A stretch of DNA of 60,289 nucleotides, filler included, from 4 parts of 4 records of this genome joined end to end with filler, not necessarily neighbours in it, one strand, 5' to 3'. Positions 1-60,289 are shown, counted from the whole stretch's first letter. Notes: generated by a model not told the origin, from the letters alone. Program-made: numbers and translations.

Positions 1-1
1 G

Positions 2-1099
2 CCCACCAACCACCTGGATGCCGAATCGGTGGAATGGCTTGAGCACCATCTGCAGCAATACAAGGGCACTGTAATAGCTGTAACCCACGACCGCTATTTC
101 TTAGACAATGTAGCGGGCTGGATCCTGGAGCTCGACCGGGGTGAAGGCATCCCCTGGAAAGGCAATTACTCCTCATGGCTGGATCAAAAAACCAAACGCC
201 TCGAAATGGAGGAAAAATCCGAAAGCAAGCGCCGTAAAACCCTGGAACGGGAACTTGAATGGGTAAGGATGGCACCAAAGGCACGACATGCCAAATCAAA
301 AGCCAGGCTCTCAGCCTACGAAAAAATGATGGATGAGGATTCGAAACAAAAAGAAGAAAAGCTGGAAATATTCATCCCCAATGGCCCAAGGCTTGGAAAC
401 AAGGTAATTGAAGCCGATGAAGTAAGTAAAGCTTTTGGAGATAAACTGCTTTTTGATAACCTCAATTTTCAGTTACCACCAGCAGGGATTGTAGGTGTGA
501 TTGGCCCCAATGGGGCAGGTAAAACCACCCTTTTCCGCCTGATTATGGATCAGGAAACACCTGACAACGGGACATTTACAACCGGCGAAACCGTTAAGGT
601 TGGATATATTGACCAGGCACATGCCGACATCGATCCGGAGAAAACAGTTTGGGAGGTGGTATCCGGAGGACATGAAACCATCAAACTGGGTAATCGTGAG
701 ATGAATTCCCGTGCATATGTTTCCCGGTTCAATTTCAGCGGCGCCGATCAGCAAAAGAAAACCGGTGTACTTTCAGGTGGTGAACGAAACCGACTTCATC
801 TGGCGCTAACCCTGAAACAGGAAGCCAACGTACTCTTGCTTGATGAGCCTACCAACGACATCGACGTAAACACACTCCGTGCGTTGGAAGAAGGCCTGGA
901 AAACTTTGCAGGTTGTGCTGTGGTTATTTCTCACGACCGCTGGTTCCTCGACCGGATCGCTACCCACATCCTGGCCTTTGAAGGCAACTCGCAGGTTTAT
1001 TTTTTTGAAGGTGGCTACAGCGAATATGAGGAAAACAAAAAGAAACGCCTGGGCGATGAAGGTCCGAAACGAATTAAATACCGTAAACTAAAAGCCTGA
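2..1099 (+). CDS. ettA: ABC-F ATPase, energy-dependent translational throttle protein EttA (5'-truncated by window edge)
   Basis: Frame is open from base 2 ([14 protein letters not shown]). Second ABC domain has [16 protein letters not shown] and LLLDEPTND. The [21 protein letters not shown] and [19 protein letters not shown] motifs are typical of EttA. Confidence 0.9.
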
Positions 1100-1102
1100 G
1101 TC

Positions 1103-1783
1103 ATGGAAGATAAACTATATGCCGTTATTACAGGGGATATTTACAAATCATCACGGTTTTCCGGTGAAAAACGAACATCCCTCCTGGCTGTTTTAAAAAA
1201 GGCATTTCAGAATGTTGACAGGGTTTTGGGAGATGATGTAATGGGCTTTCCTTTCGATATTTTTAGAGGCGATAGTTTTCAGGGGGTTATCACCGATCCG
1301 GCGCAGGCTTTAAAAGTTGCCATCATAATCAGAGCCACAGCCAGAAGCTTTTTTAAAACCACACTTAAAAATGCGGTTGACGCCAGGATAGCAATTGGGC
1401 TTGGTACTATTGACTATATGCCCAAAACAAGCACAGGTGAAGGAGATGGTGATGCATTCCGGAATTCGGGGCCTGTACTGGATTCGATGGCCAAACATTC
1501 GCGCATGCTTTTAATAAAAACCCCTTTTAAATCACTGAACGATGAATTCAATGTTGAATGTGCACTTCTTGATGCGATTATTGCAAAATGGTCACCAGAA
1601 CAAGCATTGACTGTGATTGAAATTCTTGATAACAAAACTCAGGAAGAAATGGCTGGGATATTTAACATCTCCCAACCGGCGGTAAAAAAACGAATCGATG
1701 CTTCCAATTTCTTTGCCTTGCAACTCATGATGCTACGATACAACCAATCATTTACCGAACAAAAGAACAAATACAAATTATAA
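1103..1783 (+). CDS. SatD-family protein (nucleotide-cyclase-like N-terminal domain + C-terminal HTH)
   Basis: Motifs YAVITGDIYKSS, FRGDSFQG, RIAIGLG and DGDAFRNSG. C-terminal HTH TQEEMAGIFNISQPAVKKRI. Lies upstream of a DUF3307 gene, the usual arrangement for this family. Confidence 0.75.
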   Translation: MEDKLYAVITGDIYKSSRFSGEKRTSLLAVLKKAFQNVDRVLGDDVMGFPFDIFRGDSFQGVITDPAQALKVAIIIRATARSFFKTTLKNAVDARIAIGLGTIDYMPKTSTGEGDGDAFRNSGPVLDSMAKHSRMLLIKTPFKSLNDEFNVECALLDAIIAKWSPEQALTVIEILDNKTQEEMAGIFNISQPAVKKRIDASNFFALQLMMLRYNQSFTEQKNKYKL

Positions 1784-1855
1784 CCCTCTGGGGTTATATT
1801 TATCATTTATAACCCTGTGGGGTTATTTTTATTCATCATAAGCCTGCAGCGTTAT
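1780..1855. repeat. Three 18-bp palindromic units ATAACC-N6-GGTTAT at an exact 29-bp period (putative operator array)
   Basis: ATAACCCTCTGGGGTTAT 1780-1797, ATAACCCTGTGGGGTTAT 1809-1826, and degenerate ATAAGCCTGCAGCGTTAT 1838-1855, separated by 11-nt AT-rich spacers. Confidence 0.85.
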
Positions 1856-1904
1856 TACAAATTGTAAAGAATTAAATTTTTCGAAACGAAAAATCATTTA
1901 CACC

Positions 1905-2630
1905 ATGGATCTGTTTCAAAATGCTGATTTACCGTTACTGATCAGGTTGTTACTTGCCCACCTGTTAGCTGATTTTCTTTTTCAGAAAAGAAGTTGGGTG
2001 GAGGAAAGAATGGAGAAGAAATGGAAAGCCAAATCACTTTACTTACATGTATTTATTGTTGGGTTACTCACCTGGCTGGTTTCCGGATACTATCAAAACA
2101 TATGGATTCCTTTGCTGGTAATGGTAACCCATTATCTCACCGATCTATGGAAATCCAACACCAAAAACAGCATCATGAGTTTTCTGCTCGATCAATTCAC
2201 CCATATCCTCATACTTGTGATAGCCTGGCTGCTATATCAAAAAATAAAATTTGAAGATTTTGAGCTTGTAATTGGATTATTTAACAATGGAAAGTTTCTG
2301 GCAATAATCACCGGCTACTATTTTGTGATTTGGCCGGCCGGATTCATCATTGCAAAAATCACAGAAAACTGGCAAAGTCATATTTCAAACGAAGGTCTTG
2401 CTGATGCCGGAAAATGGATTGGTATCTTTGAACGTATTCTCATTTTGACTTTTGTTTTGATCAATCAATTTGCCGGAATTGGCTTTTTAATTGCGGCCAA
2501 GTCCATTTTACGATTTGGCGAAATAAAAAATAAAGACCACCGTAAAGATGCTGAGTACATCCTGCTTGGTACCATGATCAGTTTTATTCTAGCAATCTTA
2601 ACAGGTTTATTGGTTAACAGCTTCTCATAA
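1905..2630 (+). CDS. DUF3307-family multi-pass membrane protein
   Basis: His/Asp motifs HLLADFLFQ, YLH, THYLTDLWK and LDQFTH. C-terminal AGKWIGIFERILI and AAKSILRF..AEYILLGT. Several hydrophobic helices. Confidence 0.8.
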   Translation: MDLFQNADLPLLIRLLLAHLLADFLFQKRSWVEERMEKKWKAKSLYLHVFIVGLLTWLVSGYYQNIWIPLLVMVTHYLTDLWKSNTKNSIMSFLLDQFTHILILVIAWLLYQKIKFEDFELVIGLFNNGKFLAIITGYYFVIWPAGFIIAKITENWQSHISNEGLADAGKWIGIFERILILTFVLINQFAGIGFLIAAKSILRFGEIKNKDHRKDAEYILLGTMISFILAILTGLLVNSFS

Positions 2631-2661
2631 AAAAAGGCCCCCGTTTTCGGGGGCCTTTTTT
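2629..2661. terminator. Bidirectional intrinsic terminator between convergent DUF3307 and groEL
   Basis: AAAAAGGCCCCCG-TTTT-CGGGGGCCTTTTTT: GC stem flanked by A and T runs. Confidence 0.85.
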
Positions 2662-2687
2662 GAAATATATATGGTTGAATGTTGTTT

Positions 2688-4349
<1,662 letters not shown>

Positions 4350-4372
4350 TTATTAATGAATGAATATTTTGC

Positions 4373-4651
4373 TTAAACAATTGCTACCAGATCTGATTCA
4401 CGCATGATGAGGTAATCCTTACCATCAATTGTAATTTCAGTTCCGGCGTATTTCCCGTAAAGAACCACATCACCTTCTTTTACTGTAATGGGTTCGTCTT
4501 TTTTACCAGGACCAACTGCCACTACATGTCCTTTTTGTGGTTTTTCCTTGGCAGTATCAGGAATGATGATTCCGCCAGCAGTTTTTTCTTCGGCTACTGC
4601 AGGTTCAATAACTACCCTGTCAGCCAATGGTTTGATGTTTACTTTTGCCAT
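4373..4651 (-). CDS. groS: Co-chaperonin GroES
   Basis: [24 protein letters not shown], immediately upstream of groEL. Confidence 0.98.
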
Positions 4652-4707
4652 ATTCTCTTAAATTTTTAATGATTTATTATTCTTTTCAGCTTTGTACGCG
4701 CCGCAAA

Positions 4708-4723
4708 TCAGATTTTATGCCAA
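4708..4723 (-). promoter_or_regulatory. Sigma54-like -24/-12 element upstream of groES
   Basis: Minus strand reads TTGGCATAAAATCTGA (GG-N10-GA, one mismatch to GG-N10-GC), about 57 nt before the groES start. Confidence 0.35.
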
Positions 4724-4856
4724 AACAATTTGACAGGGATTTTTAATCCAAAACTCCGGGTAATCAAAATATCTTAACCCAAAGAAAGCCCTCTTAAATA
4801 GCTGTTTTTCAATATTTAAAATGTTTTCCTTAAAAAATGACAGGACAATCCGGCGC

Positions 4857-4895
4857 AAAAAAAATGTCAGACTGCCTATGACAATCTGACATTTT
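4857..4895 (-). terminator. Intrinsic terminator after secG
   Basis: Minus strand AAAATGTCAGA...TCTGACATTTTTTTT hairpin with U-tract. Confidence 0.65.
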
Positions 4896-4918
4896 ATATT
4901 TAAAATATTTTCTATCTG

Positions 4919-5293
4919 TTATTCTGCACCACCTTCGTTATTGTCGCCACCTTCAGGAGCATCATTGGTTCCATCGACAGGTTCGAAAGGTGTGGTGGTA
5001 GTTGGGATAGGAATCTCGTCAATCGACCTTCTGATTTCTGTATCCGTAACACTGCTTGCTTCATATTTGGGTATTACCTTTGAAGAACCAAGTACAAGAA
5101 CCATCATTCCAACGGCGAGCGACCAGGTGAATTTTTCAAGAAAATCAGCCGTTTTACGAACACCCATGTATTGATTTGAACCGGCAAAGTTGGATGCCAG
5201 GCCACCACCTTTTGAGTTTTGAACAAGTACTACAAGTACGATTAATACGGCAATGATCAGCAGAAGTACAGTTAAAAGAATGAAAAGTCCCAT
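4919..5293 (-). CDS. secG: Preprotein translocase subunit SecG
   Basis: VLVQNSKGGGLASNF..GVRKTADFLEKFTW with two TM helices. Position upstream of groES is typical for Bacteroidota. Confidence 0.92.
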   Translation of the reverse strand: MGLFILLTVLLLIIAVLIVLVVLVQNSKGGGLASNFAGSNQYMGVRKTADFLEKFTWSLAVGMMVLVLGSSKVIPKYEASSVTDTEIRRSIDEIPIPTTTTPFEPVDGTNDAPEGGDNNEGGAE

Positions 5294-5297
5294 GTTA

Positions 5298-6248
5298 TCA
5301 ATTATTTAGATTCAGTTTTTCCTTAATTTTTTCAATTTGGCGTGCAAAGTAACTACTTTTTTCCGGAACTTTCAAAATTAATTTTTGGTAAATTCCAATT
5401 GCTTTTTCGTAGCTCCCCTGGTTGTAATAAATCTTTGCAAGCGTCTCACTCACAATATCTTCTTTATCTACTTCGCTTCGTTTTGCATAATCTACCGGAT
5501 TAAAAAAGTCAGACTGGTTGCGTGATATTCGCGGTGCATTTTTAATAAACCGGTCAATGAGTTCTGTTTTAGATTTTTTAAAACTGGATTTAACAGGGTC
5601 ATTTTCACCATCATTTTCGTACTTTTTGGAGTGCTTCCTGAATTCGACACCTGGTTTAATTTCTTTTTCTGTTTCCTCGGCAGGCCTTTCCTCACTGTCA
5701 TTCACACTTTCTTCTGCTCCTGCAATTTCATTTTCGGTAACTTCAGGCTCATCATCAATTTCAGCAGGTTTCGCCACCTCTTCCCGGACATCTGTCTCAG
5801 GTGCACTCTCTGTACCTTTGTGTTCATTTTCAGCATCCGCTGATTCAGGTTCATATTGATTCAATTTGTCAACACCCGGAGTTACCATGCTATCATCTTC
5901 ACTTGAACTCTTTTTCAGGTTATGAGTCAGCGGATCTGTTTCAGTAAAGGGATCCTTTTCAGCGATTTCCTGATCTTTATCTTCCGGAACCATACTTTCC
6001 AGGTTTGTATAAAAATCAGTAATCTGAACCAAATCTTTAAGCATACCCCTGTCGCCGGCATATGCCGCCACAAGTTTCATACGGTTTTGTTGCTGCATTT
6101 CATTGTTTTGCAACATCGAAATGAAATAGAGCAGTTGACTGGTCTGGCAATAGGGATAGCGGTTTACAATTTCCTGTAAAGCTGCCCTGTCTACTTTGCC
6201 ACCTTCCGGCACAAGATTTATTTGATCGATAAATTGCGCTTTATTCAT
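5298..6248 (-). CDS. Conserved hypothetical protein with acidic linker and C-terminal TPR-like motif
   Basis: N-terminal YPYCQ. C-terminal [27 protein letters not shown]. Typical of the Bacteroidota gene preceding secG. Confidence 0.75.
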
Positions 6249-6260
6249 TTGCGTAAAAAA

Positions 6261-7856
6261 CTACAATTCTGTAGCAGTTGGTTGAGGTTTGTCTTTGAGT
6301 TTTGGATAATCAAGCGAATAGTGCAAACCCCGGCTTTCTTTTCGCTGCATGGCCATTTTAATAATCAGGTATGCCACATTGATCATGTTCCTTAGCTCAC
6401 AGATTTTTACAGTAAGGATTGATTTATCGTAGAGTTCTTCTGTTTCACGATAGATAATCTCCAACCTGTCGAGGGCTCTTTTCAGCCGCAGGTTTGATCT
6501 TACAATGCCAACATAGCTGCTCATGATAGCCTGGAGGTCTTTCAGGCTTTGCGTGATCAAAATCATCTCCTCGTTCAAAACAGTACCCTCTGCATTCCAG
6601 TCCGGAATATCCTTTTTAAAATCAATTTCGCGGGCTTTCTCGATTGCGACCAGGCTTGCCCGGTGTGAAAACACCACTGATTCGAGCAGGGAGTTTGATG
6701 CCAGCCTGTTGGCCCCATGCAACCCGGTGGAGGCACATTCGCCACTGGCAAATAAATTTTTAATGCTGCTCAAACCATTTTCATTAACCTTGATGCCGCC
6801 ACAGGTATAATGCGCAGCCGGTACAACCGGGATCATATCCCTGGTGATGTCAATGCCAATGCTGAGGCATTTTGCGTAGATGGTTGGAAAACTATTGATG
6901 AGCTCGTTTTTATCGAGGTGTCTGCAATCGAGGTATACGAATTCATCACCAGAAATCTTCATTTCATTATCTATGGCCCGTGCAACAATGTCGCGCGGAG
7001 CAAGCGATTCTCTTTCATCATACTTTTTCATGAATGGGTCTCCTGCCCTGTTTTTCAATATACCCCCAAATCCACGCAAGGCTTCAGTAATTAAAAATGA
7101 AGGCTTCTCTTTTGGGTTGTAAAGTGCTGTAGGATGAAATTGTATAAACTCCATTTTTTCGATAATCCCCTTGGCACGATATACCAGAGCAATTCCATCA
7201 CCGGTAGCGATCTGCGGGTTAGTGGTGGTTGCATAAACATTTCCGGCACCACCAGTAGCGAGCATGGTGGTTTTGGCAAGAACAGTGTGAATTTCATTGC
7301 TTCGTTCATTCAGCACATAGGCACCATAACATTCAACATCTTTACGCCGCCGGTTTACTTCTTCACCCAGGTGATGTTGTGTAATAATGTCAAGCGTAAA
7401 ATGATTTTCAAGCATCTCGATATTCGGCGCTGATTTTGCTTGTTGCAGGAGCACGTTCTGAATTTCCTGGCCGGTATTATCCTTGTGATGAAGCACCCTG
7501 TATTCAGAATGGCCCCCCTCCTTGCCCAGGTCATACCTTCCGGTTTTTGTTTTATCAAAGCGGGCACCCCAATTGATAAGTTCTTTGATACGCTCAGTTG
7601 ATTCGGTAATTGTTATCCGTACAATATTCTCATCGTTCAGTTCATCACCCGCAACCAATGTATCCCTGATGTGCTTTTCATAAGTGTCTGGTGTATACAT
7701 TACTGCTGCTATCCCACCCTGGGCATATCGTGTAGCTGTTTCATGGGCCTCAGTTTTTGTAACTACGCATACACTGCCAAATTCAGCTACTTTAAGTGCG
7801 TAGCTGAGCCCGGCAATGCCGGTACCAATAATCAGGAAATCGTATTCCTTTCGCAT
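6261..7856 (-). CDS. nadB: L-aspartate oxidase
   Basis: IIGTGIAGL FAD motif, AQGGIA, EGGHS, QFHPT, PAAHYTCGGI, GLHGANRLASNSLLE, ESRGLHY. Confidence 0.95.
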   Translation of the reverse strand: MRKEYDFLIIGTGIAGLSYALKVAEFGSVCVVTKTEAHETATRYAQGGIAAVMYTPDTYEKHIRDTLVAGDELNDENIVRITITESTERIKELINWGARFDKTKTGRYDLGKEGGHSEYRVLHHKDNTGQEIQNVLLQQAKSAPNIEMLENHFTLDIITQHHLGEEVNRRRKDVECYGAYVLNERSNEIHTVLAKTTMLATGGAGNVYATTTNPQIATGDGIALVYRAKGIIEKMEFIQFHPTALYNPKEKPSFLITEALRGFGGILKNRAGDPFMKKYDERESLAPRDIVARAIDNEMKISGDEFVYLDCRHLDKNELINSFPTIYAKCLSIGIDITRDMIPVVPAAHYTCGGIKVNENGLSSIKNLFASGECASTGLHGANRLASNSLLESVVFSHRASLVAIEKAREIDFKKDIPDWNAEGTVLNEEMILITQSLKDLQAIMSSYVGIVRSNLRLKRALDRLEIIYRETEELYDKSILTVKICELRNMINVAYLIIKMAMQRKESRGLHYSLDYPKLKDKPQPTATEL

Positions 7857-7860
7857 AGTG

Positions 7861-7868
7861 CAAATTTA
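7861..7868 (-). promoter_or_regulatory. Bacteroidota -7 promoter box (TAnnTTTG) directly before nadB
   Basis: Minus strand TAAATTTG, 4 nt upstream of the ATG. Confidence 0.45.
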
Positions 7869-7870
7869 GC

Positions 7871-8263
7871 TTAGAGGTTTTTACGGATACGATCAGCAAT
7901 CTCTTTAAACTCCTCATCTGAAAACTTCATCTTGGGCTTGCTGAAATCAATATCGAAAATTCCGTTTATTGGCACCAGATGAATGTGTGCATGGGGAACT
8001 TCCAATCCTAAAACGGCAATCCCAATACGTTTACAATCAACCTCTTTTTCAATGGCCAAGCCTATCTTTTTTGCAAACACTATCATACCGGCAAGCAAAT
8101 CATCATCCACATCAAAAATGTAATCGACCTCCTTTTTTGGTATCACCAATGTGTGACCTTTAGCCAACGGATTAATATCAAGAAAGGCCATGTAATTTTC
8201 GTCCTCTGCAATTTTATATGCAGGAATATCGCCGTTAACAATTTTGCTAAAAATGCTGCTCAT
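7871..8263 (-). CDS. HIT (histidine triad) family protein
   Basis: SIFSKIVNGDIP, AFLDINPLAKGHTLVIPK, and the HAHIH triad. Confidence 0.93.
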   Translation of the reverse strand: MSSIFSKIVNGDIPAYKIAEDENYMAFLDINPLAKGHTLVIPKKEVDYIFDVDDDLLAGMIVFAKKIGLAIEKEVDCKRIGIAVLGLEVPHAHIHLVPINGIFDIDFSKPKMKFSDEEFKEIADRIRKNL

Positions 8264-8301
8264 GATTTAAATATTTAGATGTACAAAACTAACAATTCCA
8301 T

Positions 8302-8345
8302 AAAAAAGAAATTGCCAAATAGTATTTCGACTATTTGGCAATTTC
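8302..8345 (-). terminator. Intrinsic terminator after greA
   Basis: Minus strand GAAATTGCCAAATAGT-CGAAAT-ACTATTTGGCAATTTC-TTTTTT. A -7 box (TAGTTTTG, 8284-8291) for the HIT gene follows. Confidence 0.8.
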
Positions 8346-8368
8346 CTATTACAATAATAATTTCAGTT

Positions 8369-8842
8369 CTATCGAGCGATATCGGTAATTTCAAAGTTAA
8401 GTTTCCCTGCAGGCACCTGTATTTCAGCCACATCACCAACTGATTTACCAAGCAGCCCTTTAGCAATTGGAGAGTTTACAGATATCTTTCCTTTTTTAAG
8501 ATCTGCTTCACTTTCGGGCACAATAGTATATTTCATGGATGTATTGTTCTTCAAATTTTTGATTGTAACAATGGAGAGAATAAACACCTTGCTCAAATCC
8601 AGTTTTGACTCATCAATAATCCTGGCATTCCTGATTGTATCTTCAAGTTTCGAAATTTTCATCTCAAGCAATCCCTGTGCTTCCTTTGCTGCATCGTATT
8701 CCGCATTCTCAGAAAGGTCGCCTTTATCCCTTGCTTCTGCAATAGCCCTGGATGCAGCCGGACGATCGACAGTAATCATACTGTGGAGTTCTTTCTTTAA
8801 TTTCTGAAGTCCTTCTTCACTATAATATTTAATATCTGGCAT
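8369..8842 (-). CDS. greA: Transcription elongation factor GreA (start set at ATG 8842; alternative 8866)
   Basis: AIAEARDKGDLSENAEYDAAKE and ISVNSPIAKGLLGK; 157 aa from 8842. Confidence 0.95.
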   Translation of the reverse strand: MPDIKYYSEEGLQKLKKELHSMITVDRPAASRAIAEARDKGDLSENAEYDAAKEAQGLLEMKISKLEDTIRNARIIDESKLDLSKVFILSIVTIKNLKNNTSMKYTIVPESEADLKKGKISVNSPIAKGLLGKSVGDVAEIQVPAGKLNFEITDIAR

Positions 8843-8877
8843 ATCTTTCTTTAACTTTTCGTTCATTCATTGATAAT

Positions 8878-8928
8878 GAAAAAGACCCTTTCCTGGAAAA
8901 GGGCCTTTAAAATTGGTGTGCAAAAATA
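8878..8928 (-). promoter_or_regulatory. greA leader: -7 promoter box followed by terminator hairpin
   Basis: Minus strand TATTTTTG (8921-8928), then AAAGGCCCTTT-TCCAGG-AAAGGGTCTTTTT, before the greA start. Confidence 0.55.
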
Positions 8929-8967
8929 ATACTTTTTCTTCGTGCAGCTTACCGACTTAACTTTTTT

Positions 8968-10032
8968 TTACAAGCTGATGCGTGCACCAATGGTATGAAC
9001 ACCATCAAACGGGTCAGTATCCCGGTATGAGTAATCAACAGCGAAAACTGATCCTTTTTCTTTATTAAGTGGAATCTGTACAGAGATACCTGCACTTGGT
9101 CCGGTAAATACCGTTGTGCGGTCAGATTTGTTGGTAATTCCTTCTTCGTAAGTATAACCGGCTCTGAGCTGCAGATAGTTTTTCAGTGAGAATTCACCAC
9201 CAACAATGATCTGGTCTTTGGTAAATGAGTTTGAAATAAATGTTCCTGCCAGTGTAAAACGGCTTTCACCAAAGAGAAAATCATACGCACCACCAATCAT
9301 CAAAGTAGCGGGTAATTCGAAATCTGAAACCCGCTGCTGGAATGTTGGTGATGTTGTTGAAAACTGTGAATAAAACCCTCTGAATGTGAGACCATCACCA
9401 GAAAACTTCATGGTGGGACCTACATTTTTGAGTGAAATACCAAACTTCACATTTTCCATCTCACCGGTAACATACTGAATACCTGCATCAATAGCAATAC
9501 CCTGTGCGCTCATATCAGCGATGGATTCAGAGATGATCTTAATGTTGAATCCACCATAAATACTGTTTGAAAATGCTTTTGCGTAAGCAATGTTGATATT
9601 AAGCAGGTTTGGGCTAAACGTTCCAATACTTGCATCAGAAGGGTCCGGATTATTAATGGTAGTTCTGGAAATATCACCAAAACCCATCGACATAATGGCA
9701 ATTGATAATGCCCCTGACTCGCCAACACGCTGGCTCAAACCGAACGCCATCACATTAATATCGGCGCCTTTTAAGTAATCCGAGTTTGCAAAGATTATTT
9801 CTGTGCTTTCCGTAAAAGCGGTACCAGCTACGTTTGTAAAAAGAGCTTCAAGACCTCTTGAACATGCCACATTGGCACCACCCCAACCTGAGCTTCCAGC
9901 CCATGGGTTAATTAATAGCTCAGAGGCCCCGGATTGTCCTGAACGGTCTTTGTTACCAGCTTCAACGGTAACCGGCAGAATTAAAGCTATTGCTAATAAA
10001 ACCGTAAATATATTTCTATAGAAATTTTTCAT
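8968..10032 (-). CDS. PorV/PorQ-family (FadL-like) outer-membrane beta-barrel, T9SS-associated
   Basis: Signal peptide. GQSGASELLINPWAGSSGWGG and ALFTNVAG resemble the PorV FL.I.P.AR..GMG..NPA motif. AIDAGIQY, FGISLKNVG, ELPATLMIG, LQLRAGY and VDYSY form alternating beta-strands. Confidence 0.7.
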   Translation of the reverse strand: MKNFYRNIFTVLLAIALILPVTVEAGNKDRSGQSGASELLINPWAGSSGWGGANVACSRGLEALFTNVAGTAFTESTEIIFANSDYLKGADINVMAFGLSQRVGESGALSIAIMSMGFGDISRTTINNPDPSDASIGTFSPNLLNINIAYAKAFSNSIYGGFNIKIISESIADMSAQGIAIDAGIQYVTGEMENVKFGISLKNVGPTMKFSGDGLTFRGFYSQFSTTSPTFQQRVSDFELPATLMIGGAYDFLFGESRFTLAGTFISNSFTKDQIIVGGEFSLKNYLQLRAGYTYEEGITNKSDRTTVFTGPSAGISVQIPLNKEKGSVFAVDYSYRDTDPFDGVHTIGARISL

Positions 10033-10074
10033 GCCTTCAAATTTTAATGTTTAATGAATGTTTGAACATTATTA

Positions 10075-13000
10075 TTAGAATGTATTCAGGTCAACCGGGC
10101 GCATAGCACCAAACCATTTAATTACTCTTTCTCCGCTGCGGCCTCCCGTTTCTTTAACATGAATCAGGTACAATCCTCCAGCAATTGGGATTCCGGCAAA
10201 GTTCTTCAAATCCCAGTCGATGGAAGTTCGAGCATCGGTATCGTTACCGCTTGTGGATGACGATGGATTATTAACACCGGATTTATCTACATTGTACTGC
10301 CGTATGAGTGTTCCACTAATATTATAGATAGTTACAACACATCGTTCGGGTAGGTTAATGATCTTGACCCTGGTATCCAACTGGTTTCGTTCGTAACCAG
10401 GCCCGTCAGCATAAGCATAATACGGATTTGGAACAACATTGATCAGATCGAGGTCGCTTTCATTCTTTTCAGGTGAAAATTGAACGGCTTCGAGGCCTTC
10501 GGTGTTGAAACGGTACATTGGGAAGAAATCATTCTGATTCTTTGGATTTGACTCAGCCAATGGCGTTGATGAATAATACCTGCGATAAGGTTTTGAAACC
10601 CTTATCCTAATCTTGGCATCATTCCCTTCAGGTAACCATACACCAGTATCAGCCTGGAGCGGGACGTTTACCCATAGCGTGCTCGCATAAACACCGGAGA
10701 GCCTTACGTTATCAGGTAAACCACCATTATTAATGCCTACGCCAGGAATTGAATCCCTGTAGTATCTACCGGCATCGTAAGGTGGGAAGTGGAATAAGTT
10801 TCCAACGTAGTTTACTGTAGTCGGGTTCATGATGTAGAGGTAGTGCATTCCACCAAAAATTGCATTGCCCTGTACATCAACAACCCTGTTTGTTGGATTC
10901 CACTGCATATCGCGGCCATTATCACCAGAAAGCCATGAATTCTCACCATAGATTACATTCAACCTTTCACCGGTTTCTACATTAATTACATAACCCGGGA
11001 ACCATCCCATACCTGAAGCTGAAATGTAATTAGGATCGTCTGGATTATCACTGTCAGGCATATCCATACTGGCAGCAAAGTTTCCATCCTTATCAATTGA
11101 AGGGGAGTGCCTGAGCCTTAGCTTCTGTGCACCTCCCTGAGCAAGGTTTTCATCAGGGCAAGTCTCAATTACCGGACACCTGGTCCATTTTGACTTATCA
11201 GATGTCAAAACAACATCTACACTAGCCAATAACGATAACTTGGCCTTATCTCTTGAAAGGAAATTGTATGCCGGGGCTTCGTCATATTCCCCAATATCAG
11301 CGGTCAGACTGTATGGTGACCAGGTACCACCTAGAATTTTTTCATAATTCTGAGCCGCATCCCAGGGTAGATCCAGTGACATTCTCCAGTCGTTGAACTG
11401 TGTATTCGCATCATCCTTATATACACCGGAACGAATCCAGTTTAAGGCACTTGCAGGCACATCAACATCCGGAACACCTGTGAACCATCTCTGTGAACTG
11501 TCACCATAAGAAATTGATGAGTTTATCAGTCCGTTGTTTTGTGCCGCAGCACTTCCCGGAGGTGGTGTCAGCTCAATATCAATTGAAAGACCCAATTCCG
11601 GAATCACCTGCTCATTACGCAAACTAATTGAGGTGTCGGATTTCCACGTATTTCCACTACCGTCCGTAAGAATCCATTTTGCATCCCAAATCCGTAACGA
11701 ATCTGTTAGTGTAACATTTCCCTGTGAGTCAATATTAGTAGGTTGTTCAACGTCAGTAAACCTTATTGTATACTCTCCACTTTTCATATCAAGCGGATCA
11801 ACAACTTTTACATTCAGTGGCCCAAAGTTTTTGATATAATCAATTTCATAAGCAATTGGATAATTATCTGTACCAATGGTGTCTCCGGTTACATAATGTC
11901 CTGCAATTGGATCCCAGGTATAACTGATCGGTGGCTTTGCCATGATTTCATCAATTGTGGCAGGTTCCATCTCTAGTTCGAAACCGCCATTACCATTACC
12001 CTGTACTCTGGTAATTTTAAAACGATCGCCATAACCTGAATTTGACTCAAGGCCATTTACCGGTTTATGTGGTATTGCTGTGTAAACTTTAATGTTTTTA
12101 CGGCCGGCAAGATAAGGAAGCTTTTGGCCATATAAACCATTTTCGATACCAGGATCCTGCGAATATGGTGAATATTCGTTGAATGCATAGGCCAACGCCA
12201 TGAAGTAATATTGCTTGTGGTTTACCAGTTTTGGATCCTTATCCGAGAATACATCCTGACTAATTTCGAATGTATGCCTGATTCCCTCGTCGCCACCTTC
12301 AACCATTACCGTAGGAACGTTTGCACCAACTCCCCGGTCAAACTCATAATTAATGAGCTTGGTAATACCATTTTTCTTGTCAAATTGTGCAACAAGTCTG
12401 GCTAGGTCGGGATCGTCAAGCGATTCCACGCTAACATCTGCACGGCGCAACTGGTAGATCTGATAGCCTTCAAAACGATAGGTTTTAAGTGAGTCCTCCT
12501 CTTCGGGAGTACGTGCGTTTGTAGTATCTTCCAGAAGCTGGATATTGGGATCAATTTCAGAATATGCTTCCAGATAGTTATTTGAGCCTTTTCTGTTTGA
12601 AATGGTCACAATCAATTTATTGTTTAACTCCAGGAAAGTTAAATCCGGAGCACTTGGTCCGTCAAGGACTTTAAAACAGTTATCGAAAAGTGCCTGTGCC
12701 TTATCATCCACAACGCGAAGCAAAAGAACTGACGCCCAGGGACCACCTGAAGTAGCTCTTGCCCATGGAATACCAACTGTAATGTAGTTAACGGCACCCG
12801 GTTCCAAATCGAAAGGCCCTGCCGACTGCATAAAGCGGCGGTCTCCAGGTTGGTTATTTTCTTCTTCTTCTGTCCAGTACTTGCCATTCTGGTTGAAACC
12901 GTCATTCGGTGGTGTTCCGCCTGTACCCCAGTTACATGGGTCGGTATCTCCCGGAAACATGAAATCAGTTTCAGGACCTACAGCTTTTGGGTCAGATTCG

Positions 13001-14406
13001 TGAGCTGTTCCACCGTACTGCATCTTGGAGTTATCTTTCCAGATACCACGCAGGTAGTTATAATATTCAGGAGCTGTTTGTGGGTCAGTAGTATTCGGAT
13101 TTGAAGATGTATTGTTATGATAAACATACCGCCGCATACCAAATCGCTCATTATCCACAATTCCATCACCAAAGTTAATTCCGTTGATACTCACATCGCA
13201 TAACTGGATTTGATCAATGGTATCTCCCTGTGCATTTGTTACGTATTGATATTTTGGGTTATCAACTCCATCAGGGTCCATATACGGCCCCTGGAAAAAG
13301 TCAACACCAATTGCAGGAGGTTGCTCACCATAGGCTTCCACCTCTCCAGAACCGTCAACCGGGAAACCATTGTAGCAATATCCCAAACCTCGGGCAACAT
13401 CACAACCTACATAATCATCCCAGGCATAACCCAGGTCAGTATCAACCCACTGACTGAAATATGTATTTGTCAGTCTGAAGGTTGACCTATTAATGATTTC
13501 ATAACTATAAAAAGTCATGTTATTAACCTCATCGTTCGTGGCAAATCCAAATGATTGTGCACGTACTTCCATACCAATGGCGGCACCCCCGGTTTCGGTG
13601 TGGATGTTACCTTTATCGTTGAATACCCACCACAATGTCTGGTCACCTTTAATTACCTGGTCGGCGAGGATACCATATTTCCAGTTATCCTGTTCATCCG
13701 GGTAGTAGTAATCTGCGTCCATAGTAGGTGTTAAGGTACGGCATAAGCTATTATCGATATCGTAATATGGATAATCCCCGGCTCTTGGATCGTAGTTACC
13801 ATCTGCATCATTGTCGAAAAACGGTGCCAGGTAATAACTCTGTCCTAATGCTTCATCACCATGAGCCGGCCAGTTAAGAATCGATTCCGGGATTGAATAA
13901 TTTGGATATTCTTCAGCCGGATCAGAACTGTTATACCATGCCAGGAAAGCATCAACTTCAGCTCTTGTTATTTCGAACAGTCTATCATATTGTGCACAAG
14001 TTTCATCTTCAATGGAAGCGTCAATTCTTGAAAGCGGCCCTGGCCAATAATCAATACCAACCTGACGATAACGCTGGGCTGCAAGTTTCAGCTGTCCGTT
14101 AACGTCAAGACCACCAATCCAGAGTGATGCTGAAAACATGGAAGTTTGCGTTGTATTGGCAGGCACATAATATTCGGCGCGGTCGAAGTTCCACCACATA
14201 TCACCACCTGTATTAATACGGGCGCGTATATTGTTTACGTCGAGAAATGCGAATGAACCACCAGCCGAACATCCAGCAGCACTTGCTTTTAAATTCTGTT
14301 GATTGTTATTAACATCATGCTGTTCTTCTGCATAATTTCCTTGTGCAAGAAACAAAAGAATCAAGGAAAGTAGCAAGGTTCGTAATATGTATCTCATCTT
14401 TATCAT
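10075..14406 (-). CDS. Large secreted protein with C-terminal T9SS type-A/FlgD-Ig-like sorting domain
   Basis: Signal peptide. C-terminal INVVPNPYY..KIINLPERCVVTIYNISGTLIRQY..WDLKNFAGIPIAGGLYLIHVK. DxDxDG-like Ca-binding motifs (DNDADGNYD). Confidence 0.75.
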   Translation of the reverse strand: MIKMRYILRTLLLSLILLFLAQGNYAEEQHDVNNNQQNLKASAAGCSAGGSFAFLDVNNIRARINTGGDMWWNFDRAEYYVPANTTQTSMFSASLWIGGLDVNGQLKLAAQRYRQVGIDYWPGPLSRIDASIEDETCAQYDRLFEITRAEVDAFLAWYNSSDPAEEYPNYSIPESILNWPAHGDEALGQSYYLAPFFDNDADGNYDPRAGDYPYYDIDNSLCRTLTPTMDADYYYPDEQDNWKYGILADQVIKGDQTLWWVFNDKGNIHTETGGAAIGMEVRAQSFGFATNDEVNNMTFYSYEIINRSTFRLTNTYFSQWVDTDLGYAWDDYVGCDVARGLGYCYNGFPVDGSGEVEAYGEQPPAIGVDFFQGPYMDPDGVDNPKYQYVTNAQGDTIDQIQLCDVSINGINFGDGIVDNERFGMRRYVYHNNTSSNPNTTDPQTAPEYYNYLRGIWKDNSKMQYGGTAHESDPKAVGPETDFMFPGDTDPCNWGTGGTPPNDGFNQNGKYWTEEEENNQPGDRRFMQSAGPFDLEPGAVNYITVGIPWARATSGGPWASVLLLRVVDDKAQALFDNCFKVLDGPSAPDLTFLELNNKLIVTISNRKGSNNYLEAYSEIDPNIQLLEDTTNARTPEEEDSLKTYRFEGYQIYQLRRADVSVESLDDPDLARLVAQFDKKNGITKLINYEFDRGVGANVPTVMVEGGDEGIRHTFEISQDVFSDKDPKLVNHKQYYFMALAYAFNEYSPYSQDPGIENGLYGQKLPYLAGRKNIKVYTAIPHKPVNGLESNSGYGDRFKITRVQGNGNGGFELEMEPATIDEIMAKPPISYTWDPIAGHYVTGDTIGTDNYPIAYEIDYIKNFGPLNVKVVDPLDMKSGEYTIRFTDVEQPTNIDSQGNVTLTDSLRIWDAKWILTDGSGNTWKSDTSISLRNEQVIPELGLSIDIELTPPPGSAAAQNNGLINSSISYGDSSQRWFTGVPDVDVPASALNWIRSGVYKDDANTQFNDWRMSLDLPWDAAQNYEKILGGTWSPYSLTADIGEYDEAPAYNFLSRDKAKLSLLASVDVVLTSDKSKWTRCPVIETCPDENLAQGGAQKLRLRHSPSIDKDGNFAASMDMPDSDNPDDPNYISASGMGWFPGYVINVETGERLNVIYGENSWLSGDNGRDMQWNPTNRVVDVQGNAIFGGMHYLYIMNPTTVNYVGNLFHFPPYDAGRYYRDSIPGVGINNGGLPDNVRLSGVYASTLWVNVPLQADTGVWLPEGNDAKIRIRVSKPYRRYYSSTPLAESNPKNQNDFFPMYRFNTEGLEAVQFSPEKNESDLDLINVVPNPYYAYADGPGYERNQLDTRVKIINLPERCVVTIYNISGTLIRQYNVDKSGVNNPSSSTSGNDTDARTSIDWDLKNFAGIPIAGGLYLIHVKETGGRSGERVIKWFGAMRPVDLNTF

Positions 14407-14438
14407 ATTTTATTTTTTTCCTTTTAAAATCTTTTGGT

Positions 14439-17400
14439 TTAGAAGTTGAATATTACACCCAAACGAATTTGTCTTGGTGTACTAAAGTTGAATGGAGAAT
14501 TCATTCGCAAGGCATATAGATCGCGGTAGGCCTGTGGGTCAATTGAGGCCTCAATGTTGCTCTGCCATTCAGGAGCCGTTAAATATCCGTCATCATCAGG
14601 ACTACCTGTTGCAGGATAAACGCTGATGATATTTTTGGTGTTAAGCAGGTTTAATACCTGAACATAAACGTTTAAATATGTTCTCGACTCCGGATCTTTT
14701 GAAATGGCAATATCCCTGTCTAGACGTCCGTCAATCCTAAACTGCCAAGGCAACCTTGAACCGTTAATTGTACCATCGAGTACATATCCGCCACCACCTG
14801 CATAAACGCCGATGATGTTTTCAGCACGGGTGTAAGGTGTTCCCGAACCACCACTCAAGGTTAGGTTAAGTCCGGTATTCTTTAACCACTGCGTTGTTTT
14901 AACCTGATCGGTACCTTTAATTTGTTTTGTGGTAGATGGGCCAATATACTTCTTACCTTCACCAAACCTGTAGTCCAGCACCAGGTTGAAGGAGTGTCTT
15001 CTGTCCCAGTTGAGTGGGAAGATCGTACGCAGGTTAGGTAAACCGGCATTAACAAGTGCAGCCGCTGTATTTGGGCTTGAGCCCGTACCTTCAGCAAACT
15101 GAAGTGTGTAGCTTAACCTTGCCCGGACGTTATTTGTACGACGCAGGTCGTATTCAACTGTTAAACCTTTAATGGTTGCAAAGTCAAGGTTCGAATATGA
15201 GTCATAGAGGTTTGAGCCTCCGGTGTAAGCACCAGTAAAGCGGTAATATTGAATCTGGTCACGAATTTCACGGTAAAAAGTAGAAATCTTCAATGATGAA
15301 GTATTGCTAACTTTTTGTTGGAAACCAAGCTCATAGTCAATCGTTTTTTGCGGTTTCAGGTTTGGATTGTTGATAGCTCCCTGACGGTCGATAAACAAAT
15401 AATCCGTTGGGTCCATCCTTAAGGAACTGGTCGGACGCTGGGTAAGAATATCGTAGTGAGCAAAAAACAGTGCTTCATCCGAAATTGGGAATGAGAAAGA
15501 AATACGAGGCATGAAACTTATCTGAGGATCATAATCCTCGAATACTTCTGAGGTCATTTCGTTTTGAGACGGGTTCTTCAGGTAAGGTGTAATACCATTA
15601 CCTGCATCAAGAATATTTGGGTTTGTGATAACACCACCCTGAGCATTGTACCATGTATCCTCAATACGATAACCGAGAATGTCCGAAGGATTATCCTTGT
15701 TATCAATATAGATCACAGCGTCATCCGTAATGTTTGATGGATGAGCCTGGCCATCAATTGTTGTTGGTTGCTCTGCCACTGTGTATGCTGAATAGAAGAG
15801 GTATGGATCTTTCAACACATTTTGGTTGGCATCAAAGCGGTCGACACGTACACCAATGTTAAAGATCAGGTCGTCAAAAGCAAATTTATCCTGGAGGTAA
15901 AAGGCTCCATAAATGGGCTCAAACGCCTGAATATCACGTGTTAAATATTCTTTCTGTTGTCCGTTAGGTAGCAGGATACTTTCGGTCTTATTGAAGAAAT
16001 CATCAAAAGCAGGTCTGCTACTATGCCTGTTACCATAAGGATCGTATCCATAATAATATACATAGCTTACACCATCATTCAAAAGTTCATCAGGACTGAA
16101 CATATCAACAGATAATCCACCGTTAACCGGAACATTTTCATAAATGTTTCCGTCCGGATCTATATAACTGATTGTTTGTGTGTTCGGGTCATAGGAGTCT
16201 ATATCTACCCAATCTGTACCCTGAAGATTCAAGCCAAGTTTTTGACGAAGGTTCACATCAAACACCCGCTGATCAGTAAAACTGTACAATCTAGGATAGT
16301 TAATGGTATCCTGGAAAACACCGTCTATTTCAACAAGGTCAGGATTCGCTTTGTCCAGCTCGTTGATATGAGCATTGGTATAAAGCCTCATGATCGACCA
16401 CAGGCCAACAGGGCTATATCCATATGCACGGCTGGTTCTTTGCTCGTACTGCAAACCAAATTCTATGGCATGGTTTCCAATATCTGCAGATAAATTCGCC
16501 GAAATACCAATCTGTGAGTTATCTGTTACCTGATAGCCATTATACTGTGCCCCAATGTTTCCCCACATCGTGTAAACAGCATCTGGTGACTGGCCATTCA
16601 ACAAACCACCATAAAGCTGAACCTGGTTGTAATTGAGCCAGTAACCATCCTGTGGGTTAAACTGCCAGTCGCCTTTATCCTGATACAGTTCATAATACTG
16701 CTCGGTATAACGGGAAACAACCGGGTTAATATCATAAGCCTGGTAGGTGTAGGCTGTATCCTGCCAGTTGTTTTGCAGCCAAACATTATTATAAACGTTA
16801 CCGTTTACAGTATCAGAACCCAACTCATAAGAGCGACGTTTATAAGTTTGGAACTTACCAAGATATCCATAGTTAAACAGCTGGTCACCATGTGTTTCAT
16901 CTTCAACGGTCTGATCAAATTTAGAATAGTCAGCCTGGATTGAATAGAATACATTCTTTATAAGTGAATTGCTTTCTTTATCAACCGGGAAACGTTGGGT
17001 AAACCTACCAAACACCCGCCAGGTGCTGTTTTTCACGTGAGCGTTGTTATCCCAGTTGAACAGAGAGTTATAATAACTAAATGCATTGTAGTCCTGCAGG
17101 TTGTATGAACCACCCACCGTAAAGTTGATTGTTGGAGATGTCCTCAGGTCAATCTTTCCTGACAGACTGATGTCCATCCTTTCGGTATTTTTGGTATTGG
17201 TTATCTCTTCGGTATCTTCAAGCCGTGTAAACAAAGAGTTGTTGAACAGACCAAAACCAGTACCCGTAACCCGCTGTGGATTTTCTTTCAGGATTGTAGC
17301 GTATTCATCTGTTATCTTATTCAATGTCCCATTAGCTGATGGGCTACCGTCCTGTCTGTAAACAAAATCACCGGCCAGGAAGTAACCAATAAGTGATGTT

Positions 17401-18206
17401 TTTCTGCCATCGCTTTCGGTTCGGGAAATCAGCGGCCCCTGCAAACTTAAACCTAACCTGTTGTATCCAAATGCATCCAGATACTGGGAAGTTTGAGCTT
17501 CCAGACCTGCACCAAATTGCCTTGATGGCCCTTTAGTGGTAGCACTGATAATACCACCGGTTGCATCTCCGTACTTGGCAGGAACACCACCAAGGATAAC
17601 GGCCACCTGCTCAATGGCTGATTCGGGGAGTGCCAGTGATCCGAGTACACGCATACCATCAATATAGTAAACAGTACCTTCACTACGCTGACCACGAATA
17701 CTGATGTTTCCACCATCGGCATCTGAATAAACACCACCTACCGTTGTAGCAATTGAGTTTGTTGAACGGTTCGGCATCTTCTGAATTTCTTCCGAAGTAA
17801 CTGTGGCTCCTGATGTGGTCTTATCTTTTGAAATCAATGGAACTTTGTATTCCACAACTTCAACAACATCAAGGGTTTCTGCTGTAACCGCTAATTCGAT
17901 GTCTTCGAAAGTAATTTGATCGCCCTTTACGATAACACCGGAAATCTGTTTTGTTTTGTACCCCACAAATGAAGCCTGAACATCATAGGTCCCTGGTGTA
18001 AGTGGCTTGATGACATACTTTCCATCAAAATCAGTTGTGGTACCTGTAAGCAGGTCTCCACCAGAATAAATGGCCACGTTAGCGAATGGGATGGGCTCTT
18101 TTGTATCGGTATCGAGGATTTTTCCCTGAAGGGCACCTGATTGTGAAAACACGACCAGGCTCGTTGATAGTACAATACCAAGCGTTAAAAGTAGATGTTT
18201 TAACAT
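14439..18206 (-). CDS. TonB-dependent receptor with N-terminal carboxypeptidase-regulatory-like domain
   Basis: GKILDTDTKEPIPFANV..TTTDFDGKY. Plug SIRGQRSEGTVYYIDG..GGVPAKYGDATGGII. PRISFSFPI, NNPNLKPQKTIDYELGF, and C-terminal RLGVIFNF. Confidence 0.88.
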   Translation of the reverse strand: MLKHLLLTLGIVLSTSLVVFSQSGALQGKILDTDTKEPIPFANVAIYSGGDLLTGTTTDFDGKYVIKPLTPGTYDVQASFVGYKTKQISGVIVKGDQITFEDIELAVTAETLDVVEVVEYKVPLISKDKTTSGATVTSEEIQKMPNRSTNSIATTVGGVYSDADGGNISIRGQRSEGTVYYIDGMRVLGSLALPESAIEQVAVILGGVPAKYGDATGGIISATTKGPSRQFGAGLEAQTSQYLDAFGYNRLGLSLQGPLISRTESDGRKTSLIGYFLAGDFVYRQDGSPSANGTLNKITDEYATILKENPQRVTGTGFGLFNNSLFTRLEDTEEITNTKNTERMDISLSGKIDLRTSPTINFTVGGSYNLQDYNAFSYYNSLFNWDNNAHVKNSTWRVFGRFTQRFPVDKESNSLIKNVFYSIQADYSKFDQTVEDETHGDQLFNYGYLGKFQTYKRRSYELGSDTVNGNVYNNVWLQNNWQDTAYTYQAYDINPVVSRYTEQYYELYQDKGDWQFNPQDGYWLNYNQVQLYGGLLNGQSPDAVYTMWGNIGAQYNGYQVTDNSQIGISANLSADIGNHAIEFGLQYEQRTSRAYGYSPVGLWSIMRLYTNAHINELDKANPDLVEIDGVFQDTINYPRLYSFTDQRVFDVNLRQKLGLNLQGTDWVDIDSYDPNTQTISYIDPDGNIYENVPVNGGLSVDMFSPDELLNDGVSYVYYYGYDPYGNRHSSRPAFDDFFNKTESILLPNGQQKEYLTRDIQAFEPIYGAFYLQDKFAFDDLIFNIGVRVDRFDANQNVLKDPYLFYSAYTVAEQPTTIDGQAHPSNITDDAVIYIDNKDNPSDILGYRIEDTWYNAQGGVITNPNILDAGNGITPYLKNPSQNEMTSEVFEDYDPQISFMPRISFSFPISDEALFFAHYDILTQRPTSSLRMDPTDYLFIDRQGAINNPNLKPQKTIDYELGFQQKVSNTSSLKISTFYREIRDQIQYYRFTGAYTGGSNLYDSYSNLDFATIKGLTVEYDLRRTNNVRARLSYTLQFAEGTGSSPNTAAALVNAGLPNLRTIFPLNWDRRHSFNLVLDYRFGEGKKYIGPSTTKQIKGTDQVKTTQWLKNTGLNLTLSGGSGTPYTRAENIIGVYAGGGGYVLDGTINGSRLPWQFRIDGRLDRDIAISKDPESRTYLNVYVQVLNLLNTKNIISVYPATGSPDDDGYLTAPEWQSNIEASIDPQAYRDLYALRMNSPFNFSTPRQIRLGVIFNF

Positions 18207-18319
18207 ACCATATAATTTTATGTTTGTTTATACTTTGTGCTAAAGGGCGGTAAAATTACTAATAAATTGATGTAACCACCAAAACCTTTTTGCTTATCAG
18301 CCCTTATTTAAAATCACCC

Positions 18320-18892
18320 TTAATTAGTGTACCGCCTGTTAATTATCTCAGAATAAATTATAGCCTTTCTTAAATCAAAATCTATTTTTTCATCGCCCTC
18401 TTCTATGGTATCTTCTTCCTGCAAAACCATATCTTCCTCGAGCTCCTCTATTGTATCTTCCAGTTTTTGTGGCTTCTTTTCCATATCTTCCAGTGAGCCC
18501 TCGAGCATCTCGCTATCATAATATTTTTGATAAATATTCTTATCGGGTCCATCCACCTGATCCGGTCTAATCTGGTCTCTCTCCGATTTGGGGTGGCGTT
18601 GAGCTGGTTCTGATGGGACTTCCTCAGTTATTTCCTCACCCAACAATATTTCCTCAAGCGTTTTCTTGAAATCCCTTTGTGGATTTGATTCCCCTGAGGC
18701 GGCTTCTACTGGTTGGGGTTCATTATTGAAATTACCCTGGTCGTAACCTTCTGAAACCTGTTCTTCCTGCTGCTGTTCACGCTCACGTGCTGCTTTCATC
18801 TGCTCCTGCTTTTTCTTCTTTTTAGCGCTTTGCTGATAAAACGAAAAAGCCAGCCATGCAATTAAGAATAAAAAATAAATTAGATCGTCCAT
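18320..18892 (-). CDS. Hypothetical membrane-anchored protein
   Basis: N-terminal TM helix then poly-Lys, acidic low-complexity middle, C-terminal FDLRKAIIYSEIINRRY. ATG 18892 preferred over TTG 18901. Confidence 0.7.
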   Translation of the reverse strand: MDDLIYFLFLIAWLAFSFYQQSAKKKKKQEQMKAAREREQQQEEQVSEGYDQGNFNNEPQPVEAASGESNPQRDFKKTLEEILLGEEITEEVPSEPAQRHPKSERDQIRPDQVDGPDKNIYQKYYDSEMLEGSLEDMEKKPQKLEDTIEELEEDMVLQEEDTIEEGDEKIDFDLRKAIIYSEIINRRYTN

Positions 18893-19122
18893 TTGTTGCA
18901 AATAAAGTGAGCAGACATGTAAAAGTAAAGGCCACCATCAGAGACCTGTCATAAAAATCAGTTTACGGCTCGTGGTAATAAGTTATCGGTTGCGATATTT
19001 AGCCACTGATTTTTTGGCTAATAAGCTGATTATGAACCGAAGAGAATTTTGATTTTTAATGCTTCTTTTACAATATTTGCTGTAATCCAGTTTTAGATTG
19101 TTCGGTTTAAATGAGTATCTGT

Positions 19123-19878
19123 TTACAAATTATTTATCGTTTCTATAATGAGTTCCTTCCTTCTTCGAGATACCGGTACCTTGCTGTTGTCACTCATTAA
19201 AATGTATCCGCCGTCATTTTTCATGAACCCTTTGATGTAAGCCACATTGATTAAATGAGACTTATGTGGCCTGATAAAATTGTGGTCCTTGAGCATTTTT
19301 TCGTTTTCCTTTAACGTCTTGGATATCAAAAGTTTTGTCCCATCCGTAAAGAAAAAATTGGTGTAATAATTATCCGATTCGCACCTGAGTATTTCACTTA
19401 CATGAATCACATGGATTTTCTCAGCGGTTGTAAGTACAATTTTTTTTGAGTCGGAACCCTTGTTTTTCAGGTTGTCGAGCAGCACATCAATATTTTGCGT
19501 CAGGTTGGAGTTTTTAGCAATTTTGCGTTCCTCCACCTTTTTCACTGCCTCAACGAGTTCCTCGGGAATTATCGGTTTGAGGAGATAATCCAATGCACTG
19601 TATTTTATGGCTTTGATGGCATACTGATCAAATGCTGTCGTGAAGATAATCTCAAAATCCACTTCATCAAATGACTCCAGCAACCTGAAACCGCTCCCAT
19701 CCTGCATTTGGATATCCAGGAAAATAACATCAGGATTTTTGGCCCTAATTTGTTTTATACCGGTTTGCACGCCTTCAGCATCACCAGAAATAATTACGTT
19801 GGGACAATAACGCTCGAGCAGGCTTGTCAGGGCCATTCTCGATTTTTTTTCGTCGTCTATAATGACTGCTTTTACCAA
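19123..19878 (-). CDS. LytTR-family response regulator
   Basis: Receiver motifs IIDDE, FLDIQM, FTTAFDQYA, DYLLKP. LytTR motifs ILRCESDNYYT, FIRPHKSHLIN, PVSRRRK. Confidence 0.92.
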   Translation of the reverse strand: MVKAVIIDDEKKSRMALTSLLERYCPNVIISGDAEGVQTGIKQIRAKNPDVIFLDIQMQDGSGFRLLESFDEVDFEIIFTTAFDQYAIKAIKYSALDYLLKPIIPEELVEAVKKVEERKIAKNSNLTQNIDVLLDNLKNKGSDSKKIVLTTAEKIHVIHVSEILRCESDNYYTNFFFTDGTKLLISKTLKENEKMLKDHNFIRPHKSHLINVAYIKGFMKNDGGYILMSDNSKVPVSRRRKELIIETINNL

Positions 19879-20065
19879 ACTGATTTTGATTTTAAAGGGT
19901 CAAATATCAATAAAATAGTTCAATCAAATACTATTTTGGATGGTCCAAATGCTATTTTTATTGATTTTAAATAGATGATTAAAGCACACTAAATCAACAA
20001 TGAAGCTGGTTGTCGAAAATTAATTTTCAAGAAAATTTCGACAAAAAAAGCCACAAAGGAAAATT

Positions 20066-23000
20066 CTAAATATCCTGCCAGGAGATTAGCAGTTCAACTT
20101 TGGTTCCAGCAGGTAAGCCTGAACGATCCTTAAGGTCAGTAACTTTTACGTTGTATCTATCTGATTTCCCGCTATTCAGAATTTCAAGCCGTTCCTTGGT
20201 GATCATCATTCCGCGGGATTTCGTATCAAGTCCGCTGGCATGTTTTATTTCCATGGCTTTCTGGCGGCCAACCCCATCATCAGTAATGGTGCAAAGAAGC
20301 GTGGTTTTTCGTTTGCTGAATTCAATTTTAATCAAACCTTTGCCTTTTTTATGCACCAACCCGTGGATGATAGAATTCTCCACATAGGGCTGGATAATCA
20401 TAGGAGGGATACCCGTAAATTCTTCGTCAATTTCATCATCTACATGAATTTGATAACCAAATTTATTATCGAATCGCAACATTTCTATTTCGATGTAATG
20501 CCTAACAGCTTTTATTTCATCGTTGAGCGGAATAATGGATTCGCGGGAATTTGCCAGAATAAGCCGCATCAGTTGGGAAAAACGGCTTAAATAGCTAACT
20601 GCCAGGTCAATATCTTTTGAAAGAATAAAGCTCTGAATAGAGTTGAGTGAATTAAAAATAAAGTGCGGATTCATTTGTAACCTGAGCGCCTTCTGCTGTA
20701 TTTCAAATAGCTGCTTCTCGATTTTCAGTACTTTCTTTTCCATTTCATGCTTCCGCCTGATGCGTCTTACCCTGGAATAAATCACGAACCAAATCAGGAA
20801 AATTATAAAGAGAATCAGCGCAACCCGAAATAATATTGTTTTGTACCAGGGTGCTTTTACAATGATGGTAAGCGAAACGCCCTCCATATTCCAGATGCCG
20901 TTGTTATTTGCACCAATCACCCTGAAAGTGTACTTTCCGGGCGAAACATTTGTGTATTCAGCAAAATGCCTCCGCCCGTCAACATTGGTCCAATCGTGGC
21001 TGTAATTTTCGAGCATGTAGGCATATTTACTGCGCAGTGCATTGGTGTAATCCAGTGAGGAAAATTCAAATGAAAAGAAATTTTCTTCGTATGCCAAAAT
21101 GATGGTATCGCCATCGAGCAACTGCCCTGGCTGCGGTCTATTAAACTTTTTAAATGATGTTATTACGATTTCGGGCTTGTTGGGATTTAATTGAATATCC
21201 TCAGGCTTAAAAACATTAAAACCTTTCATACCACCAAAAAACATATCGCCTGAATCAATCCGCAAATATGCACCTGCGTTAAACTCATTACTCTGCAGGC
21301 CGTCTGTTACATCATAATTGATGAATGATTCGTTGGCCTTATCAAACATAGAAATCCCCCAGTTGGTGCTCATCCAGAGGTTGCCTCTTTCATCTTCGAG
21401 TATACCATAAACTACATTGTTTGGCAAGCCATCATCCATGGTATAGGATTTAAAAGTTCCATCCTGCTTGTTAAACACTTCAAGGCCGCCTCCACGTGTG
21501 CCTACCCAGAAATTTCCATCAGCATCTTCAAAAAGGCAAAAAAGTCTGTCGCTTGAAACTTTATTTTTGCTATGCCAAATATTTTTGTAGGAAATGAAGG
21601 CATCTGCTTCGGGGTGGTATTTGTTCAATCCGTTAATTGTGGCAATCCACAGGGTTCCATCCCGGTCTTCCATAAAATCGTAAATGGTATTGCTGGAAAT
21701 GCTTGTAGGATTATCAGGATTGTGTTTATAAACCCTGATCTGATGCGTTTCTGGATCAATTGTATTCAGCCCGCCGTCAGTCCCCACCCAGATCAACCCA
21801 TTTTTATCTTCAAAAATGCTTAAAATGTAATTGGCGCAAATGCTGTTACGGTATTGAATAGATGGCTTGAAAGTATGGATTTTACCGGTCTTGGGATCCA
21901 GTTTATTCAGGCCGGCGTCACGTGTTCCTATCCAAACATAACCATTCGAATCCTTGAGTAACGATCGCACCCTGTTGCTGGAAAGCTTTCCTTCACCTGA
22001 AAAATAATCGGATAACTGGCTAAGCTTCCGGGTATTGATATTATAAACACTTATTCCCCGATCAGTTCCTATCCAAATCAGGTGTGGCCGATATTGCATA
22101 AATGTCCACACAAAACTACCCCGAAGGTTTTCTGCACTTCCATCCAGATTTGAATACATATTAAAATGGGGTTTGAACTTATCCCAAATACGCACACCAT
22201 TAAACGTTCCGAACCATACATTTCCCTGAGTATCCTCTTTTATGGTATAAACACGGTTTTTACTTGCTCCTTCGATCCTGGTGCCTTGCTGATCCACGCG
22301 GACAAACGTCATGCTGTCAGGGTTTAGCAGGTTTAATCCTCCGCCATCGGTTCCAATCCAAAAGTTACCTGAATCATCTTCAAAAAGGCACTCCACAAAA
22401 TTGTGGCTCAGGCTGTTGGGATCGGCCGGATCATGTCTGAAAACCCGGAATGTATTATTTTTCCTGTTCAACAGGCTTAATCCATTTTCGGTTCCAATCC
22501 AAATGCGTTTTTTATGATCTTCATAAACTACCCGTACACGATTATCGCTAAGGCTGTTGGGATCGGCAGGCCGGTTAAGATGACGGATATTTTCGCGGGT
22601 CACCGGATTATATTCGATGAGCCCAAAATTACTCGCCAGCCAGTAATAATTATCACTTGAGATCATTGCGTGATTAAAATTATTACCACGAGTAGCCCTT
22701 TGTCCGGATTCACGATTTTGGAAACGAAGTGCCTTGTATGTTTCCAGGTCGAAAAGATTAAGCCCTTTATCGGTACAAACTATCAGGCGACCGGGTTTAT
22801 CATGTAGCAGGTAGTTGATGTGATTACTGCTAATACTTGTACTATCGTCAGCTTTGTTTCTGAAAACCGTAAAAGTTCCTGTTCCGGGATCGAAGCAATT
22901 CAGCCCATCGTCAGTGCCTATCCAGATATCGCCATCAAGCGTCTGAACCAGGCTATTCACGGTTTCGTTGCTCAATCCGTCCTTCCGGTCATAGGTAACA

Positions 23001-23236
23001 AAATTGTACCCATCATATTTATTTAACCCGTCCCAGGTTCCAAACCACATGTATCCATGAGTATCCTGAAGGATAGCATAAACCGTATTGGCAGATAATC
23101 CTTTTTGCAAAATTGGATTTTCGGAGGTAATGGCCTCAAAATTGAAACCCTTCTCAACCTGCGCACCTGCCGGCAAAAAAGCAAGGATGACAATGATAAA
23201 AAAGAAATTGCTGGTGTACCGTAAATAATTTTTCAA
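20066..23236 (-). CDS. LytS-type sensor histidine kinase with periplasmic beta-propeller (Reg_prop) and Y_Y_Y domains
   Basis: Repeated LS.N.V..I.ED..G.LWIGT..GL blades, YAYMLE..YTNVSPGKYTFRV, TM helix, LRLQMNPHFIFNSLNSI, IQPYVENSIIHG, DDGVG. Confidence 0.92.
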   Translation of the reverse strand: MKNYLRYTSNFFFIIVILAFLPAGAQVEKGFNFEAITSENPILQKGLSANTVYAILQDTHGYMWFGTWDGLNKYDGYNFVTYDRKDGLSNETVNSLVQTLDGDIWIGTDDGLNCFDPGTGTFTVFRNKADDSTSISSNHINYLLHDKPGRLIVCTDKGLNLFDLETYKALRFQNRESGQRATRGNNFNHAMISSDNYYWLASNFGLIEYNPVTRENIRHLNRPADPNSLSDNRVRVVYEDHKKRIWIGTENGLSLLNRKNNTFRVFRHDPADPNSLSHNFVECLFEDDSGNFWIGTDGGGLNLLNPDSMTFVRVDQQGTRIEGASKNRVYTIKEDTQGNVWFGTFNGVRIWDKFKPHFNMYSNLDGSAENLRGSFVWTFMQYRPHLIWIGTDRGISVYNINTRKLSQLSDYFSGEGKLSSNRVRSLLKDSNGYVWIGTRDAGLNKLDPKTGKIHTFKPSIQYRNSICANYILSIFEDKNGLIWVGTDGGLNTIDPETHQIRVYKHNPDNPTSISSNTIYDFMEDRDGTLWIATINGLNKYHPEADAFISYKNIWHSKNKVSSDRLFCLFEDADGNFWVGTRGGGLEVFNKQDGTFKSYTMDDGLPNNVVYGILEDERGNLWMSTNWGISMFDKANESFINYDVTDGLQSNEFNAGAYLRIDSGDMFFGGMKGFNVFKPEDIQLNPNKPEIVITSFKKFNRPQPGQLLDGDTIILAYEENFFSFEFSSLDYTNALRSKYAYMLENYSHDWTNVDGRRHFAEYTNVSPGKYTFRVIGANNNGIWNMEGVSLTIIVKAPWYKTILFRVALILFIIFLIWFVIYSRVRRIRRKHEMEKKVLKIEKQLFEIQQKALRLQMNPHFIFNSLNSIQSFILSKDIDLAVSYLSRFSQLMRLILANSRESIIPLNDEIKAVRHYIEIEMLRFDNKFGYQIHVDDEIDEEFTGIPPMIIQPYVENSIIHGLVHKKGKGLIKIEFSKRKTTLLCTITDDGVGRQKAMEIKHASGLDTKSRGMMITKERLEILNSGKSDRYNVKVTDLKDRSGLPAGTKVELLISWQDI

Positions 23237-23348
23237 TATCGTAAAGTTTAGTCAAAAGTACACTAATCCGGATTTTGATTTAGAACTTAAGCAATAAAAT
23301 ATACCCGAACGACTGCCGTTAAAGTATGGCTTACCAAAATTTTAGTGT

Positions 23349-23819
23349 ATGCTTTTGAAAACGAAACTACTTGCAGCATTATTTTTCCTGATTGTTTCAG
23401 GCCTGATAATCCTAAGTTCATGTGGTAATGATGATCCACCAATTGAGGTTGGATATGTTAACTTCCAGATTTATCCCAACTCTACCGAATATATCCAATT
23501 AAACAGTGTTGGCGGTTGGGCTTATGTAACAGCCCGCGATCCGAGCCGTGGTGTAATTATTTACCGAAGGTCGATCAACGAATTCATGGCCTACGAGAGG
23601 ACCCCAACATACAAGCCTGACAGTTGCTGCATTGTTGATGGTGACCTTTTTCAATGTACAAGACTTATCGTGGACGAAACCATTACCTTTGCTGTGGACA
23701 CCTGTTCAGGCACCAAATATCTATTGCTGGACGGAACCGTAATTGAAGGCCCCGCCACCTACCCAATGGTGCAGTACAACACCCAGTATGACGGCGATGT
23801 ACTCTATGTATACAACTAA
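23349..23819 (+). CDS. Lipoprotein with Rieske/ferredoxin-like fold (degenerate ligands)
   Basis: Lipobox ILSSC; GVIIYR..FMAYERT..TCSGTKY.LLDG..GPATYPM..Y. Confidence 0.55.
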   Translation: MLLKTKLLAALFFLIVSGLIILSSCGNDDPPIEVGYVNFQIYPNSTEYIQLNSVGGWAYVTARDPSRGVIIYRRSINEFMAYERTPTYKPDSCCIVDGDLFQCTRLIVDETITFAVDTCSGTKYLLLDGTVIEGPATYPMVQYNTQYDGDVLYVYN

Positions 23820-23831
23820 TCGAACATCAAT

Positions 23832-23859
23832 AAAAAAAGGCTGATACAAATTTGTATCA
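23832..23859. terminator. Terminator hairpin truncated by contig end
   Basis: AAAAAAAGGCTGATACAAATTTGTATCA, then N. Confidence 0.5.
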
Positions 23860-23959
23860 NNNNNNNNNNNNNNNNNNNNNNNNNNNNNNNNNNNNNNNNN
23901 NNNTTAATTAATTAANNNNNNNNNNNNNNNNNNNNNNNNNNNNNNNNNNNNNNNNNNNN
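23860..23959. other. Artificial contig linker
   Basis: 44 N + TTAATTAATTAA (stop-codon spacer) + 44 N. Confidence 0.99.
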
Positions 23960-24326
23960 GTTGATGAAGCTCTGAATCCTGCATCTTGAGGTTACTTGGG
24001 TATATATTTAATCCAGTTATTGAGACGGTAAAAAACTCAGTACAAAGTCACATGATTATGATTCGCTTACTTGAAACCAATTTCATAAATTGTAATGATG
24101 AGTACACTTTGTGTTTATGCTACAACATTGACACATCTACAACCCGAGATATTATTTGCTTAATATATCCACCTCATATATAAGGTCTATAACAAAACTG
24201 AAGTTATAGCCATTTTATTATAGTTTTTTTTAATTAATTACATTATTCTTACAGACATTACATTGTAAGAATAAATATCTCGGTTTATTATTAAACTGTT
24301 TATTATTGAAGTGACAGGATTGAAAG

Positions 24327-24737
24327 ATGTCAGAAATTACCAAAACACTATTAAATATTCGTAGTCTACGTGCATTTTCACGTGAACTTACTTTAGAACA
24401 ACTTGAAGAAGCACTAGATAAATTAACAACTGTTGTTGAAGAACGCCGTGAAGTTGAAGAACAAGAAAAAGCAGCTCTAGCAGAGCAAGAAGCAAAACTC
24501 GCTGCAATTGCTGAGCAAATTGCAAGTGACGGTATCGATGTAGAAGCGCTTATTTCTGCTCTTGCTGGCGAAACAAAGTCTAAATCAAAAGTAAAAGGCA
24601 AGCGTGCTCCACGTCCAGCTAAATATAAATATATGGACAATGGCGTAGAGAAAACTTGGACCGGTCAAGGCCGCACTCCATCGGCCATCCAAAAAGCATT
24701 GGATGAAGGTAAATCTCTAGAAGAGTTTGCTATCTAA
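24327..24737 (+). CDS. hns: Nucleoid-associated protein H-NS
   Basis: TLLNIRSLRAFSRELTLEQLEE..RAPRPAKYKY..TWTGQGRTP, with an AT-rich upstream region. Confidence 0.95.
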   Translation: MSEITKTLLNIRSLRAFSRELTLEQLEEALDKLTTVVEERREVEEQEKAALAEQEAKLAAIAEQIASDGIDVEALISALAGETKSKSKVKGKRAPRPAKYKYMDNGVEKTWTGQGRTPSAIQKALDEGKSLEEFAI

Positions 24738-24752
24738 TATTATTAGCAGTTC

Positions 24753-24783
24753 AAAAAAGGCTCCCGTTCAGGAGCCTTTTTTT
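24753..24783 (+). terminator. Intrinsic terminator after hns (probably bidirectional)
   Basis: AAAAAAGGCTCC-CGTTCA-GGAGCCTTTTTTT. Confidence 0.85.
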
Positions 24784-24867
24784 ATTTTTTGGATCAATGT
24801 CAAACCATAACTTAATAAGAGTAATTACTCGCATTGACTGCAATTATAACACCCCTCTTTAATGTTA

Positions 24868-26172
24868 TTATCGCTCCCAGTAAGCCTCTTCCAAACTATC
24901 TTCGCGTTCCGGCAGACCTCTTGATAAACGAGGCGAATGCTGAGCCAGAACTTCATAACTTACACGGTTAGCATATTTACATACTTGAGAGAACGAGGAG
25001 TAAGTCAGGAAATTATGCTGGTGTTTACTTGAATTAGGCACATTACCTTTATGGTATTTGTTTGCCGCCATATCATGAAGTAAAGCGGATAATGCCGCGT
25101 CACCTGCACCATTAGTATTTTTAATTTTTTCAGGCCCCCCCATATAAGGAGCAATATGAGAGTACACTCTTATTGCATTCTGACAACTGTACCTAGTTGC
25201 TGGGCGACTGAATTCATAACGGTTAAATTCCGGAATAGATCCAGGAAGTAAAGGAAGAGAAGTTTCTCTCTTACTCTCATCTTCTGTATAGCCAGCCATA
25301 AATAACCCAACAGGGCCAGCTGTACATAATACTAAATCAACCCAATCTAGCGTTTTATCTGAAGCGGCTAATGGGTCGTTTTCTCCCGTTAATGCTTCCG
25401 CTTCATCTTCATTCATCGCGACAACAGAAACATGGTCACGTAAAAAGTCTTGCCAATATTTTGGATCATCTTGAATAACAAATTTAGTACCCAGAGTTAA
25501 TACGACAGGAACATCATACTTTTTTGCATACTCAATTGCTCGCATCGTTGCTTCAGGCATTGGATCGCCCTCTTTACAGCGAACCAAATAAGCCGTGAGA
25601 ACTAATGCAGAAGCGTTTTTAAATATTTTTTCTGGAATACTTTCCGGACGAAGTTGATTCATCTGCCCTTCGCTAATAGCAAAAGTACGTTCCCCGTCTT
25701 CAGTAATTAGCGCAAAGCAACGACCGATCGCACCATTGACACCTTGCAGATAATTCAAATCCATACGGCTTGAGGTATTACATAAATATCGATAGCCATA
25801 GCTACCAATTTTAATATCCTGACTCATTACACCCAATAACGTTGAACGGTCATCTGCTAATACAGAATAATTATGAAGTGTGTTACCGATAGTTCCACCA
25901 GCGAACTCATTGGTAATAAGTCCTTTTTGCTGCAACTCAGCATATAAAGCTTCAGCCGTATCATTATCAATCACTAACGAGTGACCTTTGCTCAACCTAA
26001 AACGCTCAATAAGCTCAGAGTCGACTTTCGCTTCAATATCAACCAATGTTTGGTCAATACCAATAATATGAGTACGTGATAACTTCTTACTATCTTGTGA
26101 TTGAATCACTAAAGGATCACGGGCATCGACAGGAAAATAGTGCTTTGACTTACGTTGGCCAGGAAATTTCAT
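24868..26172 (-). CDS. gsk: Inosine/guanosine kinase
   Basis: MKFPGQRKSKHYFPV N-terminus, NTNGAGDAALS PfkB motif, C-terminal EREDSLEEAYWER. Confidence 0.95.
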   Translation of the reverse strand: MKFPGQRKSKHYFPVDARDPLVIQSQDSKKLSRTHIIGIDQTLVDIEAKVDSELIERFRLSKGHSLVIDNDTAEALYAELQQKGLITNEFAGGTIGNTLHNYSVLADDRSTLLGVMSQDIKIGSYGYRYLCNTSSRMDLNYLQGVNGAIGRCFALITEDGERTFAISEGQMNQLRPESIPEKIFKNASALVLTAYLVRCKEGDPMPEATMRAIEYAKKYDVPVVLTLGTKFVIQDDPKYWQDFLRDHVSVVAMNEDEAEALTGENDPLAASDKTLDWVDLVLCTAGPVGLFMAGYTEDESKRETSLPLLPGSIPEFNRYEFSRPATRYSCQNAIRVYSHIAPYMGGPEKIKNTNGAGDAALSALLHDMAANKYHKGNVPNSSKHQHNFLTYSSFSQVCKYANRVSYEVLAQHSPRLSRGLPEREDSLEEAYWER

Positions 26173-26249
26173 AACGGTTATTGAGTGCAAGAGTTGGAAA
26201 GAAGCTGAATTCTACATCGCGCCTATTAAAGCGGCAACTGAACTAATTG

Positions 26250-26265
26250 TAGCAAACGTTTACGT
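26250..26265. promoter_or_regulatory. PurR-box-like site upstream of gsk
   Basis: TAGCAAACGTTTACGT matches the LacI-family PurR core GCAAACGTTT. Confidence 0.55.
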
Positions 26266-26534
26266 GGGTAACTTTTCTTACATTCCGAATATTGACCGGT
26301 TTAATCTCGTATACATCGCACAGCTATGAACTCATTACTCACTTATTTTCACCGCCAAAAGTCCACTTGGCATAAATAAGCTGCAGTTAACCAATGTGCA
26401 TTTCATTTATCCATAAACCCGTTAAGTAAGTGAAACTTTTATCCGATTAGAAGTGTGATAACTGTCTCGGATCTGTCCTCAAAAAACTCTTTCTGTTAGA
26501 ATCCTCGTCCTAGTCAATCAAGTGGTATTAAGTC

Positions 26535-27656
26535 ATGTCAGATAACCGCAACGCAAACAGCCAAAAGAAAGTCATTGTAGGCATGTCAGGTGGCGTTGAT
26601 TCATCCGTTTCAGCATATCTTCTTCAACAGCAAGGCTACCAAGTGGAAGGCCTTTTCATGAAGAACTGGGAAGAAGATGATAACGAAGAATATTGTACAG
26701 CTGCAGAAGATCTTGCTGATGCTCAGGCAGTGTGTGACAAACTTGGTATCTACTTACACACGATTAATTTCGCTGCAGAATATTGGGATAACGTATTCGA
26801 ATATTTCTTAGCTGAATACAAAGCCGGCCGAACACCGAACCCAGACATTCTTTGTAACAAAGAAATCAAGTTCAAAGCGTTTCTTGAATTTGCTGATGAA
26901 GTGCTCGATGCAGACTACATTGCGATGGGTCACTATGTTCGTCGTACATTCGTCGAAGGCGATGAAAAGCCACAAATGCTGCGTGGTTTGGACAACAACA
27001 AAGACCAAAGCTATTTCTTATATACACTAAGCCACGAGCAAGTTGCGCGTAGCCTGTTTCCTGTTGGTGATCTGGAAAAACCCGAAGTTCGTCGTATCGC
27101 TGAAGAGCAAGGCTTAATCACCGCGAAGAAAAAAGATTCTACCGGCATCTGTTTTATCGGTGAGCGCAAATTTACAGATTTCTTATCTCGCTATTTACCG
27201 GCTCAACCGGGTAAAATCGAGACTCCTGAAGGTAAAGTCATTGGCGAACACCAAGGTTTGATGTATCACACTTTAGGTCAGCGTAAAGGCCTACACATCG
27301 GCGGCCAAAAAGGCGGCGGTGGTAACGAAGACCCTTGGTACGTAGCGGAAAAAGATCTTAAGCGTAATGTTCTGATTGCAGTTCAAGGTGCGGATCATCC
27401 TCTATTAAAGTCTCACGGTTTAATGGCATCACAGCTTCACTGGGTCGACAGAACACCAGTGAAGGAGGCATTCCGTTGTTCAGTGAAGACTCGCTACCGT
27501 CAAACTGACATCCCTTGTACGGTTATCCCAGTCGATGATAACAACATCAAAGTGATGTTCGATGACCCACAAGTGGCGGTTACCCCAGGACAATCAGCCG
27601 TATTCTATCAAGGCGACGTGTGTCTTGGTGGCGGTATTATCGAACAACGTATTTAA
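26535..27656 (+). CDS. mnmA: tRNA-specific 2-thiouridylase MnmA
   Basis: [56 protein letters not shown]. Confidence 0.97.
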
Positions 27657-27666
27657 GGAGTATTAC

Positions 27667-28284
27667 GTGGCTAACACAATTTATGACCGTACAATTGCAT
27701 TTGCAGGGATTTGCCAAGCAGTAGCCTTGGTACAACAAGTAGCAAAAGACGGTTACTGTGATTCAGACGCGTTTGAAGCTTCACTGCGTGCCATTCTCGC
27801 GACAAATCCAAGCAATACACTTAACGTATTTGGTAACGAAGCAAACTTAAAACTTGGCTTAGAGTGTTTAGTTAATGGTATCGATAGCACGCCGACAGGC
27901 AGTGCCATTACTCGCTATATTATTAGTTTATTAGCTCTCGAGCGTAAGCTCATGAGTCGTCGTGATGCGATGTCTCAGCTAGGTGACCGAATTCAAATGG
28001 TTGAGCGTCAAGTTGAGCACTTCGACTTACTCGACGAACAGATGATAAGTAATCTGGCCAGTATTTACTTGGATGTTATCAGCCCTATCGGCCCGCGTAT
28101 TCAAGTCGCAGGTACGCCTGAAGTATTACAACAAACCTCTAACCAACAAAAAGTACGAGCTTTACTGCTGTCAGGTATTCGTAGTGCCGTACTATGGCGC
28201 CAAGTCGGTGGTCGACGACTGCACCTAGTATTTGGCCGCAAAAAGATGGTAGAACAAGCTAAGATTTTATTAGCTAGAATGTAA
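27667..28284 (+). CDS. hflD: High frequency lysogenization protein HflD
   Basis: GTG start after [47 protein letters not shown]. mnmA-hflD-purB synteny. Confidence 0.93.
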
Positions 28285-28293
28285 AGAATACTC

Positions 28294-28323
28294 CAGCTCG
28301 CGAATCCGCGAGCTGATTCTTTT
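28294..28323 (+). terminator. Terminator-like hairpin after hflD
   Basis: CAGCTCGCG-AATC-CGCGAGCTG followed by ATTCTTTT. Confidence 0.55.
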
Positions 28324-28339
28324 GATCAGTATAAAAATG

Positions 28340-28355
28340 GCGCAAACGTTTGCGC
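28340..28355. promoter_or_regulatory. PurR box upstream of purB
   Basis: Perfect palindrome GCGCAAACGTTTGCGC about 77 nt before purB. Confidence 0.8.
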
Positions 28356-28408
28356 AATATTCGTGACAATTGCCAGTGATACTGGTATAAAGCACACGAA
28401 ATTTTTGA

Positions 28409-29803
<1,395 letters not shown>

Positions 29804-29818
29804 TCGTTAGTGATATAG

Positions 29819-29846
29819 AAAAAAGGAGGCAAACGCCTCCTTTTTT
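29819..29846. terminator. Bidirectional terminator between purB and the cfa operon
   Basis: AAAAAAGGAGGC-AAAC-GCCTCCTTTTTT. Confidence 0.85.
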
Positions 29847-30375
29847 ATTGCCTCTCGAAAAACAACGTCACCCGACCGACTTCTATACCGAACTTTTTAA
29901 TCTTAGTGATATTAAACACTCGCGATTCATCTTGCCGGTACAACCAGTCATCAAATGTCACCTCAATCTCACCATCATCGGTTTTTAATACAAAATCATA
30001 CTGCCACTGCAAGGCGTTACCGATTTCTTGCCCCTTTGCTTCACCAATCACATCATCGGCTATTCCGATATATTGATTGTCTTCAGTTCGGGTTATGGTC
30101 CAAATTCGTTGGCTTTTTTCACCATCATCAAACACGAAGTCCTCTACTAAAGTAAGCGTGTCTTTATCGACACTGCCCTGTATGGCAACTTCAAAGCGCC
30201 TAGTTTGCTTATCACTGTAATCTTGCACCATCCCCCAAGCCATTGTTGTTCCCTGAAAATACTCAAACAAGTCAAACTTAGGTGTGCTTTGTCGATAATC
30301 AGAAAGTTCAGCACTACACGCAGAAAGTATGAAGAGTGATGAAATCACTAAATATCGTTTCACGTTTTCAATCAT
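29845..30375 (-). CDS. DUF3833-family lipoprotein
   Basis: Lipobox LSAC. FDLFEYFQG..AWGMVQD, L.EDFVFDDGE..R.W, FDDWLY, KFGIEVG. ATG overlaps the upstream TGA. Confidence 0.8.
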   Translation of the reverse strand: MIENVKRYLVISSLFILSACSAELSDYRQSTPKFDLFEYFQGTTMAWGMVQDYSDKQTRRFEVAIQGSVDKDTLTLVEDFVFDDGEKSQRIWTITRTEDNQYIGIADDVIGEAKGQEIGNALQWQYDFVLKTDDGEIEVTFDDWLYRQDESRVFNITKIKKFGIEVGRVTLFFERQ

Positions 30376-30929
30376 CGGTTCATCCCTATTAACTGTTGAC
30401 GCAGTTCTTGATACTCGGTTTTGGACGATAACCAAATCGCTAAAAATGCATCATTGAGTCGCTCATCGGTAACGTGGCCTATTTGTTGAGAACTCGCGTC
30501 GGTGGGCCTATAAATAAAGTGCCCGCTTCTACCATCGGTAACGTAAATTAACGCTTCTCCAGTTTTCACACTTGGGAAAATATCACTAAGCTGCAATATC
30601 CAACGATCAATTAACTGTGGGTTGTAACCCAAGTCTAGCCACTGTTCTTCCGTCGCTTTGATTAATTGTTTACTGCTTATGTCGCGCATATATTGAATTT
30701 CTAACGCCATCGGATGAGGCGTAATATCCTCGTCCTGAACATACTCTCCACTCGGTGAGCGCAGTTGTGACGAGTATATATCCAGCCATAACCAAGAGAG
30801 CGTCGCCTGACCAACAACCGGCCACTGCTGCCACTCTTCATTGTGTGTACTGGTCACTTCAGCAGCACTAACTTTTGTTGCCAGTAGAAGTGCTAATGTC
30901 GCCAGTATCATTCGAACCTGAATCTTCAT
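30372..30929 (-). CDS. Chalcone-isomerase-like (fatty-acid-binding) exported protein
   Basis: Signal peptide; VGQATLSWLWLDIY, LEIQYMRDI, IFPSVKTG, AFLAIWLS..T. Confidence 0.7.
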   Translation of the reverse strand: MKIQVRMILATLALLLATKVSAAEVTSTHNEEWQQWPVVGQATLSWLWLDIYSSQLRSPSGEYVQDEDITPHPMALEIQYMRDISSKQLIKATEEQWLDLGYNPQLIDRWILQLSDIFPSVKTGEALIYVTDGRSGHFIYRPTDASSQQIGHVTDERLNDAFLAIWLSSKTEYQELRQQLIGMNR

Positions 30930-31404
30930 CTGCAAATACCTTCATGATTAACCAACTCATACCACACCACTGCAGACCGAGTATCAGTAGCGTCCAATGT
31001 AAAGGATACGAGAATGCTACCGCTGAAAAGCGGCTTCCCGCCCAATAGCTCAGTGCACCACAAACACCCACAAATAAAACCACAAGCTGTTTATTATATT
31101 TGGCTAAATATGGTGTCCACTGTTTGGCATACCAGATGAAACTTAGCCATAGCAAACCCAACCAGATTGGAATAGAGCCATATTTAAAAACAAGTACTCC
31201 GAATAAGATATTCAGCCCGTCAAGCCCTATACCAGCGACGCCAAGTGCCATGATGCCTTTTACGCTGCGAGCATCCGTTGCTGCGGCATAAAGCAAAGTG
31301 ATTATCCCTAGCAGCAACGTTAACCATTGCCAATCCTCTTGTCCCAGTACAGCAACGAACCAAATAAGCTGAAACCAGAGTGATACCCACAATATCCGGT
31401 TCAC
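30868..31404 (-). CDS. DUF2878-family membrane protein
   Basis: FQLIWF, PIWLGLLW, GALSYWAG; standard position after cfa. Confidence 0.7.
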   Translation of the reverse strand: MNRILWVSLWFQLIWFVAVLGQEDWQWLTLLLGIITLLYAAATDARSVKGIMALGVAGIGLDGLNILFGVLVFKYGSIPIWLGLLWLSFIWYAKQWTPYLAKYNKQLVVLFVGVCGALSYWAGSRFSAVAFSYPLHWTLLILGLQWCGMSWLIMKVFADEDSGSNDTGDISTSTGNKS

Positions 31405-31406
31405 AC

Positions 31407-32648
31407 TTAACCTCGTTGTAACGTCATATGAATCGTGCTAATTGCCCTTGCGTTGAACCCACCTTCGCAATAACAAAAATAGTAACGCCACATGCGAATA
31501 AACCGTTCGTCGTAGCCTAATAACGACACTTGATCTAAAGCTTCTTCAAATCGTAAACGCCAGTCTTTCAACGTTTTTGCGTAATCTAAACCGATATCAA
31601 ACACGTCTCTGGTAACAAAATCACTGTGCTGGGTCGCCATTTGGGTCAGAACGGTAACCGATGGAAGAAAACCTCCCGGGAAAATATATTTCTGAATGAA
31701 ATCCACATTGTTACTGTAATAGTCGTAACGCTGATCAGCGATGGTAATGGCCTGAATTGCCATCAAACCTTTAGGCTTAAGCAGCGACTGACATTTCTGG
31801 ATATATGATTTCAAATATTGCTTACCGACTGCTTCAATCATCTCAATCGAAACAAGTTTGTCGTACTGCCCTTCCAGTAAGCGATAATCTTTTTTAAGTA
31901 ACGTGATTCGGTCAGCCAGATTCAACTTATCAATTTGCTCGCGAGCGTAAGCATGTTGCTCTTCTGATATGGTGGTGGTAGTCACTTTGCACCCATAGGT
32001 TTGTGCCATATAAATCGCCATACCGCCCCACCCAGTGCCGATCTCGATGACATGGTCGGTTGGTTTGAGATCCAACTGCTGACAAAGGCGTTCCATCTTA
32101 TTAATTTGAGCCTGTTCTAAGCTGTCGTTAGAAGCGTTATACAAGCCGCTTGAATAGAGCATATTTTTGTCTAAGAACGTTTTGTAGAGGTCATTACCCA
32201 GATCATAGTGCGCTTCAATGTTCTCTTTGGCTCGGTCAATGGAGTTTCGATTAAACCAATGACCCATTTTGTATGCCAACTGAGTCAGCCAATTGCTGCG
32301 CTTTTCAATTCTGTCTAAAGCACTGGCATTTAGGGCCATGAGCTCCATCAATGCCGTTAAATTAGGGCTATCCCACCAACCGTCGATATAAGCTTCGGCC
32401 GCTGCGATACTGCCGCCTTTAAGCAACCGAGAGTAAAACTCAGGATGTTTCACCCAAATGACGGCATGAGGTTCATCGTCATTCTTTTTGCCAAATTGCT
32501 GCTGATGAGTATTTTGCTCTGAAAACGATTCAACAATCGACAAACTGCCCACATCCAAATATTGCAAACACTTAAATGCAACGCTGCGAGCGCTTTTTTG
32601 CCATGTAGACAGGCTGGTTGGCATATCCATAGAAGTCACATTTAGCAT
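31407..32648 (-). CDS. cfa: Cyclopropane-fatty-acyl-phospholipid synthase-family SAM methyltransferase
   Basis: NIEAHYDLGND, MLYSSG, EIGTGWGG, SIEMIEAVG, DFIQKYIFPGG, RMWRYYFCYCEGGF. Confidence 0.9.
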   Translation of the reverse strand: MLNVTSMDMPTSLSTWQKSARSVAFKCLQYLDVGSLSIVESFSEQNTHQQQFGKKNDDEPHAVIWVKHPEFYSRLLKGGSIAAAEAYIDGWWDSPNLTALMELMALNASALDRIEKRSNWLTQLAYKMGHWFNRNSIDRAKENIEAHYDLGNDLYKTFLDKNMLYSSGLYNASNDSLEQAQINKMERLCQQLDLKPTDHVIEIGTGWGGMAIYMAQTYGCKVTTTTISEEQHAYAREQIDKLNLADRITLLKKDYRLLEGQYDKLVSIEMIEAVGKQYLKSYIQKCQSLLKPKGLMAIQAITIADQRYDYYSNNVDFIQKYIFPGGFLPSVTVLTQMATQHSDFVTRDVFDIGLDYAKTLKDWRLRFEEALDQVSLLGYDERFIRMWRYYFCYCEGGFNARAISTIHMTLQRG

Positions 32649-33424
32649 TGCGTATTCTCCTTACTACTGTTCTGTTTCTGTTGTGTTTTATTTTTAGGAT
32701 GATCGTAGATAGGCACACCTTTCACCCATAGCTTTAATGCATGCCAATAAATACCTAAAGTCACCTTGACAGCCATGACGGGTGTTTTTAGCAATAGCCA
32801 CAATAAGTTGTGTGAAGTGAAAGTCATGGCCTTCATTGCCATCGTAGCGTCAAACACTTTTTCATCGCGGTGGCACTCCAAGTGCACCATCAAGGAATTG
32901 GAAATGGGTTTTAGCCGCCAATGATATTGCTGGTCTATCGGGTTAAATGGCGATACATGGAAAGCTTTGTCATGCTGCCACTCCTTATTATCAACGCCTT
33001 TTTCCGCAGGGATCGCGTAGTAATGATGCTCATTCCATGGCGTATTACTGACTTCAGCTAGTAAATATTTCCATTCATCATTTGAATCATAAAGATAGTA
33101 AAAGTTGACCGGGCTGAAATAGATACCGAGATACCGAAGATGAACAACCGCCAACACTCGGCCTTCAATACGCTTACCAGTCAGTTCAAAGACTTTGTCC
33201 TGAATGGACTGCTTCAAGTCTCCTTGACCAAGGTAATCTTCTCTGCGAAAACGAGCCCAGTGCCACCATTTATCACCCAAGCCCCAGACTTGTTGCGAGA
33301 GTTGTGACCACTCATCTAGGTCGATACAAGGCATAAACAGTGAGTATTTCAACTGATGTTTTTTTGGAGTAAAACGTCGATGCCTTACATCGCCGACAAA
33401 AATGGTACTGTTGAGTGAAGACAT
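32642..33424 (-). CDS. DUF1365-family protein (UfaO-like)
   Basis: G.VRHRRFTP..H, FSPVNFYY, AEVSNTPWNE.H.Y, KAFHVSPF, IYWHALKLW.KG.P..HP. Confidence 0.88.
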   Translation of the reverse strand: MSSLNSTIFVGDVRHRRFTPKKHQLKYSLFMPCIDLDEWSQLSQQVWGLGDKWWHWARFRREDYLGQGDLKQSIQDKVFELTGKRIEGRVLAVVHLRYLGIYFSPVNFYYLYDSNDEWKYLLAEVSNTPWNEHHYYAIPAEKGVDNKEWQHDKAFHVSPFNPIDQQYHWRLKPISNSLMVHLECHRDEKVFDATMAMKAMTFTSHNLLWLLLKTPVMAVKVTLGIYWHALKLWVKGVPIYDHPKNKTQQKQNSSKENTQC

Positions 33425-34701
33425 TAGGCTGCTCCCTGCAACTTAGACTCGCACACTCGTTCAATATGACTCACTACATCCAAAGCACTGCGTACACCAT
33501 CTTCGTGGAACCCGTTATGCCAATACGCTCCACAGAACCAAGTATGATTAACACCGCTAATTTCTGCTCTACGTTGCTGCGCCTTAATTGACTCTTCCGT
33601 AAACACTGGGTGGTCATAGACAAAGCTGCGGAGTATCTTGCTAGGATCAATATCTTTACTGCTATTAAGTGAAACACAGAATGTTTCCGGAGCATTGATA
33701 TGCTGCAAAATATTCATGTTGTAAGTTAACGAAGGCAACCGTGAATCTTGTCCCTGTTCCCCTCTCAACCAATAGTTCCAAGAAGCCCATGCAGCTTTAC
33801 GTTTTGGTAATAGACGAGTATCGGTATGCAGAATGACTTCGTTAGCCTGATAGCCAAGGTTTGACAGAATTTGCTGCTCTGATTCCGAAGGGTCTTCAAG
33901 CATAGCAAGGGCTTGATCGCTGTGGCAGGCAAAAATGACTTCATCAAACCATTCCGTTTGTCCGCAACTCGTCACTTCTACGCCGCCAGCAACGCGCTTC
34001 ACTTTTTCGACTGGTGAACTGGTACGTATCTTATCTTTGAAGCCTTGTGTTAATGGCTCGATATAACTACGCGAACCACCTTGAATAACATTCCATTTCG
34101 GGCGGTTAGTGATATCTAACAAACCGTGATTGAGAAAGAAGCGTAAGAAAAAAGTCAAAGGGAAAGCTCGCATATCCGCCAGTGAAGAGGACCAAATCGC
34201 AGCCCCCATTGGCAATATATAATTCTCACAAAAGTAATGTGAAAAGCCATGATAATTAAGGAATTGCCCCAGCGTCTGTAAGTTGACTTCGGCTACGTTC
34301 GCTTCCTGTTTCGCGAGTTTGTTAAAACGCAGAATCTCGTAAATAAAGTGATAAAAACGAGGGTTTAACCAGTTACGTTTCTGAGCAAACAGTGTTGTTA
34401 CCGTATGCCCATTATATTCCAGTCCGTTAGCGTCATTCCGAACACTGAAACTCATTTCTGTTGGCGTCGTTTTTACGCCCAGCTCAGTCATTAGTTGAAT
34501 AAAATTGGGATAGGTTCGGTCGTTGTAGACGATGAATCCAGTATCCACAGGGTATGTTTTCCCTTGCAACTCAATATCAACCGTAGCTGTATGACCGCCG
34601 ATATAATCATTCGCCTCATACACGGTAACATCGTGCTGTTTGTGCAAATAGTAACCGCAACTTAATCCAGAAATTCCAGTACCGATAATCGCAATTTTCA
34701 T
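33424..34701 (-). CDS. FAD-dependent oxidoreductase (amine-oxidase family, UfaD-like)
   Basis: IAIIGTGISGL, GGHTAT, VDTGFIVYNDRTYPNF, AWASWNY, GFHEDG. Confidence 0.88.
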   Translation of the reverse strand: MKIAIIGTGISGLSCGYYLHKQHDVTVYEANDYIGGHTATVDIELQGKTYPVDTGFIVYNDRTYPNFIQLMTELGVKTTPTEMSFSVRNDANGLEYNGHTVTTLFAQKRNWLNPRFYHFIYEILRFNKLAKQEANVAEVNLQTLGQFLNYHGFSHYFCENYILPMGAAIWSSSLADMRAFPLTFFLRFFLNHGLLDITNRPKWNVIQGGSRSYIEPLTQGFKDKIRTSSPVEKVKRVAGGVEVTSCGQTEWFDEVIFACHSDQALAMLEDPSESEQQILSNLGYQANEVILHTDTRLLPKRKAAWASWNYWLRGEQGQDSRLPSLTYNMNILQHINAPETFCVSLNSSKDIDPSKILRSFVYDHPVFTEESIKAQQRRAEISGVNHTWFCGAYWHNGFHEDGVRSALDVVSHIERVCESKLQGAA

Positions 34702-34714
34702 CTTCTAATCCTTT

Positions 34715-35440
34715 CTAAGATCGAAACAGTTGGCTGTTAATAGCGTGCTGCCAGGCATAAGGTAGGCTACCTATTACACGCAGTATCCAAGTAAAACGTT
34801 TAGGGAAATAAATGTTTGATTGCCCCTTTGCTAAGCCTTTACGAATGGCTTCTGAGGCCTCTTCAACCGTAATAATCATAGGCATAGGGAAAGTATTTTT
34901 GTCCGTCAGTGGCGTGGCAACGAATCCGGGATAGATAGTTGAAACTTCAATGCCTTGCGTTTTCCAGTCTAACCTCAGTGCTCGAGCCAGATAACTGACC
35001 GCTGCTTTTGATGCGCCATACGCTTCCGCTCTTGGCAGAGCAACTTCGCTGGCAATCGAACCAACAATGGCGACCCGGTGACCCGATGACAAATGTGATT
35101 GAATGGCTTGTATAACGTTTGTAAGCCCAAGGACATTGGTCTGAAAAACACGTGACACCAATTGTGAATCCATCTGACCATTATCTATGTACTCACAATT
35201 ACCCGCGTTTAGAATCCAAAGTGAAGGAATGAAAGGCAGAGTTGAAAGCGCATTCGTTGATTGTTCAACGTCAGTAATATCGAAATTTAGCCCGACAACG
35301 TTGCTGTAACGTTCAATAAGTTTGTTTAACGCTTCTGCATTTCTGCCGCAAGCAATCACATCCCAGCCTTGCCGCGCGTAATCTTCGGCAAGCTGATATC
35401 CGATCCCTGAGGTCGCTCCGGTAATTAGCACTTGTTTCAT
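34715..35440 (-). CDS. Short-chain dehydrogenase/reductase
   Basis: ITGATSGIG, LNAG, YGASK, PGFVATPLT. Confidence 0.9.
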   Translation of the reverse strand: MKQVLITGATSGIGYQLAEDYARQGWDVIACGRNAEALNKLIERYSNVVGLNFDITDVEQSTNALSTLPFIPSLWILNAGNCEYIDNGQMDSQLVSRVFQTNVLGLTNVIQAIQSHLSSGHRVAIVGSIASEVALPRAEAYGASKAAVSYLARALRLDWKTQGIEVSTIYPGFVATPLTDKNTFPMPMIITVEEASEAIRKGLAKGQSNIYFPKRFTWILRVIGSLPYAWQHAINSQLFRS

Positions 35441-35856
35441 TTCCCTAACCTCTGCTTAATCGCTCGGATTACTGAACCCAACAATGGCAATTGCTCATAC
35501 AGCATTTCACCAAGGTCAAAATAATCACGGTGATAAACCACTTTTCCATCGTCGAACTTTAAGTGGCTAATACCTTTCACGTTGACCTGATTCCCTCCCG
35601 CAAGGCGTGGATGCTGCAGTTGCATCGTCCAAGTGAGAAACCCAGCACTACCGCATTGATACTGCTCAGCAATATCAAACTCACAACGGTCAACATTCTG
35701 ATAAAGGTTCTGAAAATAGCTCAGTAACGCGCCATAGCCCTCAATACGATGCGCGGCATCTTCAAACACGATGTTCGAATGATAGATCTGCTCTAATCGA
35801 CTCAGGTTCTCTTTGTTAAGCTCACTATAAAAACGCGCTACGGTATGGATATCCAT
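35437..35856 (-). CDS. SnoaL/NTF2-like protein
   Basis: Y...I.FED, HPRLAGG, YHRDYFDLGEMLYEQLPLLG. GAGGT ribosome-binding site precedes ATG 35856/35859. Confidence 0.82.
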   Translation of the reverse strand: MDIHTVARFYSELNKENLSRLEQIYHSNIVFEDAAHRIEGYGALLSYFQNLYQNVDRCEFDIAEQYQCGSAGFLTWTMQLQHPRLAGGNQVNVKGISHLKFDDGKVVYHRDYFDLGEMLYEQLPLLGSVIRAIKQRLGK

Positions 35857-35871
35857 CATTACCTCTATAAC

Positions 35872-35954
35872 TATACAAAAATAAATCTCGTACAACTTAA
35901 ATTTAGGATAGCGCATACAGAAAAAGTTGTACAAATTTTTTTTTGTACAACTTT
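35872..35954. promoter_or_regulatory. TGTACA-box cluster with perfect 13-bp inverted repeat (putative repressor operator of the cfa operon)
   Basis: AAAGTTGTACAAA (35923-35935) / TTTGTACAACTTT (35942-35954). Further TACA cores at 35874, 35891 and 35916. Confidence 0.55.
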
Positions 35955-35994
35955 GTAAACGAAAGTAATTAAGGGTATGACTAAAAAAGGCACG

Positions 35995-36019
35995 AAAAAG
36001 CCAGCTCGATGGCTGGCTT
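35995..36019 (-). terminator. Intrinsic terminator of an upstream gene outside the contig
   Basis: Minus strand AAGCCAGC-CATCGA-GCTGGCTTTTT. Confidence 0.6.
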
Positions 36020-36032
36020 GATAGACTTAAGG

Positions 36033-36075
36033 TTAGGGTCTGTTAACCTTTTGCGATGATTTTTGCAGCAATTTG
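36033..36075. repeat. End of a Vibrionaceae-type interspersed repeat/MITE, cut by contig end
   Basis: TTAGGGTCTGTTAACCTTTTGCGATGATTTTTGCAGCAATTTG resembles, from memory, the terminus of a multicopy marine-gammaproteobacterial element. The assembly breaks inside it. Confidence 0.45.
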
Positions 36076-36175
36076 NNNNNNNNNNNNNNNNNNNNNNNNN
36101 NNNNNNNNNNNNNNNNNNNTTAATTAATTAANNNNNNNNNNNNNNNNNNNNNNNNNNNNNNNNNNNNNNNNNNNN
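36076..36175. other. Artificial contig linker
   Basis: 44 N + TTAATTAATTAA + 44 N. Confidence 0.99.
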
Positions 36176-36177
36176 TT

Positions 36178-36305
36178 CACCCCTAAATCCCCTAAAGGGG
36201 ACTTTTGACAAGTGTTTTTTAAACCTCTTTATGGTACCGAAAGCCTTCGGAATAGCTTTATCAAACACCCCTCTGCCTATCGGCATCTCCCCCAAAAGGG
36301 GAGAA
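36178..36305. repeat. REP-like palindromic elements at contig start
   Basis: CCCCTAAATCCCCTAAAGGGGAC, CCGAAAGCCTTCGG and ACACCCCTCTGCCTATCGGCATCTCCCCCAAAAGGGGAGA. The last has a second copy at 50541-50570. Confidence 0.65.
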
Positions 36306-36351
36306 CCATACAATACAGATGGTCTTGTAAATCGTAATTGTTAATTCGTAA

Positions 36352-38166
36352 TTAATCATTGAATACTTTCATATAGGTTTCCATATCCTTATCACCTCGC
36401 CCGGATAGATTGAGCACCACCACATCATCGGATTTGAATTCCATTTTTTCAAGAACAGCCAGGGCGTGTGCCGATTCCAATGCAGGAATGATTCCTTCTG
36501 TTTCTGCCAATACTTTTGCAGCATCCAGTGCTTCCTTATCTGTCACGGATAAAAATTCAGCTCTTCCTGATACCGCCAAATGAGCATGTAAAGGTCCCAC
36601 TCCCGGATAATCCAAACCCGCTGAAATAGAGTAAGGTTCGGTAATTTGTCCGTCGCCATCCTGCATTAGCATAGTTTTACTTCCGTGAATAAAGCCCACA
36701 TCGCCAATGGTAATGGTAGCAGCAGTTTCACCACTCTCCACTCCCATTCCTGAAGCCTCAACAGCAACCAGCTTCACATCTTTCTCATCTAAATAATGAT
36801 AGAATGCCCCGGCAGCATTGCTTCCACCGCCTACGCAGGCAATCACATAGTTAGGATTCGGGTTTCCATTTTCTTTCTTCAATTGCTCACGAATTTCTTC
36901 GGATATGATGGATTGCAAGCGGGTCACCAAGTCGGGATAAGGATGCGGACCAACCACTGATCCAATCAGGTAAAAGGATTCCGGATTGGCAATCCAGTCG
37001 CGAATGGCTTCGTTAGTGGCATCTTTCAGGGTTTGATTGCCCGAAATTGCCGGAACCACTTTCGCTCCCAACATTTTCATTCGAGCCACGTTTGGTGCTT
37101 GTCGTTCCACATCCAAAGCGCCCATATAAACAATGCATTCCAATCCGAATAGAGCACAAACCGTAGCCGTTGCCACACCATGCTGTCCTGCACCTGTTTC
37201 CGCAATAATACGTTTCTTACCCATGTATTTAGCCAGCAAGATTTGCCCAATGGTATTGTTGATTTTATGTGCCCCGGTATGGGTTAAATCTTCTCGTTTC
37301 AGGTAGATATTTGTTCCATATCGTTTCGACAAGTTCCCTGCTTTAGTCAATGGTGTTGGTCGCCCCACATAATTATCAAGCAGTCGACTGTAGTCCTTTT
37401 TGAACTGCTCAGAGTTCAGTATTTTCAGGTAATTCTCCTGCAATTCGTCCACATTAGCTCTCAACAGTTCCGGAATATAGGCTCCTCCGAACTCCCCATA
37501 ATAACCTCTCTCGTCAACCGCATATTTTGTTTTACTCATCTTAATATTTTCTATTTTCTCTACGAATTTCTCTAGCTGATCCGCATTCTTTACTGCAGGT
37601 TCCAGCTCAAAACCAGAATTCACATCTAAGGCATATAACTTATCGTGAGTGAATTTATTGATTCGTTCGCTGTCCTGTGCACCGATTCCACCACTCAGGA
37701 AAAATGGTGTATTTCCCTTGTATTGATTCAAAATGCTCCAATTGAATTTTCGCCCACTACCCCCGTAATCTTTTGTCTTGGTATCAAACAAGAAATAATT
37801 GCAGCCCTCTTCATATGTTTTCAAGTTCTCAAACTGAAAGTTCTCATCCACCTGAAATGCCTTAATCACCTCAAAACCTGCACTTTTTACTTGCTTACAA
37901 AATTCAGGAGTTTCATTTCCATGTAATTGTATGGCATCCAGCTGATACTGCTCTCCTATTTGTAGCAATTCATTGATATTCTTATTCACAAACACCCCAA
38001 CTTTATGAACGGACTTTGGCAATGTACTTGCACTCTCTGCATCAAATTCGGCACCGACATATCTAGGTGATTTCGGATAAAATATAAAGCCTGCATAATC
38101 GATTGGCAATTGTGCCAGCTCCTGAATGTTCTTCTTGTATTTTAAACCACAAACTTTAATTTTCAT
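36352..38166 (-). CDS. trpB: In-frame fusion of phosphoribosylanthranilate isomerase TrpF (38166-37540) and tryptophan synthase beta chain TrpB (37539-36352)
   Basis: TrpF part: [41 protein letters not shown]. It runs without a stop into Trp[56 protein letters not shown]. Confidence 0.9.
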
Positions 38167-38183
38167 TGCTTTTGATTTTATAT

Positions 38184-38231
38184 GGACACGACATGTCCTA
38201 TTGTTGAGGACACGTCGTGGCGTGTCCCTAC
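38184..38231 (-). repeat. GTAG-type REP element(s) between trpC and trpF
   Basis: Minus strand GTAG-GGACACG-CCACGA-CGTGTCC, then a degenerate TAGGACATGTCGTGTCC. The GTAG contains the trpC TAG stop. Confidence 0.65.
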
Positions 38232-39022
38232 GAAATTTGTTTGATGAATTCGGTACAGGCATCACCGGGTGATTCCTGTTTCATGAAATGCTCGCCCATT
38301 AAAAATGCCTGAAAACCTTTGTTTCTCATCTCTTTTACGATTTCGGCACTGCTCAATCCACTTTCTGCTACTCGAATCATATCTTCGGGTAATTTTGCTG
38401 CCAACTGAATCGACTTTTCTGTATCAACGGTAAAATCTTTTAAATTTCTATTGTTGATTCCTACCAAATCCACGAATTTATTCACATGTTCCAGCTCAGA
38501 TTCATCATGCAGTTCCAACAAAACTTCCATGCCCAATTCTTTGGATATAAAAGCAAAATCCTTGCATCGTTGCGGACTTAGAATGGCAGCAATTAACAGA
38601 ATAACATCAGCGCCCATGGCTTTTGATTGATAGATCTGATAAGGATCTACTATGAACTCTTTTCTCAGCAATGGAATGTTCAATTCATTTCTTGCAGCAC
38701 TGAAATCCTGAGATTTAGCACCAAAGAAACTCTCATCGGTCAATACCGAAACCATTGATGCACCAGCTGCCTGGTATTTTTCCACCACATCCTCTGGCTT
38801 TGAAAGTCTGTTAATCACACCTTTTGATGGCGACTGACGCTTGAATTCGGCTATCACACCTGATGCTCCTTTTTGAGTAATCGATTTTTTTGCAGAATAG
38901 CATTTACGTTTGAAGTTTGGCTCCGTCATCAATTGAAAAATAGGATTTTCCATCTTCTCCACTGCCACTTCAGCCAGCTTACGCTGCACAATTCGATCTA
39001 ATATATTTGGCTTACTACGCAT
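38228..39022 (-). CDS. trpC: Indole-3-glycerol phosphate synthase
   Basis: [43 protein letters not shown]. Confidence 0.95.
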
Positions 39023-39027
39023 CTCTC

Positions 39028-40014
39028 CTAATTTGTCAAATTCTTTAAAACCTGGTAAGCACTTCCCGAATCCAATGATTCAACCGCTCTGCCAATAGCA
39101 TCTTCACGACTAATCTCAGGATGCATACAATGAATTGCCAAACCTGCATTTCTGGTCACCACCGCGTTCTGAGCTTCGCTACCATTCCCCTTCAGGATAT
39201 CCGTAAAGATTTTTGCCGCCTCTGCAACTGTTTCTCCACCATACAATTCCTCTGGTTGCAACCTTCTTTTCCCCAAATCCTCTGGCTCGAGTAACTCTTC
39301 AATTCCATTTCCAATCAACTTTACCTTATCGGTCAGGGAAACCTCATCGTAACCATCAATTCCGTGAATAATCGTATACTTTGAATCGGTCTTCTGTAAA
39401 AGATACTGATATAATCTGGCTAGCTCCAAATCAAATACGCCAACAATCTGATGTTTTGGTTTTGATGGATTTACTAATGGTCCCAACATATTAAAGAAGG
39501 TTCTCACGCCCAAATCGCGACGAATGGGCGCAATATTCTTCATAGCAGGATTGAACAATGGTGCATGCAAAAAGCAAATTCCCGACTTGTCTAAATCACG
39601 CTTTAAATCTTCTTCCTTGCTCTTGAACTGATAACCCAAATGTTCGATTACATTAGATGATCCGCAGAGGGAAGAAACACCATAGTTCCCATGCTTAGTC
39701 ACCATCTCTCCTGCTCCGGCAACTACAAATGATGCTAGTGTTGAAATATTAAAGGTATTTTTTCCATCACCTCCGGTTCCACACAAATCCACACCATTGT
39801 ATTCCGAAAGATCTACTGGAATACACAGTTCGAGCAAAGCCTCTCTAAATCCTGTTAGTTCATCAACCGTGATACTTCTCATCATGAAAACGGTTAGAAA
39901 AGATGTGATTTGAAATTCGTTAAATTCTCCCTGAGCAATTTGGATCAGCACTTCTTTGGCTTCTTCTCTTTTTAAGGTCTTGTGTTCAAATAGATGTTGT
40001 AATATATTTTTCAT
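39028..40014 (-). CDS. trpD: Anthranilate phosphoribosyltransferase
   Basis: DLCGTGGDGKNTFNIST, KHGN, RTFFNMLGPLVNP, DGYDE. Confidence 0.96.
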   Translation of the reverse strand: MKNILQHLFEHKTLKREEAKEVLIQIAQGEFNEFQITSFLTVFMMRSITVDELTGFREALLELCIPVDLSEYNGVDLCGTGGDGKNTFNISTLASFVVAGAGEMVTKHGNYGVSSLCGSSNVIEHLGYQFKSKEEDLKRDLDKSGICFLHAPLFNPAMKNIAPIRRDLGVRTFFNMLGPLVNPSKPKHQIVGVFDLELARLYQYLLQKTDSKYTIIHGIDGYDEVSLTDKVKLIGNGIEELLEPEDLGKRRLQPEELYGGETVAEAAKIFTDILKGNGSEAQNAVVTRNAGLAIHCMHPEISREDAIGRAVESLDSGSAYQVLKNLTN

Positions 40015-40024
40015 TTTTCAAATT

Positions 40025-40080
40025 AGATTTGAGATGTGAGATATAAGATTTTTTTACTTGGAGCTTGATACTTGGAGCTT
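40025..40080. repeat. Two 7-bp-periodic arrays in the trpG-trpD spacer
   Basis: AGAT at 40025/40032/40039/40046; CTT(G) at 40057/40064/40071/40078. Confidence 0.75.
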
Positions 40081-40648
40081 AATACCTCAGCCAATTCTCC
40101 ATCATCTTCATTCCATCAGGGGTTAACACGGATTCAGGATGAAACTGAACGCCTTCTACATCCAATTCTTTGTGCCGAATTCCCATAATTGCTCCTTCCG
40201 AATCACGACAAGTAATCTCTAAACAGTCTGGCAAGTCTTTTTCCACTACATTCCAGGAATGATATCTACCCGCTTTAAATTCAGAATCGATTCCTTCCAA
40301 AACTCCTTTATTTGATTCAGTTCGATACACCGAGGTACTCACTCCATGATAAACCTCGTTCAAGTTCTCTATGCTACCTCCAAAAACTTCAGCAATAGCT
40401 TGTTCTCCCAGACACACACCCAGTATCGATTTCGTAGCTGCGTATTCACGAATCACCTCTTTCAGCACACCAGCTTCATCAGGAATTCCAGGTCCGGGTG
40501 AAAGCAAGATCTTATCATATTTTGCAACCTCACTCAATTCAATCTCCCTGTTTCGATACACATCAATATCTTCAGCTCCAAGCTTACGCAGATATTCAAC
40601 CAAATTGTAGGTAAATGAATCGTAATTGTCTAATACCAATATCTTCAT
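40079..40648 (-). CDS. trpG: Anthranilate synthase component II (glutamine amidotransferase)
   Basis: DNYDSFTYNL, LSPGPG, LGVCLG, RYHS, GVQFHPES. Confidence 0.95.
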   Translation of the reverse strand: MKILVLDNYDSFTYNLVEYLRKLGAEDIDVYRNREIELSEVAKYDKILLSPGPGIPDEAGVLKEVIREYAATKSILGVCLGEQAIAEVFGGSIENLNEVYHGVSTSVYRTESNKGVLEGIDSEFKAGRYHSWNVVEKDLPDCLEITCRDSEGAIMGIRHKELDVEGVQFHPESVLTPDGMKMMENWLRY

Positions 40649-40651
40649 AGC

Positions 40652-42052
40652 TTAAATATTTTGTGCCAATTCCATCGCCTTACGCAATGCAGCCAGTTTG
40701 TTACTCACTTCGTTTAACTCACTCTCCTCATTCGATTTTTCAACCACACCAGCCCCAGCCTGATAGTAAAGTGTATTGTCCTTGCTCATGAAACTTCTGA
40801 TCATGATGGCTTGGTTCACTTCACCGTTAAATCCCATGGCACCAATACAACCTCCGTAAAAACCACGAGCAGTTGGTTCATATTGGTCTATCAGCTCCAT
40901 TGCGCGGTATTTTGGTGCTCCCGATAAAGTTCCTGCGGGAAAGGTATCTCCCATCAATTGGAAAGGGTTGTAATCAGCAGGCAATTCTCCAGATACTTTG
41001 GAGACCAAATGAATCACATGAGAGAAATATTGAACCTCTTTAAAGGTCTCCACTTTAATATTTTGCGCATCTCTGCTTAAATCGTTTCGAGCCAAATCTA
41101 CCAACATCACATGCTCACTTTGCTCTTTTTCATCATTCAATAATTCTTGAGCCAATTGAGCATCTTTTACCGAATCCCCGGTACGCTTGAAAGTTCCTGC
41201 AATAGGATGAATGTAGGCTTTCTGATTTTTGATTTCAATCTGAGCCTCAGGAGATGAACCCATAATTCGATAAGATCCATAATCAAAATAAAACAAATAA
41301 GGCGATGGATTTACCGATCGCAAAGCGCGATACAAGTTAAAATCATCACCTTTATAGTCCTGAGAAAATTGACGAGAAAGTACTATTTGAAATACATCAC
41401 CTCTTCTGCAATGCTGCTTGCCCTTTCTCACCATTTCCATATACGATTGATCATCCATATTCGATTGCTCATCACCTTCTAAATCGAAAGTGAAAGCAGG
41501 TAGATTTCTATTTCTCAACAAATCTGAAACTTCACGTAAGCGTGACTCATCTCCGTTCTTTACCAACTCAATAATCTTCAAGGTATTGTTGAAGTGGTTC
41601 ACCTCAATGATGAAGCGATACAGTGCGTAACGCATTTGTGGAATCCCTGACTGTTTTTTCTCTGTATTGAACTTTAAATCTTCAAAATAGGGAACAGAAT
41701 CATAGGTGGTATAACCAAAAAGAGCATTGGCTTTTGGTACCTTCTCCTTGTCTTCCAAATCAAATTGATTCACAAAGTTTTTCAGTCTGTTCGAAACAAA
41801 TCGCTTGCCTTTTCCTATTGCTTCAATATTTGTTTTATCACCAAAGATTTCCTCAGTAAGTATTCCATCTTTCAGCTGAATGCTAGCAATTGGATCGAGA
41901 GCAATAAATGAACTTGCATTTTCGGGACTATGGTAATCAGAACTTTCCAAAAGAATCGCTCCCGGAAAGCGATCTCTTAATTTCAGATACATACTCACCG
42001 GAGTGATGACATCGGCAAGAAGCTCTTTTTTCAGGTATTTAAATTTTATCAT
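40652..42052 (-). CDS. trpE: Anthranilate synthase component I
   Basis: LLESS, GDVFQIVLS, NPSPYLF, GSSPE, PIAGT, EHVMLVDLARND, FPAGTLSGAPK, RGFYGG. Confidence 0.95.
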   Translation of the reverse strand: MIKFKYLKKELLADVITPVSMYLKLRDRFPGAILLESSDYHSPENASSFIALDPIASIQLKDGILTEEIFGDKTNIEAIGKGKRFVSNRLKNFVNQFDLEDKEKVPKANALFGYTTYDSVPYFEDLKFNTEKKQSGIPQMRYALYRFIIEVNHFNNTLKIIELVKNGDESRLREVSDLLRNRNLPAFTFDLEGDEQSNMDDQSYMEMVRKGKQHCRRGDVFQIVLSRQFSQDYKGDDFNLYRALRSVNPSPYLFYFDYGSYRIMGSSPEAQIEIKNQKAYIHPIAGTFKRTGDSVKDAQLAQELLNDEKEQSEHVMLVDLARNDLSRDAQNIKVETFKEVQYFSHVIHLVSKVSGELPADYNPFQLMGDTFPAGTLSGAPKYRAMELIDQYEPTARGFYGGCIGAMGFNGEVNQAIMIRSFMSKDNTLYYQAGAGVVEKSNEESELNEVSNKLAALRKAMELAQNI

Positions 42053-42081
42053 GGCTAATAGTTATTTTCAAAATAGGGTAT

Positions 42082-42117
42082 AAAAAAAGCGGTCTACTGA
42101 GTTTCAGTAGACCGCTT
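42082..42117 (-). terminator. trp attenuator terminator
   Basis: Minus strand AAGCGGTCTACTGA-AAC-TCAGTAGACCGCTT-TTTTT, 30 nt before trpE. Confidence 0.88.
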
Positions 42118-42140
42118 GCTAGTTCTTATGTATTTTCGAA

Positions 42141-42230
42141 CTAAATTTTGCACATACGGAGGACACTTCTGCTCATGTTATTTGAGAGATTACAGATGTG
42201 CCACCAATATTTGCTATTCAATCCGAACAT
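42141..42230 (-). CDS. trpL: trp operon leader peptide MFGLNSKYWWHICNLSNNMSRSVLRMCKI (29 aa)
   Basis: Hand-translated. Tandem TGG TGG codons, located between a TAnnTTTG promoter and the terminator upstream of trpE. Confidence 0.82.
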   Translation of the reverse strand: MFGLNSKYWWHICNLSNNMSRSVLRMCKI

Positions 42231-42251
42231 TATTTTCCGTTTTTGTCTTTA

Positions 42252-42284
42252 CAAATCTAATGAATAATTTTTCCAATTTCCAAA
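42252..42284 (-). promoter_or_regulatory. Bacteroidota -33/-7 promoter of the trp operon
   Basis: Minus strand TTTG (42281-42284), 21-nt spacer, TAGATTTG (42252-42259). Confidence 0.65.
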
Positions 42285-42617
42285 CCCAATTTTGCAAAAC
42301 CTACCATTTCATCCGAATTAAACTTAGCTCAATGTATTGATTTTACTGTACATTCAAGGCAATGTTATTTTTTTGTAAAATCATTATTTTACAAGTTTCA
42401 TATCAGTATAAAATATATAAAAAACACCTGATCTAATGAGGGGTGTGATTTTTGAAAATAGCATTTTTACCATCCTACCATCTCAGATTAGCACCTATTC
42501 TAATTATTTTTTTTATAAATATTCCGAACACCCTCTTAAACCCCATGTCTACTGAGAATTCAGATTCTAAATAAAAACTTCTCAAACGTTAACATTACAT
42601 TAATGTTAAAAAAGAAA

Positions 42618-42648
42618 TTTGCTGGTTAAGAAATAATTCATACATTTG
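42618..42648 (+). promoter_or_regulatory. Bacteroidota -33/-7 promoter of the aro/tyr operon
   Basis: TTTG (42618-42621), 19-nt spacer, TACATTTG (42641-42648). Confidence 0.7.
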
Positions 42649-42674
42649 GAACAGAATTAACGCACAAAACAGCG

Positions 42675-42743
42675 ATGAATACAGTAACTACATACATTTC
42701 TAACTTTTATTATTTCTGGTTTTACTTTTATCCAAACAGATAA
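42675..42743 (+). CDS. Aromatic leader peptide 1, MNTVTTYISNFYYFWFYFYPNR (22 aa)
   Basis: Hand-translated. Nine consecutive aromatic codons (4 Phe, 4 Tyr, 1 Trp), followed by an antiterminator and a terminator. Confidence 0.85.
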   Translation: MNTVTTYISNFYYFWFYFYPNR

Positions 42744-42783
42744 CGGCAAGAATTGATATGTAAGGAAACGAACAAAATAAATC

Positions 42784-42818
42784 AAAAGGTCTTGCCAAAC
42801 AGGTAAGACCTTTTTTTT
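42784..42818 (+). terminator. Attenuator terminator 1
   Basis: AAAAGGTCTTGCC-AAACA-GGTAAGACCTTTTTTTT. Its 5' arm TCTTGCC can alternatively pair with GGCAAGA at 42745-42751. Confidence 0.85.
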
Positions 42819-42832
42819 ATATAAAAAACACT

Positions 42833-42925
42833 ATGAGCAGTACAGCATTCGCATACCGATTTTATTTTTATTATTTCTGGTTTTACACAAATCGGGCGGG
42901 ATGCCTTATACCTAAACTCAAGTAG
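42833..42925 (+). CDS. Aromatic leader peptide 2, MSSTAFAYRFYFYYFWFYTNRAGCLIPKLK (30 aa)
   Basis: Hand-translated. Nine consecutive aromatic codons (4 Phe, 4 Tyr, 1 Trp). Shares the exact 21-mer TTTTATTATTTCTGGTTTTAC with leader 1. Confidence 0.85.
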   Translation: MSSTAFAYRFYFYYFWFYTNRAGCLIPKLK

Positions 42926-42933
42926 AAAAGTAT

Positions 42934-42968
42934 AAAAATCCTGCCCATAACGAGCAGGATTTTTTTTT
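42934..42968 (+). terminator. Attenuator terminator 2
   Basis: AAAAATCCTGC-CCATAACGA-GCAGGATTTTTTTTT. Its 5' arm ATCCTGCCC can alternatively pair with GGGCGGGAT at 42894-42902. Confidence 0.85.
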
Positions 42969-43012
42969 GATATTAACCACAACCGAAACCAAAATTTTTA
43001 ACAAAAAATAAA

Positions 43013-44167
43013 ATGATTCAACCCGCAAACAGAACCCAGGGAGTTAAGGAGTACTATTTCTCAGTTAAGCTGAAAGAAATAGCGCGCCTTAACGAGGGGG
43101 AAGTAAAAGTTCTCAATCTGGGAATAGGTGATCCGGATCTATCTCCTTCGGAAGATACATGGAACTCATTGAAAGAAGCATGTGTTCATCCAAAGAGTCA
43201 CGGATATCAAAGTTATCAGGGAATTCCAGCCTTACGTGAAGGTTTTTCAAAATGGTACAAGACGTATTTCGATGTGGAAATCAATCCAGCAAATGAAGTA
43301 CTTCCATTAATGGGCTCGAAGGAAGGTATCATGATCACTTCATTGGCATATTTAAACGAAGGCGACGAAGTATTAATTCCTGATCCATCCTACCCGACTT
43401 ATAAATCGGTGACCAATTTGTTGGGTGGTAAAATTGTTACTTACTCTTTAAATGAAGAGCAAAAATGGCAACCAGATCTGGAAGCTTTGGAACAAAGAGA
43501 CCTAAGTAAGGTAAAAATGATGTGGATCAATTATCCACACATGCCAACCGGAGCGAGAGCTAGCAGAGAATTATTGGAAAGAATTGTAGCCTTTGGTAAA
43601 AAGCACAACATTCTGATAGTAAATGATAATCCTTACAGTTTCATACTGAACGATGAACCTATGAGTATCATGAACATTGAAGGAGCTAAAGATTGTTGCT
43701 TGGAACTAAATTCGTTAAGCAAATCGCACAATATGCCGGGTTGGAGAGTTGGAATGATTTGCGGAAGTGCTAAAATGTTGGAACCGGTGTTAAAAGTAAA
43801 AACCAATATGGACTCAGGCATGTTTTATCCGGTTCAACAGGCAGCCATCAAAGCTTTAAATCAGGATAAATCTTGGTACGAAAGCATCAATAAGGTTTAC
43901 AAAAGCAGAAGAGAATTGGTTTTTAAGCTAATGGATTTAATAGACTGTAAACCGAGTGAAGACCAGAGTGGCATGTTTGTTTGGGCTGCCATTCCTGAAA
44001 AGTACAAAGATTGTTACGAGCTAAGTGATGATATTCTAAACAAAACGAAAGTGTTTATCACGCCTGGAGGAATTTTTGGCGAACAAGGATTAAAGTATAT
44101 CAGGGTTTCTCTTTGTAGTAGTGAAGCCGTACTCGAAGAAGCAATAGAAAGAATTAAAAGAATGTAA
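43013..44167 (+). CDS. PLP-dependent class I/II aminotransferase (aromatic/prephenate aminotransferase by context; DapL-like)
   Basis: LNLGIGDPD, LMGSKEG, NYPHMPTG, NDNPY, SLSKSHNMPGWRVG. First gene of the tyr/aro operon. Confidence 0.82.
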   Translation: MIQPANRTQGVKEYYFSVKLKEIARLNEGEVKVLNLGIGDPDLSPSEDTWNSLKEACVHPKSHGYQSYQGIPALREGFSKWYKTYFDVEINPANEVLPLMGSKEGIMITSLAYLNEGDEVLIPDPSYPTYKSVTNLLGGKIVTYSLNEEQKWQPDLEALEQRDLSKVKMMWINYPHMPTGARASRELLERIVAFGKKHNILIVNDNPYSFILNDEPMSIMNIEGAKDCCLELNSLSKSHNMPGWRVGMICGSAKMLEPVLKVKTNMDSGMFYPVQQAAIKALNQDKSWYESINKVYKSRRELVFKLMDLIDCKPSEDQSGMFVWAAIPEKYKDCYELSDDILNKTKVFITPGGIFGEQGLKYIRVSLCSSEAVLEEAIERIKRM

Positions 44168-44236
44168 CAAGCCTCAAGCTACAAGTAACAAGAAAACAAA
44201 ATATTTTCGCTCTTGAAACTTGAAGCATGGAACTTG
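44168..44236. repeat. Inverted pair of 7-bp-periodic arrays between aminotransferase and tyrA
   Basis: CAAG at 44168/44175/44182/44189; CTTG or CATG at 44212/44219/44226/44233. Confidence 0.7.
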
Positions 44237-44256
44237 ACGCTATAAATAAAATAACA

Positions 44257-45153
44257 ATGATAGTATCAGTAATAGGACTAGGTTTGATAGGAGGATCGAT
44301 TGCTCTTGATTTAAAGAAAAATGGATTCGCTGATAAGGTGATTGGAGTTGACAACAACCCAATGCATGCTCATACTGCAAAAAAAATGGGTTTAGCTGAT
44401 GAGATTCAGGATTTGAAAACCGCAGTTACATCATCACATTTGGTGATATTAGCTGTTCCTGTAAATGCCTGTATCCATAGCTTACCTGAAGTTATGGATC
44501 TAATTGATCAACAAATTGTAACCGACTTGGGTTCTACTAAAGAGCAGCTGATCAAAACCATAGCCAATCATCCCAAAAGAAAGCATTTTGTGCCAGCCCA
44601 TCCTATGGCGGGAACAGAATTCTCGGGACCGCAGGCAGCTCACTCAGGATTATTCGATGGGAAATGTTCCATCATCTGTAATCCTGAAGATTCGAATAAA
44701 GAAGCAGTAGATATTGTAACCGATATGTTTCATGCACTTAACATGAGATGCGTGTATATGGATGCAGAAGTCCACGATAGACAGACAGCATATGTTTCGC
44801 ACCTGTCGCACATTAGTGCTTTTGCATTATCTTTAACAGTTCTGCACAAAGAGAAGAAAGACAAACACATTTTTGAACTGGCAAGTGGAGGTTTCGACTC
44901 AACAGTTCGTTTGGCAAAGAGTTCCGCAGAAATGTGGACTCCTATCTTTCATCAGAACAAGAAAAATGTAGGTAAAGTATTGCAGAAATATATTGATAGC
45001 CTTCAACAGTTTAAAGATTTGATTGAAAATGATGATCACGAAGGGGTTGATAATTTAATTAATGAAGCAAATGGTATCAGAAGAGTTTTGGATCAAAAAG
45101 AAAGAAACGAACTGGAAACTCTAAAGAACGCGAAAAAAATAAGAAGGGCTTAG
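44257..45153 (+). CDS. tyrA: Prephenate dehydrogenase
   Basis: VIGLGLIGGS, TDLGSTK, HPMAGTE, HD..AYVSHLSH, GGFDSTVRLAKSSAEMW. Confidence 0.9.
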   Translation: MIVSVIGLGLIGGSIALDLKKNGFADKVIGVDNNPMHAHTAKKMGLADEIQDLKTAVTSSHLVILAVPVNACIHSLPEVMDLIDQQIVTDLGSTKEQLIKTIANHPKRKHFVPAHPMAGTEFSGPQAAHSGLFDGKCSIICNPEDSNKEAVDIVTDMFHALNMRCVYMDAEVHDRQTAYVSHLSHISAFALSLTVLHKEKKDKHIFELASGGFDSTVRLAKSSAEMWTPIFHQNKKNVGKVLQKYIDSLQQFKDLIENDDHEGVDNLINEANGIRRVLDQKERNELETLKNAKKIRRA

Positions 45154-45269
45154 ATCAAAAGGAGAAAGCAATAAGAACCAATCTCCAAGTATCAAAACTC
45201 AAGAAAAAACATAAAAACCAAATAAACCAAATTTTTAATCACTCGACAAAGAGTAAATAAGATTGTAAC

Positions 45270-46358
45270 ATGAGCAAAGAATTAAATATAGCAGATCTAA
45301 GTAGCTGGTCAATCGAAAATGTAGACAGACCTCTAATCATAGGTGGACCATGTAGCGCTGAAACAGAAGAGCAAGTTCTGGAAACTGCCAGAGGAATTAA
45401 AGCAGCCGGAATTCCTATTTTCCGTGCTGGCATCTGGAAACCACGTACTCGTCCGAACAGTTTCGAAGGAATTGGTGCACAAGGACTAATTTGGTTGCAA
45501 AAAGTAAAGGCTGAAACCGGAATGTTAACTGCAACTGAGGTTGCCAATGCAAAGCATGTAGAGTTGGCACTTGGTGCTGGTGTTGACATTCTTTGGATTG
45601 GAGCAAGAACCACCGTTAATCCTTTTGCTGTTCAGGAAATTGCTGATGCACTTAGAGGAAAAGATATTCCTGTTTTAGTAAAAAATCCGATCAACCCGGA
45701 TTTGGAACTTTGGATTGGTGCCATTGAACGATTAAATGCAGTTGGTATCACCAAATTGGCTGCCATTCATCGTGGATTCTCAACTTACCAAAAACTGAAG
45801 TACAGAAACGATCCTCAGTGGCAAATTCCAATTGAAATGAAACGTAGATTGCCTAATTTGCCAATGTTCTGCGATCCTAGTCATATTACTGGAGACAGAA
45901 GTCTTTTAGACGAGGTGACACAAAAGTCAATGGATTTGAATTACGAAGGTTTAATCATTGAATCACACTGCAATCCAACAGAGGCATGGAGTGATGCAAA
46001 ACAACAGTTAACGCCTAAGTCACTTGAAGAACTTTTAGCTAACTTAGTACTTCGTGATCCGGAAGCTGACAATGAGGTAATCAATAATACATTGGGAGAA
46101 TTGAGACACTTAATTGACGATTTCGATCAGAAATTATTGGAATTGTTGGAAAACAGAATGCAGGTTGCCAAAACAATCGGACATTACAAAAAAGAAAACA
46201 ACATTACAGTATTACAAAATAAACGTTGGGGAAATATTCTTGAAAAAAGCCTTGAGATAGGAAAAAAGAAAGGATTCAGTGAGCAATTTATCAATAGCTT
46301 GTTCAAAGCAATTCACCAGGAATCAATCAACCAACAGGAAGATATAATGAACGCATAA
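45270..46358 (+). CDS. Bifunctional DAHP synthase (I-beta type) / C-terminal chorismate mutase
   Basis: GGPCSAE, RAGIWKPRTRPNSFEG, WIGART, CDPSH. C-terminal LR..ID..D..LL.LL..R....IG.YK AroQ domain. Confidence 0.9.
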   Translation: MSKELNIADLSSWSIENVDRPLIIGGPCSAETEEQVLETARGIKAAGIPIFRAGIWKPRTRPNSFEGIGAQGLIWLQKVKAETGMLTATEVANAKHVELALGAGVDILWIGARTTVNPFAVQEIADALRGKDIPVLVKNPINPDLELWIGAIERLNAVGITKLAAIHRGFSTYQKLKYRNDPQWQIPIEMKRRLPNLPMFCDPSHITGDRSLLDEVTQKSMDLNYEGLIIESHCNPTEAWSDAKQQLTPKSLEELLANLVLRDPEADNEVINNTLGELRHLIDDFDQKLLELLENRMQVAKTIGHYKKENNITVLQNKRWGNILEKSLEIGKKKGFSEQFINSLFKAIHQESINQQEDIMNA

Positions 46359-46372
46359 GAACAGGAACAATG

Positions 46373-46430
46373 GATATGGGATTCGAGATCAATTCTCCAA
46401 TCTCATATCTATAATCTGACATCTAAATCT
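46373..46430. repeat. 7-bp-periodic arrays before aroB
   Basis: GAT at 46373/46380/46387; ATCT at 46400/46407/46414/46421. Confidence 0.65.
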
Positions 46431-46437
46431 CTTAAGA

Positions 46438-47496
46438 ATGAAAAGCATACACATCGAAAATCAGAACAGTACCATCTTAATTGGTGAATCCTATCAAAAT
46501 TGTAAAAAGTATTTACCGGAGAAAAAATGTTTCCTGATTTGTGATGAAAATATATATCAACACTATTCTGATTTCATCCATCAATTCGATTATATCGTAA
46601 TGGGTTGTGGTGAAGGCATTAAAACATGGTCATCTGTAGAGATGATTGCAGAAAAATTGCTTGACATGGGTGCCGATAGAAACAGTTTTTTGCTTGGAAT
46701 GGGTGGCGGACTGGTGAGTGATGTAACTGGTTTTGTTGCTTCTATTTTTATGAGAGGATTAGAGTTTGGCTTTATTTCCAGTTCCTTATTATCACAAGTT
46801 GATGCCAGTGTTGGAGGCAAAAATGGAATCAATTTCGGAAAACTAAAAAACATGATTGGCGTTTTTAATCCGCCTAAATTTGTGATTTGTGATCCGGTTC
46901 TACTTCAAACACTTCCAAAAAGAGAAGTTCGCAGCGGATTTGGAGAGGTCATCAAACATGCCTTTATCAAAGATGAAAATCTGTTTCAATTTTTAAAAGC
47001 AAACAGAGAAGCTCTTCTGAATTTGGACCCTGATTTAATGGAAGATCTGATTTATCGAGCAGTTTCAATCAAAACCAATGTGGTTGAAAGTGATCCTTTT
47101 GAAAAAGGAGAACGAAAGAAATTGAATTTCGGTCACACCATTGGTCATGCCATTGAGAACAACTCTGATTTAACACACGGAGAAGCAATATCTGTTGGAA
47201 TGATAATGGCCACCAAACTTTCAGAAAGTATGTGTGCATTATCAGAAGCTGACTCTAAAGAAATTCGAGACATGTTGGAAAGTTTTGAATTGCCTGTAAG
47301 TACAGAAGTTACGGCAGAAACCATTAACGAATATTTGATTAAAGACAAAAAGAAAAATCGTTCCTCTATCGATTTCATCCTTCTGAACCAAATTGGAGAG
47401 GCATGTATAAAAACCATTCCAATTGAAGAACTAAAAACCAAAGTGATTCGCCTTTGTGCCGATCAAAAAAACAAGCCAATAACCACAAAACCATGA
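46438..47496 (+). CDS. aroB: 3-dehydroquinate synthase
   Basis: GEGIK, GGGLVSDVTGF, QVDASVGGKNGIN, LNFGHTIGHAIE, HGEAISVG, DKK. Confidence 0.95.
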   Translation: MKSIHIENQNSTILIGESYQNCKKYLPEKKCFLICDENIYQHYSDFIHQFDYIVMGCGEGIKTWSSVEMIAEKLLDMGADRNSFLLGMGGGLVSDVTGFVASIFMRGLEFGFISSSLLSQVDASVGGKNGINFGKLKNMIGVFNPPKFVICDPVLLQTLPKREVRSGFGEVIKHAFIKDENLFQFLKANREALLNLDPDLMEDLIYRAVSIKTNVVESDPFEKGERKKLNFGHTIGHAIENNSDLTHGEAISVGMIMATKLSESMCALSEADSKEIRDMLESFELPVSTEVTAETINEYLIKDKKKNRSSIDFILLNQIGEACIKTIPIEELKTKVIRLCADQKNKPITTKP

Positions 47497-48770
47497 GAGT
47501 ACGAATTCAATCCTCAAAAATAAACGGAAACCTCACTCCTCCCAGCTCCAAAAGCATGATGCAAAGAGCCTTGGCTGCAGCAGCTCTAAGTAAGGGAACT
47601 ACCATTATTCACAATCCTTGCAAATGCGAAGACGCTGATGCGGCAACAGGAATCATTAATAAGATGGGTGCTGAGGTCAGCAACGAAAATAACACATTAC
47701 GAATAAGTAATAAACAATCATCTTCACCTTCAAAAGTAATGGTTGGAGAATCTGGGCTTTCTTTGAGAATGTTCTCCCCGATTCTGGCATTAAATCCTGA
47801 ACCAGTTGAAATCACCGGAAGAGGCAGCATATTAAAAAGACCTGTTCATAACATTTTGGAGGGACTTGAACATCTGGGCATTCAATTCGAAAATCCTGGT
47901 AAAGGATTGCTCCCTTTCAGTCTAAAAGGTGGATACAAAGAAAATATCGCGACCATTGATGGATCGTTAGGTTCACAGTTTTTGACTGGATTGCTAATGG
48001 CACTTCCGTGCAGAAAGGAAGATACAGTATTAGAAGTAAAGAATCTAAAAAGCATTCCTTACATCAATATGACCATTGATCTGTTAAAAGAATTCGGCAT
48101 TGAGATTGAACATGAAGAATACAAAACCTTCCGAATTAAGGGCAATCAGGAATACAAAGCAGATGAATACACAATTGAAGCCGATTGGAGTTCGGCAGCA
48201 CCACTGCTAGTTGCCGGTGCCCTAAAAGGAAAGGTTACTTTGAATCATTTGAATCGATATTCATATCAGGCTGACATCGCAATTTTGGATGCATTAAAAA
48301 AATGTGGCGCTTCTATTCACTGGGAGAAAGATAGCTTAACTGTTCAGAAAAAAGGCTTGAACAGTTTTGAATTTAATGCCACACATTGTCCGGATTTGTT
48401 TCCACCTTTGGTTGCACTGGCGGTTCATTGCAATGGAGAAAGCAGAATAAAAGGAGTCCACCGATTGGAACACAAGGAGAGCAATCGAGGCATTGTATTG
48501 CAGAAAGAGTTTGGTAAAATTGGTGTTCCTATTCGAATTGAAGGAGACGAAATGGTAATTCCGGGAGGTAGAGTGCGCGGTGGTTTAACCAATAGCAATA
48601 ATGATCACAGAATTGCAATGGCATTAGCTGTAACTGCTATAGCCTCAAAATATCCAATAGAAATTGGTCAGCACGACTGTGTTGCAAAATCTTATCCTGA
48701 TTTCTTTACCGATTTAAGAAAATTAGGAGCTGGAATAGCTGAATTCTATTTCAAAAGTCAATTCGTTTAA
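47493..48770 (+). CDS. aroA: EPSP synthase (3-phosphoshikimate 1-carboxyvinyltransferase)
   Basis: PSSKS, GESGLSLR, SQFLTGLL, CPDL.P, KESNR, DHRIAMA, KSYPDF. ATGA overlap with the aroB stop. Confidence 0.95.
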   Translation: MRVRIQSSKINGNLTPPSSKSMMQRALAAAALSKGTTIIHNPCKCEDADAATGIINKMGAEVSNENNTLRISNKQSSSPSKVMVGESGLSLRMFSPILALNPEPVEITGRGSILKRPVHNILEGLEHLGIQFENPGKGLLPFSLKGGYKENIATIDGSLGSQFLTGLLMALPCRKEDTVLEVKNLKSIPYINMTIDLLKEFGIEIEHEEYKTFRIKGNQEYKADEYTIEADWSSAAPLLVAGALKGKVTLNHLNRYSYQADIAILDALKKCGASIHWEKDSLTVQKKGLNSFEFNATHCPDLFPPLVALAVHCNGESRIKGVHRLEHKESNRGIVLQKEFGKIGVPIRIEGDEMVIPGGRVRGGLTNSNNDHRIAMALAVTAIASKYPIEIGQHDCVAKSYPDFFTDLRKLGAGIAEFYFKSQFV

Positions 48771-48782
48771 ATACAGGAATAA

Positions 48783-49220
48783 ATGATAATAGTAAGTGCA
48801 TGTCTGGCGGGAATCAATTGCCGTTACGATGGAAATGACAATTTAATTCCTGAAATTAAAGAGCTCGTTCTAAGCGGAAAAGCAATTGCTCTTTGCCCGG
48901 AAGAATTAGGCGGATTGCCTACTCCACGTGTTTCCTGTGAAATTTGTAATGGTAAAGTTCTTAACAAATCGAACGAAGATGTTACCGAAGCTTTTCAAGT
49001 GGGAGCCGAAAAGGTATTGGCAATAGCCAAAATTTTAGATACCAAAACTGCCATTTTAAAATCAAACAGTCCATCATGTGGATATGGAATGATTTACGAT
49101 GGAACATTTTCGGGAAACAAAACCAAAGGCAATGGCTTAACAGCAGAATTGTTAGCAAGTAATGAAATTCAAATAAAAAATGAAGAGAATTATCACTCTT
49201 TAAATAACAAACAAGAGTAA
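48783..49220 (+). CDS. DUF523-family (TudS/thiouracil desulfidase-like) protein
   Basis: VSACLAGINCRYDG, CPEELGGLPTPR, ILKSNSPSCG. Confidence 0.85.
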   Translation: MIIVSACLAGINCRYDGNDNLIPEIKELVLSGKAIALCPEELGGLPTPRVSCEICNGKVLNKSNEDVTEAFQVGAEKVLAIAKILDTKTAILKSNSPSCGYGMIYDGTFSGNKTKGNGLTAELLASNEIQIKNEENYHSLNNKQE

Positions 49221-49273
49221 ACATTAGCTATTTTTACTTGAAACTAATAGCTAGCTACTAATAAGAATTATAC

Positions 49274-50257
49274 ATGAACAATTTCGGAAGAATTTTCAGA
49301 CTAAGCATATTTGGTGAATCGCACGGAAAAGGCGTAGGTGTTACTATCGACGGTTGTCCTGCGGGAATATCACTTACAGAGGAAGATTTAATGCAGGATT
49401 TAAGTCGCAGGAAAGCGGGAGCTCGTGGTACTACGCCAAGAATCGAAAAAGATCTGCCTGCCATATTAAGCGGAACTTTTGAAGGAAAAACAACTGGTGC
49501 TCCTTTAATTATCTTGTTTCGTAACAAGAATACCAAATCAAAAGATTACAGCAATTTATTGGATAGTCCTCGTCCTGGTCATGCCGATTTTGTAGCACAA
49601 CACAAGTTTGGAAAAAATAACGATTATACGGGCGGTGGACATTTCTCGGGACGAATCACCTTAGGAATAGTTGCTGCAGGAGTTGTTGCCAAAAGAATAT
49701 TAGGTGATGTTGCCATTGATGCGAAACTAACAGAAATTGGTGGCAGAACCGATTTTGATGCTGCCATAGAAGAGGCTTTGCTTGAACATGACTCTATTGG
49801 AGGAATCGTAGAATGTAAGGCTAACAATTTACCAATTGGCTATGGAGAACCATTTTTCGACTCTGTTGAATCTATGATTTCTCATATGATTTTTGCCATT
49901 CCTGCAACCAAAGGAATTGAATTTGGATCTGGCTTTGCCGCTGCACAAATGAAAGGATCAGAACACAACGATAATTTTATTGATGAAACAGGTAAAACCG
50001 AAACCAATCACGCAGGTGGTATCAATGGTGGAATCACAAACGGAAACGAATTGGTGTTCCGTGTGGCAATCAAACCGACCTCATCGATTGGAAAGCCACA
50101 GGATACCATGAATTTTGCAAAAGGCGAAGTAGAAAGTCTGTTGATTGAAGGACGACACGATGCATGTATCGCATTGCGTATTCCGGTAATCATAGAAGCT
50201 GCTGCTGCCATTGCTTTGGCTGATTTAAAGTTGTTAGATCAAGCAAGAAGACATTAG
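49274..50257 (+). CDS. aroC: Chorismate synthase
   Basis: FGESHG, RPGHAD, GGGHFSGR, NHAGGINGGITNG, KPTSSI, GRHDAC. Confidence 0.96.
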   Translation: MNNFGRIFRLSIFGESHGKGVGVTIDGCPAGISLTEEDLMQDLSRRKAGARGTTPRIEKDLPAILSGTFEGKTTGAPLIILFRNKNTKSKDYSNLLDSPRPGHADFVAQHKFGKNNDYTGGGHFSGRITLGIVAAGVVAKRILGDVAIDAKLTEIGGRTDFDAAIEEALLEHDSIGGIVECKANNLPIGYGEPFFDSVESMISHMIFAIPATKGIEFGSGFAAAQMKGSEHNDNFIDETGKTETNHAGGINGGITNGNELVFRVAIKPTSSIGKPQDTMNFAKGEVESLLIEGRHDACIALRIPVIIEAAAAIALADLKLLDQARRH

Positions 50258-50298
50258 GTCACTGCATGTTATATTAGACCTATATATTTCAATCAATG

Positions 50299-50328
50299 AA
50301 AAGAGATGCCTTTAGGTGTCTCTTTTTT
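50299..50328 (+). terminator. Intrinsic terminator after aroC
   Basis: AAAAGAGATGCC-TTTA-GGTGTCTCTTTTTT. Confidence 0.8.
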
Positions 50329-50399
50329 ATTGTTTAGGGACCTATGTTATCCCCAGGTTAAAACCCAAGGTAGAGGATAATACTTGCAAATTCTCATCT

Positions 50400-50432
50400 A
50401 GTTGCTAAGCATCTTGGAGATGCTAAGCAACT
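50400..50432. repeat. REP-like inverted repeat
   Basis: AGTTGCTAAGCATCT-TGG-AGATGCTAAGCAACT: 15-bp arms, one mismatch. Confidence 0.55.
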
Positions 50433-50540
50433 TTAAAGAGAGACTGTTGAAATCAACCACTAGTATATATCCTAAACTTGTTTCCCTCCAAGGGAAACTG
50501 TTGATAAACTAAAGGGTGCTTTTTATTTAGTTTACTAATT

Positions 50541-50570
50541 ACACCCCTCTCCCTATCGGGATCTCCCCTA
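50541..50570. repeat. Second copy of the REP-like element at 36265, cut by contig end
   Basis: ACACCCCTCTCCCTATCGGGATCTCCCC versus ACACCCCTCTGCCTATCGGCATCTCCCC. Confidence 0.7.
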
Positions 50571-50670
50571 NNNNNNNNNNNNNNNNNNNNNNNNNNNNNN
50601 NNNNNNNNNNNNNNTTAATTAATTAANNNNNNNNNNNNNNNNNNNNNNNNNNNNNNNNNNNNNNNNNNNN
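50571..50670. other. Artificial contig linker
   Basis: 44 N + TTAATTAATTAA + 44 N. Confidence 0.99.
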
Positions 50671-51108
50671 AACGCAGATTTCACACAGATGCCTGTCCAC
50701 CAGCTTTTGCCTGTAGCGCTCCAGGACAGGCCTTGAGCCATCCGGCTCCAGCCCACGCTTCGACAGTTCCGGGAATATCTCTTTCCAGACCCTCTCCAGG
50801 GCCTTGGCAGTATGCTCCACCAGGAAAACCGCATAGAGCCCTCCCGGAATCTCACCAGGCTGAACGGCCTCCGCATCGGGTGCGTACTCTTCGGAGACAA
50901 CCAGGCAGGCGTCGTAGCGGCAGTCTTCGGGCTTGGTCTGTTCAGGGTTGTCCCGGGCGATCCCCAGGATGACAGAGTCGCCGTTTAACAGCCCCTCGGA
51001 TTCAGCCCAGAGCTTCAGTCTTTCCATAGTTTCACGATTGGCCCTTCCATAGGCTCCGGTCCTGCGGATGCAGGCCAGCCTGCAGGGGGAGATGTGTTCT
51101 TTCTTCAT
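50671..51108 (-). CDS. GyrI-like small-molecule-binding protein (3'-truncated at contig edge)
   Basis: IRRTGAYG, GIARDNPEQTKPEDCRYDACL, IPGGLYAVF, RPVLERY. Confidence 0.82.
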
Positions 51109-51324
51109 ACAGTGTTCCTTGTTTTGGATTTAATGCTGCCGCGACGCATGAGGATAAGGTAAGGCCTATTAAAAATGGAAGCAAGATAATTTTTAAAATA
51201 TTATATAATTATGATTTATTCTCTTTTCTTCAGGGGCGGAACTGGCGAATAATCAACAAAGGGATTGTGGAAGGAGCCGTATCTCCGTATAGTTTTACGA
51301 GGTCTTGTAATCCGGAGGATAAGG

Positions 51325-52200
51325 ATGTTTCATCCCTCAACACAGAAGGCTGTGGTAAACCAGGCCATCGATTATATAAACCAGAACCTGAAGGAGCTTA
51401 TCAGGGCGGAAGATATCGCCGATCACTGTTGCTATTCGCGTCACCATTTCAACAGACTCTTTCGCAAGGTGACCGGAGAGACCCTTTACTCCTTTATCAA
51501 GAGGCAGAAGCTGGAGTCCGCGGCGAGCCTGCTCTTCAAATATCCCGATCTCTCCATCACCGACATCGCCACCGATTTCGGCTACAGCTCTTCCAACTTC
51601 TCTGTCGCCTTTCAGAATCAGTTCCGGATCCGGCCCTCACAATGCCGGAGCGGCGACCTGCCGGGAACGGTGATGGAGCGCAAGCAGTTCATGATCGATC
51701 GCATCGAGGAGCACAAGCGCAGCGGTAGGCTGGCGGATATCTTCGAAGGGATCGATCGGAATGTCCGCATCAGAAGGCTTCCTGAAATCTTTCTGAAGTA
51801 CGAACGGTACATCGGTTCGTACTTCCAGCTTCCCCGGGTCTGGGAAGATTATATGAGTTTCGTCGCCCCATCGTCCCAGCGCAGGAAGATGAGGTTTTAC
51901 GGCCTGACCTACAGCGATCCCCTTGTCACAGAGATGAGCCGCTGTATCCACGACCTGTGCGTAGAGGTTCCAGAGCCCAGCGGGCTGCAGTGCCACAGGA
52001 TCCCGGCGGGGGAGTATATCTGCTATGCCTACAGGGGGGACATCCGCAAACTCTATGAAGCCTATAGCGGATTCATGGGTATCTGGCTGCCCGATAACAG
52101 CAGCCGGACATGGTCACGCAACTGTCTGGAGATCTACTATCCCTGCTCCTCTTCCATGGAAATAAATATGGAGGTCTGCGTGCTCAAGGACCCCGATTAA
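51325..52200 (+). CDS. AraC-family regulator with C-terminal GyrI-like effector domain
   Basis: AIDYINQNL..YSRHHFNRLF..GETL..SITDIATDFGYSS..FS.AF; YSDP..IPAGEY..WLP..LEIY. GGAGG precedes ATG 51325. Confidence 0.88.
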   Translation: MFHPSTQKAVVNQAIDYINQNLKELIRAEDIADHCCYSRHHFNRLFRKVTGETLYSFIKRQKLESAASLLFKYPDLSITDIATDFGYSSSNFSVAFQNQFRIRPSQCRSGDLPGTVMERKQFMIDRIEEHKRSGRLADIFEGIDRNVRIRRLPEIFLKYERYIGSYFQLPRVWEDYMSFVAPSSQRRKMRFYGLTYSDPLVTEMSRCIHDLCVEVPEPSGLQCHRIPAGEYICYAYRGDIRKLYEAYSGFMGIWLPDNSSRTWSRNCLEIYYPCSSSMEINMEVCVLKDPD

Positions 52201-52275
52201 TTAATAAAAGCGCGAATTCAGAAGTCTCACTCCCTCCTCACGGCTAAGTTGGTGGAAAATGAATAGGGAGAAAAT

Positions 52276-53670
52276 ATGAAATCATCAACTGAAAGAGAAC
52301 CCGGTCCCGGCCTGGAGCTTCTGTCTTATGCTCTGCCGGCTATCGTCTCCATGGTCCTTTCCGCTGGCATTGTCGTAGTGGACGGACTGTTTATCGGACG
52401 CAGCGAGGGGAGCGCCGGATTGGCAGCCGTGAACCTGACCCTGCCGATCTTCTATGTTTTTCTGGGGACGGCGATCATGATCGGAGTAGGCGGATCTGTG
52501 ATCACAAGCCGTATGAGAGGGGCCGGCCGTCTGGACGAGGCCCATCAGCTGTTCTCCGGCACCCTTGTGCTCCTTTCCGTGTCCATCGGAACCCTGCTGA
52601 TCATACTGAACCTCTTCTACAATCCCCTGCTGATCTTCCTCACGAGGAATGCCGCCCGGCTTCATCAGGGGCTGGACGCCTACCTGGGGACATTGCGCTG
52701 GTACTACCCGATCATGATGGTCAATCTCTGCGTCTCCATCTTCATCCGGTCGGAGGGGCGTCCGGCCCTTTCCATGGTTCTGGGGCTGGCGGGGAATCTG
52801 CTGAACGCTTTTCTGGATTACCTGTTGATCTTCAGGATGGGGATGGGCCTCCGCGGAGCGGCGCTGGCTTCGGGCCTGGCCTCCCTCCTGCCCCTGATAC
52901 TCGCTGCGGCCTATTTTCTGTCAGGCAGATCCGTTTTCCAATTGGCGCGCCCCGTTCTCAAGAGGCGGACCGCTGCCGGGATCTTCTATAACGGATCGTC
53001 CGAGATGGTCAGCCAGCTGTCCGCCGCTTTTTCCACTTGGCTGTTCAATCTGGTCATTCTGAAGTATATGGGCGTAGACGGACTGGCTGCCTACACGATC
53101 GTCGGGTATCTGATCTTCATCCAGGGGATGGTCGTCATAGGTCTCGCCACAGGGTTGGGACCCCTTGTCAGCTACCATTGGGGGGGAGGGCGAATCACCC
53201 GCCTTCTCCGGATCCTGAGGATAGGCTTGTCCGCCGCCTTCGCGCTGGGCCTCGCGGCCTGGATCTGCGTCATCCTGGGAGGGGAGCAGTTCGCAATGAA
53301 GATCTCAGGGGGAAACGAAGGCGTTCGGGCGCTGGCGACCAGGGGCTATCGGATATTCACGCTTTCCTTTCTGCTGAACGGCTTCAACATCCTGGTGAGC
53401 ACGTTCTTCACGGCCCTGGGGGAGTCGGGCATTTCCGCGCTGATCTCTGCTCTGAGAGGACTGGTCTTCAACTGCGTGTTCCTCCTCCTTTTCCCCCAGC
53501 TCTGGGGAAAGGAGGGGATCTGGCTCACCCTTCCCGGAGCCGAGCTGGCAACCCTCCTGTTCGCCGGCGCCCTCCTGTACGAACAGTGTGTCCATATGCT
53601 GCGCGAAGAGAAGAGCTCACCCGGAGGAAGGGGATTGAGGTATCTGTTTTTTATCCTGAAGAAAAGCTGA
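52276..53670 (+). CDS. MATE-family efflux transporter
   Basis: VDGLFIG..GLAAVNL, N.FLDYLLIF.MGMG.RGAALAS, PLVSY.WG, GIWL..P.AE; about 12 TM helices. Confidence 0.9.
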   Translation: MKSSTEREPGPGLELLSYALPAIVSMVLSAGIVVVDGLFIGRSEGSAGLAAVNLTLPIFYVFLGTAIMIGVGGSVITSRMRGAGRLDEAHQLFSGTLVLLSVSIGTLLIILNLFYNPLLIFLTRNAARLHQGLDAYLGTLRWYYPIMMVNLCVSIFIRSEGRPALSMVLGLAGNLLNAFLDYLLIFRMGMGLRGAALASGLASLLPLILAAAYFLSGRSVFQLARPVLKRRTAAGIFYNGSSEMVSQLSAAFSTWLFNLVILKYMGVDGLAAYTIVGYLIFIQGMVVIGLATGLGPLVSYHWGGGRITRLLRILRIGLSAAFALGLAAWICVILGGEQFAMKISGGNEGVRALATRGYRIFTLSFLLNGFNILVSTFFTALGESGISALISALRGLVFNCVFLLLFPQLWGKEGIWLTLPGAELATLLFAGALLYEQCVHMLREEKSSPGGRGLRYLFFILKKS

Positions 53671-53705
53671 GCCGGAGACTGGGCCCCTCCGCAATGAATA
53701 GAGAC

Positions 53706-53732
53706 AACCGCTGTGAGATCAGCGGTTTTTTT
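53706..53732 (+). terminator. Intrinsic terminator after MATE gene
   Basis: AACCGCTG-TGAGAT-CAGCGGTTTTTTT. Confidence 0.8.
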
Positions 53733-53779
53733 CATATAGTCAACTTTTGGAGAGAGGAGGTCGCATAATCCATACATCT

Positions 53780-53853
53780 GTAAATACCTACAATATACCT
53801 ATTAATCGTTTGACAAAATGCATTGACTGCGTTTATAGTGAGGTAAATACCTA
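53780..53853 (+). promoter_or_regulatory. Sigma70-type promoter flanked by repeated TACCTA operator half-sites
   Basis: TTGACA 53810-53815, 18-nt spacer, TATAGT 53834-53839. GTAAATACCTA 53780-53790, AATATACCTA 53792-53801, palindrome AGGTAAATACCT 53841-53852. Confidence 0.6.
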
Positions 53854-53871
53854 TAAAAAGGAGATTTTAGG

Positions 53872-54975
53872 ATGAGTTTATCAAAAAAACTTTATGTAAT
53901 GCTTATTTTATGCTTATTCATCGGAGCCGCAAACAGCCTTTTTGCGGCAGGAGCCCAGGAAGAAGAAGCCGAAGCATTTATCTATGAAACAGTAGGGCCC
54001 CAGGGCGAAGCGCCCACGGCTTATGATGACGTGCTGCTTTCCTCTGAGGATGAAGAGGCTATCAAGTCGGGAGGATACAAGGCGGCGATCCTGATGCATA
54101 CCTCATCGGATTGGACGAATGCCGTTGTGGCCGGGGCGAGTGATATGTTTGAGGGCCTGGGGATTGAGGTTGTGGCCGTAACGGACGCCGGATTCGATCC
54201 CAACAAGCAGCGGACGGATGTGGAAACCACCATGGCACTGGATCCCGATATCATCGTGACCCTTGTATTGGATCCCGTCAGCGGTTCGGTAGCCCTGAAA
54301 CAGGCCATTGACAAGGGGATCAAAGTCGTCCTGATCAGCAACCTTCCCAGTGACTTCTCCCACGGCACCGATTATGCCGGAATCGTCACAGACGACCTGT
54401 TTCAGATGGGCGAGTCTGTGGCGCAGATGATCGGCGACTCCCTGAATGGAAAGGGCGAGGTCGCTCTGATGTATCATGACGCCAACTACTATGTTACCAA
54501 TCAGAGAGATCAGGCTGTGGAAGCCGTATTGAATAGGGACTATCCCGATATCAAGATCGTGACCAAAAAAGGGATTGTGAATCCCAGCGACGGCGATGTG
54601 ATCGCTTCTGCCATCCTGACTCAGTTCCCCAATGTGGACGCCATCTACGCTCCCTGGGATACGATCGCCGAGGGCGTGGTCGCCGGTGTGCGGGCCGCAG
54701 GGAAAAAGGATGTGGGCGTTTATACAATGGACCTTGGCGCCAATAACGCCATGGACCTTGTCAAAGGCGGCAGCATGAAGGGAATGGTAGCGGACCTTCC
54801 CTACGTCCTGGGCGAAACCCTCGCCAAGATGGGGGCGCTGAGCGTGATCGAAAAAGAGACCCCTCCCTTCGTCACCGTACCGGCCATTAAGGTTGATGGG
54901 GACAATATCGAAAGCCAGTGGGAAAGGTCTCTGAACAGACCCCTTCCCGATGACGTCCGCAAGGCGATGAAATAA
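53872..54975 (+). CDS. Sugar ABC transporter substrate-binding protein (RbsB/Peripla_BP family)
   Basis: Spirochaete-style signal LFAAGAQEE; DAGFDPNKQRTDVE, PDIIV, FPNVDAIYAPWD. Confidence 0.85.
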   Translation: MSLSKKLYVMLILCLFIGAANSLFAAGAQEEEAEAFIYETVGPQGEAPTAYDDVLLSSEDEEAIKSGGYKAAILMHTSSDWTNAVVAGASDMFEGLGIEVVAVTDAGFDPNKQRTDVETTMALDPDIIVTLVLDPVSGSVALKQAIDKGIKVVLISNLPSDFSHGTDYAGIVTDDLFQMGESVAQMIGDSLNGKGEVALMYHDANYYVTNQRDQAVEAVLNRDYPDIKIVTKKGIVNPSDGDVIASAILTQFPNVDAIYAPWDTIAEGVVAGVRAAGKKDVGVYTMDLGANNAMDLVKGGSMKGMVADLPYVLGETLAKMGALSVIEKETPPFVTVPAIKVDGDNIESQWERSLNRPLPDDVRKAMK

Positions 54976-54992
54976 AGCAGTACAAAGAACAA

Positions 54993-55026
54993 GGGCCCGG
55001 GGCAGGGGGGACTCTGCTCCGGGTCC
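54993..55026 (+). other. GC-rich intergenic hairpin after the SBP gene (mRNA stabiliser or partial terminator)
   Basis: GGGCCCGGGGCAGGG / CTCTGCTCCGGGTCC stem with G-U pairs and no U-tract. Confidence 0.5.
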
Positions 55027-55095
55027 TGTAGCACACCGTCATGACATGCCAGCGTCAGTTCCGCCGGACCATGACCGCTACGCAAAGGAATAAAT

Positions 55096-56583
55096 ATGAG
55101 CGAATATTCGATAAACGCTTCCCGCATCAATATCAGTTTTAACAATGTGCCGATCCTCCGCGATGTGGATTTCAAGGTCAGGGCCGGTGAAGTCCATGCG
55201 CTGGTGGGAACCAACGGGGCCGGGAAGTCCACACTGATGAAGATCATCAACGGCGTATATAAGAAAGACTCCGGAACCATCTCCCTTTTCGGTAGAGAAA
55301 GCTCTTACGACAGTCCCGAGGGGGCCAGGCAGGCGGGGATCTCCATGGTGTTTCAGGATCTGAGCCTGATACCCAGCCTGTCTGTTGCGGAGAACGTATT
55401 CCTTCAGACCCATCCCTATCGCAAGGGCTTTCTGATCGATGATAAAAAAGGATTTGAAAAAACGCGGGAGCTCCTCTCGCTTATCGGCGTGGACGCCGAG
55501 ATAAGGCCCGGGGACAGGGTGGAAGACCTGAGTGTGGGGCAGCAGCAGATCATTGAAATTGCCAAGGCCCTTTCCCATGATCCCAAGGTGTTGATACTGG
55601 ACGAGCCGACCGCATCGCTCTCCCATGCCGAGATCGAGCGTCTATTCGATGTTATCCAGACCCTGAAAGACAAAGGGATCTCCATCATCTACATCACCCA
55701 TTACCTGCAGGACATCTTCAAAATCTGCGATAGCATTACCCTCCTGAGAGACGGTCGGGTCGTATTCAGAAAAAATACGGACGAGATTGACCTCCCGTTT
55801 CTGGTGGATTCCATGACCGGCACGGAAAGCGAGAACATATCCTGGAGCAGGAACAAATGCGAAAGAAAAGGAACAGCGCTGCTGGACGTGAGCCATCTGA
55901 CGACCAGTCATATCCATGATGTTTCTATAAGTATATATCCCGGAGAAGTCGTGGGGATCGCAGGCCTGCTGGGCAGCGGTCGATCCGAGCTTCTCCAGGC
56001 ACTTTTCGGAATAGACAAAGTCTGTTCCGGCAGCATCCTGATAGACGGGGAAGCCGCCGACATTTCATCCTCTACTGCGGCCATCGAACAGGGGATTACC
56101 CTCGTCCCCGAAAACAGGCGGGAGCAGGGGCTGGTCCTTGATTTTCCCGTAGCGGACAATATGGTCCTCTCTATTATCAACCGGCTCAGGAAGTTCCTTG
56201 TGGTGGACCGGGAGAAATCCGGAGAGATCGTCAAGCATTACATCAAGTCCCTCAATGTGAAAACCCAGGGGCCGGAACAGCTTGTCCGATTCCTTTCCGG
56301 AGGGAATCAGCAGAAGATCGTGGTGGCCAAATGCCTGGCAAGCAACTCCAGGATCCTCCTTCTCGACGATCCCACTTTCGGAGTGGATATTCATGCCAAG
56401 CAGGAGATCATGAAGATCATTCACGATTACGCTTCGAAGGGGAACGCAGTGCTTTTTGTCTCTTCCGAGTTCAATGAAATCGCCAATTTCTGTGACTCTA
56501 TCTATATAATGAAGAAAGGGAGCGTCACCGGATTAATAACAGATAAGGTCAGCGAAGATGATCTGCTGTATCAGGTTCAGTGA
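55096..56583 (+). CDS. Sugar ABC transporter ATP-binding protein (RbsA/MglA-type, two NBDs)
   Basis: GEVHALVGTNGAGKST, LILDEPT, GLLGSGRSE, LSGGNQQK, LDDPTFGVD. Confidence 0.93.
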   Translation: MSEYSINASRINISFNNVPILRDVDFKVRAGEVHALVGTNGAGKSTLMKIINGVYKKDSGTISLFGRESSYDSPEGARQAGISMVFQDLSLIPSLSVAENVFLQTHPYRKGFLIDDKKGFEKTRELLSLIGVDAEIRPGDRVEDLSVGQQQIIEIAKALSHDPKVLILDEPTASLSHAEIERLFDVIQTLKDKGISIIYITHYLQDIFKICDSITLLRDGRVVFRKNTDEIDLPFLVDSMTGTESENISWSRNKCERKGTALLDVSHLTTSHIHDVSISIYPGEVVGIAGLLGSGRSELLQALFGIDKVCSGSILIDGEAADISSSTAAIEQGITLVPENRREQGLVLDFPVADNMVLSIINRLRKFLVVDREKSGEIVKHYIKSLNVKTQGPEQLVRFLSGGNQQKIVVAKCLASNSRILLLDDPTFGVDIHAKQEIMKIIHDYASKGNAVLFVSSEFNEIANFCDSIYIMKKGSVTGLITDKVSEDDLLYQVQ

Positions 56584-56607
56584 AAGCCAGACCAGGAGTA
56601 ATAAACT

Positions 56608-57555
56608 ATGAAAGATAAAATTATGAAAATACAGTGGCGTAACCATGTTATCTATTTCATCTTTGCAGGGATCATCCTGCTCTTTTCCGTGCTGCTCTTC
56701 GACAGAGGCTTCCTGACGGGTTCGAATATGATGAACATCGCCCGCCAGACGGCGATGATATCCATCATGGCCATCGGCATGACCTTTGTTCTGGCGGCAG
56801 AGGAAATTGACCTGTCCTTCGGTTCGGTTGTGGCCCTGTCGGCGATTCTGACGGCTCTGGTATTAAGGGCCACGGGCAGCATCCTCCTCAGCGTGACCAT
56901 CGGGCTTCTGTCCGGAGCTCTCGTGGGACTGATCAACGGCCTCTTTGTGGCCCGCGTGGGGATACCCTCCTTTCTGGTGACCCTCGGCATGAGCGGTATC
57001 ATACTGGGCATGGCCCGCTGGATCAGCCATCTCCAGTCCATCCCTGTGAACAACGACCTTTTCGCGTTCATATTCGGTTCCGGAGACATCGGTCCCGTTC
57101 CCGTTCTCTTCATCTGGATGGTCCTGGCTACGGCGGCGGGTCACATCGTATTGAAGAAAACACCCTACGGAAGAAAGGTCCTGGCCACCGGAGGGAACAA
57201 GATATCCGCCCTTTACTCGGGGGTGAACGTCTCTTCCATGAAGCTATCGGTCATGGTGATCAATGCCGTACTGGCGGCTCTGGCGGGGATCCTGTATGCC
57301 GGCCGACTTCATGGGGCCCGTTACACCTTGGGAGAAAGCGAGGTCATGATCGTTATCGCGGCGGTCATCATCGGCGGTACGAGCATGTTCGGCGGTAAGG
57401 GCTCAGTCATCGGTTCGGTTATCGGGGCACTGATCATGGGTATTCTGAATAACGGCCTGATTCTGATGGGCCTTTCGGTGGATCAGCAGATGATCTTCAG
57501 AGGCTTGATTATCATTATCTCGGTTTCCCTTACCATGCGGGAAAAAAGAGCCTGA
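56608..57555 (+). CDS. Sugar ABC transporter permease (RbsC-type)
   Basis: IMAIGMTFV..IDLSFG, IPSFLVTLG, T.YGR...ATGGN..SA..SGVN, IAAVIIGGTS..GG.G. Confidence 0.93.
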   Translation: MKDKIMKIQWRNHVIYFIFAGIILLFSVLLFDRGFLTGSNMMNIARQTAMISIMAIGMTFVLAAEEIDLSFGSVVALSAILTALVLRATGSILLSVTIGLLSGALVGLINGLFVARVGIPSFLVTLGMSGIILGMARWISHLQSIPVNNDLFAFIFGSGDIGPVPVLFIWMVLATAAGHIVLKKTPYGRKVLATGGNKISALYSGVNVSSMKLSVMVINAVLAALAGILYAGRLHGARYTLGESEVMIVIAAVIIGGTSMFGGKGSVIGSVIGALIMGILNNGLILMGLSVDQQMIFRGLIIIISVSLTMREKRA

Positions 57556-57579
57556 TAAGGTCGATAGGAGAACAATACG

Positions 57580-59220
57580 ATGACATACTCAGATAAACAG
57601 ATCCGGGAACTGATAGATTCCATGTCTCTGAAGGCCAAGGTGGGGCAGCTTTTTCTGCTGGCCTATCCCGGGAAAGATCCGGAGGCCATCAGACCTCTCA
57701 TCGACGAGTACGGAATCTGCGGCTGTTACATCAGTCAGGACAATGCGAATACATTTGAAGAGGCCGCCGCCTCGGCAGCGGCGCTCCAGGAGATGAGCCT
57801 TGGGCGGGAAGAAAAGATCCCCCTGATGCTGGGGGTGGACCAGGAAGGCGCCTGGGGCGTGCTGGTTCCCGAGTCTCATACAGGCCCGGGGAACCTGGCC
57901 CTGGGGGCCCTCGCGGATCAGGGCACTACCGGCAAGGTATACGCAAGCATTGCCAGGGAGATGCTGAGCGTCGGATACAACGCCCTGCTCGGTCCCTGCG
58001 CGGATGTCAATATCGATCCCCTGTCTCCGATAATCGGAACGAGATCTTTCGGAGAGTATCCCGGACGGGTGGCCGAGTGCGTCGGCAGGGCCGTCCGGGG
58101 GGCTCGCCGCGAGGGGATACTGACGACCCTGAAACACTTTCCCGGACACGGGGGGACCAGCGGCGATACCCATAGGGAGATCCCCCGGGTTGACAAGAGC
58201 CTGGAGCAGCTGAAAAGGGAGGACCTTCTTCCCTTTCAGGAGGGGATCAAGGCGGGAGCCCATATCGTTATGACCTCCCATATCCTCTTCCCCCAGATCG
58301 ACCCCGAGCACCCCGCGACCCTTTCCTCTGTCATTCTGAAGGATGTTCTCAGAGCGCAGATGGGTTTCGAGGGGGTGATCCTTACGGACAGTATGAACAT
58401 GGGAGCGATCAGACGTTTCTATGATCCGGCCAGGTCGACCGTTATGGCCCTTCAGGCAGGAATCGATATAGTGATGCTTTCGGAAGAGCACTATGATCAC
58501 TCGGACAGCTATCTGGATAAACAGATGGATTCGCTCAGGCTTGTGGAACAGGCCATTCTGGAAGGTGAGTTGTCAGAAAAGGATGTGAATGACAAGCTCT
58601 TCCGCATTCTGGATCTGAAGCTGAATAAAATGAAGATCAAGGGACGGGACATCGGCCCGGAGGAGAAAAAGGCCATACTCTCGGCTGAAAGAAAAGCGGC
58701 GGAAGAGAGCTTCGTGCTGTATAGAAAAAACATGTGGCCCCTGCCGGAAACAGGTCGCATCGTCTGCATCAATGCCACGCCCCAAGGGAGCTACCATAAT
58801 CTGATGAACAGCCGGGGGATCGGCCCTAATCAGGAAAAACCGGCGTTTCTCAGCTTTGCTGAGGCAATGAGAGACCGGGAGGCATCCCTTGTGTTTATGA
58901 GCCATGAGGATATTGGCGCTCAAAGCCCTAAGGCCCTGGGCGACGCTGCGGCGATAATCGTCGTAACCGAGGACTATCCTCTGCCGGGAGAGGACTTTGA
59001 AAAGGGTGAACAGCAGGCCCTGGTCAATAGGCTGGCCTCGGAGTACGGGGACAAGCTGATCATCCTGGGGCTGCGCAGCTCCTATGAGCTTCCCTTGTAT
59101 CCCGAAGACGTCACCTATCTCTGTTCCTGGTCCAGCAGGTCCTGTTCTGCAGAAGCGGCCGCAGAAATACTGATGTCAAGGCGGAGGGAACTGAAAGGAA
59201 TCGCCCCGGTGAGTGTCTGA
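57580..59220 (+). CDS. GH3 beta-N-acetylhexosaminidase (NagZ-like, two-domain)
   Basis: KVGQL, GVDQEG, IGTRSFG, NagZ signature KHFPGHGGTSGDTH, MTSH, nucleophile region TDSMNMGA. Confidence 0.85.
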   Translation: MTYSDKQIRELIDSMSLKAKVGQLFLLAYPGKDPEAIRPLIDEYGICGCYISQDNANTFEEAAASAAALQEMSLGREEKIPLMLGVDQEGAWGVLVPESHTGPGNLALGALADQGTTGKVYASIAREMLSVGYNALLGPCADVNIDPLSPIIGTRSFGEYPGRVAECVGRAVRGARREGILTTLKHFPGHGGTSGDTHREIPRVDKSLEQLKREDLLPFQEGIKAGAHIVMTSHILFPQIDPEHPATLSSVILKDVLRAQMGFEGVILTDSMNMGAIRRFYDPARSTVMALQAGIDIVMLSEEHYDHSDSYLDKQMDSLRLVEQAILEGELSEKDVNDKLFRILDLKLNKMKIKGRDIGPEEKKAILSAERKAAEESFVLYRKNMWPLPETGRIVCINATPQGSYHNLMNSRGIGPNQEKPAFLSFAEAMRDREASLVFMSHEDIGAQSPKALGDAAAIIVVTEDYPLPGEDFEKGEQQALVNRLASEYGDKLIILGLRSSYELPLYPEDVTYLCSWSSRSCSAEAAAEILMSRRRELKGIAPVSV

Positions 59221-59301
59221 TCGGCTCGAATGCATCCAGGGGCAGGGCGGCACAGATAAGGTCTGTTGTCTTGCCCCTTCTTTATGATAAAATGGAGTGG
59301 T

Positions 59302-60144
59302 ATGGAAAAAGACTCGGATAAAAAACTTCTAATGATGCTCAAGGGTCTTGTGGATGAGAAAGAAGAGGCGGAGAACCAGCGTTCCTATCTGGAAAGCATC
59401 CTGGGGCGTAACAGTATCTATTTTCTGGTCTTCCGCCCTGATGAAAGCATTGTCTATCATAATATTCCCGACCGTCCGGGCCTGTCGGTCCTTTCGGATA
59501 TCGAGTATATTCTTGAAAAGGATAACCTGGATAAGGTCAGAAGCTTTATGGCCCTGTCTTCCGAGGATTCTTTCGAAATCACCCTGAAAAGCAATGTCCT
59601 GGATTTTTCCCTGTTCACCCAGGAGAGCTTTCCCGGGCTCTATTTCCTTCAGATCACTCTGTTCAATCAGCAGAAAAACACGCCGCAGATGGATGAAGAG
59701 TCTGAACTGGCGAAAGCGGAGACGGGTCTTGAAGACATTCAGTCCGCTCTGACGCTGCTGGATGAGATCAGGAGCATCGACTCTTCCGAGAGAAGGGAGA
59801 CGCTGAACAGAGAGATTCAGGACCGTTACCTGAACGGCCTGAGCCGCTTGCAGAACACCATTCGCGATCCCATCGTATCCCTTTGTCTGGATATCATCAA
59901 AAAGAACCTGGAAGAGTTCGTTTCGCCCGCCGGCTCCCTTTCCAACCTCTACGGAGTGCTTACGCCCTCAGAGATACAGGTCGCCGAGTTTATCCGTATG
60001 GGTAAGACATCCAAGGATATAGCCGATGCCCTGGATATCGCTCAGAAAACAGTCGAAAACCACCGGAACAAGGTTCGCGACAAGCTGGGTCTCCGCAACA
60101 AAGGGGTCAACCTGCGCTCCTATCTGATGCAGTTGGACAGTTGA
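59302..60144 (+). CDS. LuxR/GerE-type HTH transcriptional regulator with N-terminal PAS-like/sensor region
   Basis: C-terminal LTPSEIQVAEFIRMGKTSKDIADALDIAQKTVENHRNKVRDKLGL. GGAG precedes ATG 59302. Confidence 0.85.
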   Translation: MEKDSDKKLLMMLKGLVDEKEEAENQRSYLESILGRNSIYFLVFRPDESIVYHNIPDRPGLSVLSDIEYILEKDNLDKVRSFMALSSEDSFEITLKSNVLDFSLFTQESFPGLYFLQITLFNQQKNTPQMDEESELAKAETGLEDIQSALTLLDEIRSIDSSERRETLNREIQDRYLNGLSRLQNTIRDPIVSLCLDIIKKNLEEFVSPAGSLSNLYGVLTPSEIQVAEFIRMGKTSKDIADALDIAQKTVENHRNKVRDKLGLRNKGVNLRSYLMQLDS

Positions 60145-60289
60145 TTCGATATCGGGAGTTATAAGCCCGGCCCTTCCTGCGTCAGTAATCCCAGTCTGAC
60201 CGGAACCATGGGGAATAAAACGCTCTCTCCAGATCCCTCCGGAGGGATTTGTCGATCTTCAGGTTCTCAGTCAGCCCTATCGTGGATGC

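Follow-up and report, generated by a model that had tools for sequence, protein, structure and literature searches.

A probable two-stage leader-peptide attenuator ahead of the shikimate/tyrosine operon of a Marinifilum species

The aromatic operon and its upstream region

In a Marinifilum species an aromatic operon and a divergent trp operon share a 960-nt spacer, which lies in the window (the whole stretch of DNA that was analysed, 60,289 nt). The closest relative of the aminotransferase encoded there is 98% identical and belongs to an uncultured Marinifilum sp. Pfam matches identify the genes on the two sides of the spacer as follows.

42052-40652, minus strand: trpE
40648-40079, minus strand: trpG
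43013-44167, plus strand: class I/II aminotransferase gene
44227-45153, plus strand: prephenate dehydrogenase gene tyrA
45270-46358, plus strand: gene for a DAHP synthase/chorismate mutase (DAHPS/CM) fusion
46438-47496, plus strand: aroB
47454-48770, plus strand: aroA
48783-49220, plus strand: PF04463 gene
49274-50257, plus strand: aroC

Because the intergenic gaps are short, we infer that the plus-strand genes from the aminotransferase gene to aroC (43013-50257) form a single transcription unit. pheA is absent from this operon.

The spacer carries one promoter-like element that faces the aromatic operon.

42618-42648, plus strand: the promoter-like element as a whole, consisting of TTTG, a 19-nt spacer and TACATTTG
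42618-42621, plus strand: TTTG, read directly from the sequence
42641-42648, plus strand: TACATTTG, an element of the Bacteroidota type, likewise read from the sequence

We take TAnnTTTG/TTTG to be the Bacteroidota promoter consensus, and it is on this assumption that 42618-42648 is assigned as the promoter. An initial annotation of this DNA had placed a single TAnnTTTG promoter ahead of two leader units. In agreement with this, TACATTTG is the sole plus-strand TAnnTTTG in the interval from the end of trpE to the operon ATG (42053-43012), and none lies between the units. Both TTTG and TACATTTG motifs are kept in 17 of the 18 clade sequences described below, the exception being the locus L128. 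A sigma-70-type scan gave 7 sites where 5.7 were expected, a result that is uninformative for Bacteroidota; none of its plus-strand sites fell between 42481 and 42967.

Anatomy of the two leader units

Between the promoter-like element and the aminotransferase gene lie two short ORFs, each followed by a set of alternative pairings and a terminator. The features of the first unit are:

42675-42743, plus strand: leader ORF 1, 22 codons, MNTVTTYISNFYYFWFYFYPNR, short-tail (its stop is 3 codons past the aromatic run)
42705-42731, plus strand: aromatic run 1, FYYFWFYFY, in leader ORF 1
42689-42701 with 42749-42762, plus strand: anti-antiterminator (1:2 pairing) of segment 1 with segment 2, from the minimum free energy (MFE) fold
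42745-42751 with 42790-42796, plus strand: antiterminator, GGCAAGA with TCTTGCC, starting 2 nt past the stop codon
42753-42761 with 42777-42785, plus strand: inner helix of the antiterminator, from the fold
42784-42796 with 42802-42814, plus strand: terminator 1, a 13-bp stem with T8 at 42811-42818, from the terminator scan and the folds

Those of the second unit are:

42833-42925, plus strand: leader ORF 2, 30 codons, MSSTAFAYRFYFYYFWFYTNRAGCLIPKLK, long-tail (12 codons beyond the run, crossing segment 2)
42860-42886, plus strand: aromatic run 2, FYFYYFWFY, in leader ORF 2
42845-42862 with 42889-42904, plus strand: 1:2 pairing, enclosing the aromatic run, from the fold
42894-42902 with 42938-42946, plus strand: antiterminator, GGGCGGGAT with ATCCTGCCC, including one G-U pair
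42934-42944 with 42954-42964, plus strand: terminator 2, an 11-bp stem with T9 at 42960-42968, from the folds (the scan listed the opposite strand)

Each ORF has nine consecutive Phe, Tyr or Trp codons, and the translations agree with the initial annotation in giving 4 Phe, 4 Tyr and 1 Trp for each run. Runs of this kind are rare: all six frames of the 60-kb window contain just three runs of at least five F/Y/W residues, and both of the nine-residue ones are these leaders. The 21-nt core that the two runs had been said to share was found as an exact repeat (42705-42725 = 42866-42886) within a 46-nt direct repeat of 76% identity. Since Phe and Tyr have two codons each and Trp has one, an identical DNA core is fairly likely given an identical peptide core. 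The distance from the last T of the first T-tract to the ATG of leader 2, when measured, was the 14 nt originally reported.

Both ORFs, then, stand upstream of tyrA, the DAHPS/CM gene and the aro genes and carry a run of codons cognate to the end products of that operon. In both units a hairpin with a U-tract, the intrinsic terminator claimed for each in the initial annotation, lies between the ORF and the structural genes (42784-42814 with T8 and 42934-42964 with T9), and in both a stretch immediately past the regulatory codons is complementary to the 5' arm of the terminator. In the 1.4-kb region 5 sites were picked up by the terminator scan, where shuffled sequences would give 0.8. Unannotated ORFs and terminators of this kind would account for long 5' leaders in Bacteroidota transcriptomes.

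A 248-nt contig of X1 (RNA by guess) spans 42855-43101, over terminator 2, and the contigs of marine-sediment RNA fall in the aminotransferase gene alone; contigs show neither 3' ends nor strand.

Conservation in the Marinifilum clade

The 400 nt upstream of the aminotransferase gene were aligned for a clade set made up of the window and 17 distinct loci whose aminotransferases are 72-98% identical. Every one of the 18 sequences has the two ORFs, the two aromatic runs and the two hairpins, and each run contains exactly one Trp codon throughout the set. Two of the sequences score as a single unit at the -10 kcal/mol cut-off used in the survey below, their second hairpins having energies of -8.9 and -8.4.

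The pairings are conserved to different degrees over the 18 sequences. For terminator 1 the paired fraction of cells is 97.3%, and 4 pairs have changed on both sides; for terminator 2 the values are 94.8% and 2 such pairs. The initial annotation gave each unit its own antiterminator pairing, and the complementarity was indeed found, with 97.6% of cells paired in unit 1 and 98.1% in unit 2, where G-U to A-U changes occur. The 1:2 helices, which appear in the MFE folds of both units, are paired in 87% of cells in unit 1 and in 83% and 77% in unit 2, with few informative changes. When the partner strand is slid by 1-3 columns pairing falls to 32-50%, and none of 500 shuffles reached the observed paired fraction, a control that is generous and overstates significance because the sequences are closely related.

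In unit 1 of L128, segment 2 (A to G), segment 3 (U to C) and segment 4 (A to G) have changed jointly, so that they read GGCAGG, CCTGCC and GGCAGG. Both of the predicted alternative pairings are therefore preserved, and we regard this three-way covariation as the most telling single observation in the alignment. L128 is also the sequence that has no TAnnTTTG at the usual place. The only one within 700 nt is at -602, and it is followed by an additional, third unit (MKRFSYSYFFYFFTAKQ, a hairpin and a T-tract). Because this extra unit stands behind the TAnnTTTG at -602, L128 appears to have three units in series.

Are both units of the window at work, or is one of them a decaying duplicate or a neutral passenger? 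The exact 21-nt core inside the 46-nt repeat is what a recent duplication would leave, and one unit suffices in many relatives (93 single-unit loci in the survey below). Against this, all elements are intact in the whole clade set, down to 72% protein identity, and both terminators show compensatory changes. A single working unit is thus very unlikely, and the order of the units described below argues against it as well.

Folding behaviour and proposed mechanism

Folded alone, unit 1 forms the long-range 1:2 pairing and the terminator (-35.1 kcal/mol, z = -4.8). In an RNA ending at 42800, in which the 3' arm of the terminator is not yet made, GGCAAGA pairs with UCUUGCC and the inner helix forms. 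In constraint folding this antiterminator disappears under a ribosome footprint on the stop codon (42741), since such a footprint also masks segment 2, which begins 2 nt behind the stop. In the MFE structure of full-length unit 1, the terminator is retained even with a stalled ribosome. As the terminator always wins in the full-length RNA, read-through at unit 1 would depend on the kinetics of folding.

Unit 2 folded alone forms the 1:2 pairing around the aromatic run together with the terminator. When a ribosome with its A-site at 42860 or 42869 is masked, the MFE structure of the whole unit 2 transcript changes to the GGGCGGGAU:AUCCUGCCC pairing and the terminator is gone. The terminator forms in the unmasked RNA and with masks late in the run or at the stop codon. 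Only part of run 2 would therefore act as a sensor, since stalls late in the run mask segment 2 and favour termination. In the folding with and without ribosome masks that the initial annotation had proposed, a switch was thus seen for unit 2 in the full transcript; for unit 1 it was seen in nascent RNA and not at full length.

From these observations we consider it likely that the two units, behind one promoter, attenuate transcription in two stages under the control of translating ribosomes. Transcription would start probably a few bases past TACATTTG (42641-42648). In unit 1, when charged Phe-, Tyr- or Trp-tRNA is short, a ribosome would stall in 42705-42731 and cover segment 1; GGCAAGA would then be free to pair with TCTTGCC, and terminator 1 would be blocked. 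With a good supply, the ribosome would reach the stop codon at 42741 and cover GGCAAGA, so that the hairpin at 42784-42814 with its U8 would terminate transcription; with no translation at all, the 1:2 pairing would likewise give termination. RNAs that pass terminator 1 would expose leader 2, 14 nt further on, in which segment 2 lies within the ORF. Here a stall early in the run would leave GGGCGGGAU free to pair with AUCCUGCCC, giving read-through, and an unhindered ribosome would run across segment 2 and allow terminator 2 (42934-42964 with U9) to form.

Expression of the operon would accordingly need two successive read-through decisions governed by the same signals, which would lower its basal level and steepen its response. 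We infer translation of the ORFs, the start site, the efficiency of termination and the quantitative benefit of two units from the sequence, and the multiplied repression, sharper response and sensing of three amino acids suggested in the initial annotation would be expected from this scheme.

Distribution beyond the genus

In 136 distinct loci the DNA ahead of the orthologous aminotransferase gene was searched for such units. A unit was counted when an ORF that starts with ATG, has at most 70 codons and is aromatic at 5 or more of 7 positions is followed, 15-130 nt downstream, by a hairpin of -10 kcal/mol or lower with a T-tract. Four duplicate loci had been dropped before the 136 were counted, as had L081 and L082 (the same genomes found with another query), and 18 + 5 further orthologous loci stand outside the count. 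The numbers of units per locus were as follows, 'too short' standing for loci with too little upstream DNA:

Marinifilum clade, 18 loci: three units 1, two units 15, one unit 2, none 0, too short 0
Other members of the same GTDB family sample, 13 loci: three units 0, two units 5, one unit 5, none 2, too short 1
Order sample, 29 loci: three units 0, two units 6, one unit 20, none 2, too short 1
Named matches outside Marinifilum (mostly Flavobacteriales), 76 loci: three units 0, two units 1, one unit 68, none 6, too short 1

The initial annotation had looked to a count of single against double leaders among orthologues, and this places the doubled layout in all 18 clade loci, in one Saprospiraceae MAG (L007) and, among the 42 Bacteroidales loci from outside the clade, in 11. 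By the unit rule it is absent from the other 75 loci, mostly Flavobacteriales. These tandem counts are lower bounds, L135 and L093 having a second aromatic ORF with no hairpin that passes the rule. In most of the loci outside Marinifilum the leader is about 1 kb upstream of the aminotransferase gene; by analogy with the operon order given for Bacteroides in the part of PMC1173090 consulted, the intervening gene is probably pheA.

When mapped on a tree of 135 aminotransferases, the tandem state has to change 8-9 times (at least 7 if starred branches only are counted); gains and losses are indistinguishable because the tree, made with FastTree only, is unrooted. The tandems are clustered on this tree: the Marinifilum clade is one group of 18 with a starred support of 100, and there are two further groups of four tandems each.

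The complementarity that makes an antiterminator possible extends to these other lineages. It was measured in 18 tandem loci, namely all 12 from outside the clade and 6 of the 18 within it: of their 37 units, 32 have a spacer after the run whose match to the 5' arm of the terminator is better than that of 95% of 200 shuffles.

The spacing between units bears on whether they are read in series at all. A second promoter between them, or processing, could make them independent transcription units, and it counts in favour of this that a single promoter consensus was scanned for and that L128 has 100 nt from its first terminator to the next ATG. On the other side, the 14-nt gap in the window contains no TAnnTTTG, and the sigma-70-type scan found nothing on the plus strand across both units. 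Further, the gap from the end of the hairpin to the ATG is 9-31 nt in 28 of the 29 tandem loci listed (in the exception, L098, the ORF call overlaps the hairpin), leaving no room for a promoter between units. Independent units are therefore highly improbable, and we retain the serial arrangement.

Order of the two architectures

The two units of the window differ in how far the ORF runs on past its aromatic codons, and this difference recurs. Among 30 tandem loci, counted at a looser cut-off of -8 kcal/mol, the short-tail unit is first and the long-tail unit second in 28, the exceptions being L106 and L109. In the upstream unit the stop codon is 2-4 codons past the run (3 in nearly all cases) and is followed by the antiterminator strand; in the last unit the ORF continues for 6-24 codons past the run, across its own antiterminator strand. 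Single units are long-tail in 62 of the 68 loci that have them outside Marinifilum (mostly Flavobacteriales), and in the other Bacteroidales 14 are long and 11 short. Because two architectures keep a fixed order, the units of the window are not merely recent duplicates, a conclusion that tells further against one of them being a passenger.

The fixed order also raises the question whether the units are redundant. They could be serial and yet differ in the degree or kind of translational stress to which they answer, so that the operon would have two thresholds in place of a simple squared response. Consistent with this, the order itself is nearly invariant, and the folds suggest a purely kinetic switch in unit 1 and an equilibrium switch in unit 2, the latter for stalls early in the run only. 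The identical codon composition of the two runs in the window points the other way, and we consider such a division of labour possible, though on the unlikely side. The arrangement would be a natural system in which to study how serial termination decisions shape a dose-response.

Relation to known systems

Leader-peptide attenuation is a textbook mechanism, described as one unit per operon. Like the enterobacterial leaders pheL-pheA, trpL, hisL and thrL, the region has an ORF with codons for the product, three predicted alternative pairings and, ahead of the first structural gene, an intrinsic terminator. It differs from them in its mixed Phe/Tyr/Trp run, in having two complete units in series, in its Bacteroidota host, where Shine-Dalgarno sequences are little used, and in its type of promoter. 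Each unit gives an end-to-end alignment with the Rfam Phe_leader model (RF01859), with scores of 31.1 bits (42845-42967) and 30.8 bits (42693-42817) and E about 0.007, the gathering threshold being 55 bits. By score the region is therefore not a member of that family, although it would work in the same way. No Rfam family matched at its gathering level; sub-threshold matches to Thr_leader and Trp_leader were obtained as well, and among the 26 Rfam matches with E up to 10 in 41900-43200 there was no riboswitch or T-box family.

Predicted attenuators have been listed for Bacteroidota operons of this family. In B. thetaiotaomicron, Table 7 of PMC1173090 gives one putative attenuator for pheA > hisHb > aroA-aroQ > tyrA, and leader-peptide-like 5' elements with no Rfam matches are reported before pheA and hisG in Flavobacterium psychrophilum (PMC9723704). 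B. thetaiotaomicron also has some long 5' UTRs with sORFs that resemble leader peptides (PMC7366714). The operon family and the leader-peptide principle are the same as here. As far as the parts of PMC1173090 and PMC9723704 consulted go, however, these sources list one attenuator, the main text giving no anatomy, as against two units in the window and three in L128. In line with single attenuators, a single F/Y(/W) leader with a terminator is found in 68 of the 76 loci outside Marinifilum.

The nearest arrangement of two leader ORFs is the mgtCBR leader of Salmonella, which has tandem attenuators, mgtM responding to ATP and mgtP to proline, with additive effects; according to the sections of PMC3641672 that we consulted, this leader has no two intrinsic terminators and is contrasted by its authors with tandem riboswitches. 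There, too, two short translated ORFs (here predicted) govern alternative stem-loops and elongation into the operon. Unlike those of mgtCBR as described in that source, the units of the window both have the same F4 Y4 W1 make-up and each has its own terminator, so that the region is not of the mgtCBR type.

Other leaders carry serial switches that are not read by ribosomes. Synthetic tandem pT181 attenuators are, by the portion of the report consulted, more sensitive to their signal (bioRxiv 10.1101/003335), and in tandem riboswitches two terminator-based switches lie serially on one leader, as stated in the parts of PMC2864571 and PMC3641672 consulted. The sensor is an aptamer in tandem riboswitches, a tRNA-binding RNA in T-boxes and an antisense RNA in the pT181 constructs, whereas in the window it would be the translating ribosome. 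Tandem T-boxes are, like tandem riboswitches, serial terminator-based switches on one leader. Certain erm genes are said to have translational attenuators with two leader peptides, in which drug-induced stalling of ribosomes controls translation. They resemble the window in having two leader peptides in one regulatory leader but respond to a drug at the level of translation, not to amino-acid supply at the level of transcription termination.

The initial annotation knew of no tandem leader-peptide attenuator of this kind, and this holds as far as our search reaches: the literature searched yielded no amino-acid operon with leader-peptide attenuators in series, the closest cases being mgtCBR and the single predicted attenuators, though a prior mention is possible. 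A comparative study of attenuators by Vitreschak et al. in 2004 may hold prior art. The mechanism is classical, and it is the conserved serial, heterotypic arrangement that appears to be new, in that we did not find it in print. This conserved form with two units, and sometimes three, indicates that ribosome-sensed switches can evolve in series, as riboswitches and T-boxes do. In the engineering of Bacteroidota from the gut and the sea, such units could also be used as parts that respond to amino acids.

Leaders of trp, pheA and other loci

The divergent trp operon of the window has a single Trp leader, with these features:

42259-42252, minus strand: TAGATTTG, upstream of trpE, from the motif scan
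42230-42141, minus strand: trp leader ORF, 29 codons, MFGLNSKYWWHICNLSNNMSRSVLRMCKI, from the ORF call
42117-42087, minus strand: trp terminator, 14 bp, from the terminator scan

A WW or WWW leader precedes trpE, on the opposite strand, in 17 of 18 clade loci; with matches of E up to 10 admitted, the trp leader of the window was not recognised by the Bacteroid-trp model. In G001, a genome with 98% aminotransferase identity, pheA stands alone and its leader encodes MINNTHTKRFFFFSM followed by a terminator and then MQTVFFHSFFFSFFFFGNEKDRILAV followed by a terminator. No his leader was found in that genome, the His-codon-run pattern matching only inside long ORFs, and no aromatic leader was found before its paralogous DAHPS/CM gene (L142).

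The codons of the leaders therefore correspond to the pathway downstream, with Trp at trp, Phe at pheA and all three amino acids ahead of the common pathway and the Tyr branch. This match is, in our view, the strongest functional argument that sequence offers for a predicted role in amino-acid sensing. It also bears on the notion that the ORFs encode functional aromatic-rich micro-peptides, or that the terminated RNAs are small RNAs, and that neither senses amino acids. Terminated leader RNAs would accumulate, and the ends of the peptides are partly conserved, an example being RAGCLIP in leader 2. In leader 2, however, the conserved residues coincide with the antiterminator strand, and their conservation is accounted for by RNA pairing. 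Moreover, between lineages the peptides vary freely outside the run, while the run, the terminator and the antiterminator complementarity persist. Taken with the tracking of the downstream pathway by the codons, this makes micro-peptides or small RNAs a very improbable explanation, and we keep to ribosome-mediated attenuation.

The doubled layout is likewise repeated at pheA. A Phe-only tandem, short-tail then long-tail, precedes pheA in 5 of 6 related genomes. Since pheA has its own tandem and other lineages share the layout, the tandem design is special neither to the operon of the window nor to the genus. The fixed order of architectures and the recurrence of tandems before pheA and in several Bacteroidales lineages strengthen the case for switches in series. 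We propose, only tentatively, that serial attenuators are an old, selected design of Bacteroidota, as opposed to a local duplication, in which a unit read by a ribosome parked at the stop codon precedes a unit that is read over, the two having different kinetic windows and together, or with a third unit as in L128, giving an ultrasensitive or two-threshold response, at pheA as well. Shine-Dalgarno sequences are little used in Bacteroidota, and the serial design might compensate for a looser coupling of transcription and translation in this phylum. The arrangement also bears on whether Bacteroidota, in which translation initiation is unlike that of E. coli, have such coupling. At L146 only the second pheA unit is present.

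Aromatic leaders in other genomes

Serial leader-terminator units also occur in related genomes. Locus L128, from a more distant relative (72% identity), has three aromatic leader and terminator units in series, and all three stand downstream of the only TAnnTTTG motif in the region:

L128:2647-3349, - strand, three-unit region, from -602 to -1 as counted from the aminotransferase ATG

Upstream of pheA, five of six related Marinifilum genomes have two leader ORFs in series that are Phe-only, each with one terminator. The arrangement in L143, from a relative whose aminotransferase is 98% identical (G001), recurs in L144, L145, L147 and L148, whereas L146 has a single Phe-only leader before pheA:

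L143 (G001:C2:652167-655706), reverse strand, tandem Phe-only leaders about 280 nt upstream of pheA

The main aromatic leader of many Flavobacterium loci overlaps at its start with a second short ORF, whose peptide begins MQYFFW or MHYFFW. No separate terminator accompanies this second ORF, which may simply mirror conserved promoter sequence:

about -1150 to -1070, MQYFFW/MHYFFW ORF (L006, L012, L013, L026, L036, L039, L047, L064 and other Flavobacterium loci)

The trp operon leader

The divergent trp operon is preceded by a single leader of its own, which lies immediately before trpE (window 42259-42087, - strand):

42259-42252, - strand, TAGATTTG, upstream of the leader ORF
42230-42141, - strand, leader ORF of 29 codons containing YWW
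42117-42087, - strand, predicted terminator, a 14-bp stem then T7, directly before trpE

Of the 18 Marinifilum-clade loci, the window's among them, 17 have a WW or WWW leader in front of the trp operon. The Rfam family Bacteroid-trp gave no match to the window's trp leader at E values up to 10.

Other genes of the pathway and operon

G001 has a second DAHP synthase/chorismate mutase gene, 54% identical and standing alone. Neither an aromatic leader nor a terminator was found upstream of this paralog, which is possibly an unattenuated isoenzyme:

L142 5716-6807 (G001:C1), - strand, DAHP synthase/chorismate mutase paralog

Within the window's shikimate operon, aroA and aroC flank a gene assigned by family match:

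48783-49220, + strand, 2-thiouracil desulfurase family gene (PF04463), 145 aa
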